Origin: Syntrophales bacterium
Lineage (GTDB): Bacteria > Desulfobacterota > Syntrophia > Syntrophales > UBA2210
Direction of reading: 5' to 3'
DNA: 64,000 bases
Assembly (NCBI GenBank): GCA_963666365.2
Contig: CAXXNF010000001.1
Span: 1,280,001 to 1,344,000, forward strand
The notes beneath the pieces are model-generated. The model was not told where the DNA came from, ran no database searches, and saw only the letters and a program-made list of their open reading frames with translations. A program made the position numbers and the translations under genes. Position 1 is the first letter of the stretch. The number at the start of each line of letters is the position of its first letter. Positions 1 to 64,000 of this stretch are shown here, piece by piece.

Positions 1-21
1 GGGAAGAACAAGGGAGAAAAC

Positions 22-435
22 ATGAAGACAATCATCGGGATTGCAGGTAGAGTGTGTATCGTCCTTATCGTGGGATTCATAGCGGCCTATCCCGCAATTC
101 TCAATGGAGGAGGCTCCATTCACCACACTGTCTCGGTTTTGAATGCCACTGACAACACCATTCTGGTGGTGGTGGAGCGGGGGGCCTTGCCGTCGCCCGT
201 CAGCGGAGACCTCGGGCCGCATGGGGAAATTGTGCTCGATTGCGGCAGCCTGTGCCCCACGAAATTATACGGCGTAATAGCAAGTACCGGAGAGACGGTT
301 GAGCCTGTGTGCGTCAACTTCGGGAACTCGCCTGGCCCGGCGGGAGTGTGCGGCGCCGCCTGCTGGTCATCAAAATGGATGGTCGTGACGCAGCAGAGTG
401 GTAGTTATCACTACGGCTTTCGGCCCCGTTCGTGA
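22..435 (+). CDS. Hypothetical secreted protein, Cys-containing
   Basis: GGGAG RBS upstream, N-terminal hydrophobic signal segment, no recognised domain. Confidence 0.6.
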   Translation: MKTIIGIAGRVCIVLIVGFIAAYPAILNGGGSIHHTVSVLNATDNTILVVVERGALPSPVSGDLGPHGEIVLDCGSLCPTKLYGVIASTGETVEPVCVNFGNSPGPAGVCGAACWSSKWMVVTQQSGSYHYGFRPRS

Positions 436-491
436 CGGGAAACTGCCTTTGGCCGAGACAGGCGTCAGGAATTGCAAAGGGAATAAATGCT

Positions 492-686
492 ATGTTCGGA
501 CTTTTGAACAAGAAAAAAATCGAACGGCCCGATCCGTGCCGGGACGACCGGTGGGAGGACCTGCTTGACGAACCTCTCGGCGGCGGATGAAGCGCCTCTT
601 TTGACGGGAGGTCGGTCGATTTCTCATTTCAGTTCTTCCGGAACATCAAGCTTCTTATTCAAAAATTGAGGAAGAGGGGGCGCTGA
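492..686 (+). CDS. Putative small selenoprotein, 64 aa, Sec at codon 33 (UGA 588-590)
   Basis: Manual translation MFGLLNKKKIERPDPCRDDRWEDLLDEPLGGG-U-SASFDGRSVDFSFQFFRNIKLLIQKLRKRGR; hairpin with GGUC loop 23 nt after UGA; ORF ends 4 nt before the convergent gene's stop. Confidence 0.55.
606..625 (+). promoter_or_regulatory. Candidate SECIS element
   Basis: GGGAGGTC-[GGTC]-GATTTCTC, 8-bp stem including 3 G-U pairs. Confidence 0.5.
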
Positions 687-690
687 ATCC

Positions 691-1779
691 TCATCTTTTT
701 TTCAGTACCACCTCAAGTCTGTTCGTTCCGTTTACTCGTCGGAATGCGATAGCCTGCGCTTTTCTTTCGATAAGCATCCGACCGATATCGTCATCCCCGG
801 CGCTCTCCAGGATCTGTCTTTCTTCACCGGCGAACTCGAAGCTGATTTCTACGGTGTCCTGTTTTTCGGAGTAGGCGACCTGCAGATGCGCGTCGATGGT
901 GTCCACCTGCGATTGATAGAGCACCAGCAGTTCTTCGACAATTAAGACAATGTCATGAGCCGTTTTTTTCGACAGCGCATGCTTCTCGCAGAATTGCTCG
1001 ATTTCGGCATTCATTGTGTAGAGATCGTAGTGAAGACCGAAAATGTGATAGTTGAAACTGCGCACTCGATGGATAAATGCCCTGGTTTTTTCCCTTTTCG
1101 GATGTTCAAAAATCTGCTCCGGTGGACCGTCTTCGTAAATGAATCCCTCATCCATGTACAACACCCTGGTGGCGACGTCGCGGGCAAAGGCCATTTCATG
1201 GGTGACGATCACCATGGTCATTCCCTCCCGGGCGAGACGCCGAATGACGGCAAGCACTTCGCTTGTCATTGTCGGGTCAAGGGCGGAGGTCGGCTCATCA
1301 ACGAGCATAATTTCGGGGTCCATTGAAAGGCATCGGGCAATGGCCACTCGTTGTTTCTGGCCGCCCGACAATTCGTCGGCATAATTCTCCGCCTTTTCTG
1401 CAAGTCCCACCATTGCAAGCAGCTCCATCGCGTGCGCTTCTGCTTCGCGGCGCCCTTTCCCCAGCAGTTTTACCTGTCCGATAGTCAAATTTTCCATAAC
1501 GGTAAGGTGGTTGAAAAGATTGAATGATTGGAAGACCATCCCCATTTTCCGGCGCATCTTCGGCACGTCAGTATTTTTATCGAGCATATCAATGTCGTCG
1601 ATCCATATTTTTCCCTCCGTGGGCATCTCAAGCAGATTAAGACAGCGTAAAAAGGTGCTTTTTCCCGTGCCGGAGGGACCGATGACGGCAATGATTTCTC
1701 CTTTGCGTATTTCGACGGTCACGTCCTGCAATACCGTAAGGGCGCCGAATCTTTTTTTCAGATGTTCCACCCGTATCAT
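691..1779 (-). CDS. Polar amino acid ABC transporter ATPase (GlnQ-like) with a C-terminal degenerate RsbW/HATPase_c-like domain
   Basis: Walker [25 protein letters not shown]; about 120-aa extra C-terminus; start moved to MIRVEHL. Confidence 0.9.
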
Positions 1780-1780
1780 G

Positions 1781-2575
1781 TCACTGCACCCGACCGGTTT
1801 CAAGTTTCGGATTTGTTTTCCGCTCGATGTACTCCAGCAGCAGCATGAGCAGCCATGCGATGAGAAAGTACAGCACCGCGACCATCACGAGGGGGAAGAA
1901 GGCATCGAAGGTGCGGCTTCGTATGATGTCGCTTGCCTTGGTAAGATCCTGGACGGCGACATAGCCGACCACGGAGGTCATTTTCACCAGTGAGATCATC
2001 TCCCCCTTATAGACGGGCACTATGCGCCGCACCGCCTGGGGAAGCACGATATACACAAACGTTTCTATCCTGGAAAACCCCATGGCGATGCCCGCTTCCG
2101 TCTGCCCCTTGTCGACACTCTCGATGCCGGCCCGGAACATTTCGGATACATAGGCCGCAAAATTCAGACCGAAGGCAATGACGGCGACAAACAAGGGATC
2201 GATGTCTATTGATGCAAAGACGACATAAAATATGATCATCAGCAACACGAGCACGGGGGTGCCGCGCAATATCGAAATATATATCCGTGCGGGGACGTGC
2301 ATAATTTTTTTTCGTGACATCCGCAAAAAACAGATTCCCCCACCCAGCACAGTACCCAGGAGGATGGCAAGCACCGAGAGTAGTACCGTGGTCCTTAACC
2401 CGTCGATTATAAGCAAATAGCGATTTTCCTTGATAATATTGTTGTGAAAACTTTCGACGACGGCGCGGAGGACCGAGGCGGTCCCGGCGTCGGCCGATGG
2501 CGCGGCATCGCCGCACCCCGCGGCACAGAAGAGTGCGACGAGCACCAACAGTATGACGATACCGAAATGTTTCAT
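1781..2575 (-). CDS. Polar amino acid ABC transporter permease
   Basis: RGTP motif, [22 protein letters not shown] (EAA loop). Confidence 0.92.
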
Positions 2576-2585
2576 TGCTTCCGGG

Positions 2586-3368
2586 TTATTCTTTCACAAG
2601 GGCCGCGATGCCGCCGGTATAATAGGGCTTGGAGAACAGTACCTTTTTGGCGCGCTCTTCGCTGATGGTGATGCAGGCGCCGATCATATCCACTTTACGC
2701 GCGATCAGCGCCGGAATCATGGCGCCGAAATCCATGTTGACCACTTTCAATTTTTTGTTGAGCTTCCTGGCAACAAGGGCGGCGATTTCAATGTCGAGAC
2801 CGACGATTTTCTGCGATCCGTCAACAAAAGAGAAGGGTTCCGTAATCGCCGACGTGCCGAATCGCAACAGGCCCTCCGTCCCGGGTTCTATGTGTGGCAT
2901 CGGTCGAGGGGCGCCTTCATCGGGCAGCCAGCGCTTCAGCATGAGATCGTAGGCGCCGCTGGCCTTCATATCGTCCACCACCCTGTCGATTACTCGCTTT
3001 AATTCTTTATCTTCCCTGCGCACGGCAAAACCGTAATTGTCGACGGTAATCATTTGTGGAAGCACGACCAGGCCGGGATTTTTGGCGGCAATATTCTTGA
3101 GGAGCGGTTCATCGTAGGCGGCGGCGTCCGCCTTTCCCCCCTTCACCGCCATACAGGCGTCAAGAACGCTGTTGAAATACTTGAAGGTGGCGTCCGGAAA
3201 GGTAGACAACACCAGCTGATCGGCAATGGTGCCTGTCGGTACGGCAAATTCCTTGCCTTTCAGTTGTTCAAATTTCGTGATTTTTTCCCTTTCGCCGCAG
3301 CCGCCGATCGATAAGAAAATAAGTGCCAGTACTCCGACACATACTAATGTCGCCTTGCTGTAGGTCAT
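2586..3368 (-). CDS. Amino acid ABC substrate-binding lipoprotein (SBP family 3), circularly permuted
   Basis: Lipobox IGGC; motifs PFSF, GLDIEIA, TISEERAKKVLFSKPYY lie C-terminal to LKGK...YGFAV...KRW. Confidence 0.88.
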   Translation of the reverse strand: MTYSKATLVCVGVLALIFLSIGGCGEREKITKFEQLKGKEFAVPTGTIADQLVLSTFPDATFKYFNSVLDACMAVKGGKADAAAYDEPLLKNIAAKNPGLVVLPQMITVDNYGFAVRREDKELKRVIDRVVDDMKASGAYDLMLKRWLPDEGAPRPMPHIEPGTEGLLRFGTSAITEPFSFVDGSQKIVGLDIEIAALVARKLNKKLKVVNMDFGAMIPALIARKVDMIGACITISEERAKKVLFSKPYYTGGIAALVKE

Positions 3369-3672
3369 TGTTGCTCTCCACTGGTGTAAACTATATTGGC
3401 ACGAACCGGCGTCATCAAGGAACTATCACATGCGTGAGCACCAATTCGGCAGGAGTGTCATGGGAGAGTCGAAACAATCAATGCAACGATATTATTTACC
3501 TATTTGCTCTCCCCATGGGAGACTCTATACACTCCCGGGAGATGAGGCGCAATATATTTTTCCATTTTCCTTTGCCCTTTAAACATGAATGACGGTATCG
3601 ATGATTTGACAACGGGCGCCCCCTTCTGCTATTTTTTGTACAGAAGCCGGTGGGGGTAACGGGGAATACATA

Positions 3673-5268
3673 ATGTGCAAGCCGCGATATACACGCCGCC
3701 TCGACAGAGAGCGGAGAGATCCCCGCAGGTTGGGATCTGTGCTCATCGTCACCGTGACGGTGCTTGCTTTTTTTACGCTCACCTCGTGCAATAATTCCGA
3801 CTGCGTCCAGTGGGGACCCTGCGGGGACTATTTATTTCTCGAAAAATCGGCCGAATGCCGGACCTACGCGGTACCCCTCGATTACAACACACCGGGTGAA
3901 GCCTCCATCTACATCAATACCTTCAGATACCCGGGAACCAGTGAACCGATCAAGGGACAGATCTGGTTTCTCGAGGGAGGACCGGGGGGATCGGGGCGCC
4001 TGCTGTCGCGGGCGATGGTGCGAGTAGCCGAGTACTATCCTGATTTTGATCTCTATTCGATGGATCACCGGGGCGTCGGATTCTCGACGCGTTTCGGCTG
4101 CGCCTGCGACAACGATATCGGCAATGACTGGGAACTGTATAGAGAGTGTTACAAAAACCTTGACAACGACTGGGGAGCACAGATCAGGTTGTTTTCCACC
4201 ACCAATGCGGCCAGGGATTTGCATGAAGTGATTGCCCGTTCCCGAGAGAAGGGAAAAAAGGTCTTTATCTGGGCCACCTCCTACGGCACCTACTGGCTCC
4301 TGCGATATCTTCAACTCTATCCCCACGAAGTGGACGGGGTGATTCTCGACTCCATCTGTACCCCCGGAGACTGCTATCTCGATCGTTACGATCAGTGGAA
4401 TGACATGGTTGGCGCACAATTCCTTCAATTATGCGAAGCCGATCCTCTATGCAACGCAAAGATGCAGACCATCGCCGAGACGCCGCAGAAGGCACTGCAG
4501 GAGGTGTTCCGCGAGATCGATGAAGGCTCGTTGCCCTGCGAATGCACTGGCCTGTTCACCAGGGAAGAACTCCGTCACACCCTGGCGCCGCTGCTGAACA
4601 ACTGGTCCACCAGGATTCTGATACCGCCGCTGATCTACCGGCTTCACCGATGCAACGCAGAAGATCGAAAGGTCCTGGACTTTTTCCTGCAGGGCCTGCA
4701 CGTCGAGGGACCGGACAAAACCTACTTGAATTCGCCCATGCTCTGCGATCTGATCTCTCTGTCCGAACTATTCAGCGGCAGCACCTCCGAAGAACTGAAC
4801 GCCTTTCTGCAAAGTGCCTGTTTCGCCGAAGATGTCTCGCTGCGATTTGCCGAACTGTACGAAAGGGGGCTTTGGGACCTTTACCAGGACGACGAGTACG
4901 CGCAGAAACTACCCGAAACCGACATTCCCATGCTCATGCTCAACGGCACTACCGATCCCCAGACCCCTCTCGAAATCGCCGGGAAAATGAAGCTCCATTT
5001 CACCGGCGACTATCAGCATTTCGTCACCATCCCCTATGCAACCCACGGCGTGCTGGTCAATTCACCCATCACCCCGCCCAACTGGGCCTTCGGCGGCACC
5101 GATCAGACCTGCGGCTCGTTGCTGCTCGGCCAGTTCATCAACAATCCGAAGGGTCCTCTTGACACATCCTGCACCGGCATGGTGTATCCGGTGGACTTTG
5201 ATCCCGCCACTGCGAACAACAGGTTGATAAGCAAAGATACCTTCGGCGCCGACGACATGTGGGAGTAA
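3673..5268 (+). CDS. Alpha/beta hydrolase (TAP-like peptidase family), probable lipoprotein
   Basis: GGPGGSG, DHRGVG, TSYG nucleophile, DPQTP, HG; true start may be later. Confidence 0.82.
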   Translation: MCKPRYTRRLDRERRDPRRLGSVLIVTVTVLAFFTLTSCNNSDCVQWGPCGDYLFLEKSAECRTYAVPLDYNTPGEASIYINTFRYPGTSEPIKGQIWFLEGGPGGSGRLLSRAMVRVAEYYPDFDLYSMDHRGVGFSTRFGCACDNDIGNDWELYRECYKNLDNDWGAQIRLFSTTNAARDLHEVIARSREKGKKVFIWATSYGTYWLLRYLQLYPHEVDGVILDSICTPGDCYLDRYDQWNDMVGAQFLQLCEADPLCNAKMQTIAETPQKALQEVFREIDEGSLPCECTGLFTREELRHTLAPLLNNWSTRILIPPLIYRLHRCNAEDRKVLDFFLQGLHVEGPDKTYLNSPMLCDLISLSELFSGSTSEELNAFLQSACFAEDVSLRFAELYERGLWDLYQDDEYAQKLPETDIPMLMLNGTTDPQTPLEIAGKMKLHFTGDYQHFVTIPYATHGVLVNSPITPPNWAFGGTDQTCGSLLLGQFINNPKGPLDTSCTGMVYPVDFDPATANNRLISKDTFGADDMWE

Positions 5269-5275
5269 GAAACTA

Positions 5276-6514
5276 TTGAGAACCCCTAAGCGGAAAACGA
5301 TTCTTATTTTGACAGTGTGTCTCTTTATCGCCTTTATTTGCCTTCTTGGGTGTGAGGGTGGAGGCGGGAACGGCGTTCTTTCTCAGAAAAAGTGGACGGT
5401 AATGCTGTATCTGGATGGAGATAATAATGAAATGCAGACTGATTTTCTCAAGGCCTTTCAGGAGATGATTCAGGACGGTATCGGGAGCAGCGACAAAGTG
5501 AATATTGTGGCTCAGTTCGACAGATACCCCGGGAACAGTGCCTACGGAGGCTGGGAAATCACCCACAGGTTTTTCATAAAGGCGGGGATGGAACCGACCG
5601 AAGAGAACGCAATCGACGACTGGGGTGACGGAACGGGAGGAAGGGAAGTAAATATGTCTGATCCTGGCGCCTTGCGGGATTTTATTACCTGGGCTGTGAG
5701 CACCTATCCCGCTTAGCATTATGCACTTTTTCCTGCCGATCACGGGTTTGGCTGGCAGGGCATATTGATTGACGACACGAATTATCGACGCACCATGTCG
5801 GTACAGCAATTCCGAAAGGCGCTCATAGATTCACAGGTTTCTTTAGACCTTCTTGGCCTTGATGCCTGTACGATGCAGATGATCGAGGTTGCATATGAAA
5901 TGAATGATGTGGCCATCGATGTGATAATTGGATCCAAGAACACGGGAACCACATGGCCGTTTGCGGAAATTCTCGATGCTGTTATCGTCACCCCTCAAAT
6001 ATCGGCAGAAGATTTCGGAAAAATCATTGTTGACAAATATAATGTCTATCATGAGGGAAAAACAGGGATCACCCTGTCTGAACTGAAGCTCGGGAATATC
6101 TCCATGGTGGTGGACGCCGTGGATGAACTTGCTGCAGGTATCCTGAACGAATCCCCTTTCTCAGAGATCCAGGAACAGGCGGCGTGCGTTATGGAACAGA
6201 TACAACGCACGGTCTTGTACGTAAAAAACAGTCCCGACTGGGAACGTGCAAGGGGCATCTCAGTGTATTTTCCCCCCGTTGGCGGAATTGGTGCTACGAT
6301 ACCTCCTGAACTGCAGTATTTTTATAAACGCGACGTCGTGAGCTTCTCTGAGGACGCTTCATGGCACGATCTCATCGCCTCATTATTGGGCACGCAAGAG
6401 CCGTCATCAACAGCGATAAAGATGATGAAGATACGGTCTTCTATGGCTACCTTTGATGATGACAAGATTGATCTGTATGATTTCTGTAAACGTATAGTAG
6501 AGTATGATTCGTAG
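5276..6514 (+). pseudogene. Clostripain-family (peptidase C11) lipoprotein interrupted by in-frame TAG at 5714-5716
   Basis: WTVMLYLDGDNN, YPA*HYALFPADHGFGW, DACTMQMIEVAYE; the two track ORFs are in the same frame. Confidence 0.8.
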
Positions 6515-6643
6515 TTCCCGGTGAGGAAAGATGAGTATCGGGGGGCCTGACCGTTTTCCTGAAGAGCCTGTACACCGAGGAACCGGCCACAACCTGCGTG
6601 AATTCGCCCATGCGCTGCACTCCTGTTTCGCTGTCCGGGAACG

Positions 6644-7297
6644 CTAGAAAAAGAATTGCACGCCCACCTGGAACCCATGGATGTGGATGGATTTTCCATA
6701 AAGGGGCGCTCCCCCCGTTTGAAAATCCGGGCCCTCCATGCCCAGCAACCGGTAGCCCATCAGCAGACGAAGGGAGTCCGTCAGGGAATAGGTAACGCCG
6801 GCCGTGACATTATATGCAAAGAGCGTGCTTGTACCGTTTGTCGGTGGAAAAGCGGCCAGCGTAATATCGTCGGCCTCGAAACGGACGCCTCCCAGTCCCG
6901 CTCCCACATAGGGTCTCACTCCGACGCCGGTGGGGATGTCATAGTACAGATTGATCAGGGCGCCTGACCATTCATAGCGCCCCGTCACATCGCCGCCGCC
7001 CCCGGCAAAAGAGATATCATTGCCGTCGTTCCGGCCATAGAGGACTTCACCCTCGACGCGGAAGTCGCCGTATCGATACCCCAGCCCTCCGCTGATGCCC
7101 ATCCCCCATTCGGATTTGACTTCTGCCGGCGAGAGACCCGGCGAAGTGGTATCCACAGAAAAAGGACCGAGCACCGAAGGAGTGAATGAAATATACCATC
7201 CGCTTTGCGGGGCGTTGCCGTGCCCCTGGTCGGCCCACACCGCTCCCGCCGTCAACAAGAAACACACCACCGACGTGACAACCATAAAAATTCTCAT
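6644..7297 (-). CDS. Outer membrane beta-barrel protein
   Basis: Signal peptide, alternating beta strands, PYVGAGLG, C-terminal Phe. Confidence 0.85.
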   Translation of the reverse strand: MRIFMVVTSVVCFLLTAGAVWADQGHGNAPQSGWYISFTPSVLGPFSVDTTSPGLSPAEVKSEWGMGISGGLGYRYGDFRVEGEVLYGRNDGNDISFAGGGGDVTGRYEWSGALINLYYDIPTGVGVRPYVGAGLGGVRFEADDITLAAFPPTNGTSTLFAYNVTAGVTYSLTDSLRLLMGYRLLGMEGPDFQTGGAPLYGKSIHIHGFQVGVQFFF

Positions 7298-7434
7298 TAC
7301 TTTCTTTTCACCTCCCTGTGCCGCAGGTATCAGTCGCGCAAAATCGACCTCGCAGACACGTCATATGCCTTTAAAATATCAAAAAATCCACTCCCGCCAG
7401 GGGAACCGTGACGCTTTTCGGGTTCATCATCCAT

Positions 7435-8679
7435 TTATTCGTGCAGGTGCATGTGATGCACCTGAGGATTCCAGTGTTCTATTTCCGGTTTTATTTTTAA
7501 CAGCCCCGCTTCCTGACCTATCTCAAATATGAGGCAGAAAAAGAACAGACAAAGCATGAGAATCCCAAAAGCCTTTTTCGCGGCGCCGGCGTTCTTCATA
7601 ATAAAGATCAAACTCGGCAGTATGCCAAAAAGTATCACAATGCCTACGCCCCCCACCACATTGATGGCGGCGAGAAAGATTTCGGGCCAGATGAGGGTTA
7701 CCGCCAGAGGGGGTAAAAAGGTAAGGCCAATTTCGAGGGCCCCGTTTTTGACGCCCACATGATTCTCGAGCATATCCGCGATGAACCCCCGCAGCCCGAT
7801 CCCGTTTGCAAGGTAGGAACTTATAATTGCCAGCAGCGAAAAGGCCAGCGCCCATATCATGAAGAATTTTGATTTCACTATATGGAACAGGGGAACCGTT
7901 GCGGGAAGGCTCTTTGTAAAGGCCTGGAGCAGGCCGTCCTCTGAATTGTCCATAGGCAGCACCCCGATGCCGACCTGCACCCAGAGTGCGTTCATCACAA
8001 GACCGATTATCACTCCGATGAGCATCGACTTCCAGACAAGGCTGAAATTCCAGTCCAGGCTCCGGCAGATATTGGGAATAATATTATGAAAATGAAAGGC
8101 CGTGACGATGATGGGCGCCGCCACGGGCAGGAAATGCCAGTCGGAAAAACAGTAGTGTCGGCTGTCAACCTCGGGTTCTCCCATCACCACCATCATCAGA
8201 AAAAAAATAAACAGGCATATCATTATCAATGTGTTGTATTTGAGTATCAGGCTCACGTTCATAATGGTGATGCCCGTCACCACAACGAAAAGACCCAGGG
8301 TAATCAGCGGTGTATATGTGGCCGGCACATCAAAGAGATTTGCAAGAATAGTGGCGCCGCCTGTTAAATAGGCAACGAGCAGTCCGTATAATATCAGCAT
8401 GTTCGTAACGACGGCAATCCATTTTCCCCCGTTGCCCAGGTAGCGCTGATACAGACTCGGGTAATTGAAGGTTTCCTTCTTTGCCTCCACAGCCTCTCTG
8501 CCGAGAATCAGCGCGGAAAAGAACATGGCGCCGCCGAGCACGAGCATGCCCGCAAGCGAGGGCAGCAGACCGGCCAGCCCTGTATTGATAGGCAATGCCA
8601 GAATGCCCACGCCGATCAGGTTTCCCACAATCAACAGACTTATCGTAACAACAAGAAACGCCTGTGATGTTTTCTTCAT
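7435..8679 (-). CDS. Aromatic amino acid permease (Trp/Tyr permease family)
   Basis: GNLIGVGILALP, FHFHNIIP, multiple TM helices. Confidence 0.85.
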   Translation of the reverse strand: MKKTSQAFLVVTISLLIVGNLIGVGILALPINTGLAGLLPSLAGMLVLGGAMFFSALILGREAVEAKKETFNYPSLYQRYLGNGGKWIAVVTNMLILYGLLVAYLTGGATILANLFDVPATYTPLITLGLFVVVTGITIMNVSLILKYNTLIMICLFIFFLMMVVMGEPEVDSRHYCFSDWHFLPVAAPIIVTAFHFHNIIPNICRSLDWNFSLVWKSMLIGVIIGLVMNALWVQVGIGVLPMDNSEDGLLQAFTKSLPATVPLFHIVKSKFFMIWALAFSLLAIISSYLANGIGLRGFIADMLENHVGVKNGALEIGLTFLPPLAVTLIWPEIFLAAINVVGGVGIVILFGILPSLIFIMKNAGAAKKAFGILMLCLFFFCLIFEIGQEAGLLKIKPEIEHWNPQVHHMHLHE

Positions 8680-8820
8680 AGCATCGGCCCTGGTCCTCCC
8701 CCATGCAGGGTGCTGACGTTCCGCGAGTCACTCACACTTTTCTGTCAAATAAATTTAAATGTGTATCGACCTCCATGTTCACCCATGATTTCGCACAAAG
8801 TAACATACTCATACTATATG

Positions 8821-9120
8821 TCAATTGTGAAACTCCGAGAGCACTTCTTTCAGAAGTTCATCGAGATACTTGATATTTTCCATGACGTCTTCCGGAGCCC
8901 TGCCCTGCATGCAGATTTTTATGATTAAAACAAATGAAGGCATCCTTCGTAAATTGCGCACCACCTCCCAACTCATCGCTTCATCAATGTGAAATATGAC
9001 ACGATCCCAGCCTTTAAAGCCTGCCGACGCAACCACAGAGTCTCGCAATATACTCCATGCACCTTGAAGATCGGAAAGGATCGTTTTGTCGTATCCTCGC
9101 GGTCTTTGTAAAAACGGCAT
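8821..9120 (-). CDS. Hypothetical protein
   Basis: GAGGTG RBS, protein-like composition, co-oriented with neighbours. Confidence 0.6.
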   Translation of the reverse strand: MPFLQRPRGYDKTILSDLQGAWSILRDSVVASAGFKGWDRVIFHIDEAMSWEVVRNLRRMPSFVLIIKICMQGRAPEDVMENIKYLDELLKEVLSEFHN

Positions 9121-9201
9121 ATTTTCACCTCACCTCTATCATGCCGCGCAACGGGCAGGCCACACAGGGCGCCGGTACAGTGGAACGTTCTTTCGATTCT
9201 C

Positions 9202-10815
9202 TCAATATTTAACGAAGGGGCTTTCGGGAAAGCGCTCCACAAGCTCGATGAGACGCATCTCCTTCGATTCGAGGGCCCTCTGAAGCGCCGCCTCCAGCGA
9301 CTCAGGTGAATCGACCCGGGTCGACGTAACGCCGAAGGACCCCGCAAAGGCGCAAAGATCGGGGTTGTCCAGCTTTGTTTCGTAGCCGCGGTCGTAATTC
9401 AGCCTTTGCAGAAAATCGATCACGCCGAAGGCCCCGTCATTGACCACGATCAGGGGAAACCCGATACCGTGACGCACACATGTGGCAAGTTCCTGTGCTC
9501 CGTAAAAGAATCCGCCGTCGCCGCTGATCGCAACTACGGGACGATCGGGGCAGGCGAGTCTGTGCCCTATGGCTGCGGGAAAGGAAAACCCGATGATGGA
9601 GGAACCCTTGGCGGTCACGAAGCTCCCCGGTTCGTAGGAGGGATAAAAGTACTCCGCCCAGTATCCCAGCATGGTATTGTCGATTACCAGATGCCCGTCT
9701 CGGGGAATTACCCGGCGAATCGCATCAAGATAGGCAAGCTCTTTTCTCTCGGCGCGAATGGCTTCCAGTTCTTCACCGGCTTTCTTTTTCAATGCTTCCA
9801 CCCAGCCCCGCTCCCTTTCGGCCGTCCCGCCGGCGGAGGAAAGCCCTTCGGAAAGCCGGCGGGCAATCTCGCCTATGTCGCCTGTCAGTTGTATCGTGGC
9901 GGGAAAATTCTTGTCTATCCATGTATCATCCCAGTCGACATGGATAAGTTGCGGGAGCGTGACCCCTCGCCTCGTGTAATCGACATTGCGAAGCCTGGTG
10001 CCCAGGGCAAGCGCCACGTCGCAGGAACGCACCATTTCGCGCACCACGCCTCGTCGCGCCGCATTGCCGAAGGCAAGGGGATGATCTTCGGCAATAGATC
10101 CCTTTCCTTCGGCGCCGGTCACCACCGGCGCCTGCAGGGCTTCGGCAATTTTTGTAATGGCGGACCCGATGCCCGCGCGCACTGCACCGGCGCCGGCGAC
10201 AATCAGGGGCCGCTTCGCCTGTCGCAGCAGAGAAAGTGCCTCGTCGCAATCGCCCTTGACGGCGTCTCCTCCCGTATCATTTTCGATATCGCCCTTCGTA
10301 ACGGCATCCAGATCCCACAGGTCGGCAGGCACTTCGAGATAGACAGGGCCCGACCGTTTTGCAAGGGCCGTTGCAACGGCGCGGCGCACCGTCGATTCGG
10401 CATCATCCGCGTCGCGCAGACAGAAGCGCTCCTTGGTGATGTGTGCAAACATTCTGTCCTGCTCGTCCAGTTCATGCAGGGTTCCCGTGCCGGCGCCGAT
10501 CTTTCTGGTTGCAATATTCGATGTCATCGCAAGGACGGGAGAGGAACTCCACCACGCTTCGATGAGAGGCGCAATCATGTACCCGGCCCCCGGTCCCGTG
10601 GAACTTATTATCGCACCGACGCCTTTTCCCGCCCGGGCATAACCGTCTGCCATATGCGTGGCGCTTGATTCGTGCCTGCATAGAATATGGCGAATCGACG
10701 GCGCCTCCCGAAGGGCATCGTAGAGCCCGATATTGTGTATGCTGGGTATGCCGAATATGTGGGTAACGCCAGCCTCCTTTAACGCACGAACAATGACTTC
10801 CGAAACCTTTGCCAT
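9202..10815 (-). CDS. Thiamine diphosphate-dependent enzyme (acetolactate synthase-like family)
   Basis: RHE motif, GDGG...NDG ThDP motif; start at MAKVSEV after a GAGGAG RBS. Confidence 0.88.
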   Translation of the reverse strand: MAKVSEVIVRALKEAGVTHIFGIPSIHNIGLYDALREAPSIRHILCRHESSATHMADGYARAGKGVGAIISSTGPGAGYMIAPLIEAWWSSSPVLAMTSNIATRKIGAGTGTLHELDEQDRMFAHITKERFCLRDADDAESTVRRAVATALAKRSGPVYLEVPADLWDLDAVTKGDIENDTGGDAVKGDCDEALSLLRQAKRPLIVAGAGAVRAGIGSAITKIAEALQAPVVTGAEGKGSIAEDHPLAFGNAARRGVVREMVRSCDVALALGTRLRNVDYTRRGVTLPQLIHVDWDDTWIDKNFPATIQLTGDIGEIARRLSEGLSSAGGTAERERGWVEALKKKAGEELEAIRAERKELAYLDAIRRVIPRDGHLVIDNTMLGYWAEYFYPSYEPGSFVTAKGSSIIGFSFPAAIGHRLACPDRPVVAISGDGGFFYGAQELATCVRHGIGFPLIVVNDGAFGVIDFLQRLNYDRGYETKLDNPDLCAFAGSFGVTSTRVDSPESLEAALQRALESKEMRLIELVERFPESPFVKY

Positions 10816-10858
10816 TTCTATCTCCTCTGGGATGTTTTCCCCCTTACTTTGGTTCTCC

Positions 10859-10930
10859 CGCAGAGACGCCGAGAGGCAGAGAAAAAAATTATATTGCCTC
10901 TTGTCCTCAGCGTCCCTGAGACTCTTTGCG
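10859..10930. repeat. Imperfect intergenic inverted repeat (REP-like)
   Basis: CGCAGAGACGCCGAGAGGCAGAG ... CTCAGCGTCCCTGAGACTCTTTGCG. Confidence 0.4.
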
Positions 10931-11023
10931 AAAATTTGTTCTTTTTCCCCGAACTCTGCCAGGAAACTGTAAGTCATTTTCCATTATAATGCAGACCCGG
11001 TCGGCTTAGTGACGCTTTTTAAA

Positions 11024-11626
11024 TTACCGGTTGACTATCCAGAAACAGAAATCCTCCCATTTCCTTTGTATGATGCCCTTCCGTCGTTTCTCATAGTGCG
11101 CGGCGACCTCGCCCCAGAGTTCCGAAGGCGGGGTGACGACGCGGTCGCAAAGCGCCATTATCCCGGTATCCGCAAGCAATCGCGACAGAATGAGGTCATC
11201 CATGGACGATCCCTCATAGCCTTCGGTCACCGTAAGTCCGTTGGCCAGAAACGTGTCGGCGACGGATTCTTTCATGGTTCGTCCCGGTGACGAGGGATAG
11301 GATATATTTGCAACAATCCGTCTGACGGCAATTCTCGCAAAATGGGAAGGACGAAAGACCCTTTTCGATCCGGCAATCATTGCCAGATACTCTTTTCTCC
11401 CGAAGGCCGGCATACGAACCTGATAGAGGAGAAAGATCTGACAGATAAGCGCCCAGGACAGGCTCTTCACCCCTCCAAAGCCAATGGGAAGATCCTGTTC
11501 CAATGATTTCGCACTGAGGGCCTCAAAAAGGGGAGGCAATGCACTCTCGCCTCGGTGCGTGACCGCCCTTGCAACCAATTCCCAGAATTGAGAATCTTTC
11601 GCATGTGTGAAGGATCTGTTCGACAT
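11024..11626 (-). CDS. Hypothetical protein
   Basis: ORF directly downstream of tatD, same strand; start uncertain. Confidence 0.6.
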   Translation of the reverse strand: MSNRSFTHAKDSQFWELVARAVTHRGESALPPLFEALSAKSLEQDLPIGFGGVKSLSWALICQIFLLYQVRMPAFGRKEYLAMIAGSKRVFRPSHFARIAVRRIVANISYPSSPGRTMKESVADTFLANGLTVTEGYEGSSMDDLILSRLLADTGIMALCDRVVTPPSELWGEVAAHYEKRRKGIIQRKWEDFCFWIVNR

Positions 11627-11648
11627 ATCAACACGCACCGTTTCTGCG

Positions 11649-12431
11649 TTATTCACATTTCTCGCAGTGCCCCTCAAGAGAAAAGAGCGCTCGCGCTTCC
11701 GCCGTGGTCACCGCGGCTACTTCTGCCGGATCAGCGCCCTTGATCCGCGACACCTGGTCAAGGGTCACCAGCACGTCGGAGGGGGTGCTTTCCCGCCCGC
11801 GGAAGCTGACGGGACAATCCGTCTCCAGCAGTATCCGCTCAAGGGGCGCCGTCCTTACGGCCTCGCGATGGGGCTCGCTGTAGAGGAGCGCCGGCGTTGC
11901 GGATATGTAATACCCTGCCGCGAGCACATTCTCAAGGATATCGGCAGGACCCGCGTACCAGTGAAATACGGCCTTCTTGACGCCGTACTTCACCACCGTT
12001 GAAAATACCCTCTTATAGGAGAGCCTGCTGTGGAGGATCAGCGGGGTGTCGGAGTCGGCGGCCAATTGTACGATCCGTTCAAAGACCTCCCGTTGCAGTG
12101 TTTTTTTCACCTTCACCTTGTAATCCAGCCCCACCTCGCCCAGGGCGACGACCTCACCGAGGTGCGCTTCGAGAAAGGCGAGAGTTTCATCGACCCTTTC
12201 CTCGCGGATATCCCAGGGATGAAAGCCGATGGCGGGAAAGACAAACCCCCGGTGATGACGGGCGATATCGAGGATTTTTTTGTTTGACTCAAGATTCATC
12301 CCCACACCGATAATCGCATGGACCCCGCTCGCCTGTGCATCGGCCAACCGATCATCAAGGTGAGCAAGCCCGTCGAGGTGGGCGTGACCGTCCACAGGCC
12401 CCATCAGTGAGAGATTTTTTTCCATTTTCAT
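11649..12431 (-). CDS. TatD family hydrolase
   Basis: DGHAHLD, GFHP, GEVGLDY, LETDCP. Confidence 0.92.
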   Translation of the reverse strand: MKMEKNLSLMGPVDGHAHLDGLAHLDDRLADAQASGVHAIIGVGMNLESNKKILDIARHHRGFVFPAIGFHPWDIREERVDETLAFLEAHLGEVVALGEVGLDYKVKVKKTLQREVFERIVQLAADSDTPLILHSRLSYKRVFSTVVKYGVKKAVFHWYAGPADILENVLAAGYYISATPALLYSEPHREAVRTAPLERILLETDCPVSFRGRESTPSDVLVTLDQVSRIKGADPAEVAAVTTAEARALFSLEGHCEKCE

Positions 12432-12435
12432 ACTC

Positions 12436-13770
12436 CTAGAGCTTTTTCTTTAAGACCTGCGCCGCCGTCTGCATCACATCCCAGGCGCCGCCGAACGGGG
12501 GGGAGTAGGCGAGATCCATATAGCCGATCTGATCGAGATCCATCTCGGCCCAGAGGCAAGCTGAAAGGGTATTGATGCGGCTGACGGCGCCTCCCGTACC
12601 GACGGCCTGGGCGCCGAGGAGCCGTCCCGTCGATTTGTCAGCAATAAGTTTAAGATCCAATGAGGCATCGCTGCTCATTGAGCGAGCAATGTAACTTCCC
12701 TTTACAATCGTGCTTACGGGATGATAGCCGCTTCTGACGGCGTCCCGTTCGTCAAGCCCCGTGGCTGCCACCTGAAGATCGAAAATCTTGAAACACTGGG
12801 CTCCCACCACGCCAGGAAAGATCATGGGTTGCCCGCCGATGTTGCGGCCGGCTACCCGTCCCTGCCTGTTGGCAATGTCGCCCAGGGGAATACTGACCCA
12901 TGATTTGCTGATGCGGTGAAATACCTCGGCGCAATCGCCGACGGCATACACCGCTTCGGTGTTGGTGCGCTGAGAAAAATTCACCTGCAGCGCCCCCGAT
13001 TTTCCCAGGGCAATGCCTGCCTCAGCTGCCAGAACCGTTTCGGGTTTTGTACCCAATGCCAAAATTATGATATCGCCTTCCACGTCGCCGTTGTTGGTGA
13101 TAAGCCTCAGGGCGTCGTTGTTGCTCTTTTCGATTGCAAGGGGACTCTTGCCGGTAAGAAAGGATACTTCATTCCGTTGAATCTCGTCGAGCACGCGTTT
13201 CGAAAAGACCTGGTCCCACTTTTTAACGGGCAGCTCCCCCCGATAGACCACCTTGGTTTCCATACCTCTCAGCCTGAAGGCCTCGCTCATTTCCATCGCG
13301 ATGAAGCCCGCGCCCACGATGACGGCGCTTCGGCAGGAGTTGCGTTCGATGTACCGCTTGATCGCAATGCCGTCAGTAAGATTTTTCAGAATAAAGACGC
13401 CTTCCAGGTCTATCCCCGGAATGTCGGGCTTCGTCGCCGTTGTTCCCGTCGCCACTACCAGCACATCGTAGGGAACCTGTTCACCGCCGTTGAGTAGAAC
13501 CTGCGCCTTGTCAGTCTCAATGGCTTCTACCGTTGTATGGAGCCGTACCGTGATGCCCTGTTTGGCAAATTCCTCCGGTGTTCTCGCCTGAAGCATTCGT
13601 GAATCTTTTATTACATCACCGATGTAATAGGGCATGGGTCAGGCTGCATAGGAGACATATTCCCCCGCCTCCAGTATCGTCACCTCGAGAGATGGATCTC
13701 TTCGTTTCGCCTCGGCCGCCGCAGAGGGCCCGCCAGCCCCTCCTCCGACTATTACCAGGTTTCTTTTCAT
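12436..13770 (-). CDS. CoA-disulfide reductase/NADH oxidase family selenoprotein (Sec at UGA 13641-13639), 444 aa
   Basis: Reading through UGA restores the N-terminal FAD motif MKRNLVIVGGGAGG and the active site SYAA-U-PMPYY (usually SYxxCGLPY); C-terminal LAYSPPF. Confidence 0.92.
13609..13629 (-). promoter_or_regulatory. SECIS element
   Basis: Perfect 9-bp stem TATTACATC-[GGT]-GATGTAATA, loop 18 nt after UGA. Confidence 0.8.
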
Positions 13771-13818
13771 TTCCGTCCTCCTGTAATTTTTCCTCATCGT
13801 TACTATTATCGACGATTC

Positions 13819-15519
13819 TCATGCAGCATGATGGAACTCCGCGAAAGAAACACCGCCTAAAATTGTAATTCTCTTTTCTTTGTCCTGTGTAAGCACTTCA
13901 GGATTGAATTGTATATACCTAATCACCACATCACGCATAAAGAGCGACGTATCGTAGGCATTACCCGCTTCCTTCAGAGACGCATACCCGTCTCCGCCGC
14001 TCGCGAGAAAGCTGTTCGTCACTAGCCTATATGTCCGCTCCGAGTCAAGCGGCGCACCGCCGATCATGATGTCACGGCAGACACCGGCCCCATGGTCAAT
14101 GGTAAAGGACATGCCCGCCACCTGAGGGAATCCCCCCTCTCCGGGACTGATCGTCGCGATATGATCAAAGAGGCTCTTCAGCTCCGTTCCTTTGAGAGCT
14201 ACAAGAACCACCGTCACGTCAAAGGGAAGCACATTGTAGATATCCTGTTTTGTGATGGTCCCCGCGGAAATATCGTAACGGATGCAACCGCCGTTGACGA
14301 GCGCGCACTCCGCCTTGAGCGGTTGTGCATGCCAGAGCAGTGCATCGGCCACAAGATCTCCCAGAGCCGTTTCGGCGCTTCTCACCTCCCGAAATGACAG
14401 TCGCTTCGTACTTATTCCCACCACCTCGGAAAGGGTCGCCGCTGCCTTGTGCGCATAAGGCTCGAGCAGTGCCAGCAGTTTCTTGTCTTCTTCAATCCTC
14501 TTCCCCTTGTAGTGAAGGGCGGTGTGCCCCGTGGCATCCTTTTCAATTCGCTTCAGGTTAACGGGGAGGGAGGCAAACCGGTAATCGATCACCCTGCCTC
14601 CCTGAATCGAAAGATCCAGCCGCCCCAGCACCAACCCCCACATCCATGCCTGGACGATGATGGTATCCCGATCGTCGCCGGGTCGTCGAATCACGATGGG
14701 CGCATCCAGCTTCGTGTGAGAATGTCCGTCCACAATGACATCGATGCCGGCCACCTGAGCGGCCAACCGCCGCGATCCCCTGTCGTTCGACGGATAGATC
14801 CCCAGGTGAGTCAGCGCGATCACGATATCGACCTTGTCGCGAAGCTGAGGTACGATTCGGCGTGCCGTTTCCACCTCGTCATCGAACACAAGACCCTTCG
14901 TGTTGGCGGGATTGGCCGATGTGCGTGTTTCCACCGTTGTCAGACCGATGATGGCAACCTTCACTCCATCAAGCTCTTTTATGAGGTAGGGCCGTGCCAG
15001 CAACGTTCCGTCGGACCTGCGGATATTCGCCGAAAGAAAGGGAAACTGTGCCTGTTGCATCTGCTTTGCGAGTATGTCAAGGGAGTGATCGAATTCGTGA
15101 TTGCCGATGGCCATGGCATCATACCCGATATAATTGAACCCCCTTATGTCCGGTTCGGCATCGAAAAGATTCGATTCGGCCCGTCCCGTATTGATATCAC
15201 CCGCATCAAGAAGAAGAACCCGCTTTGACTCTTTGCGAATCTTAGCGACCAGGGAGGCCCGCGCGGCGAGTCCCCCCACGTCAGGCGCTGGATACTTATA
15301 GAATTTAAGGGGATGGCCGTGGGTATCATTGGTATGCAGGATCACCAGGTCGACGGCGGTGGATCCGCTCCGGTCATCTGAAGATCCCCGCCCGTTCACT
15401 GCACATCCCGCGCCAGCGAGGATTATGAAAAGGAACAGAACGATCGCCCTTCGAAGGAAAGGGTGTCCGCTTTTTATATGAGGTAGCCGTACCATACAAT
15501 GAAATTCTTTCTTGTACAC
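13819..15519 (-). CDS. 5'-nucleotidase / bifunctional metallophosphoesterase lipoprotein
   Basis: HTNDTHG, DAGD, GNHEFD, GHSH, NGGCIR, GGDGY. Confidence 0.92.
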   Translation of the reverse strand: MYKKEFHCMVRLPHIKSGHPFLRRAIVLFLFIILAGAGCAVNGRGSSDDRSGSTAVDLVILHTNDTHGHPLKFYKYPAPDVGGLAARASLVAKIRKESKRVLLLDAGDINTGRAESNLFDAEPDIRGFNYIGYDAMAIGNHEFDHSLDILAKQMQQAQFPFLSANIRRSDGTLLARPYLIKELDGVKVAIIGLTTVETRTSANPANTKGLVFDDEVETARRIVPQLRDKVDIVIALTHLGIYPSNDRGSRRLAAQVAGIDVIVDGHSHTKLDAPIVIRRPGDDRDTIIVQAWMWGLVLGRLDLSIQGGRVIDYRFASLPVNLKRIEKDATGHTALHYKGKRIEEDKKLLALLEPYAHKAAATLSEVVGISTKRLSFREVRSAETALGDLVADALLWHAQPLKAECALVNGGCIRYDISAGTITKQDIYNVLPFDVTVVLVALKGTELKSLFDHIATISPGEGGFPQVAGMSFTIDHGAGVCRDIMIGGAPLDSERTYRLVTNSFLASGGDGYASLKEAGNAYDTSLFMRDVVIRYIQFNPEVLTQDKEKRITILGGVSFAEFHHAA

Positions 15520-15656
15520 TGGGCCTGTTTTTCAACTATGCTCTCGAAGAACATCGTCACAGGGCGTCGCTTTCACTGCCATCTCTGCGATCAGGCATGT
15601 CTGACGAAGGGATGGTATCAATTTGTTGAGAAACTGTAAAGGCGACTCTTTACTGC

Positions 15657-16613
15657 TTACATCGCCCTGTTGGTCACGGCATGTCCTCCTGACCGGTTCC
15701 GGGGGACGCTCCGTAAAAATATTTTCCATCCCGCCAGCATTGAGCCCGGCCGTAAATCGAGTGCCTTCGAAGCTTCAGCAACCGGCGTAAATCCGCATTC
15801 GTCGCAGCATATTTCCCCCCGGCTCTTCACATAACACCCTGTGGTGATGCCTCCGTCCGGATCAACGTTTATCAGTAGGTCGTCATGGCATTTCCATCGG
15901 TTATCGATCATCCCGAGAAGCGCACCCTTTGAATTGGCAATGGGGTACCCCTGCTCCTTCAGGGCGATTACCCGTTCGATGGCCGCTCTTCGCTGATGCG
16001 GCAGCAGCGTCAGCGGCGCTTCTCCCTGCCCGTAAGGATAAAAGAGCTGCACCGTGACGGCTCGGACCGAGGAAAGATTCCGCAAAGACCGGCACAGTGC
16101 TTCCGTTTCGGTCCAGTTTTCCCTGTTGAGGGTGAGATGCACCATGATATTGCGATGATCCGTCCGTTGCAGATTCGACCACACCCTGTCGAAGGAGTCG
16201 CTTCTCAGTCGGTCATGGGTGCCTTTCAGTCCATCAAGGCTCACCCACACTATGTGAGCAGGCACATTGAGCGGATAGGTGCCGTTGGTGGTGGCGGCGA
16301 CGCGAAGAAAACGTTTTTTGGCATAGGCGACAAGATCGCTGAAATCGTAACCGCCGTCTCTCCACAGGAAGGGTTCGCCCCCCTCGAATACCACAATTCT
16401 GGTCCCCTTTCGGGACAGTGCAGAAAGAGCCTCTGTCGCCTCCCCCCAGGTCATCTGTACCGTGCCGCTTTCAAAGGAGCGCTGGTGAAAGGGACATCCC
16501 GCACATCGGAGATTGCACCTGTAGGTCACTTTGAAACTGGCGATAAGAGGTATCGGTCTTCCCAGCACCTTTCTTCTGAAGTAGAAATCGATAAGACTCA
16601 CTACCCAGTTCAC
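15657..16613 (-). CDS. Radical SAM protein
   Basis: CNLRCAGC (CX3CX2C), GGEP, TNG, C-terminal Cys cluster. Confidence 0.88.
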   Translation of the reverse strand: MNWVVSLIDFYFRRKVLGRPIPLIASFKVTYRCNLRCAGCPFHQRSFESGTVQMTWGEATEALSALSRKGTRIVVFEGGEPFLWRDGGYDFSDLVAYAKKRFLRVAATTNGTYPLNVPAHIVWVSLDGLKGTHDRLRSDSFDRVWSNLQRTDHRNIMVHLTLNRENWTETEALCRSLRNLSSVRAVTVQLFYPYGQGEAPLTLLPHQRRAAIERVIALKEQGYPIANSKGALLGMIDNRWKCHDDLLINVDPDGGITTGCYVKSRGEICCDECGFTPVAEASKALDLRPGSMLAGWKIFLRSVPRNRSGGHAVTNRAM

Positions 16614-16713
16614 TTGTCGCTCCCCGGTGCTGCATATGCTGGGAAATCACCGTAACGCGGGAACAGGGCACCTGCAGAAGGGGCACACAAAAAATGCCAA
16701 TAGTCGAACGGTC

Positions 16714-17175
16714 TCATCGTGAAGACATCTTTCCGGTCATGTGATCGATGGTCAGGCAGATCACCTCCATCTTTTCCAACAGTTCATCGGGATACTCATA
16801 TGCGGAGTTGCCCGAATAGTGCGCCATGATCAGATCAAGCCCCCGTCGTTTTTCCTCGGGATCCGTGATAAATCTCGCATGACCGAAGCCGATGACGCTT
16901 TGATACCTCGTCGTCCACTGACATGCGCGGGACGCCTCGACAATTGCGTCGCACAGATCAATTTCGACGCAGACGGGGGTGTGCATACGGAGAATCTCTA
17001 TTTTTTTACCTTCCCGCGCCGAATGAAGATAGAACGATCCCTCTTGATAGCCGAAATTCATGGGCACCACATAGGGGCAGGCGCCGTCGAACAGGCCAAG
17101 CCTCAGAACCTTTGCACGGGCAATGATATCTTCAATGAGGGTATTGTCTTTGATTTCTTTGTCTTTTTTTCGCAT
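16714..17175 (-). CDS. Pyridoxamine 5'-phosphate oxidase-like flavin-binding protein (NimA-like)
   Basis: PYVVPMNFGY, HSAREGKK, YQSVIGFG, MTGK. Confidence 0.85.
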   Translation of the reverse strand: MRKKDKEIKDNTLIEDIIARAKVLRLGLFDGACPYVVPMNFGYQEGSFYLHSAREGKKIEILRMHTPVCVEIDLCDAIVEASRACQWTTRYQSVIGFGHARFITDPEEKRRGLDLIMAHYSGNSAYEYPDELLEKMEVICLTIDHMTGKMSSR

Positions 17176-17236
17176 CGATCATTTTCTCTACAGGAACGTT
17201 CGTGCTGTGACCGATCATCTCAACTTTTGCGAGGGC

Positions 17237-18082
17237 CTATGCACTCCGGCCTTGCACTCTTCGCCAGGTCAGGAATAAAAGGCCGGCGATTATCATGAGA
17301 AGGCAGAGAATCTGTCCCATGGTGAGACAGCCCCAAAAGAGCCCCAGCTGGGGATCGGCCTCTCTGACAAACTCGATACAAAAACGGGCCGTACCGTAAC
17401 CGATACTATACAGCGCCAGCAAGGAACCGTCTCTGGGAATTTTTTTTCGCACCATCCAGAAAATTACAAAGAGTGCCAGTCCTTCAAAAAAGGCCTCGTA
17501 CAGTTGCGACGGATGGCGAAGCCTCCCGGTCCCGTCCAGGGGAAAGTACATGCCCCAGGGAACCGTGGTGACCCTTCCGAAAAGTTCCCCGTTCAAAAAA
17601 TTTCCTATTCTGCCGAAGGCGTACCCCAGAGGCGCCGCCGCAGGAAAAAGATCGGCGAAGGGCAGAAACTCTATGTTACGCTTCCGGCAGAAGATCACCG
17701 AGGCAAGAAGCACCCCGACCAGACCGCCATGATAGGACATGCCGCTTATACCGGTAAACTGCATACCGTCGGAAGAAAAGGTGAAAGGGAGTACAATTTC
17801 CAGGGGATGCTCCAGAAAATAGGCCCCGTTATAAAAGAGTACATAGCCGAGACGGGCGCCCACAATAAGCCCGAGCATAGTCCACATCAAACAGTCCTGA
17901 ATGGTTTCTTTTGAATATTCAAGATGTTCCGTACGGATGCGGTACATGACCAACCAGTAGGTCACGAAAAAGGCGACGAGATACATCAACCCGTAATAGC
18001 GAATCTGAAAGGAACCGATACTGAAAAGTGTCGGATCGATATGCATCGGCAGATGTTGCCAGCACTGTAGAAGATCTTTCAT
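17237..18082 (-). CDS. lgt: Prolipoprotein diacylglyceryl transferase
   Basis: RYYGLMY, GMSYHGG, GRIGNFLNGELFGR, RHPSQLYE. Confidence 0.96.
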   Translation of the reverse strand: MKDLLQCWQHLPMHIDPTLFSIGSFQIRYYGLMYLVAFFVTYWLVMYRIRTEHLEYSKETIQDCLMWTMLGLIVGARLGYVLFYNGAYFLEHPLEIVLPFTFSSDGMQFTGISGMSYHGGLVGVLLASVIFCRKRNIEFLPFADLFPAAAPLGYAFGRIGNFLNGELFGRVTTVPWGMYFPLDGTGRLRHPSQLYEAFFEGLALFVIFWMVRKKIPRDGSLLALYSIGYGTARFCIEFVREADPQLGLFWGCLTMGQILCLLMIIAGLLFLTWRRVQGRSA

Positions 18083-18247
18083 GGGCGCTCTCGCGGGATA
18101 GGGTAGGGGACTCTTTACGGGTATCGCCGCTGCTCCGAGGCCCCCTCAGCCTCCGATATCAGCCCGGGGCCGGCACGCAGCCCATTCCCCTGCAGAGTGT
18201 GAAATGTCTCTGCGCCTCTGTCTGTGTGCCCTGCCGGAATCACAGGA

Positions 18248-18502
18248 TCATTTTGAAGAACATCCGCTGCAGGAGGCGGCCGTACAGCCTGAACAGCTAC
18301 TGCTTGAGCTGGAAGAGGAGGCGGCCATATTCTGGTAATCGGAAAAGGACATCTCCATCTTTGATTTGCAAATCGACATCAGCTTTTCCGCCGCTTTTGC
18401 ATTGCATCGGGGACACTCGATATCGGCATCAAGATCCTTTGTCGAACGGATCATTTCAAATTGATGGTTACAGCTTTTGCAAACATATTCATAAATCGGC
18501 AT
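18248..18502 (-). CDS. FmdB-family zinc ribbon protein with Cys-rich tail
   Basis: MPIYEYVCKSC...CPRC; tail CSGC..SCSGC; GAGGAG RBS. Confidence 0.85.
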   Translation of the reverse strand: MPIYEYVCKSCNHQFEMIRSTKDLDADIECPRCNAKAAEKLMSICKSKMEMSFSDYQNMAASSSSSSSSCSGCTAASCSGCSSK

Positions 18503-18578
18503 TGGTTTCTCCTCATATCTTCCAAATAATAGTACTCGTTCATCCTCTCTTTGCAGAGGCTTTTTTCCTCCCGTGATA

Positions 18579-18609
18579 CAAACCGTCCGGTGGACCACCG
18601 GAACGTCTG
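18579..18609 (-). promoter_or_regulatory. Candidate SECIS element lying 3' of the stop codon
   Basis: CAGACGTTCCGGT-[GGTCC]-ACCGGACGGTTTG; loop 19 nt after the first UGA. Confidence 0.65.
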
Positions 18610-18810
18610 TCAGCCTCAGGTAAAGGGCGACGAGGAAGAGCAGGCTGCTCCTCCGTCCCTCGAAGGTCCCGATCCGAAAAGGGACAGCTTCTTTTGCGCC
18701 TTCTTTTCACCGCAGGAAGGGCAGACGACTTCGCAATCCTCATCTTTCGACGATCGAATCTCCTCAAATTCATGGCCGCAGTGACCGCATCGGTATTCAT
18801 AAATGGGCAT
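18610..18810 (-). CDS. FmdB-family zinc ribbon protein, probable C-terminal selenoprotein (...SPFT-U-G-stop)
   Basis: MPIYEYRCGHC...CPSC; ends ACC TGA GGC TGA followed by a SECIS-like hairpin; the CDS is secure, the Sec call is inferred. Confidence 0.75.
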
Positions 18811-18854
18811 CGCATTCTCCTTTTCTTACGAAAAAACCTCGAATCATTCAGCCC

Positions 18855-19820
18855 CTAATAGGCCTGACCCTTTAATTCGTCGACATAGAGTTCCGCCTCG
18901 TGAGCCGCGGTGGCGCCGTCGCCACAGGCGGTTACTATCTGTCTCAGGGATTTGACGATACAATCGCCGCAGGCAAAAATGCCTTCTTCCGAGGTCTTCA
19001 TCGCGTTGTCGGCGATAATATAACCATTCTTATCGACGTTGACAACCCCCTGCACAAAATCGGTAATCGGATCGAGGCCGATAAACACAAACACGCCGTC
19101 AACAGGGATTTTCTTAATCTCATCGTAACAATTGATGTTTCTTACTCGTACACCGGTCACATACTCCTGTCCTTCTACCGCATCGACTTCGGAATCCCAG
19201 GCGAAATCGATCTTTTCGTTTGCAAAGGCCCGCTTTTGAAGAATATCGGCGGCCCGAAGACGGTCCCTGCGATGGATGATCGTCACTTTATCCGCAAATT
19301 TTGTGAGAAATATCGCCTCCTGCACCGCCGTATCTCCCCCGCCGACCACTGCAACGTTTCTGTTTCGATAAAAGGGGCCGTCGCAGGTGGCACAGTAGGA
19401 GATTCCTTTTCCGATGAAGTCCTCTTCTCCCGGCACCCCGAGGGAACGCCATTTGGCGCCGGTGGCGACAATCACCGCAAGGGCCTGGTATTCGGCCCCA
19501 TCGGTTACTATCTTCCACCCCGGATATTCTCCGATCCGAATTTTTTCAATGGAGTGCGCCTCTTCTGCTTTGGCGGTCGCACCGAAACCGAGGGCCTGTG
19601 TTCTTAGACGGTCATGCAGTTCAAATCCGCTCACATCGGGAACTCCCGGATAATTTTCGATTAAATCGGTAATCGTAATCTGACTGACCGTCACCTTTCC
19701 CTCTAAAATAACGGTTTTCATACCGGCCCGCGAGGCGTAAAGCGCCGCCGTCAATCCTGCCGGTCCTCCCCCGATTATTACAAGATCCTGTGCCGAATCG
19801 GGCATCACTATCGCTGTCAT
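18855..19820 (-). CDS. trxB: Thioredoxin-disulfide reductase
   Basis: GGGPAG, CATCDG, GGGDTA, HRRD. Confidence 0.95.
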   Translation of the reverse strand: MTAIVMPDSAQDLVIIGGGPAGLTAALYASRAGMKTVILEGKVTVSQITITDLIENYPGVPDVSGFELHDRLRTQALGFGATAKAEEAHSIEKIRIGEYPGWKIVTDGAEYQALAVIVATGAKWRSLGVPGEEDFIGKGISYCATCDGPFYRNRNVAVVGGGDTAVQEAIFLTKFADKVTIIHRRDRLRAADILQKRAFANEKIDFAWDSEVDAVEGQEYVTGVRVRNINCYDEIKKIPVDGVFVFIGLDPITDFVQGVVNVDKNGYIIADNAMKTSEEGIFACGDCIVKSLRQIVTACGDGATAAHEAELYVDELKGQAY

Positions 19821-19912
19821 AGTACTCCTCCTTTGTCGTTGTATACACTATATAACTATAGGGCAGGGGGCGTCTGCAGTGCACAGGGTCATCAGCGGCC
19901 GCCTGCCGTCCC

Positions 19913-21355
19913 TTATCCCTTAATGCAGCCGAGGGATCTCAGACGGGCCACTTTCCGCGACAGACCGCTTGCCTGCACTATCCGCACTACCTCGTCGATG
20001 TCCTTGTATGCCTCGGGAATCTCTTCGTGAAGCGTGCTTTTGCCCGCAGCCATCACCACGACGCCGCGTTGTGCCATATCCCGGGCAATCGATCTTCCCT
20101 TACTCACCTTTTTTGCCATCGTCCGGCTCATGACGCGCCCGGCGCCGTGAGCGGTGCTGCCGAAGCTTTCTGAAAAGGCGCGCTCCGTCCCGACGAGCAC
20201 ATAGGAACCTGTGCCCATATCACCGGGGATCAAGACGGGCTGACCCACAGACCGATACCGCACAGGAAGATCGGGATGTCCCGGCGGATAGGCCCTGGTG
20301 GCGCCTTTCCGATGCACACAGACCCGCCTGCGGACTCCTTCGACCGGAAGGTCCTCCATCTTTGCAATGTTGTGACATATGTCGTAGACGAGCCTCAGGC
20401 CTACATCACGGGGAGAACATTGCAACACCCTCTGAAGGGTTTCACTGGTCCAGTGCATTAGAAGCTGACGGTTCGCCCAGGCATAGTTTGCCGCACAGGC
20501 CATGGCTGCAAGGTAATCCCGCCCTTCGGGGGATTCGATATAGGCGCAGGCCAGCTGGCGATCGGGCAGTGCAAAATCGAGGCGCCCCATCCCCTTGACC
20601 ATGCGAGCCAGGTAATCGTCGCATATCTGGTATCCGAGGCCCCGTGATCCCGAATGGATCATTATCACTATCTGCTCCGCCTCGAGGCCGAATACCTCCG
20701 CAACGTGGGGATCGTAAATCTTCTCCACCATTTCTATCTCAAGGAAATGATTGCCCGAACCGAGGGTGCCCAATTGCCGACGCCCCCGCTCAAGAGCCCG
20801 TTCACTTACACAGCCGGGATCGGCGCCCTTCATGCACCCGCCGTCTTCCGTCGATTCCATATCCTGCTCAGTTCCAAATCCTCTGTCCACTGCCCATTGC
20901 GTCCCTTCCCGCAGCACCTTTTTTTCTTCGGCAACGGAAAGCGCAACTGGGCCCGTGGATCCCACTCCGCTGGGGATTTCACGGAAAAGCCCACCGACCA
21001 GATCCTCCAGCCTGTCAGTGATGTCATGGAGGCACAGCTTCGTTGCGACAAGTCTGACCCCGCAGTTAATATCATAGCCGACGCCGCCGGGAGATATCAC
21101 GCCTTCGACGACGTCGAAGGCAGCCACCCCGCCGATGGGAAACCCGTAGCCCCAGTGCATGTCAGGCATGGCCAGGGAGTATCCAAGTATTCCCGGCAGG
21201 TGTGCCACCTGCGCCACCTGTTTCGGACTCTCGTCCCTTTTCAGGACCTTCATGGTCCGATCGCTTCCGTAGATCATGCCGGGGACGCGCATCCCCCCTA
21301 CAGGTGGAATAATCCACCGATTTTCATCAATTTTTTCAATCCGCACTTCAGACAT
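19913..21355 (-). CDS. rtcB: RtcB RNA ligase (archaeal/eukaryote-like long form)
   Basis: PDMHWGYGFPIGG, GYDINCG, GNHFLE, HSGSRG, HRKGAT, HGAGR. Confidence 0.95.
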   Translation of the reverse strand: MSEVRIEKIDENRWIIPPVGGMRVPGMIYGSDRTMKVLKRDESPKQVAQVAHLPGILGYSLAMPDMHWGYGFPIGGVAAFDVVEGVISPGGVGYDINCGVRLVATKLCLHDITDRLEDLVGGLFREIPSGVGSTGPVALSVAEEKKVLREGTQWAVDRGFGTEQDMESTEDGGCMKGADPGCVSERALERGRRQLGTLGSGNHFLEIEMVEKIYDPHVAEVFGLEAEQIVIMIHSGSRGLGYQICDDYLARMVKGMGRLDFALPDRQLACAYIESPEGRDYLAAMACAANYAWANRQLLMHWTSETLQRVLQCSPRDVGLRLVYDICHNIAKMEDLPVEGVRRRVCVHRKGATRAYPPGHPDLPVRYRSVGQPVLIPGDMGTGSYVLVGTERAFSESFGSTAHGAGRVMSRTMAKKVSKGRSIARDMAQRGVVVMAAGKSTLHEEIPEAYKDIDEVVRIVQASGLSRKVARLRSLGCIKG

Positions 21356-21767
21356 CGAGGATCACTCTCCCTCTCCACCCTTCTTTCGACTCGTTCACTT
21401 CCGCACGGTGGTAGGTGACGGCTTTGATTTCTTTTCTTACCTCATGCCGTGAGGGGTCAAATCCCTCCCCCTCGACGCGGCACCGGAGCTGTCCTCCTTC
21501 GATTTCGATAGACGAAATCCTGTTGATAAAAAACCACTCACCTTCAATCAGATACAAAAGTTCTCGCAGAAAATTGACCAGAAGCACTGCCCTGTCTTCA
21601 CCCTCGACCTCCAGGGACCGCCGTTCTTTTACGGTGACGGAGGTTCTCTCCGTAATAAGATCGACAAGGGCGTAGGCTGCGTTGGTGAAAAAAACCCGCT
21701 CGTTCTCACCCACTATCTCCAGTCCCACATCAGCGGTATGGTCAAAGAGCCGGTATGTTGTGCCCAT
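21348..21767 (-). CDS. Archease
   Basis: DHTAD, IKAVTYH, C-terminal ILDV; overlaps the rtcB start. Confidence 0.92.
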   Translation of the reverse strand: MGTTYRLFDHTADVGLEIVGENERVFFTNAAYALVDLITERTSVTVKERRSLEVEGEDRAVLLVNFLRELLYLIEGEWFFINRISSIEIEGGQLRCRVEGEGFDPSRHEVRKEIKAVTYHRAEVNESKEGWRGRVILDV

Positions 21768-21821
21768 CGTCGGTTCCTTTTTCTTCAGTCTAGTAGTAAC
21801 GCCGTTCTTTGGCAAGTCAAA

Positions 21822-22574
21822 TCACAACAGCGGTTTCACGCACAGATAGAGGGCAATTAATGCCGTAGCCACCTGCATGACGCGATCGAACAGCCGTTGC
21901 GGTATGCGGTGTACTGCGGCAACACCGAGCAGCGCACCGATTACGATAAAGGGGGCCATGGCGAGATTGGTCAGAAGAGAGGCGGAGGTGATGAGATCAA
22001 GTTTGGAACTGAACGGCATTTTTGAAAGATTGAGAAGCAGGAAAAAGACGGCCGCCGTCCCTATAAAATTTTCCTTATCCAGTTTCATCGACAGGAGATA
22101 GATCACCATAATGGGACCGGCGGCATTTGCCAGCATGCTGGTTGTTCCCGCCATAATGCCCATGATGGCCGCAAACCACCAGTTATGGGGTATGCGAGCG
22201 CCGTAGTCCGGTCTGCTTTGCTGCCAGAAATGCATAGAGACCAAAAAAAGGACGATGGCACCGATCTCGGGCATAAGGAACTGATCGGTAATGCGTCCAA
22301 GCCATAAAAAACCGAGATACACCCCTATAAGCGTCCAGGGCATGAGGCGGATGAGCTTTGGCCAATCGGCGTGCCGCCTCCAATAGAGTGTTGCCGTGAT
22401 GTCGCCGATGCTCAACATGGGGAGCAGAAATCCTGTCGATTCGCGGGCCGGCATGATGGCGGCAAGAAGGGGCACAATCAGGGCGCCGGCGCCCATAATT
22501 CCCGCTTTGGAAAAACCTATCATCATGGCACAGCAGATAATAATAACCCAGCTGACTGCATCGAAGTGGAGCAT
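21822..22574 (-). CDS. TauE/SafE (TSUP) family membrane transporter
   Basis: Eight hydrophobic segments, GFSKAG, ANAAGP. Confidence 0.85.
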   Translation of the reverse strand: MLHFDAVSWVIIICCAMMIGFSKAGIMGAGALIVPLLAAIMPARESTGFLLPMLSIGDITATLYWRRHADWPKLIRLMPWTLIGVYLGFLWLGRITDQFLMPEIGAIVLFLVSMHFWQQSRPDYGARIPHNWWFAAIMGIMAGTTSMLANAAGPIMVIYLLSMKLDKENFIGTAAVFFLLLNLSKMPFSSKLDLITSASLLTNLAMAPFIVIGALLGVAAVHRIPQRLFDRVMQVATALIALYLCVKPLL

Positions 22575-22585
22575 GGAATACCTTT

Positions 22586-22622
22586 AAAAAAAGATCCTCC
22601 CGTGCAGGATAGACACGGGAGG
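22586..22622 (-). terminator. Rho-independent terminator after gyrA
   Basis: CCTCCCGTG/CACGGGAGG stem followed by a T-run on the minus strand. Confidence 0.7.
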
Positions 22623-22659
22623 TTAATTGCAGTGATACTAATGTCGCCTATAGCGGTGC

Positions 22660-25179
22660 TTATTCCGAAGGCTCCGTGGACGAGTCATCATCGAACAACG
22701 CCGTTTGTATCTCCTGTTCAAAGATCTCCGCTATGGCGGATGCCTCCGATCCTTCCTCCCGTTCCACCCGGGCAAGGCCGACCAGCCGCTCATCGTCGTC
22801 AATCTCTATCAACTTGACTCCCTGGGTGCTCCGGTGAAGAAGTGGAATTTCCGAAGTATTCAACCGTATGATTTTACCGGTATTGCTGATCAGCACGACG
22901 TCCTCCTCACCGGATACCTGCAGTATCTTGGTGACAAAGCCCACACGGGGCGTCGTTTTCAGGTTGATGATGCCCTTGCCGCCCCGCGACTGCAGCCGGT
23001 ACTCCGTCACGTCGGTTCGTTTACCATAGCCGTTTTCCGAAATGGTAAGAATTGAATTCCCGTCGGTGACAATTTCCATTCCCACGACTTCGTCGTTCTT
23101 TTTCATTCTTATGCCGGTTACACCCCGTGCGGTCCGTCCAATGCCTCTCACATCGGTCTCCTTGAAACGAATGGAATTCCCCTGTCGCGTACCGAGAAAC
23201 ACTTCCTGATCGCCGTCTGTCTGATCCACTTCAATCAGTTCATCTTCTTCATCGAGGGTGATGGCAATAATGCCTCCCGCTCTGGGACGAGAATAGGCGG
23301 TGAGTTCCGTCTTTTTGACCACGCCGCGTCGTGTTCCCATTACAATGTACTTGCCTTCTTCAAAATTTCGGACGGGAAGTACTGCGGTGATGCGTTCACC
23401 GCTTTCGAGCCCGATGAGATTGACGACCGCCTTGCCTTTTGCAAGCCGTCCCGCTTGGGGGATCTGGTAAATTTTCAGCCAGTGCACACGGCCCCTGTTG
23501 GTGAAAAAGAGAATGAGACTGTGGCTTGAGGCGATAAAGATGCGTTCGACAAAATCGTCTTCCTTCGTCCCCATTCCCATCTTTCCCTTTCCGCCTCTAT
23601 GCTGACTGGTATAGAGACTGACGGGATTGCGCTTAATGTACCCCTGATGCGATATGGTCACGACCATATCCTCCTCGACAATCATGTCCTCAATGTCGAT
23701 GTCCTCGCTTTCATGTACGATTTCCGTTCTCCGCGGATCGCCGAATCGCTTTTTCAGATCCTCAAGTTCATCAATTATAATCGCTTTGACTTTTCCAGAA
23801 TCCGCAAGTATGCCTTCCAGCTCAGACACAAGGGCCGTGACTTCACGGTGCTCATCCCTTATTTTATCCTGCTCGAGACCGGTGAGGCGCTGCAGGCGCA
23901 TATCGAGAATTGCCTTTGCCTGAATCTCGCTTAGTCCGAATTGCGCTATCAGTGCATCAGCGGCTTCTTTCGGACCTTTCGATGCCTTGATAAGGGCGAT
24001 GATTTCATCAATGTGGCTAAGGGCCGTCAGAAGACCTTCAAGGATATGAAGTCGTTCGCGTGCTTTTCTCAGATCAAAGCGGGTTCTTCTGATCACCACT
24101 TCCGTTCTGAACTCAACAAACGTATCAAGGTAGTCTTTCAGATTGAACAGGCGCGGCTGTCCCCGGTCGATGGCAAGCATAATGATGCCAAAACTGGATT
24201 CCATCTGCGTTTGCTTGTAGAGTTGATTGAGAATGATGCTTGACGCCTCGTCCCGTTTCAGATCGATGACAATTCTCATGCCTTCACGGTCGGATTCGTC
24301 TCTCAGATCGGCAATACCGCTTATTTTCTTTTCCTTGACCAGTTCCGATATCTTTTCGATCAGCGAGGCCTTGTTGACCATGTAGGGAATTTCTGTGACC
24401 ACAATGCTTTCCCTGTCGTTTCGCGCCTTCCGTTCAATAATGGCGCGAGCCTTCATTCTGATGATTCCCCGTCCCGTTTTGTAGGCGGATACGATTCCCG
24501 ACCGACCGTTGATAAAGCCGGCGGTGGGCAAATCCGGCCCCTGGATGAATTGCATGAGACCCTCTATGGTTATGTGGGGATTGCGAATAAGCGCGATAAT
24601 GCCGTCACAGAGTTCTCCCAGGTTATGCGGGGGAATATTGGTGGTCACACCCACGGCAATGCCCGATGAACCGTTTAAAAGCAAGTCAGGTATTTTGGCG
24701 GGTAACACCATGGGTTCCGTGAGCGATTCGTCGTAATTCGGCTGAAAATCGACTGTCTCCTTATCGAGATCGGCAAGCATCTCCTCAGCAATACGGGCCA
24801 TCCGCACCTCTGTGTACCTCATGGCGGCCGGCGGATCGCCGTCGACGGACCCGAAGTTTCCCTGGCCGTCGATCAGGGGATAGCGCATCGAAAAGTCCTG
24901 TGCCATACGCACTATCGTGTCATAGGCGGCCGAATCGCCGTGAGGGTGGTATTTACCGATAATGTCGCCGACGATACGGGCCGATTTCTTATAGGGCCGG
25001 TTCCAGCGATTCCCCAGTTCGGACATGGCAAAAAGCGCCCGTCTGTGAACCGGTTTCAAACCGTCTCTCACATCGGGAATCGCCCGTCCTATGATGACGC
25101 TCATGGCGTAATCAACATAGGACTTTTTCATTTCATCTTCTATATTGACTGGTAAATTTCGTTGTCGAAGCTGATCCAT
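22660..25179 (-). CDS. gyrA: DNA gyrase subunit A
   Basis: YHPHGD, AAMRYTE, GyrA box QHRGGKG. Confidence 0.98.
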
Positions 25180-25287
25180 TCTTTCTTCATCCTCCTGACA
25201 AAAAGAGGGGCCGGGCGTTCCATTGCGTGATTGTCCTGAAGGCTGCGCCGACCCCGAAAGGGTGCATTACACCCCGATCCTCAATCG

Positions 25288-27705
<2,418 letters not shown>

Positions 27706-28823
27706 TTACTCCTTTCCCAACTTAATCGGCATTACGACACAGCAATATGCGTCGGTTCCCGCTGCCCTGATAACACCGGGTCCTTCATTACTCCTCATCT
27801 CAAAAGAAATCAACTCTTCCTCTATTACCTCAATTGCATCAATAAGATACCGCACATTGTATCCGACGGTCATCGGCGACTCTCTATAGTCCACTTCAAT
27901 TTCATCGTTCGCCTCGCCCACATCGGGATTAATTGAGTTCAATGTCATTTTACCATCGGTCAGATGAATCTTTACGCCATTGAACATTTCAGTGGACATA
28001 ACGCTCATCCTTCTCAGCGAATGCAGCATCGTGTTCCTATCCACCTTCACGATTGTTCCCCCATCCTTCGGTATCACCTTTCCATAGTCAGGATATGAGG
28101 CGTCGATGAGACTTACCCTGAGAGTGACGCCGTCCCTTTTCACGATACAGACATGATTTGAAATACCAAACTTAATGGAGTCAGCTTCTTCCTCCACTAA
28201 TCGTCGTATCTCATTGATACCCTTTTTCGGTATAATTATCCCCTCCACATCCCTGTCTGAGGGTTCAGAAAGCGCAATCTCCTGGGTAATCATCGCCAAC
28301 CTGTGCCCGTCTGTGGCCACCATTTCCATTTTCTTTCCCTTTTTGAGAAAATAGGCCCCATTCATACGGTCCTCATATCGTCCGTTGACATGGCAAAATA
28401 GGTTTTTCCCACCATTTCTTTCATAAGGCGACAGGGAAAAGAAAAAAAGGACACGTCCTCATCTTCACGCACTTCAGGAAAGTCGTCCGCCGTGATGCCC
28501 GGAATTCGATAATGCACCTTATCACAGGTAATGGACACCCAATTGTTAGGATTTGTTTTAAAATTAACGGTGTCGCCTTCCATTTCGCGCACCATTTCAT
28601 ATAATTTTCTTGCCGCCACGGTAATATCGCCAGGCTCTGTTATGCGGGCATCGTAATCGGCAATAAGTCCAATCTCCCGGTCGGTTGCCACCACACGAAT
28701 TTTACCGTCTCTTGCCTGAATGAGAATATTATTCAGGATTGCGATAGTAGTCTTTCGCTCTACTATTCCAAGCGTCTTTTGCACTGCTTCCTGAAGTATG
28801 CCTCGATCAACAGTAAATTCCAT
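27706..28823 (-). CDS. dnaN: DNA polymerase III beta clamp, split by an apparent 1-nt frameshift near 28365
   Basis: Two ORFs (153 + 219 aa) carry consecutive DnaN motifs (ATDREI, ATDGHRL, VVMPIK) between dnaA and gyrB. Confidence 0.92.
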
Positions 28824-28952
28824 TTTATCACCTTAAGTTTTTCTAAATTAATATAATCAGTAATAGTAATAAGAACTGTGAATTTGTGCACTGTTACTGA
28901 AAAACACTTATTTTTACTTTCTTATTGACCACACCATCCTGTGGGCAACCTG
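28824..28952. other. Probable oriC unwinding region: AT-rich stretch, DnaA-trios and degenerate DnaA boxes
   Basis: CAGTAATAGTAATAAG (28858-28873), then TGTGAATTT (28877) and TGTGCACTG (28885); TGTGGGCAA at 28940. Confidence 0.75.
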
Positions 28953-30296
28953 TTAACCCCTTGTTTGCAGTTTCTCTTCAATTTCCTCTATTGCTTTTTT
29001 TATTTCAAAGTCCTTTGCTATCACCTTCTTGATCTTATTGTTTGCATAAATCACGGTCGAATGATCGCGACCTCCTATTTTCGTTCCTATGTCGGGAAAG
29101 GAGCAATCCGTGAGTTTGCGTGCAAGAAACATCGAAATCTGGCGTGATAATACAAGATCTTTGTTTTTTTTCTGTGATTTGATATCGGCGACTTTGACGC
29201 CGAATTTCACTGCCACGGTCTTTACAATGTCTTCTATTGAGACATTCTGTTTTTGCACATGCTTTAAAAGCTTCCTTATTATGTCTTTTACATTGTCTAT
29301 GGTGATTTCACTTCCCGTTAATGAAGCATATGCCGCGATTCTTGTGAGTATTCCTTCCAGCTCCCTTATGTTTGAGTCCGCCACCGATGCGATATAGTGA
29401 ATGACATCACTGGACAATGCAATTGTGTTTTCGGCGGCCTTTTTTTCGATGATAGCGATTCTTGTTTCTATTTCAGGAGGTTGTATATCGGCAATCAATC
29501 CCCATTCAAAACGGGAACGGAGACGCGCCTCAAGGTTTTGAATTTCTTTTGGAAATTTATCACTTGTGACCACAATTTGTTTTCCCGAATCGTGGAGGGT
29601 GTTGAAGGTGTGGAAGAACTCCTCCTGTGTTCTCTCCTTGCCGGCAATGAATTGTATGTCATCAATGAGAAGGGAATCGATTTTGCGGTATTTTTCTCTG
29701 AATTCCGGCATTTTGTCGTAACGGATCGAGTTGATAAGTTCATTCATAAACTCTTCAGCTGAGACGTAGAGCACATTTTTCTTAGGATACAATATCGTGG
29801 TAAGAAGTCCGATGGCATTGATAAGATGTGTTTTTCCCAGTCCAACGCCTCCGTATATAAAGAGAGGATTGTAGTTATGCGCAGGGTGTTCGGCGACGGA
29901 TCGAGCAGCCGCATGGGCAAACTGGTTTGAAGCACCGACGATGAAGCGTTCGAAGTTGTAGTTCAGGTTCAGGGACGAATGAGTGCGCTGCACAGTGACG
30001 TTCTGATCAGATGCCGCCACAGTAGTGTTTTCAGGTGGTTCGGCAGGTATCGGTTCGGATTTTTGAATGATGAAATTTACTGAAACAGGGGCGCCTGCGA
30101 CATTGGACACCGCTTCGCTGATGACGGTAAAATAATTTTCAACGAGCCAGTCACGAAAAAATTTATTCGGTACCGATAAACCGGCGCGACTCTCCTCAAG
30201 AGAGACAATTTTGATCGGTTTAATCCAGGTATCAAAATTCTGTTTACTAACTTTTTCTTTAATAATTTTAGTACTTTCAGACCAAATAGCTTCCAC
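28953..30296 (-). CDS. dnaA: Chromosomal replication initiator DnaA
   Basis: YNPLFIYGGVGLGKTHL, QEEFFHTFN, GGRDHSTV. Confidence 0.98.
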   Translation of the reverse strand: MEAIWSESTKIIKEKVSKQNFDTWIKPIKIVSLEESRAGLSVPNKFFRDWLVENYFTVISEAVSNVAGAPVSVNFIIQKSEPIPAEPPENTTVAASDQNVTVQRTHSSLNLNYNFERFIVGASNQFAHAAARSVAEHPAHNYNPLFIYGGVGLGKTHLINAIGLLTTILYPKKNVLYVSAEEFMNELINSIRYDKMPEFREKYRKIDSLLIDDIQFIAGKERTQEEFFHTFNTLHDSGKQIVVTSDKFPKEIQNLEARLRSRFEWGLIADIQPPEIETRIAIIEKKAAENTIALSSDVIHYIASVADSNIRELEGILTRIAAYASLTGSEITIDNVKDIIRKLLKHVQKQNVSIEDIVKTVAVKFGVKVADIKSQKKNKDLVLSRQISMFLARKLTDCSFPDIGTKIGGRDHSTVIYANNKIKKVIAKDFEIKKAIEEIEEKLQTRG

Positions 30297-30308
30297 GTCC
30301 CCGCAATC

Positions 30309-30350
30309 CTATAAACAATATTATAAACACCTGTTGATAAGTGTTTACGA
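30309..30350. promoter_or_regulatory. DnaA-box cluster upstream of dnaA
   Basis: CTATAAACA (30309), TTATAAACA (30321), TGTTGATAA (30332), TGTTTACGA (30342) versus consensus TTATNCACA. Confidence 0.7.
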
Positions 30351-30385
30351 GACCTTGTGCCCTGTTGTGTTCCTGTGCGATCCTC

Positions 30386-31243
30386 TTACCCATCCGAAGC
30401 ATTTAGAATGTAGTGTGCCAGTCTGCTGAGCTCGTCCTGGGAAAGATACCGGATTTCGATAGCACCCCCGCGTTTTTTTTCTTTTATACTGACCCGCGTC
30501 ATCATCTTTTCCGAAAGTATATTCTCAAGATTCTTTATATTTTGATCTTTGTTCCGCACGATGCTTCCGTGATCAGATTTAGACGTTTTTTTTACTTCCC
30601 TTTCGGTTTCTCTCACACTCAGTTTTTTTCGTATGATTTCTCTGAGCAGTTGTTTCTGCAACTGTGCGGAATCAAGAGACAGAAGCGCCCTCGCATGTCC
30701 TGACGATATGGCCTTTCCTGTAATTGCGTCCTTTACTTCCTGAGGGAGTTTCAATAAACGTAAAGAGTTGGCAATAGTTGATCGATCCTTCCCGACACGC
30801 AGGGCGATTTCTTCCTGGGAAAGGTGAAACGTGTGAAGCAGCGTATTGTAGGCTTCCGATTCTTCTATGGGATTTAATTCTTCGCGCTGAATATTTTCTA
30901 TAAGTGACAGCTCAGCCAAATCGATATCCCGGGCCTCTCTTACAATAACGGGCACTTCCTGCAGTCCCGCATCCTGGGCAGCTCTCCAACGGCGCTCTCC
31001 TGCAATAATTTCATAGCCCGAATCCGATCTTCTTACGATAATCGGCTGAATGATTCCGTTCTTCTTTATTGAGGCCACGAGGTTTTTGATTTCTGTTCCG
31101 TCAAAAGAGCGTCTCGGCTGAAACTGGTTCGGTCGCAATTCTTCAATGCCGCACATCACGAAGGAGGATCTTGACGGTTTGTTTTCAACAAGGTCGGTGA
31201 ATATAGCACCGAGACCCTTGCCCAAGGCGTTCCTCTTTACCAT
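30386..31243 (-). CDS. parB: Chromosome partitioning protein ParB
   Basis: ALGKGLGA, QPR, GERRWRA, ENIQREELNPIEE, HTH. Confidence 0.96.
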   Translation of the reverse strand: MVKRNALGKGLGAIFTDLVENKPSRSSFVMCGIEELRPNQFQPRRSFDGTEIKNLVASIKKNGIIQPIIVRRSDSGYEIIAGERRWRAAQDAGLQEVPVIVREARDIDLAELSLIENIQREELNPIEESEAYNTLLHTFHLSQEEIALRVGKDRSTIANSLRLLKLPQEVKDAITGKAISSGHARALLSLDSAQLQKQLLREIIRKKLSVRETEREVKKTSKSDHGSIVRNKDQNIKNLENILSEKMMTRVSIKEKKRGGAIEIRYLSQDELSRLAHYILNASDG

Positions 31244-32014
31244 TTACATTCTCCCATTGGCGAGAATTTCCTGAGCGAAACTCATGTACGAGATTGCCCC
31301 ACGAGAATTAACGTCATATTGAATAATCGGCAATCCGTGACTCGGACATTCGGAAAGCCTGACGTTTCTCGGGATAATAGTGTTAAACACGTTTCGACCG
31401 AAATATTTCTTCACCTCTTCCGCGACACGGTGGGAAATGCGATTGCGCGTATCAAACATGGTCAGGAGTATTCCCGCCAGCGAAAGAGATGGATTCAGCC
31501 GTGTTTGAACCAGCTTGACCGTGTTAAGCAGTTGACCAAGCCCCTCGAGCGCAAAATATTCGCACTGAAGGGGAACAATGACACTGTCGGATGCAACGAG
31601 AGAATTTACGGTCAAAAACCCCAAGGATGGAGGACAATCGATTATAATAAAATCGTATTCTTTGTCAATGTTTTTCAAAAGCTCCTTCAGCTTCTTTTCA
31701 CGATCCTTCAGTGACACAAATTCCACCTCAACACCGATAAGATCCTGGCTTGAAGGAATGATATCGAAACGCTCCACGGCAGTATTCAGTATCACCTCGC
31801 AGGGAGGAATCCGTCCGATAAGTGTGTGGTACAGGTTGCGGTCCTTCACTTTTTCTTTTTCAATTCCTGAACCGCTGGTTGCGTTTCCCTGAGGATCGCA
31901 GTCGATAAGAAGGGTGCATTTCTCCGCGGCCGCAAGTGAAGCCGACAGGTTTATGGCAGTCGTGGTTTTACCGACCCCTCCTTTTTGGTTGGCAACGCAT
32001 ATGACTTTTCTCAC
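31244..32014 (-). CDS. parA: Chromosome partitioning ATPase ParA/Soj
   Basis: NQKGGVGKTTT, DPQGN, DCPPSLG. Confidence 0.96.
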   Translation of the reverse strand: MRKVICVANQKGGVGKTTTAINLSASLAAAEKCTLLIDCDPQGNATSGSGIEKEKVKDRNLYHTLIGRIPPCEVILNTAVERFDIIPSSQDLIGVEVEFVSLKDREKKLKELLKNIDKEYDFIIIDCPPSLGFLTVNSLVASDSVIVPLQCEYFALEGLGQLLNTVKLVQTRLNPSLSLAGILLTMFDTRNRISHRVAEEVKKYFGRNVFNTIIPRNVRLSECPSHGLPIIQYDVNSRGAISYMSFAQEILANGRM

Positions 32015-32119
32015 AGTATCAAAACAAATCTTTCATGTGGATTTAGGGTGCGAATTTGAGCTATGATGCTAACACAAAAAAAGGAAGAAGAGAAGGTGTA
32101 ATTTTCCCGGTTGCCTCTC

Positions 32120-32779
32120 TCAGATTCGTCCGAATACAAGAATTGTTCTTCTGTCTCCGATGATCGGAAGTGCAAGCTCATGCGATTCAATCACATGAAA
32201 ATTCAGTGATTTAATTACATCATGGGCATCGCGCAACTCTTCTTTCCATGTCCTCCCTTTCATGGCAATCATCCGCCCGTCAGGAGAAAGAAAGTAATCA
32301 GCCATAGGCAGCAACTGAGCAACTTTAAAGGTCGCTCGTGTAATCACATAGTCAAAAGCGCCCCGAAGGCGATCTTCCCTCATGAGATTTTCTATGCGCC
32401 GCACCATTACGGTTGCGCCTTCCATACCGAGCGTCCGTATGACATGTTTCAGGAAGGTTCCTTTTTTGCGGGACCCATCCACAAAGGTAATTGAGAGATC
32501 ATCCCTCATGATTTTTACCGGAATCCCGGGAAAGCCGCCGCCGCTCCCCAGGTCGATCAGTGAGGCGTAACGGCCTGCCAGGTAGGGAAGAATTGTCAGG
32601 GAATCAATAATATGCTTCACCGGCAGATCGGAAGGTTCCTTAAGAGAAATGAGCGGCATTTTTTCATTCCACAGAAGCAGCTCCCGACGGAAAACGTGGA
32701 ATTGCATAAGCTCCTTCTCCCCGATTGAAATGTGGGCCGCCTTCGATGCACGCGTAACGATGTCCTGAAAGAGTTCCAT
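32120..32779 (-). CDS. rsmG: 16S rRNA m7G527 methyltransferase
   Basis: HIIDSL, DLGSGGGFPGIP, TRA, MKG; upstream of parA. Confidence 0.92.
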   Translation of the reverse strand: MELFQDIVTRASKAAHISIGEKELMQFHVFRRELLLWNEKMPLISLKEPSDLPVKHIIDSLTILPYLAGRYASLIDLGSGGGFPGIPVKIMRDDLSITFVDGSRKKGTFLKHVIRTLGMEGATVMVRRIENLMREDRLRGAFDYVITRATFKVAQLLPMADYFLSPDGRMIAMKGRTWKEELRDAHDVIKSLNFHVIESHELALPIIGDRRTILVFGRI

Positions 32780-32916
32780 GAATCTATCCTGTAGACTTTT
32801 GTAACCTGTTGGTGATATTAGGCGAAGATGCAAAGTCGTGCAATGATTTACCACAGGCCTGTGAAAAAATTGAAGGACAGGCTGCAAGGGCCTGTGTAAC
32901 GGCGGAGGAGTGTGCA

Positions 32917-33684
32917 ATGGGTGAAGGGACGGCTATGGATCACATTTCCATCGTCCTTGTGAGACCAAAATATGCGGGTAATATCGGTTCCGTGGCGCGG
33001 TGCGCGAAAAACATGGGCATTACCCGTATTATCGTGGTCAATCCACGCGAAATAGACAAAGATGAGATGAAAAAGATGGCGACTCACCTGGCCGCCGATG
33101 TCGTCGAAGGCATTCATTACGAAGATGATCTTGCCGAGGCGCTGTCGCCCTTTCAATTCATAGCGGGAACGACGGCGCGGGTAGGCGGCTCTTCATTGAG
33201 AAACGCCATGATTTCCTCGGCCGAGGCCGGGATGCGCATCGTGGAGGCTGCGCGCAGCAATCGTGTTGCCCTTCTCTTTGGGTCGGAGGACCGAGGGCTT
33301 GCCAACGATGACATCAAGCACTGTAATATTCTTGTGAAGATTCCCACCTCTGAAATGTTCAGATCCATCAATCTTTCTCATGCAGCGATGATCCTCTGTT
33401 ATGAAATATTCAAGGCGTCGCTCGAGTCCAAACCGACCTTCACCCCGCGATTAGCCACATCGGGGGAGGTCGAGGCCATGTACGATAATTTGAAGGATAT
33501 ATTCGTTAAAATCGATTTCATAAGAGATGAAAATCCCGATTACTGGATGGGAGCGATTCGAAGATTCTTTGCGCGACGGGGAGTTTTGTCACGGGAGGTA
33601 AAGATAATTCGTGGTATCTGCCGCCAGATTGAGCTTTTCGGGAAAGGCATGACATCCGGAGGAAGGGAAAGACAAAAGACTTGA
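32917..33684 (+). CDS. TrmJ/LasT family SPOUT RNA methyltransferase
   Basis: GNIGSVARCAKNMG, FGSEDRGL, SINLSHA; GGAGGAG RBS. Confidence 0.9.
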   Translation: MGEGTAMDHISIVLVRPKYAGNIGSVARCAKNMGITRIIVVNPREIDKDEMKKMATHLAADVVEGIHYEDDLAEALSPFQFIAGTTARVGGSSLRNAMISSAEAGMRIVEAARSNRVALLFGSEDRGLANDDIKHCNILVKIPTSEMFRSINLSHAAMILCYEIFKASLESKPTFTPRLATSGEVEAMYDNLKDIFVKIDFIRDENPDYWMGAIRRFFARRGVLSREVKIIRGICRQIELFGKGMTSGGRERQKT

Positions 33685-33816
33685 CTTTCCCCCTGGTTTA
33701 TAAAGAATAAAAATTTTTACGGGAAATCGCGGAATCTTGAAGGTCTTTCTTGGGGCCAAGAAAAATACGATCAGAGAACGGAAATAAAACAGAGGAAATA
33801 ATAGAGGGGTGCATAC

Positions 33817-34974
33817 ATGGGTAAGATATTTTCTTTTACGGGCGCCGGTAAGATTGTCTTTGGGCAGGGGGCGATCGCACAACTGGTTGATTGCATTGAT
33901 GAAATGGGGAAGAAGCGGCCCTTTGTGGTGATGGACAGGGGACTAGCCGCATCGGGCATAAAGGAGATGATTGCTGAACTGTTTTCAAAATACACCGGTC
34001 AGTATCAGCTTTTTGACAAGGTAGAAGGGGAACCGCCCCTCGAGCTCGCTGACGAGGGCGCCGCTCTCGCGTCCAGAGAAAAAGCGGACGTTATTGTCGG
34101 TATAGGAGGGGGAAGCGCAATGGATGTGGCAAAGGCTGTTGCCGTGCTGGTTGCACAGGGAGGAAAGGCGGTGGACTATCTCGGACTCAACAAGGTTCCC
34201 GGTCCCGGACTTCCCAAGATTATGGTTCCCACCACTGCCGGAACGGGAAGCGAGGTCACGTTTACATCGGTGTTTATACGAAAGGATCTTAAAAAAAAGG
34301 AGGGCATGAACAGTCCCTTCCTCTATCCGGAGCTGGCACTCCTCGATCCGATGCTGACGCTGACCGTGCCGCCCGAAGTGACGGCCTCGACGGGAATTGA
34401 CGCACTCTGCCACGCCATCGAATCCTACACATCCGTCATTTCCAGCCCCATGAGCGAAATGATATCCCTGGAGGCAATCGGGCTTATCGCGGCGAATCTT
34501 CGCAGCTGCGTGCACAACGGCGCCGACAGGGACGCCAGGGAGGCAATGCTTCTGGGCAGTCTCTATGCAGGACTCGGATTGGCCAATGCCGGCGTCACGG
34601 CTGTCCACTCTCTTTCTTACCCGCTGGGCGGAAGATTCGGAATTCCCCATGGGCTTGCCAATACGGTGCTTCTCCCTGCGGTCATGAGATTCAATCTCCC
34701 CGGGGCGCTGGAAAAATTTGCGATAATCGCCGATGTTATCGGGGAGGCGACCGACAATATTTCAACAAGGGACGCGGCATACCTTGCCGTGGAGGGAGTG
34801 GAGGAGTTGATTTACGACTGCGGAATTTTGAGTACCCTGGAGGCACTGGGCATAAAAAGAGAAGATTTTGACGATCTCGCAGATGTGGCCATGACGGTGG
34901 CCAGGCCCCTCGCAAACAATCCTCGTACGATATCACGGGAGGATGCCCTGGACATTTACGGGGATGCATTCTAG
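33817..34974 (+). CDS. Iron-containing alcohol dehydrogenase (possible KdnB counterpart)
   Basis: GGGSAMD, PTTAGTGSE, DALCHAIE, HSLSY, HGLAN. Confidence 0.9.
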   Translation: MGKIFSFTGAGKIVFGQGAIAQLVDCIDEMGKKRPFVVMDRGLAASGIKEMIAELFSKYTGQYQLFDKVEGEPPLELADEGAALASREKADVIVGIGGGSAMDVAKAVAVLVAQGGKAVDYLGLNKVPGPGLPKIMVPTTAGTGSEVTFTSVFIRKDLKKKEGMNSPFLYPELALLDPMLTLTVPPEVTASTGIDALCHAIESYTSVISSPMSEMISLEAIGLIAANLRSCVHNGADRDAREAMLLGSLYAGLGLANAGVTAVHSLSYPLGGRFGIPHGLANTVLLPAVMRFNLPGALEKFAIIADVIGEATDNISTRDAAYLAVEGVEELIYDCGILSTLEALGIKREDFDDLADVAMTVARPLANNPRTISREDALDIYGDAF

Positions 34975-35006
34975 AGGATCAGAACAGAACAGAGGAGAAA
35001 TAACCC

Positions 35007-36212
35007 ATGGCAGGCAATGAACTGATAGGAAAAGAAGAAAGAGAACAGGTGATGGAAGTCCTGGAAACGGGAGTTCTCATGAGATATGAATTTGACGCCC
35101 AGAGAAAGGGGGTCTATAAGGTGCGTCAATTCGAGGAGGCCTTTGCCGGTTATCTCGGATGCGGCCACGCCCTGGCGGTCACGTCCGGTTCGGCGGCCCT
35201 GAAGGTCGCCCTGACGGCCCTCGACGTGGGTCCCGGAGACGAGGTCATCGTGCCGGCCTTTGATTTTATCGCCACCTACGAAGCAGTGCTGGAAACAGGG
35301 GCGATACCGGTTATGGCCGATATCGACGATACCCTGAACCTGGCGCCTCAGGCGATCGAAGATCGACTGACCCCCTATACGAAGGCGGTGATCCCTGTCC
35401 ACATGTGCGGTGCCCCGGCACAGATTGATGAAATCATTGCGGTGGCGCAAAAACATAATCTTCTGATACTCGAAGATAACGCACAGGCCTGCGGGGGCAG
35501 CTTTCAGGGAAAGAAGCTCGGCACCTTCGGTCACATGGGTATACTGAGCTTTGACTTTTTCAAGACCATCACCACCGGTGAAGGGGGAATGGCCATCACG
35601 GACGACAAGCGCCTCTATGATCGCGCGGACTGGTATCACGATCATGGCCACGATCATAATCCTGCCGTGGGGAGAGCCCTGGAGGGGAGATCCATTCTGG
35701 GCTTCAATTTCCGTATGAACGAATTGCAGGGAGCCGTCGGTCTGGCACAGTTGGGAAAACTCGATTACATCATTGCCGAACAGAGAAAAAATAAATCACG
35801 GATCAAAGAGGCGTTGGGAGGCATTGCCGGCGTAGGGTTCAGACGTCTCGCCGATAGAGAGGGCGATACAGCCACTTTTCTTGGGTTCAATCTGCCCGAT
35901 GAGACGGGAGCGCGCGCTTTCCAGAAAGCGCTTAAGAATGAGGGTGTCGACACCATCTACTATAAGGACAACGCGTGGCATTACGCGTTGCGGTGGGAGC
36001 ATCTGATCGCAAGGGCGACGGCGAACTCGAAGCAATTTCCCTTTACAAATCCGCAGTACAAGGGGAATGTGACCTACGATGCGTCTTTCATACCGAACGC
36101 CGAGACGCTTCTGGGGAGGACGCTCTTCATGACCATACCGGTGAAAATGTCGGAAGAGCGCATGGAATCGATCGTCAGGGGAATCGAAACGGCGGGTGCG
36201 GCAGGGAGATAG
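35007..36212 (+). CDS. DegT/DnrJ/StrS aminotransferase, KdnA-like
   Basis: SFDFFKTITTGEGG PLP-lysine motif, DHGHDH, N-terminus MAGNELIGKEE. Confidence 0.88.
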   Translation: MAGNELIGKEEREQVMEVLETGVLMRYEFDAQRKGVYKVRQFEEAFAGYLGCGHALAVTSGSAALKVALTALDVGPGDEVIVPAFDFIATYEAVLETGAIPVMADIDDTLNLAPQAIEDRLTPYTKAVIPVHMCGAPAQIDEIIAVAQKHNLLILEDNAQACGGSFQGKKLGTFGHMGILSFDFFKTITTGEGGMAITDDKRLYDRADWYHDHGHDHNPAVGRALEGRSILGFNFRMNELQGAVGLAQLGKLDYIIAEQRKNKSRIKEALGGIAGVGFRRLADREGDTATFLGFNLPDETGARAFQKALKNEGVDTIYYKDNAWHYALRWEHLIARATANSKQFPFTNPQYKGNVTYDASFIPNAETLLGRTLFMTIPVKMSEERMESIVRGIETAGAAGR

Positions 36213-36229
36213 GAGAGGAAGGGAACAGA

Positions 36230-37204
36230 ATGATTATTGTAACGGGAGGCGCCGGGTTCATTGGAAGCGCCTTTGTGTGGAAACTTAATCAGGAAGGGGT
36301 TGATGATATTCTGATAGTCGATAATCTCGGCACCTCGGATAAATGGAGAAACCTTGTGCCCCTGAGATTTACCGATTATCTGCCCAAAGATCGTTTTCAA
36401 GAAATGATCCTCGCCGACCGGGCGCCGATGGATGCGACGGCGGTGATCCACATGGGCGCCTGTTCATCTACGGTTGAGCGCGACGCCGGATATCTGATGG
36501 AAAACAATTATCGTTACAGCCGCAACATTGCTGAATGGGCAGTGCGAAAGGACCTGCGTTTTATTTACGCAAGCAGTGCCGCCACCTATGGAGACGGCGC
36601 CATGGGATTTTTTGACGACAACGAAACAAGCGTTACCTTGCGTCCCATCAACATGTACGGATATTCCAAGCAGCTATTTGACCTGTGGGTCCTGCGCAAC
36701 AGGCTGGATTGGAAGATTACGGGAATCAAATTTTTCAATGTCTTCGGTCCCAATGAGTATCACAAAGGGGAAATGCGCAGTGTAATCCACAAGGCCTACG
36801 GGCAGATTCGGGAAAGGGGCGTAGTGAAACTGTTCAAGTCTCACCGGCCCGATTACGAGGACGGAGAGCAAAAGCGGGACTTTGTATATGTGAAAGATTG
36901 CGTGGAAGTGCTCTGCTGGCTCTTGGACCGGCATGACGTCACGGGCATATTTAATCTTGGCACGGGAAGCGCGCGGTCATGGAATGATTTGATCGGCGCG
37001 GTCTACGCGGCCATGAAAAGGGCACCTTCTATTGAGTATGTAGAAATGCCGGAGGCAATACGGGCACACTATCAGTATTATACGGAAGCATCGATGGAGA
37101 AGCTCAAAGCCGCGGGTTTCCCCATGTCCTTTCATACGCTGGAAGAGGCGGTAAAGGACTATGTGGTCCAGTATCTGGAGAGAGGTGAGCGATGCCTCGA
37201 GTAG
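36230..37204 (+). CDS. hldD: ADP-L-glycero-D-manno-heptose 6-epimerase
   Basis: MIIVTGGAGFIGS, GACSST, YASSAATYG, YGYSK, EYHKG. Confidence 0.94.
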   Translation: MIIVTGGAGFIGSAFVWKLNQEGVDDILIVDNLGTSDKWRNLVPLRFTDYLPKDRFQEMILADRAPMDATAVIHMGACSSTVERDAGYLMENNYRYSRNIAEWAVRKDLRFIYASSAATYGDGAMGFFDDNETSVTLRPINMYGYSKQLFDLWVLRNRLDWKITGIKFFNVFGPNEYHKGEMRSVIHKAYGQIRERGVVKLFKSHRPDYEDGEQKRDFVYVKDCVEVLCWLLDRHDVTGIFNLGTGSARSWNDLIGAVYAAMKRAPSIEYVEMPEAIRAHYQYYTEASMEKLKAAGFPMSFHTLEEAVKDYVVQYLERGERCLE

Positions 37205-37953
37205 TCTGTGTTATCCCCGCACGATATGAATCGTCGCGCTTTGCCGGCAAACCCCTTGCCGATATAGGGGGAAAGCCGATGATACAGCATGTCTACGAGG
37301 GAGCACTGCGCGCAGAAACCGTTTCTTCGGTAGTCGTCGCCACCGACGACGAGAGAATATACAGGGCAGTAGAACGCTTCGGCGGTCAGGCGATCATGAC
37401 TTCCAGACGCCATCGTTCAGGAACCGATCGCGTTGCAGAAGCCGTGGGGTCCATGGCGTTGAACGAGCGCGACATCGTGGTCAATATTCAGGGCGATCAG
37501 CCGCTCTTTGAGCCTTTGCATGTAGATGAAGTGGTGGGGCCGCTTCTGGAAGATCGGGATGTGTATTTTTGCACCCTCATCTATCGTATTCGACGGCCCG
37601 AAGAGATTCATCATCCCAATGCCGTCAAGGTTGTCTTTGACAAAGACCATTATGCACTCTATTTCTCACGGGCCACCATCCCCTTTGTTCGAGACGGAGG
37701 GGTTGAAACCCACTATTATAAACACCACGGCATCTATAGTTACAGACACAGCTTTCTGATGAAGTTTGCCGCATTGCCTGCCGGGAGTCTCGAAACACAG
37801 GAGGCCCTCGAACAGCTCAGGGCTCTTGAGCACGGGTACAGGATAAAGGTTGTGGAGACGGACTGCGATTCGGTGGAAGTGGATACTCCTGAGGAATTGG
37901 AAAGGGTGAAGGACCTCGTACTCAAGAAGCGAAGAAGTGTAAAAGGTGAGTAA
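37192..37953 (+). CDS. kdsB: CMP-Kdo synthetase
   Basis: IPARYESSRFAGKPL, SGTDR, NIQGDQP, LEQLRAL. Confidence 0.95.
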   Translation: MPRVVCVIPARYESSRFAGKPLADIGGKPMIQHVYEGALRAETVSSVVVATDDERIYRAVERFGGQAIMTSRRHRSGTDRVAEAVGSMALNERDIVVNIQGDQPLFEPLHVDEVVGPLLEDRDVYFCTLIYRIRRPEEIHHPNAVKVVFDKDHYALYFSRATIPFVRDGGVETHYYKHHGIYSYRHSFLMKFAALPAGSLETQEALEQLRALEHGYRIKVVETDCDSVEVDTPEELERVKDLVLKKRRSVKGE

Positions 37954-37955
37954 GA

Positions 37956-38600
37956 ATGCAAATTACGGAACGCCTTCATGGGTTCATTTGGCGCAATCCA
38001 GGAGAAAACAACTGTAATACATATTACCTTGAAGGTGAGCAACGCATCATAGTCGATCCGGGCCACAGGCATTTATTCGCCTACGTGGAAAGCGGCCTTG
38101 CGCAAACAGGCCTGTCAGCGGAAATGATCGATGTAGTCATCGCCACCCACGGTCATCCGGATCACATGGAGGGGGCATTGCGATTTCCTCCAGCGACGCT
38201 CTTCGGTATGGGTGGAGGGGAGTATCGTGCAATCAAGGAGATAGCAGGTGCCTATATGAATATCCCGAAACCTGCCTTTTTGCTTAAGGAGGGTACGCTT
38301 ATCCTGGGCGATATCACATTGCACGTTATTGAAACCCCCGGCCATTCCCCCGGCTCTTTATGTTTTTACTGGCCCTGGGAAAAGGCGCTTTTCTGCGGAG
38401 ATGTGCTGTTTAAAGACGGGATCGGACGAACGGACCTGCCCGGCGGCTCGGGAGCGCTTCTGAAGAAGAGCATAGAGACGCTTTCAACGCTCGATGTCGA
38501 AGTCCTGCTGCCGGGACATGGAGATATAATACGCGGAAAAGAGGCCGTACGGGAAAATTTCAGGAATATCGAGAAAAATTGGTTCGCCGTTCTTCGCTGA
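37956..38600 (+). CDS. Metallo-beta-lactamase fold hydrolase
   Basis: THGHPDH, TPGHSPGS, PGHG. Confidence 0.9.
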   Translation: MQITERLHGFIWRNPGENNCNTYYLEGEQRIIVDPGHRHLFAYVESGLAQTGLSAEMIDVVIATHGHPDHMEGALRFPPATLFGMGGGEYRAIKEIAGAYMNIPKPAFLLKEGTLILGDITLHVIETPGHSPGSLCFYWPWEKALFCGDVLFKDGIGRTDLPGGSGALLKKSIETLSTLDVEVLLPGHGDIIRGKEAVRENFRNIEKNWFAVLR

Positions 38601-38614
38601 AGATGGTCGGCCTG

Positions 38615-39133
38615 TTACGGAAGAAAGAGTGGCTTGAGACGTTCGGTAAAACGGTCTCGTGCATTGCTGTACCATTCTTGCCAGCGTTCATCATCCTCTA
38701 AGTTGGGATCAACCGCGGACCCGGAAATGCCTTGCGAAGCCAGCGATGCGCGCATGTCGCAGTCAAGATCTTTTGTAAAGGCCTTGCAGCGTTCAGTAAA
38801 CTGATGTAGTTCGAGGCGAATATCCGAAACGGATATAAAAGGAATAAGATCTAATATATCAAAAAGTCTCTCATTATCTCTGTCGGGGTCGATCCGTTCC
38901 AGCACACATTCGGCAAGTACCGCATCGGCAGTGGCGCCTTCATCCTTTTTGATGTGTTCGAGAGAGGCAGTCAGTGCGGTTTTATCGGTGAGTTGATCCA
39001 AATACCGCTGGAGATGGCCTTTGATTTTTCCTTCAATGTCTTTTCGCTTCAAGGCGGTTTTTTCATCGTCTGAAAGGGTCAAGCCTTTCGTTTTTTCCAT
39101 AATGAGATCGAGAGTGCTTTTTATTTCAGCCAT
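38615..39133 (-). CDS. Hypothetical protein
   Basis: MAEIKSTLDLIMEKT start, helical composition. Confidence 0.7.
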   Translation of the reverse strand: MAEIKSTLDLIMEKTKGLTLSDDEKTALKRKDIEGKIKGHLQRYLDQLTDKTALTASLEHIKKDEGATADAVLAECVLERIDPDRDNERLFDILDLIPFISVSDIRLELHQFTERCKAFTKDLDCDMRASLASQGISGSAVDPNLEDDERWQEWYSNARDRFTERLKPLFLP

Positions 39134-39327
39134 AGTGCCGCTTCCGGGTGGCATGATATTTAGGGTATAGACCCATAGATCCACACTGTGCATTCATAAG
39201 GTGACAGCGCCCCTTTTGTCAATAGGTAATATGGCGTTTCAGGAAGACCCGTGGTGTGTTTGCCTGTTGAAATTTGCCGGGTATCGTACTATAGGAGCAG
39301 GGTATTTACGAAGAGGAAGAGCACGAT

Positions 39328-40134
39328 ATGAAGATAATCCGATTCAGTACAAAAAAAGGAACTACCTGTTTCGGCGCGGTTGACGGAGCGGGAGAAATAA
39401 CGGCACGAATAATCGAGGGTGATATTCTGGGAGACTTTACAGTCACCGATAGAATCGAAAGGGTGGACAAAATATTGGCGCCGATTGATCCTCCTAATGT
39501 ATTTGCCCTGGGATTCAATTATAGAAAGCATGCAGAGGAAGCCAATGCCGAACCACCTGAAATACCAGAAGTATTTATGAAAGCAACAAGCAGTGTGACA
39601 GGGCACAGGGCTCAGATAATGCTCCCGAAGGCAGGGCCCCAAGAGGTGGATTATGAAGCGGAACTTGCGGTAATAATAGGAAAAACAGCAAAAAATATCA
39701 CCCCGGAGGAGGCATACAGCCATATAGTGGGATATTGTTGCGCCAATGATGTTAGTGCCAGAGACTGGCAGTGGAAAAAACAGAAGATACAGTGGGTGAG
39801 GGCAAAAAGCTTTGACACGTTCTGCCCCCTTGGACCCTGGATTGTGCCGAAGGAAGACATCGCCGATCCACACAATCTGGCCATTCGGATGTTGCTCAAC
39901 GGACAGGTGATGCAGGATTCAAATACGGCCCACATGATATTTGATGTATATCGGATCGTAAGTGACCTGAGCGCATCGGTGACACTCCTTCCCGGTACGG
40001 TCATTCTGACGGGAACCCCTGAAGGAGTGGGATTTACACGCAGGCCCCCTGTGTTTCTTTCGGAAGGGGATGAAGTGACGGTACACATAGAAGGAATCGG
40101 CATGCTTACAAACACAGTGACGACAGAAAAGTGA
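39328..40134 (+). CDS. Fumarylacetoacetate hydrolase family protein
   Basis: NYRKHA, DYEAEL, NDVSARD, KSFDTF, TGTP. Confidence 0.93.
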
Positions 40135-40195
40135 AGTGCGCAAGAGAGCGCTCGCTGAGAGACAGGAACGAACGGAGAAAAGAAGACAGAGGCTA

Positions 40196-41410
40196 ATGGA
40201 AAAAATGACGAAACAGGGATTCATTCAGTCAATAATGGTGTCTATGATTGTAACGTTCGCGATTTCGCTCATCGGAACCATGCTGTGTGTAACGACATCG
40301 AAGGAACCGTCTTTTTTGGATGCCCACGCGGCCGCCTCTGAGGCCGTGAGAGTCAATCCCTTTTCCTTTGCCGACCTGGCCGAGCAATTGCAGCCTGCCG
40401 TAGTGAACATCAGCACCACAAAAATCGTGTCGGCAGGAGGCTTCGGTCGGCACGACTCGCCCTTTCGAGGATCGCCCTTTGAGCAATTTTTCGAAGACGA
40501 TTTTTTCCGAAAATATTTCGGAGAAATGCCGCAAAGAAAATATAAAGAGCGGAGCCTTGGTTCGGGCTTTATTATCAGCAAGGACGGCTATATATTCACC
40601 AACAACCACGTAGTGGAACAGGCCCATGAAATTACGGTAAAACTCTCCGACGGAAAGGAATACAAGGCCGAGGTGAAGGGGGCGGATGCAAATACGGACA
40701 TCGCCCTTTTGAAGATAGATCCGAAGGACGATCTTCCCGTGGCGGCCCTGGGTGATTCAAAGGCGCTCCGCGTGGGAGAATGGGTGATGGCGATCGGGAA
40801 TCCCTTCGGCCTGTCGCAGACGGTGACCGTGGGCATCGTCAGCGCCACGGGACGGGTGATCGGCGCCGGGCCCTATGACGATTTTATACAGACCGACGCC
40901 TCCATCAATCCGGGAAACAGCGGTGGTCCCTTGTTTAATCTGTCGGGCGAGGTGGTAGGGATCAACACGGCGATTATTGCACAGGGCCAGGGGATAGGCT
41001 TTGCCATCCCGGTGGACCTTGCGAAGTCGATACTGCCCGGCCTGAAGAAGGAGGGGAAGGTGACCCGCGGCTGGCTGGGCGTATCAGTGCAGGATGTCAC
41101 CGAGGAGATCGCCGAGAGCCTGGGGCTGAAAGTGAAGGAAGGCGTGCTGGTGGCGGATGCGTTCAAGGGTGATCCGGCGGAAAAGGCGGGGATCAAGAGT
41201 GGCGACGTTATTGTGAAGGTGGACGGCAAAGACGTAAAGGATACCCACGAGCTTCTGAAAGTTGTGGCCGCCATTCCCGTAAAAAAAACAATTTTGGTGA
41301 TCGTAATTCGAGGAGGTGAGAAAAAAGAGTTTTCCGTCACTGTGTCGGAACGACCCGAAAAAAGCGCTTCCGTCAGGTCGCCCGAGAAGGATGAACATTC
41401 CTATTATTGA
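40196..41410 (+). CDS. HtrA/DegP-family serine protease with a single PDZ domain (PDZ2 deleted)
   Basis: TNNHV, TDIAL, GNSGG, one PDZ. Confidence 0.88.
40690..41259 (+). repeat. Direct repeat, copy 1 (570 bp, appears identical to 47556-48125)
   Basis: Line-by-line visual comparison of the two degP genes. Confidence 0.9.
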
Positions 41411-41520
41411 AAAGAGGCGCGTCGAAGTTCTTTGCGGCGGTGCGCCCATAGGGGGAGCGGTTGAAAGTGAGGGTATTTGACGACGGCGGCACAAAGCGTG
41501 CGGCTGGTGAATCCGGGAAC

Positions 41521-42153
41521 ATGGCACACAGACTCGTGACCATCTACAACGCGATGAACGATCATTTCGGCGATCTCTCATGGTGGCCTGGTGAAACCGC
41601 CTTTGATGTGGCGGTAGGAGCCATCCTCACACAAAACACAAACTGGAAAAATGTCGAGCGCGCCATTGCGAATTTACGAAAGGAAAATCTTCTTCATCCC
41701 GATGCCCTCTATAAGACGGATCCGGGACGTGTGGCGGAACTGATTCGGCCGGCAGGGTTCTTTAACGTAAAGACACGCCGGCTACGGGCCTTTCTCGAAT
41801 TTCTGCAATGTAATTACGAAGGAAATATGGAAGCAATGTCCGGCGAGGAGACAGGGGCCCTTCGTAAACGGTTGCTGTCTGTCAACGGTGTCGGGGAAGA
41901 AACGGCTGACAGCATCCTGCTGTACGGATTTCAAAAGCCGGTGTTTGTCGTTGACGCATATACGCGAAGAATATTTACGCACCATGGCTTCATCGATGAA
42001 CGATGGACCTATCACGACGTTCAGCGGTTATTCATGGATAACCTGCCGCAGGACAGCGCGCTTTACAATCAGTACCATGCGCTCATTGTAGAGACGGCAA
42101 AGCGGTTTTGCAGGACGCAGCCGCTATGCATGGGGTGCCCACTGAAGCAGTGA
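41521..42153 (+). CDS. Endonuclease III-related HhH-GPD glycosylase
   Basis: ILTQNTNW, GVGEETAD, VDAYT, C-terminal Cys cluster. Confidence 0.9.
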   Translation: MAHRLVTIYNAMNDHFGDLSWWPGETAFDVAVGAILTQNTNWKNVERAIANLRKENLLHPDALYKTDPGRVAELIRPAGFFNVKTRRLRAFLEFLQCNYEGNMEAMSGEETGALRKRLLSVNGVGEETADSILLYGFQKPVFVVDAYTRRIFTHHGFIDERWTYHDVQRLFMDNLPQDSALYNQYHALIVETAKRFCRTQPLCMGCPLKQ

Positions 42154-42160
42154 GAAATGT

Positions 42161-43207
42161 ATGACCTATTACGATCATAGCGGAGCGATTCACCTTCATT
42201 CGATCCATTCTTTTGATGGAAGAATCGCAGTGGCCGATATCATAGAGGCTGCAAAGAAATGCGGGCTCGACTTTATCATGCTTACGGACCACTCGAATCT
42301 TGATGCGAGGGCAGAGGAAGGGTGGCACGATGAGCTCTTGCTCGTTGCAGGACAGGAGATTTCTCCCCGTTTCAATCATTATATTGCTTTTGAGTGCAGG
42401 GACGCTATTTACGTTGAGGGGGAAGAAGACCCGGCGCCGCAGCACTATATTGATGCCGTTAACGAGCAGGGAGGATTCGGGTTTATTGCTCATCCCGACC
42501 ATGAGGGCACCCAGGTGTTTCACGTGAAACACTATCCCTGGCGGGACTGGTCAGTGTCCGGCTTTACGGGGATGGGGATATGGGATTTTATGACGGACTG
42601 GCAGGATACATTGACCAGCTATCCTCGCGGCCTTGTCAGCTATCTCTGTCCGGTCCTGGCGCTGACCGGACCAAAGAAGAAAACATTGAGCCGCTGGGAC
42701 GCTCTTTCGATGAAACGACCTGTGGTTGGTATCGGAGAGCTCGACAATCATGACACGCTGTACAAGTTGCTGTGCGTACGCCTTCGTGCATTTCCTTTCG
42801 AAAGAGTGTTTCGGTTGATCCGTACCCATGTGTTGACCGACAGACCTTTTGAGCGGTGCAAAACCGATATTCCCTTGCTGCTGGACGCGCTTCGCCGAGG
42901 TCATGCCTATGTGGCAATGGAATATTTCAACGAGGCGAAGGGGTTTTCTTTTGCCGTGACCGGGAGGGGGTTTCAGGGGATCATGGGGGATGAATTTTCA
43001 CTGAACGGAGCGGCAACGCTGACGGTTCAACTGCCGGGGGAGGGAAGGGTGAGAATTCTGAAAAACGGCATACCCCTGTGTGACTGCACAGGAAAGGGAT
43101 GGGAAGTGGAGGTGACGGAACCGGGGGTGTATCGCTGCGAAGTCTATCAAAAACGCTGGGGACGATTGAGGCCCTGGATTTTTTCTAATCCCATATATCT
43201 GCGGTAG
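42161..43207 (+). CDS. PHP-domain metallohydrolase
   Basis: HLHS..S.DG, TDH, AHP, C-terminal SNPIY. Confidence 0.85.
   Translation: MTYYDHSGAIHLHSIHSFDGRIAVADIIEAAKKCGLDFIMLTDHSNLDARAEEGWHDELLLVAGQEISPRFNHYIAFECRDAIYVEGEEDPAPQHYIDAVNEQGGFGFIAHPDHEGTQVFHVKHYPWRDWSVSGFTGMGIWDFMTDWQDTLTSYPRGLVSYLCPVLALTGPKKKTLSRWDALSMKRPVVGIGELDNHDTLYKLLCVRLRAFPFERVFRLIRTHVLTDRPFERCKTDIPLLLDALRRGHAYVAMEYFNEAKGFSFAVTGRGFQGIMGDEFSLNGAATLTVQLPGEGRVRILKNGIPLCDCTGKGWEVEVTEPGVYRCEVYQKRWGRLRPWIFSNPIYLR
42516..42531. other. parS centromere site
   Basis: Perfect palindrome TGTTTCACGTGAAACA. Confidence 0.92.
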
Positions 43208-43258
43208 TTTCCTTCGAGACTTTCCCCCGCCCGGAGGTGCTCGTCCTTCGAGATCCTT

Positions 43259-43657
43259 TTACAGAAGAGTGATGATTACCTCCCGTCGTGGGCGGGGACC
43301 GTCAAATTCACAGAAAAAGATGTTTTGCCACGTGCTGAGAAGCAGTGTGCCCTCCTCTACCGGAATGGTTTCGGAAGGCCCAATGATACCCGCCTTAATG
43401 TGGGCGTCTCCGTTCCCGTCTATGCGATCATGCAACCATTGCCCACGGGGGACGATCCGGCCGAGACAGTTGATGACATCGATGCCGATATGGGGATCCC
43501 AGTTTTCCTGTATCATGATTGCCGCTGTCGCTCCCAGGGCATAGAGTGAACAGATTTCGGAATCACGACCGTATCGGGATACGACCCTGCGCACCTGATC
43601 GGTGATATCTACCAGTTCTTCACGGACGCTCGTCTTGAAAGAGATAGTAGTTTTCAT
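43259..43657 (-). CDS. YjbQ/UPF0047 family protein
   Basis: DIT, ENWDP, NGDAHIK, TWQNIFFCEFDGPR. Confidence 0.9.
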   Translation of the reverse strand: MKTTISFKTSVREELVDITDQVRRVVSRYGRDSEICSLYALGATAAIMIQENWDPHIGIDVINCLGRIVPRGQWLHDRIDGNGDAHIKAGIIGPSETIPVEEGTLLLSTWQNIFFCEFDGPRPRREVIITLL

Positions 43658-43675
43658 TGAACTTCCCTTATCGTC

Positions 43676-45025
43676 TTATTTCATCACTCCATATTTTTTC
43701 AGTTTCAAATGCAGTGTACGCCGCGTAATTCCGAGCTTCCGCGCCGCTTCGCTTTTGTTTCCTCCCGTCGCCTCGAGTGTTTTCAGAATTGTACGCTTTT
43801 CGGCTTCTTCAAGGGGGACCAGTGCTGTGCCGGTCGACATGAGCGCCGCTCCGCCGCTCATGAGAAAGAGATCCTCCTCATCCAGATATTCCTTTCGGGA
43901 GAGCACCACTGCGCGTTCAATTACATTCATCAGTTCTCTCACATTGCCCTGCCAGTGGTGCTTGAGAAGTCTGTCCATAGCCTGGGGAGTGAATCCCCTG
44001 ATGGCGCGCTTATTTTTTTCTGCAAACAGGGCAAGGTAATGCTGCGCGAGAAGGGGAATGTCCTCCGGACGCTCCACCAGCGGCGGCACTACGAGAACGA
44101 CGACATTGAGGCGATAGAAAAGATCCTCCCGAAAACGGCCCGCCTTTACCTCTTCCTGAAGATTTTTATTTGTCGCTGTGATAATGCGCACATCCACTTC
44201 GATGACGGATTCACCCCCCACTCTGACAAATTCCCGTTCTTGCAGCACGCGGAGCAGTTTGACCTGCATGGGGAGCGGCATTTCACTGATTTCGTCAAGA
44301 AAAAGGCTCCCTCCGTGGGCCTGACGGAACGTGCCTTCTTTCCTCCTGTCGGCGCCGGTAAAGGCGCCCCGTTCGTGACCGAAAAGCTCTGATTCCAGAA
44401 GCGTTTCGGTCAAAGCGCCGCAATTCACCTTGACAAAGGGGCCATCTCGTCGAGGACTGTTAAAGTGAAGTGCCCCGGCGATGAGTTCCTTGCCTGTGCC
44501 GGAATCGCCCATGACAAGCACTGAGGCGTCGGATGGAGCAACCTGCGCTACGGTATCCAGAAGCCTTACCATGGCATCGCTCCGACCGATTATATTGCGC
44601 CTGTCGAACCGTGCGGAAAGGTTGCTTCGAAGCAGGCGGTTTTCCTCCTTCAGGCGCCGGTGATCCATGGCCCGTTCCATGACGATTTTCACTTCGTCAA
44701 AATCGAGCGGTTTCGTCAGATAATCATAGGCGCCTTTTTTCAGCGCTTCGACGGCCGTTTCTACAGACGAATAGGCGGTCATAATAATTACGGGTATGGC
44801 GGGGTTGATTTCCTTGATGGTCTCCAGCGCTTCGAGACCGGAAACCCGCACCATGCGCACATCCATGAGAATAAGATCAAAGGGCCGCTCCCTGACCAAT
44901 TGAATGGCTCGGTCGCCGTCGTCGGCCTCGGTAATGCCGTACCCCCACTCTGAAAGGAGGGTTCTCAACATGGTTCTGTGGGCATGATCGTCATCGACAA
45001 TTAATAGAGAACCCCGCACTGTCAT
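43676..45025 (-). CDS. Sigma54-dependent response regulator (ZraR/NtrC-like)
   Basis: REC domain, GTGKE, GAFTGA, Fis-type HTH. Confidence 0.95.
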   Translation of the reverse strand: MTVRGSLLIVDDDHAHRTMLRTLLSEWGYGITEADDGDRAIQLVRERPFDLILMDVRMVRVSGLEALETIKEINPAIPVIIMTAYSSVETAVEALKKGAYDYLTKPLDFDEVKIVMERAMDHRRLKEENRLLRSNLSARFDRRNIIGRSDAMVRLLDTVAQVAPSDASVLVMGDSGTGKELIAGALHFNSPRRDGPFVKVNCGALTETLLESELFGHERGAFTGADRRKEGTFRQAHGGSLFLDEISEMPLPMQVKLLRVLQEREFVRVGGESVIEVDVRIITATNKNLQEEVKAGRFREDLFYRLNVVVLVVPPLVERPEDIPLLAQHYLALFAEKNKRAIRGFTPQAMDRLLKHHWQGNVRELMNVIERAVVLSRKEYLDEEDLFLMSGGAALMSTGTALVPLEEAEKRTILKTLEATGGNKSEAARKLGITRRTLHLKLKKYGVMK

Positions 45026-46833
45026 GACTGTCGTTCCTCAGATCCGCATTTCGTCAACACCGGAAGGGTGAAGACCACCGTTGTACCCTTTCCCGGGGTG
45101 CTTTCCACATGAATCGCGCCGTCGTGATGTTCTATTATCTGATGCACAATGGCCAACCCCAGGCCCGTTCCCGATGATTTGGTGGTAAAATAGGGATCGA
45201 ATATTTTTGCAATATTTCCGCCATCTATGCCGCCGCCCGTATCGGATACCGCGAAGACGAGACGTTGTGATTCATCAAAATCGACTCTGATGGAAAGGCT
45301 TCCTCCCCCCTCCATGGATTCAAGGGCGTTCAAATAAAGATTCAGCAATACCTGGTTGATTCTGTCTGCATCCACAAGAATCATCATATCGTCATCGGGC
45401 AGCGCGTATGAGATGACTACGCCTTGATTCTGCGCCCTCTTTTCAATCATTTTGACCGAGTGATCTATAAGCTGGGCGAGAGACGCCGGTTTCTTGTCGA
45501 GTTTCATGGGGCGGGCAAAATCCAGAAGCTGTCCGATCACACGATTCAGACGCTCCACCTCCTGTATCATAATATCGGCAATCTTCTGATCGTCCGGAAT
45601 ATCTCGATACCGCTCCTTGAAATAGGTGGCGAATCCCTTGATTGAGCTGAGAGGATTTCGTATTTCATGGGCGACTCCGGCGGCAAGTCGTCCAAGAGAG
45701 GCCATCCGCTGGCTTCGGTCGACTTCCTTCCGGAGGCGCTTCACCTCAGTGAGGTCTCTGAAAAGGAGTACGTGACCCTGGAACGTATCATTTTCCATCA
45801 GGGTTGTGGCGACCATGTCAAGTGGCAGCGATTTTTTATCTTCGCCAGTGACGATTATTTCCCCTTCCCGCAGTGAAGTATCATTTCTGAGTTCATTGAG
45901 AAAGTCCACAAATGGCGGCGGCAGCACCTGAACTCCCGATTTTCCTTTCATCTCCTTCGACTGCACCTGCAGGATTGATTCGGCCACCTGGTTGAAGGAG
46001 GTAATGACGCCATGACTGTCGGTGGCGATAAGAGCCATAGGCATATTTTCCACGAGATTGTCTGAAAAGGCCTTTACCCTGGAGAGTGAAACCCGTGCCT
46101 GGCGGTATCCCTGGGCAACCAGAAGAGATATAACGCCGGTGATGCCTATAAGAAGCAGTATGACGGCAGTGATTACGGTATCTCTGGCATCGGTCAAACG
46201 CGCCTTTTCTATCGTATCCATGTCGAGTCCCACAAAGATTACAAGACGGGAAGGCGGGGCATCTTCGCCTCGTGGATGCAGTCGAGATCTGAACCAGTCA
46301 TCGGGAATGGCCGTACCGAACGGGGTGGTCATAAAACCGGGAGTTGGCGCAAAATAACGTGTTATTTCAAAAGTATCGGGTCCCTTTTCATGTGGTATTT
46401 CTCGGTAGTAAAGGGATTTGCTGCGGGCAATTTCCTTTATATTTAAGTCATTGCCGTGATATTGACCGATCATGGAAGGATCGTTATGAGCGAGAATCCG
46501 GCCCTGAAGATCGGTAATCAGGAGGTAGACAATGTCGGGCTGATGAGCTGTTTCTACAAGAAGTTTCTGTATCTGCAGTCCGCCCCAACTCATTCCCAGC
46601 ACACCCGTTCGCGCGCCCGCCTCGAATGATCGTATCAACGCGGCGCCTTTCTCGATAAGAAGCTTTTCCATATACACCTTCTGTGTTTGAATGCTGTGAA
46701 AGGCGAAATAAATCACGATCGGAACGAGCAGAATCACTGTTCCGATGACTATCCAGGGGGAAAGCATGATCCATGATCGTGTCGGTGCTGACTGCATGGC
46801 GCCGATGAATCCTTTCGGATATTTATTATCCAC
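45022..46833 (-). CDS. Sensor histidine kinase with PAS domain (ZraS-like)
   Basis: Two TM segments, AHEIRNPLSSIKG, N/G1/F/G2 boxes. Confidence 0.93.
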   Translation of the reverse strand: MDNKYPKGFIGAMQSAPTRSWIMLSPWIVIGTVILLVPIVIYFAFHSIQTQKVYMEKLLIEKGAALIRSFEAGARTGVLGMSWGGLQIQKLLVETAHQPDIVYLLITDLQGRILAHNDPSMIGQYHGNDLNIKEIARSKSLYYREIPHEKGPDTFEITRYFAPTPGFMTTPFGTAIPDDWFRSRLHPRGEDAPPSRLVIFVGLDMDTIEKARLTDARDTVITAVILLLIGITGVISLLVAQGYRQARVSLSRVKAFSDNLVENMPMALIATDSHGVITSFNQVAESILQVQSKEMKGKSGVQVLPPPFVDFLNELRNDTSLREGEIIVTGEDKKSLPLDMVATTLMENDTFQGHVLLFRDLTEVKRLRKEVDRSQRMASLGRLAAGVAHEIRNPLSSIKGFATYFKERYRDIPDDQKIADIMIQEVERLNRVIGQLLDFARPMKLDKKPASLAQLIDHSVKMIEKRAQNQGVVISYALPDDDMMILVDADRINQVLLNLYLNALESMEGGGSLSIRVDFDESQRLVFAVSDTGGGIDGGNIAKIFDPYFTTKSSGTGLGLAIVHQIIEHHDGAIHVESTPGKGTTVVFTLPVLTKCGSEERQS

Positions 46834-46983
46834 CTGTATACCACATCCGGATATATTTTAGCCATCTCTTTGTGAATATGGAAAAAGAACCTGTTGTGTA
46901 TAACCACCCTATTTACTATAATGTGCGTCGTAAGTACACAAATGGATTGAGATTCCCTGAGGATGGCGGGAAATATCTCTTTG

Positions 46984-46999
46984 TGGCACAAGGGTTGCT
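46984..46999 (+). promoter_or_regulatory. Sigma54 -24/-12 promoter of degP
   Basis: TGGCAC-AAGGG-TTGCT is an exact consensus match, 56 nt upstream of the ATG. Confidence 0.85.
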
Positions 47000-47055
47000 A
47001 AGGTACATGACGAAGTAACACACACATATTCGCATTAAAAAGCAAGGAGGAATAT

Positions 47056-48540
47056 ATGAAGGAGCAACATACGAACACAGGACCCATACGTTCCATGTGG
47101 GTAAAGTATCTTCTGGTCGGCGCGATCATCGCGTCGCTCTTCGGCGCGGTCTATTTCATTCCGGGGAATGGAGGTCTCACTTCCACCGGAGTTGCGGTAG
47201 CCGGTGAAAAACAGGGCCTTGTGCAGCCCTCATTTGCGGACCTTGCCGAAAAACTGAAACCCGCCGTAGTAAATATCAGAACCACGAAAATCGTGGGAGG
47301 AGGCGGATTCCCCCATGCGTCACCCTTTAGGGGATCGCCCTTTGAACGATTTTTCGGCGACGATGAATTTTTCAGGAGATTTTTTGGCGGTCAGCCAGGA
47401 CGGGAGTTCAAACAGCGGAGTCTCGGTTCGGGCTTTATTATCAGCAAGGACGGCTATATCTTTACGAACAACCATGTAATCGAGAAAGCCGACGAAATTA
47501 TGGTCAAGCTTTCCGATGGCAAGGAGTACACGGCCGAGGTAAAGGGGGCCGATAAAAATACGGACATCGCCCTTTTGAAGATAGATCCGAAGGACGATCT
47601 TCCCGTGGCGGCCCTGGGTGATTCAAAGGCGCTCCGCGTGGGAGAATGGGTGATGGCGATCGGGAATCCCTTCGGCCTGTCGCAGACGGTGACCGTGGGC
47701 ATCGTCAGCGCCACGGGACGGGTGATCGGCGCCGGGCCCTATGACGATTTTATACAGACCGACGCCTCCATCAATCCGGGAAACAGCGGTGGTCCCTTGT
47801 TTAATCTGTCGGGCGAGGTGGTAGGGATCAACACGGCGATTATTGCACAGGGCCAGGGGATAGGCTTTGCCATCCCGGTGGACCTTGCGAAGTCGATACT
47901 GCCCGGCCTGAAGAAGGAGGGGAAGGTGACCCGCGGCTGGCTGGGCGTATCAGTGCAGGATGTCACCGAGGAGATCGCCGAGAGCCTGGGGCTGAAAGTG
48001 AAGGAAGGCGTGCTGGTGGCGGATGCGTTCAAGGGTGATCCGGCGGAAAAGGCGGGGATCAAGAGTGGCGACGTTATTGTGAAGGTGGACGGCAAAGACG
48101 TAAAGGATACCCACGAGCTTCTGAAGGTTGTGGCCGCCATTCCCGTAGAAAAAACAATTTCGGTGATCGTAGTTCGAGAAGGTGAGAAAAAAGAGTTTTC
48201 CGTCACTGTGTCGGAACGACCCGAGAGGGATGAGCTGGCCCGACAGGAGGAAGGGGAAATGCGGTTCGGCATGACGGTGCAGCCCATTACACCCGATATG
48301 GCAGAGCACCTCGGCCTGTCTGAAACCGCCGGCGTGATTGTCACACAGGTGGAACCGGGCGGTATCGCCGGTGAAGCGGGAATTCAACAGGGCGACATCA
48401 TTATTAAGGTTAATCGGATGAAGATAGATTCCATGAAGGATTATCTGGGAGCGCTCTCGAAGGCAGATCCCAAGAAAAGCCTGCTCCTTCTCATTAAGAG
48501 AGAGGCCTCCAAATTCTTTGTGGTGCTGAAACCTCAATAA
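47056..48540 (+). CDS. HtrA/DegP/DegQ serine protease with two PDZ domains
   Basis: AAGGAGG RBS, catalytic triad motifs, two PDZ. Confidence 0.95.
   Translation: MKEQHTNTGPIRSMWVKYLLVGAIIASLFGAVYFIPGNGGLTSTGVAVAGEKQGLVQPSFADLAEKLKPAVVNIRTTKIVGGGGFPHASPFRGSPFERFFGDDEFFRRFFGGQPGREFKQRSLGSGFIISKDGYIFTNNHVIEKADEIMVKLSDGKEYTAEVKGADKNTDIALLKIDPKDDLPVAALGDSKALRVGEWVMAIGNPFGLSQTVTVGIVSATGRVIGAGPYDDFIQTDASINPGNSGGPLFNLSGEVVGINTAIIAQGQGIGFAIPVDLAKSILPGLKKEGKVTRGWLGVSVQDVTEEIAESLGLKVKEGVLVADAFKGDPAEKAGIKSGDVIVKVDGKDVKDTHELLKVVAAIPVEKTISVIVVREGEKKEFSVTVSERPERDELARQEEGEMRFGMTVQPITPDMAEHLGLSETAGVIVTQVEPGGIAGEAGIQQGDIIIKVNRMKIDSMKDYLGALSKADPKKSLLLLIKREASKFFVVLKPQ
47556..48125 (+). repeat. Direct repeat, copy 2 (appears identical to 40690-41259)
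   Basis: Visual comparison. Confidence 0.9.
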
Positions 48541-48572
48541 GCCGTCAGAACGTAAACGGCTCGGCGCCTATG

Positions 48573-48606
48573 TATCCCGGGGCTGTTGCACAGAAGCCCC
48601 GGGATA
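48573..48606 (+). terminator. Hairpin after degP, probable terminator
   Basis: TATCCCGGGGCT/AGCCCCGGGATA. Confidence 0.55.
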
Positions 48607-48874
48607 TATGTATGGATAATCGCATGCATCTTTCCGATGGTGCATGACGATCTTTAAGGTCTTCATGTTCCTGGATATTTCTCTGAAAAAGGTATTGCCC
48701 TTTCACTGTGCCCGTGATACAAGGCGACCGTTATAGCGATCCCCATCCACACCTGTGTGTGCCGTTTATGAAATGAATGTGCGGCATCGAAGGAACGACG
48801 ATCGCGGCGAAGGCCTTGCAAAGGATACGCCTGATAGCATATAATAAATCAATAGCACTAAGGAAGAACATCCC

Positions 48875-49393
48875 ATGAAGAATACCGCCCTGCATACGTA
48901 TAAAGATGAGGAAGATCTTCGCTACAATAATATCAGAGAAATTATCTATCTGATCAGAAGATTGATGCAGGCGGGGTATCTCTACACCAAAGAATTGAAT
49001 AAAAAGTACAATATCAGTGCTCCTCAATTGAATTGCCTACTTGCGCTTCACGAAAACGGCCCGCTTCCACCGTCTCAGATTGCCCGGCATGTGATGGTGA
49101 AATCAAGCACGGTCACCGGTATTATTGACAGACTGGAGCAGAAAAAACTCGTCAGAAGACTTCGCAACTCCCCGGACCGGCGCGTCATTACAATCGAACT
49201 GACGGAAGAGGGGGAAACGCTGGCCCGCAATGCTCCCCCGCCAATTCAGCAAACGATTGTGGATGGTCTGAAAAAGCTGTCGCAGGAGGAAACCGAACAG
49301 ATTATTCACGATCTCACCTTACTTACAAAAATGCTTGACGGCCATGATCTGGTGGTGACGTTCCAGAACGGAGAATCACAGACGCTTCTATAA
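48875..49393 (+). CDS. MarR family transcriptional regulator
   Basis: STVTGIIDRLE, DRR, LTEEG. Confidence 0.92.
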   Translation: MKNTALHTYKDEEDLRYNNIREIIYLIRRLMQAGYLYTKELNKKYNISAPQLNCLLALHENGPLPPSQIARHVMVKSSTVTGIIDRLEQKKLVRRLRNSPDRRVITIELTEEGETLARNAPPPIQQTIVDGLKKLSQEETEQIIHDLTLLTKMLDGHDLVVTFQNGESQTLL

Positions 49394-49416
49394 CGTCAGT
49401 GATTCTGAAGACTTTT

Positions 49417-51423
49417 TCAACCGTCACTTCGCGCTGTGTTCCGTAGCGCGATGCCATGTTCCCTCTCGAGGGCTTCTATCGATTCTTCCAGTGCCGTCCA
49501 CTCTTCGTACAGTGCCTCAAGACGGCTGTGGAGCGTCGAGAATTCCTTCTGCAGCGAGCGAATAAGGCCGTCATCGGCGAAGGTTTCCTGTCGGGAGAAG
49601 GCTGCTTCGATATCGCCTTTTCTTTTTTCATGTGCGGCAATTTCCTTTTCGATCTTCTCCCGGGCGTCATTGAGCGGTTTGATCTTTCGGTGTTTTGCCT
49701 GACGGAGCGACGCTTCGCGACGCTTTCTTTCCTTTTCCTCAATTGATGCGGACAGTCTGGCCGGTCTCTCTGAAGAAGCGTCGGCCTGTTCCTGTGCGCC
49801 CCGGTGTTTTTCCAGATAGTCGTCCACCGAACCCTGATGGATTTCCAACTCCCCGTCTTTGATTACCGCAACCTTGTTAATGAGCGGCGCCATGAAATCT
49901 CTGTCGTGAGATACAATAAAATAGGTGCCGGAGAAGTCGCGAAGACGATCCTGAAGAACGGCTTTCGAACGGATATCCAGGTGATTGGTCGGCTCGTCGA
50001 GGATGAGAAAATTTGCCGGCTGAAGAAGCATGCGCGCAAGGGCAAGCCTGCTTTTTTCACCGCCCGAGAGGACCGATACAGGTTTAAAAACGTCATCTTC
50101 GGTAAAAAGAAAACACCCGAGGAGCGATCGCAACTCGCTTGAAGATTTCATGGGCGCCTGCACGTCAAGCGTGCGAAGCACCGTTTCATCGGGATTGAGC
50201 GTTTCCGTCATATCCTGTCCATAATAGGCGATCGCTACATTGTGTCCCTCCGATCGGGCGCCTTCCTGAAAGTCTTCCATTCCCGCGATGATTCGGGCCA
50301 GGGTAGATTTTCCCGAACCGTTCACTCCCAGACAGGCGATACGGTCGCTCCGCTCGATGGTGAGGGAAATATCATTCAGGACCATTGATGTTCCATAGGA
50401 TTTTGAGACGCCTGCCAGCTCCATCAGTACGCGTCCTGATCGGGGCGGATCGGGAAAGGTGAATCTGATCGCCTTTTCTTTCCCTTCCAGCGTGATTGCT
50501 TCGAGTTTTTCGAGTGCTTTAACGCGACTCTGCACCTGTCGCGCCTTGGTGTTCTTGTAGCGAAACCGTTCGATAAATCGGCTGGTCCGCTCTATCAGCT
50601 TTTGCTGATTTTCATAGGATGCTTCCAGGATTGTCTGTCGTTCAGCCTTTTGGATAAGATAGGCTGAATAGTTGCCACTGTACAGTGTCGCTTTTCCCAG
50701 GGATATTTCTATGACCTCCCGGACCAGGTTATCGAGAAAACGGCTGTCATGAGAGACAAGTATGATCGATCCGTGATACTGTGCCAGGTAACCCTCGAGC
50801 CATTCGAGAGATTCCATGTCCAGATGGTTGGTAGGTTCATCGAGAAGCAATACCGACGGTTCTGCAAGAAGAAGTTTTGCAAGCTCGATCCGCATTTGCC
50901 AGCCGCCGCTGAATTCGTCAGTCATTCTTGGAAGATCTGACTCTCTAAACCCGAGGCCGAAAAGAATCTGTTGTATCTTCGTCTCTGTCTTGTAACCTTC
51001 TCTATGCTCCAGGATGTGCTGGAGCTCACCCAGTTCTTCCAGAAGGTCTTGCAGCCGCGGTGATTCGGAACCCGCCGAGTGCGTTTCGCTTTCGATTTCA
51101 CGGCTGAGGTGTGCCATTCGTTGTTCCAGACGGGTAATATCCTCAAAGGCCTTGGCCGCCTCTTCGAAAAGACTTTTCCCCCCGTGATAGATGCCGTCCT
51201 GCGGAAGGTACCCTACCGCGGTGTGACGCGACCTGGTCACTCGCCCTGAATCCGATTCGCTATCTCCGACTATTATTTTCAACAGTGTGGATTTTCCCGT
51301 GCCGTTGAGTCCTACCAGCGCAATGCGGCTTCCCGGATTTATCTGAAGGGAAAAATCCGCGAAGAGCGTTTTCTGCCCATACTGTTTCGTAATGTTCTGA
51401 AGCGATATCACTTTTCTATACAA
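49417..51423 (-). CDS. ABC-F family ATPase
   Basis: Two ABC domains (FSGGWQMR, LSGGEKSR, DEPTNHLD twice), no TM segments, C-terminal coiled coil. Confidence 0.93.
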   Translation of the reverse strand: MYRKVISLQNITKQYGQKTLFADFSLQINPGSRIALVGLNGTGKSTLLKIIVGDSESDSGRVTRSRHTAVGYLPQDGIYHGGKSLFEEAAKAFEDITRLEQRMAHLSREIESETHSAGSESPRLQDLLEELGELQHILEHREGYKTETKIQQILFGLGFRESDLPRMTDEFSGGWQMRIELAKLLLAEPSVLLLDEPTNHLDMESLEWLEGYLAQYHGSIILVSHDSRFLDNLVREVIEISLGKATLYSGNYSAYLIQKAERQTILEASYENQQKLIERTSRFIERFRYKNTKARQVQSRVKALEKLEAITLEGKEKAIRFTFPDPPRSGRVLMELAGVSKSYGTSMVLNDISLTIERSDRIACLGVNGSGKSTLARIIAGMEDFQEGARSEGHNVAIAYYGQDMTETLNPDETVLRTLDVQAPMKSSSELRSLLGCFLFTEDDVFKPVSVLSGGEKSRLALARMLLQPANFLILDEPTNHLDIRSKAVLQDRLRDFSGTYFIVSHDRDFMAPLINKVAVIKDGELEIHQGSVDDYLEKHRGAQEQADASSERPARLSASIEEKERKRREASLRQAKHRKIKPLNDAREKIEKEIAAHEKRKGDIEAAFSRQETFADDGLIRSLQKEFSTLHSRLEALYEEWTALEESIEALEREHGIALRNTARSDG

Positions 51424-51797
51424 AACCTTTCATGCCGTCGGTCAGTCCTTCAATATCCCGAGACGCCGATAAAATCAAGGGGGAAGGCACGCGCACAATG
51501 TCTAATATACCGAGCCTTTATTTGAACATAATTTAATCATTATAATTATAGGCTATCTGTGATAAATATACACGCAGTCCGAGATGTGGGCGTGTTGCCT
51601 GGACTGACACAGGATGGTTGACATCCTCTTTTCAATAGAGTATCTATTGCGTATTCCTTGTGCGACTCCCACGGCGCGCTTTTGCCATTGTTCGGTTTCG
51701 GTGCGGTTTACCTTCGATAATTCCACCGCGATAGTGTGTAACGATGCGACGGTTTTTATCGAGTGCATTTTTATTAAATCAAAGGAGAGAAAAAAGG

Positions 51798-53339
51798 ATG
51801 ATTAAAACAGTAGAGCAGTATCTTGAAAGCCTGAATGACGGACGGGAAGTCTGGTGCATGGGGGAAAAGGTCGCCGATGTGCGGACCCATCCGACGGTCA
51901 GTACCATCATCAGAATGGCTACCATGGACTATGTCCTGCCTAATCATCCCGATTACCGGGATATTTTTGTCACACAGGATGAAGATGGGGAGGACATCAA
52001 CTTTCTCCTCACTTCGCCGAAAACGTCTGAAGACATGCTGCGGCGGCGCGAATGTTATACCGTCGGCATCAGATCCGGCGGCGGCGTCATTGTGCACTGC
52101 ATGGGCGCCGACGCACTGGCCGCCTTCAGTGTCGCCGCCCAGGTTATGGACAAAAAACTGGGCACGGAATATACCGCACGGGTAGAGCAATATCGTAAAT
52201 ATCTGCAGAAGAACGACCTTGCCATCACCGGAGCCATCACTGATGTGAAGGGGGACCGCAGCCTCCATCCTTCAAAGCAGAAGCAGCATCAGGACTTTTA
52301 CCTGAGAGTAGTGGACAGACAGAAGGACGGTATCGTGGTCCGGGGCGCCAAGGTGCACATCAGCGCCTCTCCCTGCGCCAATGAACTGCTCTGTCTTCCC
52401 TGCCGGACCCATGGAGAAGCGGACAAAGATTATGCTCTGGGTTTCGCGGTATCCGTCAATACGCCGGGGGTGAAGCTTCTCGGTGTGGAACCGAATGTGC
52501 GGCTCTACGGGGAGGAATGCGAATTCGACTACCCCAGTTCGGACCACATGCAGCCTTCCGAATCGTTGATTATTTTTGATGACGTATTCGTGCCCTGGGA
52601 GCGGGTCTTCATGTGTGGCGAATGGCAGTATTCACAGGTGCTTGCCTACGCCTTTGCCAGCTACCACCGGCTCTTCGGCACCTGCAAGATGACGGGAACT
52701 CTCGAAACTATGACCGGTGCGGCGAGTCTGATCGCCGAATATAACGGCGTCCGGAATGTGCCGCACGTACGGAAGAAACTGGCCTGGATGGCCTACATTA
52801 CCGAAACGGTACAGATGCTGGGAAAACAGGCCTGTCTCGAGCCGATGACGGAATTCGGCATGGATGTGATGATGCCGAACCGCATGGCCATCAATGCGTC
52901 GAAATTCACCTATGCGAGCAATTTCCACCAGATGGTTCAGAACATGCAGGATATCGGCGGCGGCTTGACCACCACCGTGCCCGCCTTCCGCGACTGGAAG
53001 AATCCGGAGATACAGCCCTTCATTGAGAAATACCTGGCGGCGAAAGACGGAGTTCCCACGGAGGAGCGGCTTCGTATTCTAAGACTTATCAAAGATCTGA
53101 CGGGGAATCACTGGGAGGTCGACACCATTCACGGCGAAGGGTCCATGGCGGCGCAGGAGATGTTTCTTTTCGGTAGCGCCGACTGGGATAAACTCCACTC
53201 GGCGGCGAAGCGGGCGGCCCATATCGACGGCTGGCAGGACAACCCGATATACGGAAAGCTTCCTTTGCGGAAAGATTACGTAAAGATGCCTGCCATAGAT
53301 GAGTCATACGAAAGCATCGCCCCAACGGCAAAGAAATAA
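51798..53339 (+). CDS. 4-hydroxybutyryl-CoA dehydratase/HpaB family protein, paralog 1
   Basis: YLESL.DGR, TDVKGDRS, GAKVH, FDDVFVPWERVF, YHR. Confidence 0.88.
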   Translation: MIKTVEQYLESLNDGREVWCMGEKVADVRTHPTVSTIIRMATMDYVLPNHPDYRDIFVTQDEDGEDINFLLTSPKTSEDMLRRRECYTVGIRSGGGVIVHCMGADALAAFSVAAQVMDKKLGTEYTARVEQYRKYLQKNDLAITGAITDVKGDRSLHPSKQKQHQDFYLRVVDRQKDGIVVRGAKVHISASPCANELLCLPCRTHGEADKDYALGFAVSVNTPGVKLLGVEPNVRLYGEECEFDYPSSDHMQPSESLIIFDDVFVPWERVFMCGEWQYSQVLAYAFASYHRLFGTCKMTGTLETMTGAASLIAEYNGVRNVPHVRKKLAWMAYITETVQMLGKQACLEPMTEFGMDVMMPNRMAINASKFTYASNFHQMVQNMQDIGGGLTTTVPAFRDWKNPEIQPFIEKYLAAKDGVPTEERLRILRLIKDLTGNHWEVDTIHGEGSMAAQEMFLFGSADWDKLHSAAKRAAHIDGWQDNPIYGKLPLRKDYVKMPAIDESYESIAPTAKK

Positions 53340-53350
53340 CAGTTCAAAAC

Positions 53351-53381
53351 AATGCCCGGGAATACCACATCCCCGGGCATT
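53351..53381 (+). terminator. Intergenic hairpin
   Basis: AATGCCCGGG/CCCGGGCATT. Confidence 0.55.
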
Positions 53382-53438
53382 CTATATTATAAAGGAATGT
53401 ATGCCGGTACTCCAAGCATAGTGTAAGGAGACATCAAT

Positions 53439-54986
53439 ATGATTAAGACGGTTGAACAGTATCTTGAAAGCTTGAACGATGGAAGAGAGATCTGGTGTCT
53501 GGGAGAAAAGGTGTCCGATGTGAGGACACACCCGACGCTGAGTAGTATTATCCGGACGGCGTCGATGGACTATGTGCTTCCGAATCACCCCGATTTCAGA
53601 GATCTTTTCGTTACGAAAGACGAAGAGGGTGAGGATATCAATTTTCTCCTTACCTCGCCCAGGTCGTCGGAAGATCTTCTGCGACGGAGAGAATGTTATA
53701 TTAACGGCGTTCGCGCTGGCGGCGGCGTCATGGTTCACTGCATGGGCGCCGACGCGCTTGCCGCCTTCGCCGTGGCCGCGCAAGTCATGGATAAAGCGTT
53801 GGGGACAGGCTACAGTGAGCGCGTCGCGCACTATCAAAAACACCTGCAGAAAAACGATCTTGCCATTACCGGCGCCATTACCGATGTGAAGGGCGATCGG
53901 AGCCTGCATCCGTCTCAACAGAAACAGCATCAGGATTATTATCTGCGTATTGTGGATCGGCAGAAAGAAGGGATCGTCGTCCGTGGGGCCAAGGTCCATA
54001 TCAGTTCGACCCCCTGCGCAAATGAAGTGCTGTGCCTGCCCTGCCGTACCCACGGCGAGGCCGACAAGGACTATGCCCTTGCCTTTGCCACGCCCGTCAA
54101 TGCCCCGGGAATCAAGCTTCTGGCCGTGGAACCCGTATCGCGCACTTACGGGGAAGAAGGGGAGTTCGATTACCCTTCGACAAGCAAGAAACAGCCCACA
54201 GAGTGCCTGATCATTTTCGATGACGTCTTCGTTCCCTGGGAACGGGTATTCATGTGCGGTGAATGGCAGTATTCAAGAAATCTGGCCTATGCCTTCGCCA
54301 GCTACCATCGCCTTTTCGGCACCTGCAAGATGATCGGCAAGCTCGAAATAATCACCGGAGCGGCGGGCCTTATGGCTGAATACAATGGTGTGGAACAGGT
54401 AAGCCATGTCCGTAAAAAACTGGCATGGATGGCCATGATCACCGAATCGGTGGCCCTACTGGGGAAATCAGCCTGTCTCGATCCGGTGACCGAATTCGGA
54501 ATGGATACCGTGATGCCCAACCGGATGGCCATAAACTCGGCGAAATTCACCTTTGCGAGCAACTTCCACCAGATGTGCCAGAATCTGCAGGATATCGCCG
54601 GCGGTCTCGCCGCGACGGTTCCCACCTTCCGGGACTGGAGCAATCCCGACATACGGCCCTATATCGAAAAGTATTTAAGTGCGAAGGACGGCGTTTCAAC
54701 GGAAGACAGGATTCGGGCCGTCCGCCTTGCCAAGGACATGACCTGTAACTTCTATCAGATTGACACCATCCACGGCGAGGGTTCCATGGCCGCCCAGGAG
54801 ATGTTCCTCTACGGCAGTGCCGACTGGAACAAGCTTAAATCGGCGGCGAAACGTGTGGCGCACATCGACGGCTGGCAGAATGATCCCATCTACGGGAAGC
54901 TTCCGCTCCAGAAAGATCATGTCGATCCCAAAATGCCCGCTGTTGAAGAATCCTATGCGAGCATACCGGTAACGGCGAAGGGATAA
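53439..54986 (+). CDS. 4-hydroxybutyryl-CoA dehydratase/HpaB family protein, paralog 2
   Basis: Same motifs as paralog 1, collinear over the full length. Confidence 0.88.
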   Translation: MIKTVEQYLESLNDGREIWCLGEKVSDVRTHPTLSSIIRTASMDYVLPNHPDFRDLFVTKDEEGEDINFLLTSPRSSEDLLRRRECYINGVRAGGGVMVHCMGADALAAFAVAAQVMDKALGTGYSERVAHYQKHLQKNDLAITGAITDVKGDRSLHPSQQKQHQDYYLRIVDRQKEGIVVRGAKVHISSTPCANEVLCLPCRTHGEADKDYALAFATPVNAPGIKLLAVEPVSRTYGEEGEFDYPSTSKKQPTECLIIFDDVFVPWERVFMCGEWQYSRNLAYAFASYHRLFGTCKMIGKLEIITGAAGLMAEYNGVEQVSHVRKKLAWMAMITESVALLGKSACLDPVTEFGMDTVMPNRMAINSAKFTFASNFHQMCQNLQDIAGGLAATVPTFRDWSNPDIRPYIEKYLSAKDGVSTEDRIRAVRLAKDMTCNFYQIDTIHGEGSMAAQEMFLYGSADWNKLKSAAKRVAHIDGWQNDPIYGKLPLQKDHVDPKMPAVEESYASIPVTAKG

Positions 54987-54997
54987 TCTATCAACAA

Positions 54998-55029
54998 CAT
55001 ACCCGGGAGCAGGCGATCTCCCGGGTATG
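54998..55029. terminator. Hairpin between convergent genes
   Basis: CATACCCGGGAG/CTCCCGGGTATG. Confidence 0.6.
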
Positions 55030-55044
55030 AGTTTCCGACAATCC

Positions 55045-55791
55045 TTACGCCACCAGCGCTGCTGCGATTGTTTCACGGGTCCGCTTCATCAACTCATCCA
55101 GGCCGCCTTCTTTGTAGTCTGCGACATCGATGGGTTGGTGAATGATCATGGTTGCCCGTCCCGGGAACAGATCGATTGTTCCCGGCGGAAGGATTTTGCG
55201 GGTGCCGATGATCGTAACGGGAAGAATGGGGATCCCGAGGTCGAGGGCCATGGTGAAGGCGCCCCGTTTGAAGGTTTTGAGCTTGCCGTCCCGGCTTCGG
55301 GTTCCCTCGGGAAAAAAGATCACCGAGGTACCGTTGACTATCCTGTCTTTTGCGGCCTTGATTGTCGCAAGAGCCGCGGCCCCGTCGGACCGGTCGATAA
55401 ATATATGGCCGATCTTTTCGCACCCAATGCCCAGGCCCGGTATTTTTCTCAATTCCTTTTTTAACACCCACCTGAAATCTACTCCAAGCCAGCCGTAAAG
55501 AACAAAAATATCATACTGACTCTGATGATTGCTCACAATTACATAGGACTGGTTTCTGTCTAGATGCTCTCTTCCTTTTACGGTGACCCGCATGGGCGTC
55601 ATATATCCATTTAGTCTCGCCCACACAGCCCCGCCGATAAAACTGGCAATCCGCGGATTGGTCAGAAAGACCAGGCAGACCGTAAGGCCGCCGAAAAAGA
55701 GGGTGGAAATGATAAGCCAGGGGGCAAAAATGAGCCATTTGTAAGGCTGGTAGAGTATGTAGAGCGCTTTATTCATTCGGGTAGGTTCCAT
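55045..55791 (-). CDS. 1-acyl-sn-glycerol-3-phosphate acyltransferase (PlsC family)
   Basis: NHQSQYD, FIDR, FPEGTRS. Confidence 0.92.
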   Translation of the reverse strand: MEPTRMNKALYILYQPYKWLIFAPWLIISTLFFGGLTVCLVFLTNPRIASFIGGAVWARLNGYMTPMRVTVKGREHLDRNQSYVIVSNHQSQYDIFVLYGWLGVDFRWVLKKELRKIPGLGIGCEKIGHIFIDRSDGAAALATIKAAKDRIVNGTSVIFFPEGTRSRDGKLKTFKRGAFTMALDLGIPILPVTIIGTRKILPPGTIDLFPGRATMIIHQPIDVADYKEGGLDELMKRTRETIAAALVA

Positions 55792-56318
55792 CAAATTCGG
55801 TGTTTCTTTTCGAAAAGATAAAAAAGCAGAAGATAGATCACCGTCACTATTGCTATGACAATCCAGTGGTTAAGGCCCAGCACATCCGGAAGGGTGATTT
55901 TCCCGTAGTTTCCCCATGTCAGTATAGACGATTTAACGGCCGGGTAGACTTCCGCGTAAATGGCGGCGCCGACGATCATGCCAATAAGAGCGAACAGCGC
56001 ATCCCATCTGCCTTCCCCCAGGGCGCCGGCGGCGGTGCCGGGGCAGTATCCCACAAGGGCCCAGCCGATGCCGAAAATGATGCCGCCTATTATATTTGCT
56101 CCCAGTGAGGTGCCTTTGACACTCAAGGTCACCATACCGAGATCCTTCAATAAATAGATACCGATCATTGCCACGATAATGGTGGATAACATGAATTTCA
56201 CGATCGTAAAATCGATCAACCGCATTGCGCCGAGCTGCTTGTCGTAACGAATGACCTCGGCCTTTTGCATGAGAAATCCGAAAAGTATACCCGTCACAAG
56301 GCCGTATATAAGTTCCAT
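55791..56318 (-). CDS. YeeE/YedE family membrane protein (second subunit)
   Basis: GILFGF, GGIIFGIGWALVGYCPGT. Confidence 0.88.
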   Translation of the reverse strand: MELIYGLVTGILFGFLMQKAEVIRYDKQLGAMRLIDFTIVKFMLSTIIVAMIGIYLLKDLGMVTLSVKGTSLGANIIGGIIFGIGWALVGYCPGTAAGALGEGRWDALFALIGMIVGAAIYAEVYPAVKSSILTWGNYGKITLPDVLGLNHWIVIAIVTVIYLLLFYLFEKKHRI

Positions 56319-56322
56319 GGTG

Positions 56323-56841
56323 CTATTCCCCCCTTCCGTAGACTATACGCGCCGTGATGATGCCGCCGATAAAAAAGCATATCAACGAAACGAACCCGCT
56401 TACCGACATCTGAGCAAGACCGCTCAGTCCGTGTCCGCTCGGTCACCCCCCGGCCATGCGTGCACCGAAGAGCGCGACAATCCCCCCTGCGAAGGCGACC
56501 AGGTAACGCTTCCCCGCACTGTCGCCGAAGCGCCGCCGCCACATAGGAGGAACAGGGGTGGATGCAAAGGTTCCCGCAATTTTCGATGCCGCCAACGAAC
56601 CGACTATAATGCCGGCAACGAAGAGCATCTGCCAGTCAATCTTGATTTTCGTTTTGGTAAAGTAGTCCGAATTGGCTACATATTCCGTAGCCACCGTTTT
56701 TTCAATCAGCCCCGCAGAACGGACGAATGTGGTGGATGCGCCGAAATACTTGCCTGCGATGAGCACGGAAAGGCACAGCACCAGTCCCGCCAGGGCGCCC
56801 GCCCAATAGGGTGACCAGGTGGTTCTTTGAAAAAAGTTCAT
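56323..56841 (-). CDS. YeeE/YedE family selenoprotein (Sec at UGA 56445-56443), 172 aa
   Basis: Readthrough gives GARMAGG-U-PSGHGLSG (family motif GGCxSGH) plus a final TM helix, ending 4 nt before the next gene. Confidence 0.9.
56410..56427 (-). promoter_or_regulatory. SECIS element
   Basis: CTGAGC-[GGTCTT]-GCTCAG, loop 21 nt after UGA. Confidence 0.78.
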
Positions 56842-57002
56842 AGCATTCTCCTTCCGTCTGACCGTTTAAACAACTTTAAACAAAGACGGAGGAAATGGCA
56901 ATAGATCTTTGTATGATCATTGGAGTTCGTAATTATTTGACATCTTGATGCAAGTAATGGTTTAAAGTAGAAAATCACTCTATTAATAAAAAAGGAAGAG
57001 AC

Positions 57003-58955
57003 ATGAAAAATCTGGCCCATCTGTTACAGCCGCTAAAAATCAAATCGTTGGAACTTTCCAACCGCGTAGTAATGCCCCCCATGGGGACGGGGCTCGCCAA
57101 TCCGGATCATTCGGTGAGCGATGCCACCATTGCCTATCTTGCCAGGAGAGCAAAGGGGGGCGCCGGTCTGATAATTACCGAGATCGTCAGCGTCCACCCC
57201 GACGGGGCCGGCGGTCCGGGAGTGCTGGGAGCCTGGGACGATAAATTCATTGACGGAATGACGCGGCTGGCCGAGGCCGTACATGCACAGGGAAGCAAAA
57301 TCGCCATGCAATTCTACCACTGCGGTCGCGAAAGCGTCTTCCAGCTTGCAAACAGGACCGCCGTGTCCGCCTCGGCAATTCCCAGCGTCGTACTTGGCGG
57401 CATGCCGCGGGAACTGAGCCGGGATGAAATTAAAGCACTCGTGGCCGACTTCGGCCACGCCGCCGCGCGAGCACAAAAGGCCGGGTTCGATGCCGTGGAG
57501 GTTCATGGCGCACACGGGTATCTCCTCTGCCAGTTTCTTTCCGCCCTCTCCAATCAGCGGACCGATGAATACGGAGGCGACAGCCTGCGGGATCGTTCGC
57601 GTATTGTCATTGAGGTATTGAGGGAGATACGTCGCAGGGTTGGCGACGATTTTCCCATATCCCTGAGGATATCCGCCGAAGAAGATATTGAGGGCGGTTA
57701 CACCATCGAAGATATGCAGGTTGTTGTTCCTGATTTTGTTGATGCGGGCGCCGACATTATCCACGCCTCTTTTGGCACCGCCGGGAGCCCAGCCGGCCGC
57801 ATTATACCTCCCATAGAATATGCAGAGGGATGCAATGTCCGGCTTGCACGAAAGATCAAGGAGGTGGTCGATGTGCCCGTTATTGCCGTAGGACGCTTTA
57901 CCTCTCCCTCTCTTGCAGATGAAGTGATTGCCCGGGGAGATGCCGATCTTGTGTCGTTCGGAAGACAACATCTGGCGGACCCCGATTTCCTGATCAATGC
58001 AAAGGCGGGTAAAGAGGAAGCGACCATTCAGTGTATCGCCTGCAAACAGGGCTGTATCGAGCGGCTGAAGTTCGAACAGCGATCAGTGCGCTGTGCCATC
58101 AATCCGGAGACGGGACAGGAACTGATCTATCCGCGGACGCCTGCCCCGGTAAGCCGCCGTGTCTGGGTGATCGGCGCCGGCCCCGCCGGGTTGACGGCTG
58201 CCTCGGAGGCTGCCAGACTGGGGCACAAGGTGATTCTTTACGAGAAGGAGACGGAGACAGGAGGACAGGTGAAATTTGCCGCCAAGGCGCCCTATAAAGA
58301 GGCCTATGGCGAATGGATTCAACGCCTGTCCGCCCGAGCGCGGCGTATGGGTGTTGACATACGAACCGGTACGGAAGTGACGGAAGAAATACTCAGAAAG
58401 GGGATGCCCGAAGCCGTCATTCTTGCCATCGGCGGGGAAAAGATTATACCCTCCCTGGAGGGCATCGACCAGCCCCATGTCTGTGATGCCTGGCAGATTC
58501 TCAGTGGCGATGTTATGCCCGAGAATGATGCGGTGGTCATCGGCGGTGGCCTCACAGGGATGGAAGCGGCCGATTTTATGTGCGCGAAAGGCTGCCGGAA
58601 CGTGACGGTGATTGAGATGCTGTCTGAAGCGCCCGTCTCGCCGGCTACGTCACACGGCTACATGCTGCACGAGAGATTAAAAAATGGTGGCGGTTCGCTG
58701 CGACTGGGGACGAGGCTACACACAATCGGCAGTGACTATGTAACAGTTGTAGCGAATGGCCGAGAGGAACTGATTTCACCGATTGCGCAGGTGGTGGTGG
58801 CCGTGGGAGTTCAGGCGCGTGATACTCTAAAAGACTTTATCGAGAAAAAAGGCATTTCCTGTGAGGTGGTAGGTGACGCAGGGGAACCCCGCCGTATCAT
58901 AGAGGCGACAGAAGAAGGGGCGCGGGCCGCCTGGAATCTATCGTCGTTGAAATAG
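57003..58955 (+). CDS. NADH:flavin oxidoreductase (OYE barrel plus FAD/4Fe-4S domain; FadH/BaiCD-like)
   Basis: HGAHGYL, N.RTDEYGG, CIACKQGC, CAINP, GAGPAG. Confidence 0.92.
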   Translation: MKNLAHLLQPLKIKSLELSNRVVMPPMGTGLANPDHSVSDATIAYLARRAKGGAGLIITEIVSVHPDGAGGPGVLGAWDDKFIDGMTRLAEAVHAQGSKIAMQFYHCGRESVFQLANRTAVSASAIPSVVLGGMPRELSRDEIKALVADFGHAAARAQKAGFDAVEVHGAHGYLLCQFLSALSNQRTDEYGGDSLRDRSRIVIEVLREIRRRVGDDFPISLRISAEEDIEGGYTIEDMQVVVPDFVDAGADIIHASFGTAGSPAGRIIPPIEYAEGCNVRLARKIKEVVDVPVIAVGRFTSPSLADEVIARGDADLVSFGRQHLADPDFLINAKAGKEEATIQCIACKQGCIERLKFEQRSVRCAINPETGQELIYPRTPAPVSRRVWVIGAGPAGLTAASEAARLGHKVILYEKETETGGQVKFAAKAPYKEAYGEWIQRLSARARRMGVDIRTGTEVTEEILRKGMPEAVILAIGGEKIIPSLEGIDQPHVCDAWQILSGDVMPENDAVVIGGGLTGMEAADFMCAKGCRNVTVIEMLSEAPVSPATSHGYMLHERLKNGGGSLRLGTRLHTIGSDYVTVVANGREELISPIAQVVVAVGVQARDTLKDFIEKKGISCEVVGDAGEPRRIIEATEEGARAAWNLSSLK

Positions 58956-59025
58956 CCGATCGATAGGTTATGCAGTCACGTGCCGCATCATCTGCCGGCT
59001 TAATTACAAAATCGCTAGAGGGTTC

Positions 59026-59793
59026 AGCCTGTTTGACCATCCCATTGCGGGCAGTGTTTTTATCAACGATGCCACGATAATGTTTGATGACGTATTTATT
59101 CCACATGAGAGGATCTTTCTGAAAGGGGAGTGGGAATTTGCCGGGCAGGTGGCCCACATGTTCGCCAATTTCCACCGCTTGAGTGCGGAGACCTACAAGG
59201 CCATGGAACTGGAACTCTTTACGGGCGCCGCCGTTCTGATGGCTGAATACAACGGCATAGAGAAGGTAAGCCACGTGCGGGAAAAATTGACCTGGCTCGC
59301 CATGTATACGGAAGCCGTGGAAATTCTCGGACGGGCAGCTTCCGAGAATTGCATCAGCGAAACGGATTCCGACCTTGTCTATCCCAATCCCATGTATGCC
59401 AATATCTGCAAATTTTTCTTTGCCGACAACTGGCACCAGGCAACCAAGTTCATTCAGGATATTGCGGGAGGTATTGTCGCCACCTGTCCGTCACCGAGAG
59501 ATTACTTCAATCCGGAAATTCATGGTCTGCTTGACAAATATCTGGGAGGGCGCGCCGGAGTTCCCACAGAGAACCGGCTTCGTATGGCCAAGCTGATACG
59601 GAATCTCACGTCGTCCTATGAGGATGTCCTTACCATCCATGCAGAAGGGTCGCTTGAAGCCCAGAAGCTCTCCATTTTTGTGCGGGCCGATTTTGAGCGG
59701 TATAAGGCCGCGGCACGCAGGGCCGCCCGCATCGGGGATGAAAAAGTACATGCTATCTTTAAGGAGCTGCCGGAGTTTCCCCCGAAGCTGTAA
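59026..59793 (+). pseudogene. 5'-truncated AbfD/HpaB-family gene (C-terminal half only)
   Basis: Similarity begins at about FDHP...FDDVFIPHERIF; there is no room for the roughly 240-aa N-terminal half. Confidence 0.75.
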
Positions 59794-59803
59794 GAGTGGG
59801 GGA

Positions 59804-60217
59804 TTATACATCGATTGATGCAACCAGCTGTTCCATTTCAATAGTGCTAAGTCCGAGCCATGTGCAGGCGACATCGAAACTGCCGAAGACGATGGTATTG
59901 AGGCCCAGCGCCGCGGTTTGTTCAGCGAATATGTGCGCCTTGGCAAAACTATCTTCATCTTTTACAAGCACGGCGCACTTTGCAATGTAGGTTTTGTTGT
60001 CTGGTTGTTTGTGATTGTCCGACATTTCGCTTACCCTATCCGCAGTCGTTTCAAAGGTGACGGCCCGACAGTCGGCCAATACTATTGCGCCCGGACTGAT
60101 GAAAGAGTCCTGCAACTGTTCTCGCTCATGGGCCATAAGTTCCTCATGGGAGATCAATCCTGCCCATCTTTCGATGACCACATGTCCATCATGTACCACA
60201 ATATACTTGACTGGCAT
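59804..60217 (-). CDS. Hypothetical protein, STAS/SpoIIAA-like
   Basis: LADCR, CAVLV, F...DVACTWL pattern. Confidence 0.6.
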   Translation of the reverse strand: MPVKYIVVHDGHVVIERWAGLISHEELMAHEREQLQDSFISPGAIVLADCRAVTFETTADRVSEMSDNHKQPDNKTYIAKCAVLVKDEDSFAKAHIFAEQTAALGLNTIVFGSFDVACTWLGLSTIEMEQLVASIDV

Positions 60218-60507
60218 AGGTGACTTACGCTTTCCACGGCGACAGACCAAAAAGCCCCGCTCTAATCAAAACGAGGTATTGAGTTTGTTGTGAAATTACC
60301 GCATATCCCTGTGATTCCAGCGATGCATGGTTCGGTGCGTGCCTGGAGAGCATGCATATTCAAACTACATGCGCAGAAATACCAGACTTTTTGTCTGTTC
60401 GCAACAGGAAACAGTGGCAATGAAAACAACAACGCGTGTGCATTCTTTTTCTCACGAAGAAATTTCACGGAACTTCCGATTAACCGCCGTTTTTACGACA
60501 GGCAGTC

Positions 60508-61578
60508 CTATGCCTGTACGTGCTTGATAATCCTCACATGTGCGCTTTTCACAATTGCATAAACCCTGTCGCCCGATTGCACCTCAAGCTGTTCGACGGC
60601 GCTCCTGGTTACCAGGGCCGGTAGTTCTACGGAATCGGCAAGAAGATGTAAATAATACATTCTGCCTTCCGGGACGATGTCCTTTAGTGTGGTTTCAAGA
60701 ACATTCCGTGCTGACAGGTGGTGTGGTTCTTCTTTTGAAACAATAATATTTTCCGGTCGAATCGCCACGGTCACCTCGCTTCCGTTTTCCGCGTTATCTA
60801 TGCTCGCCAACTTCATGCCGTCTACATTGACAAATGTGTCGTCGCTGCCGTTTTTTTCAGCTGTTCCTTGCAGAATTGTGGCGCCCACGAAATTGGCAAT
60901 GAAGGGCGAACCGGGTCTGTCGAATATGTCATTGACCGATCCGAACTGCAATAGCGCCCCTTCTCTGAAAACTGCAATCTTGTTCGCAAGTGCCCAGGCG
61001 TCGTTCAAATCGTGGCTGATATGAATTACCGTCGTGTTGCTTTTTGCGATGACCCTTTTCAGGAGACGCCGCGTCTCTCGTCTTGTCTGCGGGTCAAGCG
61101 CCGAAAAAGGTTCATCCATAAGCAGCAATTTGGGATTGACGATCAAGGCTCGTGCCAATGCAACCCGCTGTTGCTCGCCGCCGGAGAGGGTATCCGGTTT
61201 CCGGTGAAGCAGATGTTCGATATTAAGGGTTCGGGCCATTTCTCTAATTTTTTCATCCCGATCGCGGATTTTTTTCTTTTTCAGACCGTATGCAATATTG
61301 TCAAACACAGTAAAATGGGGAAGAAGGGCGTAGTCCTGGTAGACAATACCGATATTTCTCTTTTCCGGAAGCTCATCAGTGATATTTATTTCCTCAAGAT
61401 AAATGGACCCTTGCTGGGGTTTCCAGAATCCCACAATACTTTCCAGGAGAATGGTCTTCCCGGCGCCTGTAGGACCGATAATCATCAGATAATCGCCCTT
61501 TTCCAGGCTAAAGAAGACCTCGCGTAAATAAAATTCTCCCAAAGAGATGTGCAGATCATCGACACGGAGAAAACTCAT
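60508..61578 (-). CDS. Molybdate/tungstate ABC transporter ATPase with TOBE domain
   Basis: GPTGAGKT, LSGGEQQR, SARN, VKSAHV. Confidence 0.9.
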   Translation of the reverse strand: MSFLRVDDLHISLGEFYLREVFFSLEKGDYLMIIGPTGAGKTILLESIVGFWKPQQGSIYLEEINITDELPEKRNIGIVYQDYALLPHFTVFDNIAYGLKKKKIRDRDEKIREMARTLNIEHLLHRKPDTLSGGEQQRVALARALIVNPKLLLMDEPFSALDPQTRRETRRLLKRVIAKSNTTVIHISHDLNDAWALANKIAVFREGALLQFGSVNDIFDRPGSPFIANFVGATILQGTAEKNGSDDTFVNVDGMKLASIDNAENGSEVTVAIRPENIIVSKEEPHHLSARNVLETTLKDIVPEGRMYYLHLLADSVELPALVTRSAVEQLEVQSGDRVYAIVKSAHVRIIKHVQA

Positions 61579-61580
61579 TT

Positions 61581-62363
61581 TTACAATCCCACCTCCGCTT
61601 TTTCAAATACGAAAATCGCCAGAAAGGAAACAATCATAAGAACGATTCCGCTGGTCAGCGCCATTCCCATATTTCCGTAGGAAATATTCAGATAGAGGGT
61701 AATGGGGAGAATTTCGGTTTTCATGTATGAACCGCCCGCCAGAATCAACACCGTTCCGAAGGTGCCGATGCAGCGTGCGAATGAAATGACTGTCGAGGCC
61801 ATAATCCCGTTTCTTGCCAGGGGCAGCGAGATGTTTTTGAATGTTTCAAACATCGAATACCCCAAAGATCGGGACACAAATTCCAATCTCGGATTTATGT
61901 AATCAAAGGTAGATTTCATAATGCGTATCGCATAGGGCAGTGCCGTAAAAAACTGGGCTGCCACGATGCCCTTCTTTGTAAAGACGAAATTCAATCCGAT
62001 GGAGGCAAGTACGTCTCTCATAAAGGTGTTGCCGAAAAGAAGAAGAAGGCACAGGCCGAGCACCAGTTCAGGAAATGCAATGGGCATGTCGATAACAGTT
62101 TTAACTAGTCCTTTGCCCCAAAAACGAAAACGAGAAAGTGCATAGCCAATGGGCAACGCAAACAGCATCACCAGAATCGTTGAAGTAATTCCCGTAATGA
62201 GTGACAGCTTTAGAGAAAACCGCATTTCCGGCGACCAGATATTTTGTCGTATATCTTCAAAGCTTGGGACCACAAAAAGAGACCCGATCGCCAGTACCAG
62301 CAGAAATGTGACGAAAAGGGTGATTGTGATAAAACTTACCTGAAAAAAACTTATTTTTCGCAA
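61581..62363 (-). CDS. Molybdate/tungstate ABC transporter permease
   Basis: DMPIAFP, FARCIGTFG. Confidence 0.9.
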   Translation of the reverse strand: MRKISFFQVSFITITLFVTFLLVLAIGSLFVVPSFEDIRQNIWSPEMRFSLKLSLITGITSTILVMLFALPIGYALSRFRFWGKGLVKTVIDMPIAFPELVLGLCLLLLFGNTFMRDVLASIGLNFVFTKKGIVAAQFFTALPYAIRIMKSTFDYINPRLEFVSRSLGYSMFETFKNISLPLARNGIMASTVISFARCIGTFGTVLILAGGSYMKTEILPITLYLNISYGNMGMALTSGIVLMIVSFLAIFVFEKAEVGL

Positions 62364-63109
62364 GGTTCAAAACCCCATTTTTTCCAGACATTCATCCCTT
62401 CGGGAGATGCTATATACGCATTAAATTTCAGCGCCAGCTGCTTATGAGGAGCCTTTGTGCAGACAGCCGTCGGTATCGTTTTGATCATATTATATTGTTT
62501 CTCTATGCGGACGATTTCCAATTTGCCTTTTCCCTCGGCCCATGTTACCAGGTCTCCCCAGATTATAGCGGCATCAACCTGGTTGAGTGCTACATAGATC
62601 AAAAGCTGATTCACTGTGGGTGCGTAGACGCGTATGTTGGGTTTTACCTTGTCCCAGATGCCGGCGTTGGTAAGCATTTTTTTTGCCACGCGGCCGATTG
62701 CCGGGGCTTTGGGGTCGCCGATGGCAACGCGGACATTAGGTCGGGTAAGATCCATGAACCCGCGTATCTTTGCGGGGTTTCCTTTGGGAACGGCAATAAG
62801 GGGCACGTGCAGAACCAATTTGGCAATGGTATCTTCGAGAACCCAGCCATTCTTGAGGGCATCTTCCGTGTACTTTGCTGCACCGGGAATCAGGACATCA
62901 CAGGGCTGTCCGGCCGCGACACCGGCGAAGATTTCACCGGAACTGCCGTAATGAACATCAACGGCTACGGAATGTGATTTTTCAAAATTAGTCTTCAGCT
63001 CTTCCATCGGTTTTATCAAACCGGCGCCGCTAAAGACCAAAAGATCTGCGGCGATACAGTTTGCGGAAAGGAAAAAAAAGACAATCAAAACAAACAAAAT
63101 TCGCTTCAT
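62351..63109 (-). CDS. modA: Molybdate ABC transporter substrate-binding protein
   Basis: GAGL, YGSSG, AIGR, TVNQ; GGAGGAG RBS. Confidence 0.85.
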   Translation of the reverse strand: MKRILFVLIVFFFLSANCIAADLLVFSGAGLIKPMEELKTNFEKSHSVAVDVHYGSSGEIFAGVAAGQPCDVLIPGAAKYTEDALKNGWVLEDTIAKLVLHVPLIAVPKGNPAKIRGFMDLTRPNVRVAIGDPKAPAIGRVAKKMLTNAGIWDKVKPNIRVYAPTVNQLLIYVALNQVDAAIIWGDLVTWAEGKGKLEIVRIEKQYNMIKTIPTAVCTKAPHKQLALKFNAYIASPEGMNVWKKWGFEPCEK

Positions 63110-63144
63110 GAGAACTCCTCCATGCATTGAAGTAGTATTTTTAA

Positions 63145-63178
63145 ATCGTTTTCTTACATATTAGAATACTATTGTCAA
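63145..63178 (-). promoter_or_regulatory. modA promoter (-35 TTGACA) with an adjacent ModE-like palindrome
   Basis: ATCGTTTTCT-N8-AGAATACTAT (63145-63172); TGTCAA at 63173-63178. Confidence 0.5.
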
Positions 63179-63263
63179 CTATTTGTATTATTTGTAATAA
63201 ATTTGTATTGTTGGTTATTATGAATGATTAATGGCGTTATTTTGGACGAGGGCAGAGATACAA

Positions 63264-64000
63264 ATGAATTCATCGAATCCGGAAAACATACCTGAAATAA
63301 AGGTGGAACAGGGAGGGGCGGGTTTACGAGCACACCTTGCCCCCATCCTCGTTCTCGTGGCAATCTTCTTCTTTAACTTTATCGCCAGGATTGTGCTTTC
63401 GCCGCTTACTCCTTCAATCGAAAAGGATTTGAGCCTCAATCACTCCGATATGGGATCCTTCTTTTTCTATATTACTGTCGGCTATTTTATCTCGCTTGTC
63501 GGATCCGGATTCGTTTCTTCGCGCCTGTCTCACAGGATGACAGTTGTTGTATCCGCCGCTGCAGTGGGAGTAACGCTGCTCGGTGTGTGTCTTTGTGCCG
63601 AGACGGCGAAGGGCTTTGGCCTTTGCATGTTTATTTTGGGTCTCGTGACGGGAATGTATCTTCCCTCCGGGATAGCGATCATTACGCATCTGGTGCGTCC
63701 GAGCCAGTGGGGTTCGGCAATTGCCGTTCACGAACTGGCACCGAACCTGGCCTTTGTCGCGGCGCCGCTTCTGGCGGAAGCGCTTATGTATTGGTTTTCC
63801 TGGCGCTCGGTTATGGCGGCCATAGGATTTGCATCGCTTGTGTCGGGCGCTCTATTCGCGGTTTTCGGTCAAGGAGGTTGTTTCAAGGGAGAACGCCCGC
63901 ATTTTGAAGCCTTGCGCCGGCTTGTGCTGCACCCGTCATTTTTCCTAATGGTAGGACTTTTCAGCATGGGTATCGGAAGCACGATAGGTGTATATGCCAT
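63264..64000 (+). CDS. MFS transporter (partial, runs off the window)
   Basis: Manual translation MNSSNPE...FFFNFIARIVLSPL...; multiple TM helices; frame appears open to the window end. Confidence 0.8.
   Translation, partial: MNSSNPENIPEIKVEQGGAGLRAHLAPILVLVAIFFFNFIARIVLSPLTPSIEKDLSLNHSDMGSFFFYITVGYFISLVGSGFVSSRLSHRMTVVVSAAAVGVTLLGVCLCAETAKGFGLCMFILGLVTGMYLPSGIAIITHLVRPSQWGSAIAVHELAPNLAFVAAPLLAEALMYWFSWRSVMAAIGFASLVSGALFAVFGQGGCFKGERPHFEALRRLVLHPSFFLMVGLFSMGIGSTIGVYA

Follow-up and report, generated by a model that had tools for sequence, protein, structure and literature searches.

The genes fdhF and selD are the classic examples of bacterial selenoprotein genes that carry a SECIS element inside the open reading frame and are decoded by SelB. 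The model of this bacterial element (bSECIS) describes a hairpin that follows the UGA at a spacing of 16-37 nt and has an apical loop of 3-9 nt, with a G within the first two positions of the loop, on an upper stem of 4-16 bp (PMC13188914, Fig. 2 legend), and sets an energy limit of <= -7.5 kcal/mol (PMC13188914). According to this 2026 review, almost every selenoprotein has homologues that contain Cys (PMC13188914). The small selenoproteins catalogued in its Table 1 include several of unknown function, such as DG (NF049953, motif GUxG), UXX-star family 2 (NF041211, motif GxGU), and OS_HP3, the Dual CXXC small protein (NF041197), and the same table lists the selenobacteriocin/GeoRSP target peptide (TIGR04081), which contains the motif SGUG and two selenocysteines (PMC13188914, Table 1). 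Cys homologues exist for each of DG, DW, and DF, as stated in a separate report (PMC12013277).

The window studied here, a stretch of 64,000 nt from a bacterium of the order Syntrophales, contains a short gene that shares several of these features. Similar to the SelB-decoded genes, it has a UGA in frame and, farther along the coding sequence, a hairpin, and selA, selB, selD, and tRNA-Sec are all present in the genome. The hairpin lies within the loop-size, stem-length, G-in-loop, and spacing constraints of the bSECIS model (8-bp upper stem; spacing of 23 nt in a permitted range of 16-37 nt; PMC13188914, Fig. 2 legend), whereas its stability is marginal, with -6.8 kcal/mol for the isolated hairpin and -8.8 kcal/mol within 35 nt of context against the limit of -7.5 kcal/mol (PMC13188914). 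Like DG, UXX-star family 2, and OS_HP3, the protein is short, has a Gly adjoining the predicted selenocysteine (Sec), and is recognised only by a conserved UGA and a SECIS-like hairpin. In contrast, its motif is [GA]-G-U-S-[AV]-S rather than the GUxG of DG, and its Sec is placed in the middle of the protein instead of three residues before the C-terminus. It further differs from DG, DW, and DF, and from most bacterial selenoproteins, in that no sound Cys-containing homologue was found. The selenobacteriocin is likewise a short Sec peptide with glycines around Sec; unlike it, the Syntrophales protein has one Sec instead of two, does not match the TIGR04081 model, and has no radical SAM or export genes adjoining it in 30 loci. 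We consider it highly probable that 492-686 is a real gene, with a UGA that very likely encodes Sec and a predicted SECIS element at 606-625, and that it belongs to a family known so far from Syntrophales only and absent from Pfam, NCBIfam, and the 119-family list of the review (PMC13188914, Table 1).

Members of the family and features of the protein

The first-pass annotation had proposed a small selenoprotein at this position, and this reading is supported by our analysis. The elements on which it was built are all present in the sequence: an ATG (492-494) opens 32 sense codons that run to the in-frame TGA, and the frame continues for 31 further open codons, SASFDGRSVDFSFQFFRNIKLLIQKLRKRGR, to a TGA at 684-686, 4 nt short of the stop (691-693) of a convergent ABC-ATPase gene (691-1803, minus strand). 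Likewise present are C16, the acidic stretch before U33, the basic C-terminal helix, and a hairpin with a loop that starts 23 nt after the UGA (Table 1). Similarity between the window and its close relative L094 starts at the ribosome-binding site, and the DNA farther upstream is unrelated; a GTG at 432 was discarded as start codon on these grounds. In 18 of 29 loci of the relatives, the start codon that was selected has a GGAG, GAGG, or AGGA core at -18 to -4, compared to 8% of random 14-mers, with the caveat that start codons were picked partly by this very criterion. Scans of the window with Rfam at gathering threshold and with ARAGORN gave no matches.

Table 1. Features of the candidate selenoprotein gene and its surroundings (window coordinates; A3, alignment of 30 family members)
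Feature	Position	Strand	Remarks
Weak Shine-Dalgarno-like sequence, AAAGGGAA	476..483	+	9 nt upstream of start codon
Candidate selenoprotein gene	492..686	+	64 codons (M1...U33...R64), then TGA stop
Acidic pre-Sec segment, RDDRWEDLLDEPLGGG	540..587	+	D26, P28, L29 >= 90%, G32 invariant (A3)
UGA, predicted selenocysteine codon (U33)	588..590	+	same TGA column in relatives
SECIS-type hairpin	606..625	+	8-bp stem, apical loop GGUC (614-617), 23 nt after UGA
C-terminal cationic amphipathic helix, residues 46-63, FQFFRNIKLLIQKLRKRG	627..680	+	AlphaFold2, charge, hydrophobic moment
Terminator-like hairpin (676-692) and T-run across stop codon	676..703	+	consensus scan only

A profile search over 339 genomes of the order Syntrophales (E <= 0.01) returned 37 matches, of which 32 contain exactly one in-frame TGA; the anticipated homologues thus exist, with a TGA-bearing copy in 32 of the 339 genomes. 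In alignment A3, which has 30 rows with identities of 22-43% relative to the window protein, the TGA occupies one shared column in 29 of 30 loci and entropy is zero at its three positions, compared to 1.71 and 0.58 bits at the third positions of the flanking codons. Three further copies, read in frame, have the TGA ahead of the same S-A motif (G190, G177, and G327), and TGA is found in 32 of the 33 readable copies of the order-wide search. A metagenome scan with a degenerate DNA pattern, which also allowed TGC and TGT at the Sec codon, added 23 family members, all with TGA; its two TGC matches were unrelated sequences. The family proteins are 63-81 residues long. No member was found outside the order Syntrophales, and the named records, mainly of Smithella, come from Syntrophales or from deltaproteobacterial MAGs that are unclassified.

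The first-pass annotation had also proposed a check for Cys homologues at position 33, and here the outcome was different. In the one TGC copy (G174), the ATG has been shifted out of frame by a 1-nt deletion, and its nearest relative (G207) has no ATG and a damaged hairpin; in another copy (G179), two nucleotides are inserted directly before the TGA. A profile search of 1.84 billion representatives revealed no full-length homologue, a Cys form included, and a search with A3 of 5.8 billion clusters, covering proteins 31-118 residues in length, gave no match at E <= 0.001. Six public representatives of 30-44 aa end precisely at '...PLPAG', the residue preceding the UGA, which is the expected gene-caller output from a UGA-containing gene. 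Three matches to longer proteins (1346, 3343, and 171 aa, the latter a threefold repeat) were taken as chance. Judged by these sequences, Sec appears to be indispensable in the Syntrophales family. The absence of a sound Cys homologue is unusual among bacterial selenoproteins (PMC13188914).

The protein had been described as belonging to no recognised family, and this description holds: three members gave no Pfam or NCBIfam family at E <= 10, and with 30 members the only matches at E <= 1 were two, each of one member to an unrelated family (0.13 and 0.23). No entry with the family motif is contained in the 119-family Table 1 of the review, a comparison in which model scans covered the families given as Pfam, NCBIfam, or TIGRFAM models (PMC13188914). 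The motif was not found in the BSepDB supplement up to its Table S1 either, and the family may still be listed among the representative sequences of Table S2. Among the papers listed in our literature search, none names a small selenoprotein specific to Syntrophales.

Two features are shared by all 30 aligned members: the 16 residues before Sec carry a net negative charge, and the C-terminal tail is net positive. In 17 of 30 members, the hydrophobic moment of the tail is higher than in at least 95% of shuffled versions. The AlphaFold2 model has a mean pLDDT of 69.3, and its only confident part is a helix from residue 46 to residue 63 (block pLDDT 85-95). Foldseek comparison of this model with the PDB yielded nothing (best E 9.1), and a profile search of PDB sequences gave 0 matches at E <= 10. 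C-terminal amphipathic membrane-targeting helices are known from MinD and FtsA. Similar to these, the family tail is short, cationic, and amphipathic (F-x-K-I-K-S-L-F type) and is predicted with high confidence to be helical; it has no sequence homology to them, and its binding to membranes is a purely predicted property.

Given that the N-terminus lacks a hydrophobic stretch, the protein is probably cytoplasmic. Sec would be carried on an acidic, probably disordered arm, and the cationic helix may dock the protein at the inner face of the membrane or at a partner. About two thirds of the members have a Cys 12-17 residues upstream of Sec, and the two residues could form a selenenylsulfide. Genes for peroxiredoxin, rhodanese, NifU, FUR, AhpD-like, thioredoxin-like, and catalase-peroxidase proteins recur beside the family loci, with a peroxiredoxin gene at a distance of <= 1.5 kb in 5 of 30 loci. 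Because of these recurring redox genes, we consider it likely that the protein acts in the defence against peroxide and thiol stress, as a small redox factor or carrier with a selenol group. The neighbours vary among loci and are mostly encoded on the opposite strand, without forming an operon, and the functional reading is therefore one of loose association among related genomes. A more specific proposal, in which an obligate-Sec micro-protein family was born within Syntrophales, never had a Cys form, and acts as a membrane-docked selenol that gives reducing equivalents to, or resolves, adjacent peroxiredoxins and sulfur-transfer proteins, strikes us as rather unlikely. A selenium-sensing leader peptide for a downstream gene was discarded, since downstream genes are mostly convergent.

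The charge pattern also lends itself to another functional interpretation, namely a bacteriocin-like precursor in which an anionic double-glycine leader (...DLLDxPLxxG) is cleaved and a cationic, amphipathic peptide beginning with Sec is freed. An acidic leader and a cationic C-terminal part are found in 30/30 members, with G at -1 and A or G at -2 in 29/29 each and L at -4 in 26/29, and a Sec-containing 'selenobacteriocin' family does exist (PMC13188914, Table 1). The genes required by such a scheme were not found, in contrast: the genome of the window (94% complete) has no match to Peptidase_C39 (PF03412), and the 103 ORFs that adjoin the family gene in 30 loci include no recurring gene for a C39 peptidase, an ABC exporter, or an immunity-like protein. 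The gene is also single-copy in its own genome, and neither TIGR04081 nor any other NCBIfam model is matched. Presumably, the acidic and hydrophobic positions of the family do not fit the register of classical double-glycine leaders either, and we judge this precursor model to be very unlikely.

The hairpin and predicted decoding of the UGA

The hairpin consists of GGGAGGTC (606-613), the loop GGTC (614-617), and GATTTCTC (618-625), which form eight pairs including three G-U pairs. Its significance derives solely from the relatives; in the window alone, it is no better than chance, as the fold of 580-660 has a z-score of 0.22 and 103 of 200 shuffles were at least as stable. Across the family, 92.7% of the cells of the helix are paired, compared to 34-71% when the partner is slid, and compensatory changes occur at three pairs, with a covariation score of 0.314 versus 0.240 in shuffles (reached by 1 of 500). 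RNAalifold recovers the same helix, the stem register of the window being one base off the family consensus. A G-first apical loop at a spacing of 23-24 nt is found in 21 of 29 members, and the divergent member G327 has kept a G-first-loop hairpin on a different stem sequence. Synonymous sites of codons +6 to +11 are unusually conserved. The energy limit of -7.5 kcal/mol is reached by 14 of 29 members in a simple in-house version of the published model, which is not bSECISearch itself. Conservation of the hairpin, one of the checks named in the first-pass annotation, is thus borne out in the family, including compensatory changes. Given its position inside the coding sequence, conservation of RNA and protein cannot be fully separated at this site.

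The expected Sec machinery was likewise recovered from the genome, where SelA (519 bits), SelB (361 bits), SelD (383 bits), and tRNA-Sec (76 bits) all score above the family cut-offs. The selD gene of this genome carries its own in-frame TGA, followed by a comparable hairpin with a GGUG-containing loop at ~21 nt from the UGA. We infer that selenium is inserted at the UGA of the window gene (588-590), and the hairpin is predicted to serve as the SECIS element bound by SelB.

A real gene might also have its UGA read without SelB and Sec-tRNA, for example by a near-cognate tRNA that brings in Trp, Cys, or Arg. The modest thermodynamic stability of the hairpin would be compatible with this scenario, as would the missing sound Cys form, which could have indicated a need for a chalcogen at position 33. 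If any residue served, TGG, TGC, or TGT should appear at this codon, yet TGA was retained in the 32 of 33 readable copies and in all 23 metagenome members noted above, the latter under a pattern that allowed TGC and TGT. The complete Sec machinery with its TGA-containing selD gene, the constrained synonymous sites under the hairpin, and a hairpin geometry equal to that of the published bSECIS model (PMC13188914, Fig. 2 legend) also speak against near-cognate readthrough, which we regard as highly improbable. Judged from the sequences, a new selenoprotein family decoded by the ordinary bacterial route is very likely.

Coding sequence beyond the UGA

Conservation on both sides of the UGA had been named as a check on the selenoprotein reading, and it extends well into the downstream part. 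In A3, G32, U33, and F44 are invariant, and D26, P28, L29, S34, G39, V42, and R43 are conserved in at least 90% of the members. Entropy at the three codon positions amounts to 0.76/0.82/1.47 bits upstream and 0.95/0.78/1.38 bits downstream of the UGA, so that third positions are the most variable on either side. Past the UGA, the window and L094 differ by 5 synonymous and 2 replacement changes, and 25-40 codons are open in all members, with a similar end point.

These data bear directly on the possibility that the UGA is an ordinary stop, which would leave a 32-residue peptide, or nothing, and turn 606-625 into a terminator or another non-coding RNA element. Gene callers do end the ORF at the UGA, the 606-625 element is terminator-like in a consensus scan, and its stability in the window does not exceed that of shuffles. 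An ordinary stop does not account for the open downstream frames with their shared end, for the three-base periodicity and the 5 synonymous versus 2 replacement changes against L094, or for the retention of S34, G39, V42, R43, and F44 across 22-43% identity. Moreover, conservation reaches ~60 nt past the hairpin into the amphipathic helix, and a second terminator-like site is located at the true end of the ORF. Premature termination at the UGA is, in our view, hardly credible.

Equally implausible is that the true gene lies on the opposite strand and the TGA-containing sense frame is its shadow. In 18 of 30 loci, the family gene does overlap with antisense ORFs of 84-139 aa, and in 20 of 30 one antisense frame is open across the core of 132 nt, where its synonymous fraction is 0.248 (sense, 0.264). 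These ORFs, however, occur in three phases with unrelated starts and ends, the best antisense frame contains stops in 10 of 30 loci, and the antisense ORF of the window, with just 45 aa (490-627), does not reach the conserved part at 628-683. Moreover, the sense start has a ribosome-binding core ahead of it in 18 of 29 loci, and the A of the TGA, four-fold degenerate in the sole frame that is often open, is an A in 29 loci and a C in 1, despite a mean third-position entropy of ~1.4 bits.

Implications for Syntrophales

Lists of bacterial selenoproteins have mainly been compiled from matches to known families or from searches that look for Cys/Sec pairs. A family of 63-81 residues that lacks Cys homologues and is present mostly in uncultured MAGs is invisible to both routes, and public protein sets contain only N-terminal stubs of it, truncated at the UGA. 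For annotation, this means that each of the 32 Syntrophales genomes with a TGA-bearing copy would receive an additional gene, one that gene callers have cut short or missed. The family also offers a clean case in which Sec seems indispensable. If the obligate-Sec reading is true, the family would be one that evades Cys/Sec-pair searches as well as gene callers.

Syntrophales have a key part in the syntrophic breakdown of fatty acids and alkanes, both in digesters and in oil reservoirs, and the family described here enlarges the selenoproteome of Smithella and its relatives. With one Sec on an acidic arm and one amphipathic helix, the protein may provide a tractable object to study the chemistry of a lone selenol. 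If the reading as a membrane-docked selenol is true, the family would provide strictly anaerobic syntrophs with a minimal redox partner of a new kind.

The gene and its relatives

We consider window positions 492-686 to be a real gene, very likely encoding a selenoprotein of 64 codons with selenocysteine (Sec) at position 33. The ATG, the in-frame UGA and the frame open to near the convergent glnQ stop, as described in the first-pass annotation, are all present in the window sequence, and the terminal TGA lies four bases from the stop of that ABC-ATPase gene. Given that the DNA of the closest relative, on metagenome contig L094, is unrelated to the window upstream of the ribosome-binding site, the start is fixed at ATG 492. 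Counted by hand from the alignment, this relative shows 4 synonymous and 6 replacement changes upstream of the UGA, and 5 and 2, respectively, downstream of it. In 18/29 loci the chosen start follows a GGAG/GAGG/AGGA core (background 8%), the starts having been picked partly by the same criterion, and 25-40 residues follow Sec in 28/29 loci. In genome G211 (L038/L045), no stop follows the family ORF in the stretch covered; the frame continues into the next gene, beginning MKKMIVVLSAALAFGG.

Two neighbours in the window deserve mention. In the convergent ATPase, ABC_tran spans residues 25-173 only, and a C-terminal extension of ~120-160 residues has no domain assignment. The upstream ORF, which has no Pfam match, combines a single hydrophobic N-terminal segment with seven Cys in the C-terminal half; it is missing 5' of the family gene in L094.

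Features of the window, selD of the same genome, and split or late-starting peroxiredoxin ORFs beside family members
Feature	Position	Strand	Remarks
Selenoprotein gene	window 492-686	+	ATG 492, 32 sense codons, TGA 588-590, 31 sense codons, TGA 684-686
Hairpin GGGAGGUC/GGUC/GAUUUCUC	window 606-625	+	loop starts 23 nt after UGA
glnQ-like ABC ATPase	window 691-1803	-	370 aa, convergent
Upstream ORF	window 22-435	+	137 aa
selD (L073)	G000:C1:483557-484486		in-frame TGA
AhpC-TSA ORFs	L026 1793-2047, 2120-2365	-	
AhpC-TSA ORF	L023 1291-1689		
AhpC-TSA ORF	L030 1588-1986		
AhpC-TSA ORF	L031 2817-3200		
AhpC-TSA ORF	L043 1714-1986		

The read-through protein does have homologues. When 61 genomes, those of 60 relatives plus the window's own, were searched with it in six frames, two clear matches across the UGA came up: the other species of the genus holds one (E 5e-12), and a different family of the order holds the second (E 2e-7). 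Each is a complete small ORF whose single in-frame TGA stands at the matching position. A profile built from these three sequences was searched against 339 genomes belonging to the order (E <= 0.01) and returned 37 matches, of which 32 contain exactly one in-frame TGA and were all read. This TGA occupies one alignment column in 29 loci (L001, L004, L017-L020, L022-L044) and again stands before S-A in three further genomes, G190, G177 and the divergent G327. The remaining five are G174, with TGC at the Sec column, G179, with a 2-nt insertion just 5' of the TGA, two weak matches with TAG (G101, G058), and G128, dismissed as spurious. By family within the order, matches numbered 30/116 in f15, 2/2 in f22, 1/18 in f10 and, for the window's own family f1, 1/36 other members, namely the sister species.

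An even phylum sample (401 genomes) yielded no matches beyond those in the window's genome and a single f15 genome; of its about 387 genomes from outside the order, 0 matched at E <= 0.001. Searching 185,579 species genomes with a DNA pattern across the UGA and hairpin retrieved 25 records, all MAGs; 19 are labelled Syntrophales (Smithella 10, Smithellaceae 4, Syntrophaceae 4, Syntrophales 1) and the other six only 'Deltaproteobacteria'. With TGH at the Sec codon, the pattern found 25 metagenome contigs: 23 family members, with TGA in 23/23, and two TGC contigs that are unrelated sequences.

Conservation is seen on both sides of the UGA. In the 30-row family alignment, whose members share 22-43% identity with the window protein, three residues never vary (G32, U33, F44), and conservation reaches at least 90% at D26, P28, L29, S34, G39, V42 and R43. 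Third codon positions are the most variable on either side (entropy by codon position 0.76/0.82/1.47 bits over the 15 codons before and 0.95/0.78/1.38 bits over the 25 after), and the UGA itself has zero entropy at all three. Many members (Smithella-type loci such as L018, L023, L025 and L031, and also L004) carry a second N-terminal motif, [AV]-K-T-G-K-G, ~25-30 residues before Sec, which the window protein lacks.

Selenocysteine machinery and the hairpin

The predicted decoding follows the usual bacterial route of Sec insertion. SelA (519 bits), SelB (361 bits), SelD (383 bits) and tRNA-Sec (76 bits) all exceed their cut-offs in the window's genome. The in-frame TGA of its selD, about 21 nt from which follows a comparable hairpin with a GGUG-containing loop, marks a Sec-type SelD.

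The SECIS-type hairpin proposed at first pass held up in geometry, conservation and compensatory changes; its folding in the window did not stand out. Shuffling positions 580-660 does not weaken their fold (z = 0.22; 103/200 shuffles fold as well), Rfam gives no match in the window at gathering thresholds, and the hairpin is also picked up by a terminator scan. The case therefore rests on comparison with other genomes. Stacking 29 members ungapped from the TGA reveals a common helix at alignment columns 20-27/31-38, with the loop GUC, or GGUCC when the closing pair is open; RNAalifold predicts the same helix. Its cells are paired in 92.7% of cases, versus 34-71% with the 3' partner slid by 1-3 columns, and three pairs show compensatory changes (11 cells). 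The covariation score of 0.314 (shuffles 0.240 +/- 0.016) was reached by 1/500 shuffles. In a typical change, ACG to GCG in the 5' arm (Thr to Ala) is accompanied by a synonymous CGU to CGC in the 3' arm. Third-position entropy in codons +6 to +11, under the stem, is 0.48-1.11 bits versus about 1.4 elsewhere, as would be expected if the RNA were under a second constraint.

The window's own stem, with its GGUC loop, is shifted in register by one base relative to the family helix. The bSECIS model, as summarized in one figure legend (PMC13188914, Fig. 2), allows 3-9 nt in the loop, 4-16 bp in the upper stem and 16-37 nt of spacing, calls for G in the first two loop positions and sets the energy limit at MFE <= -7.5 kcal/mol. 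Compared with that legend, the window hairpin conforms in loop size, stem length and G in the loop, and is borderline in energy (-6.8 kcal/mol alone, -8.8 kcal/mol in 35 nt). In our own implementation of the published model, 14/29 members pass all four constraints.

Protein features and gene neighbourhood

Searches of Pfam, NCBIfam, PDB sequences and PDB folds gave no match to the protein, and AlphaFold2 (mean pLDDT 69.3) is confident only for helix 46-63. In 30/30 members the 16 residues before Sec carry a net negative charge and the 14-18 residues after V-R-F a net positive one, the latter stretch being significantly amphipathic in 17/30. A Cys lies 12-17 residues before Sec in about two thirds of the aligned members and is not invariant. 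Given that the N-terminus lacks a hydrophobic stretch, a cytoplasmic location appears probable.

No conserved operon was found across the 30 loci; the gene is usually a lone unit, with neighbours mostly on the other strand. Among 103 surrounding ORFs are PNPOx-like flavoproteins (10 loci, six with UppP (BacA) alongside), peroxiredoxins (5 loci, some of them interrupted by a TGA of their own), rhodaneses (4), Fe-ADH (4), NifU_N (3) and Crp-type regulators (3), plus single cases of FUR, an AhpD-like CMD protein, Thioredoxin_4 with DUF1847, and a catalase-peroxidase. These neighbours hint at a redox or peroxide-stress role, and only hint, since the genomes are related and do not count as independent cases. 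A bacteriocin precursor would also be consistent with the charge pattern and with the G-G/A-G in front of Sec; however, neither the neighbours of the 30 loci nor the window's genome (94% complete) include a C39 exporter, and we regard this function as improbable. Several of the peroxiredoxin (AhpC-TSA) ORFs are split or begin at about profile position 61-73, a pattern that an in-frame stop within the peroxiredoxin gene, possibly a Sec codon, would produce.

Opposite-strand frames, cysteine copies and novelty

That the true gene lies on the opposite strand, with the TGA-containing frame its shadow, is hardly credible: other-strand ORFs of 84-139 aa overlap the family gene in 18/30 loci, one antisense frame is open across the core in 20/30, and its synonymous fraction (0.248) resembles that of the sense frame (0.264), but these ORFs occupy three different phases with unrelated ends, the best frame is interrupted by stops in ten loci, the window's ORF has 45 aa and lacks 628-683, and the A of the TGA, a four-fold degenerate third position in the antisense frame, is nevertheless constant in 29 copies.

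The selenoprotein family has the unusual trait of no Cys counterpart; homologues with Cys at position 33, a check suggested at first pass, did not emerge. The only TGC copy (G174, L021; 90% DNA identity to the G207 copy) has a 1-nt deletion, so that its ATG no longer shares the frame of the conserved part, and its loop reads GUUC instead of GGUC. The G207 copy (L030) has lost its ATG and has a damaged hairpin, and G179 (L101) is frameshifted by its insertion. These three copies resemble gene decay in a few Smithella lineages, or errors in MAG assembly, rather than a functional Cys form. Neither 5.8 billion protein clusters (proteins of 31-118 residues, E <= 0.001) nor 1.84 billion representatives contained a full-length homologue, and six short matching representatives stop exactly before the UGA. 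One representative, P0013 (171 aa), has three repeats of '...TRNDDNDILPQPLGGGCSSLFSAEALLCCPVA...', each like the DD..D..PLGGG-U-SS core with Cys for Sec; at an E-value of 8.7e-4, the match is probably chance.

The first-pass annotation recognised no family here, and the family is indeed in no Pfam or NCBIfam model and absent from the 119-family table of a 2026 review (PMC13188914, Table 1). We therefore call it a new selenoprotein family by these three references, the BSepDB representative-sequence table lying outside the comparison. The finding is relevant to selenium biology and to the annotation of Syntrophales genomes.
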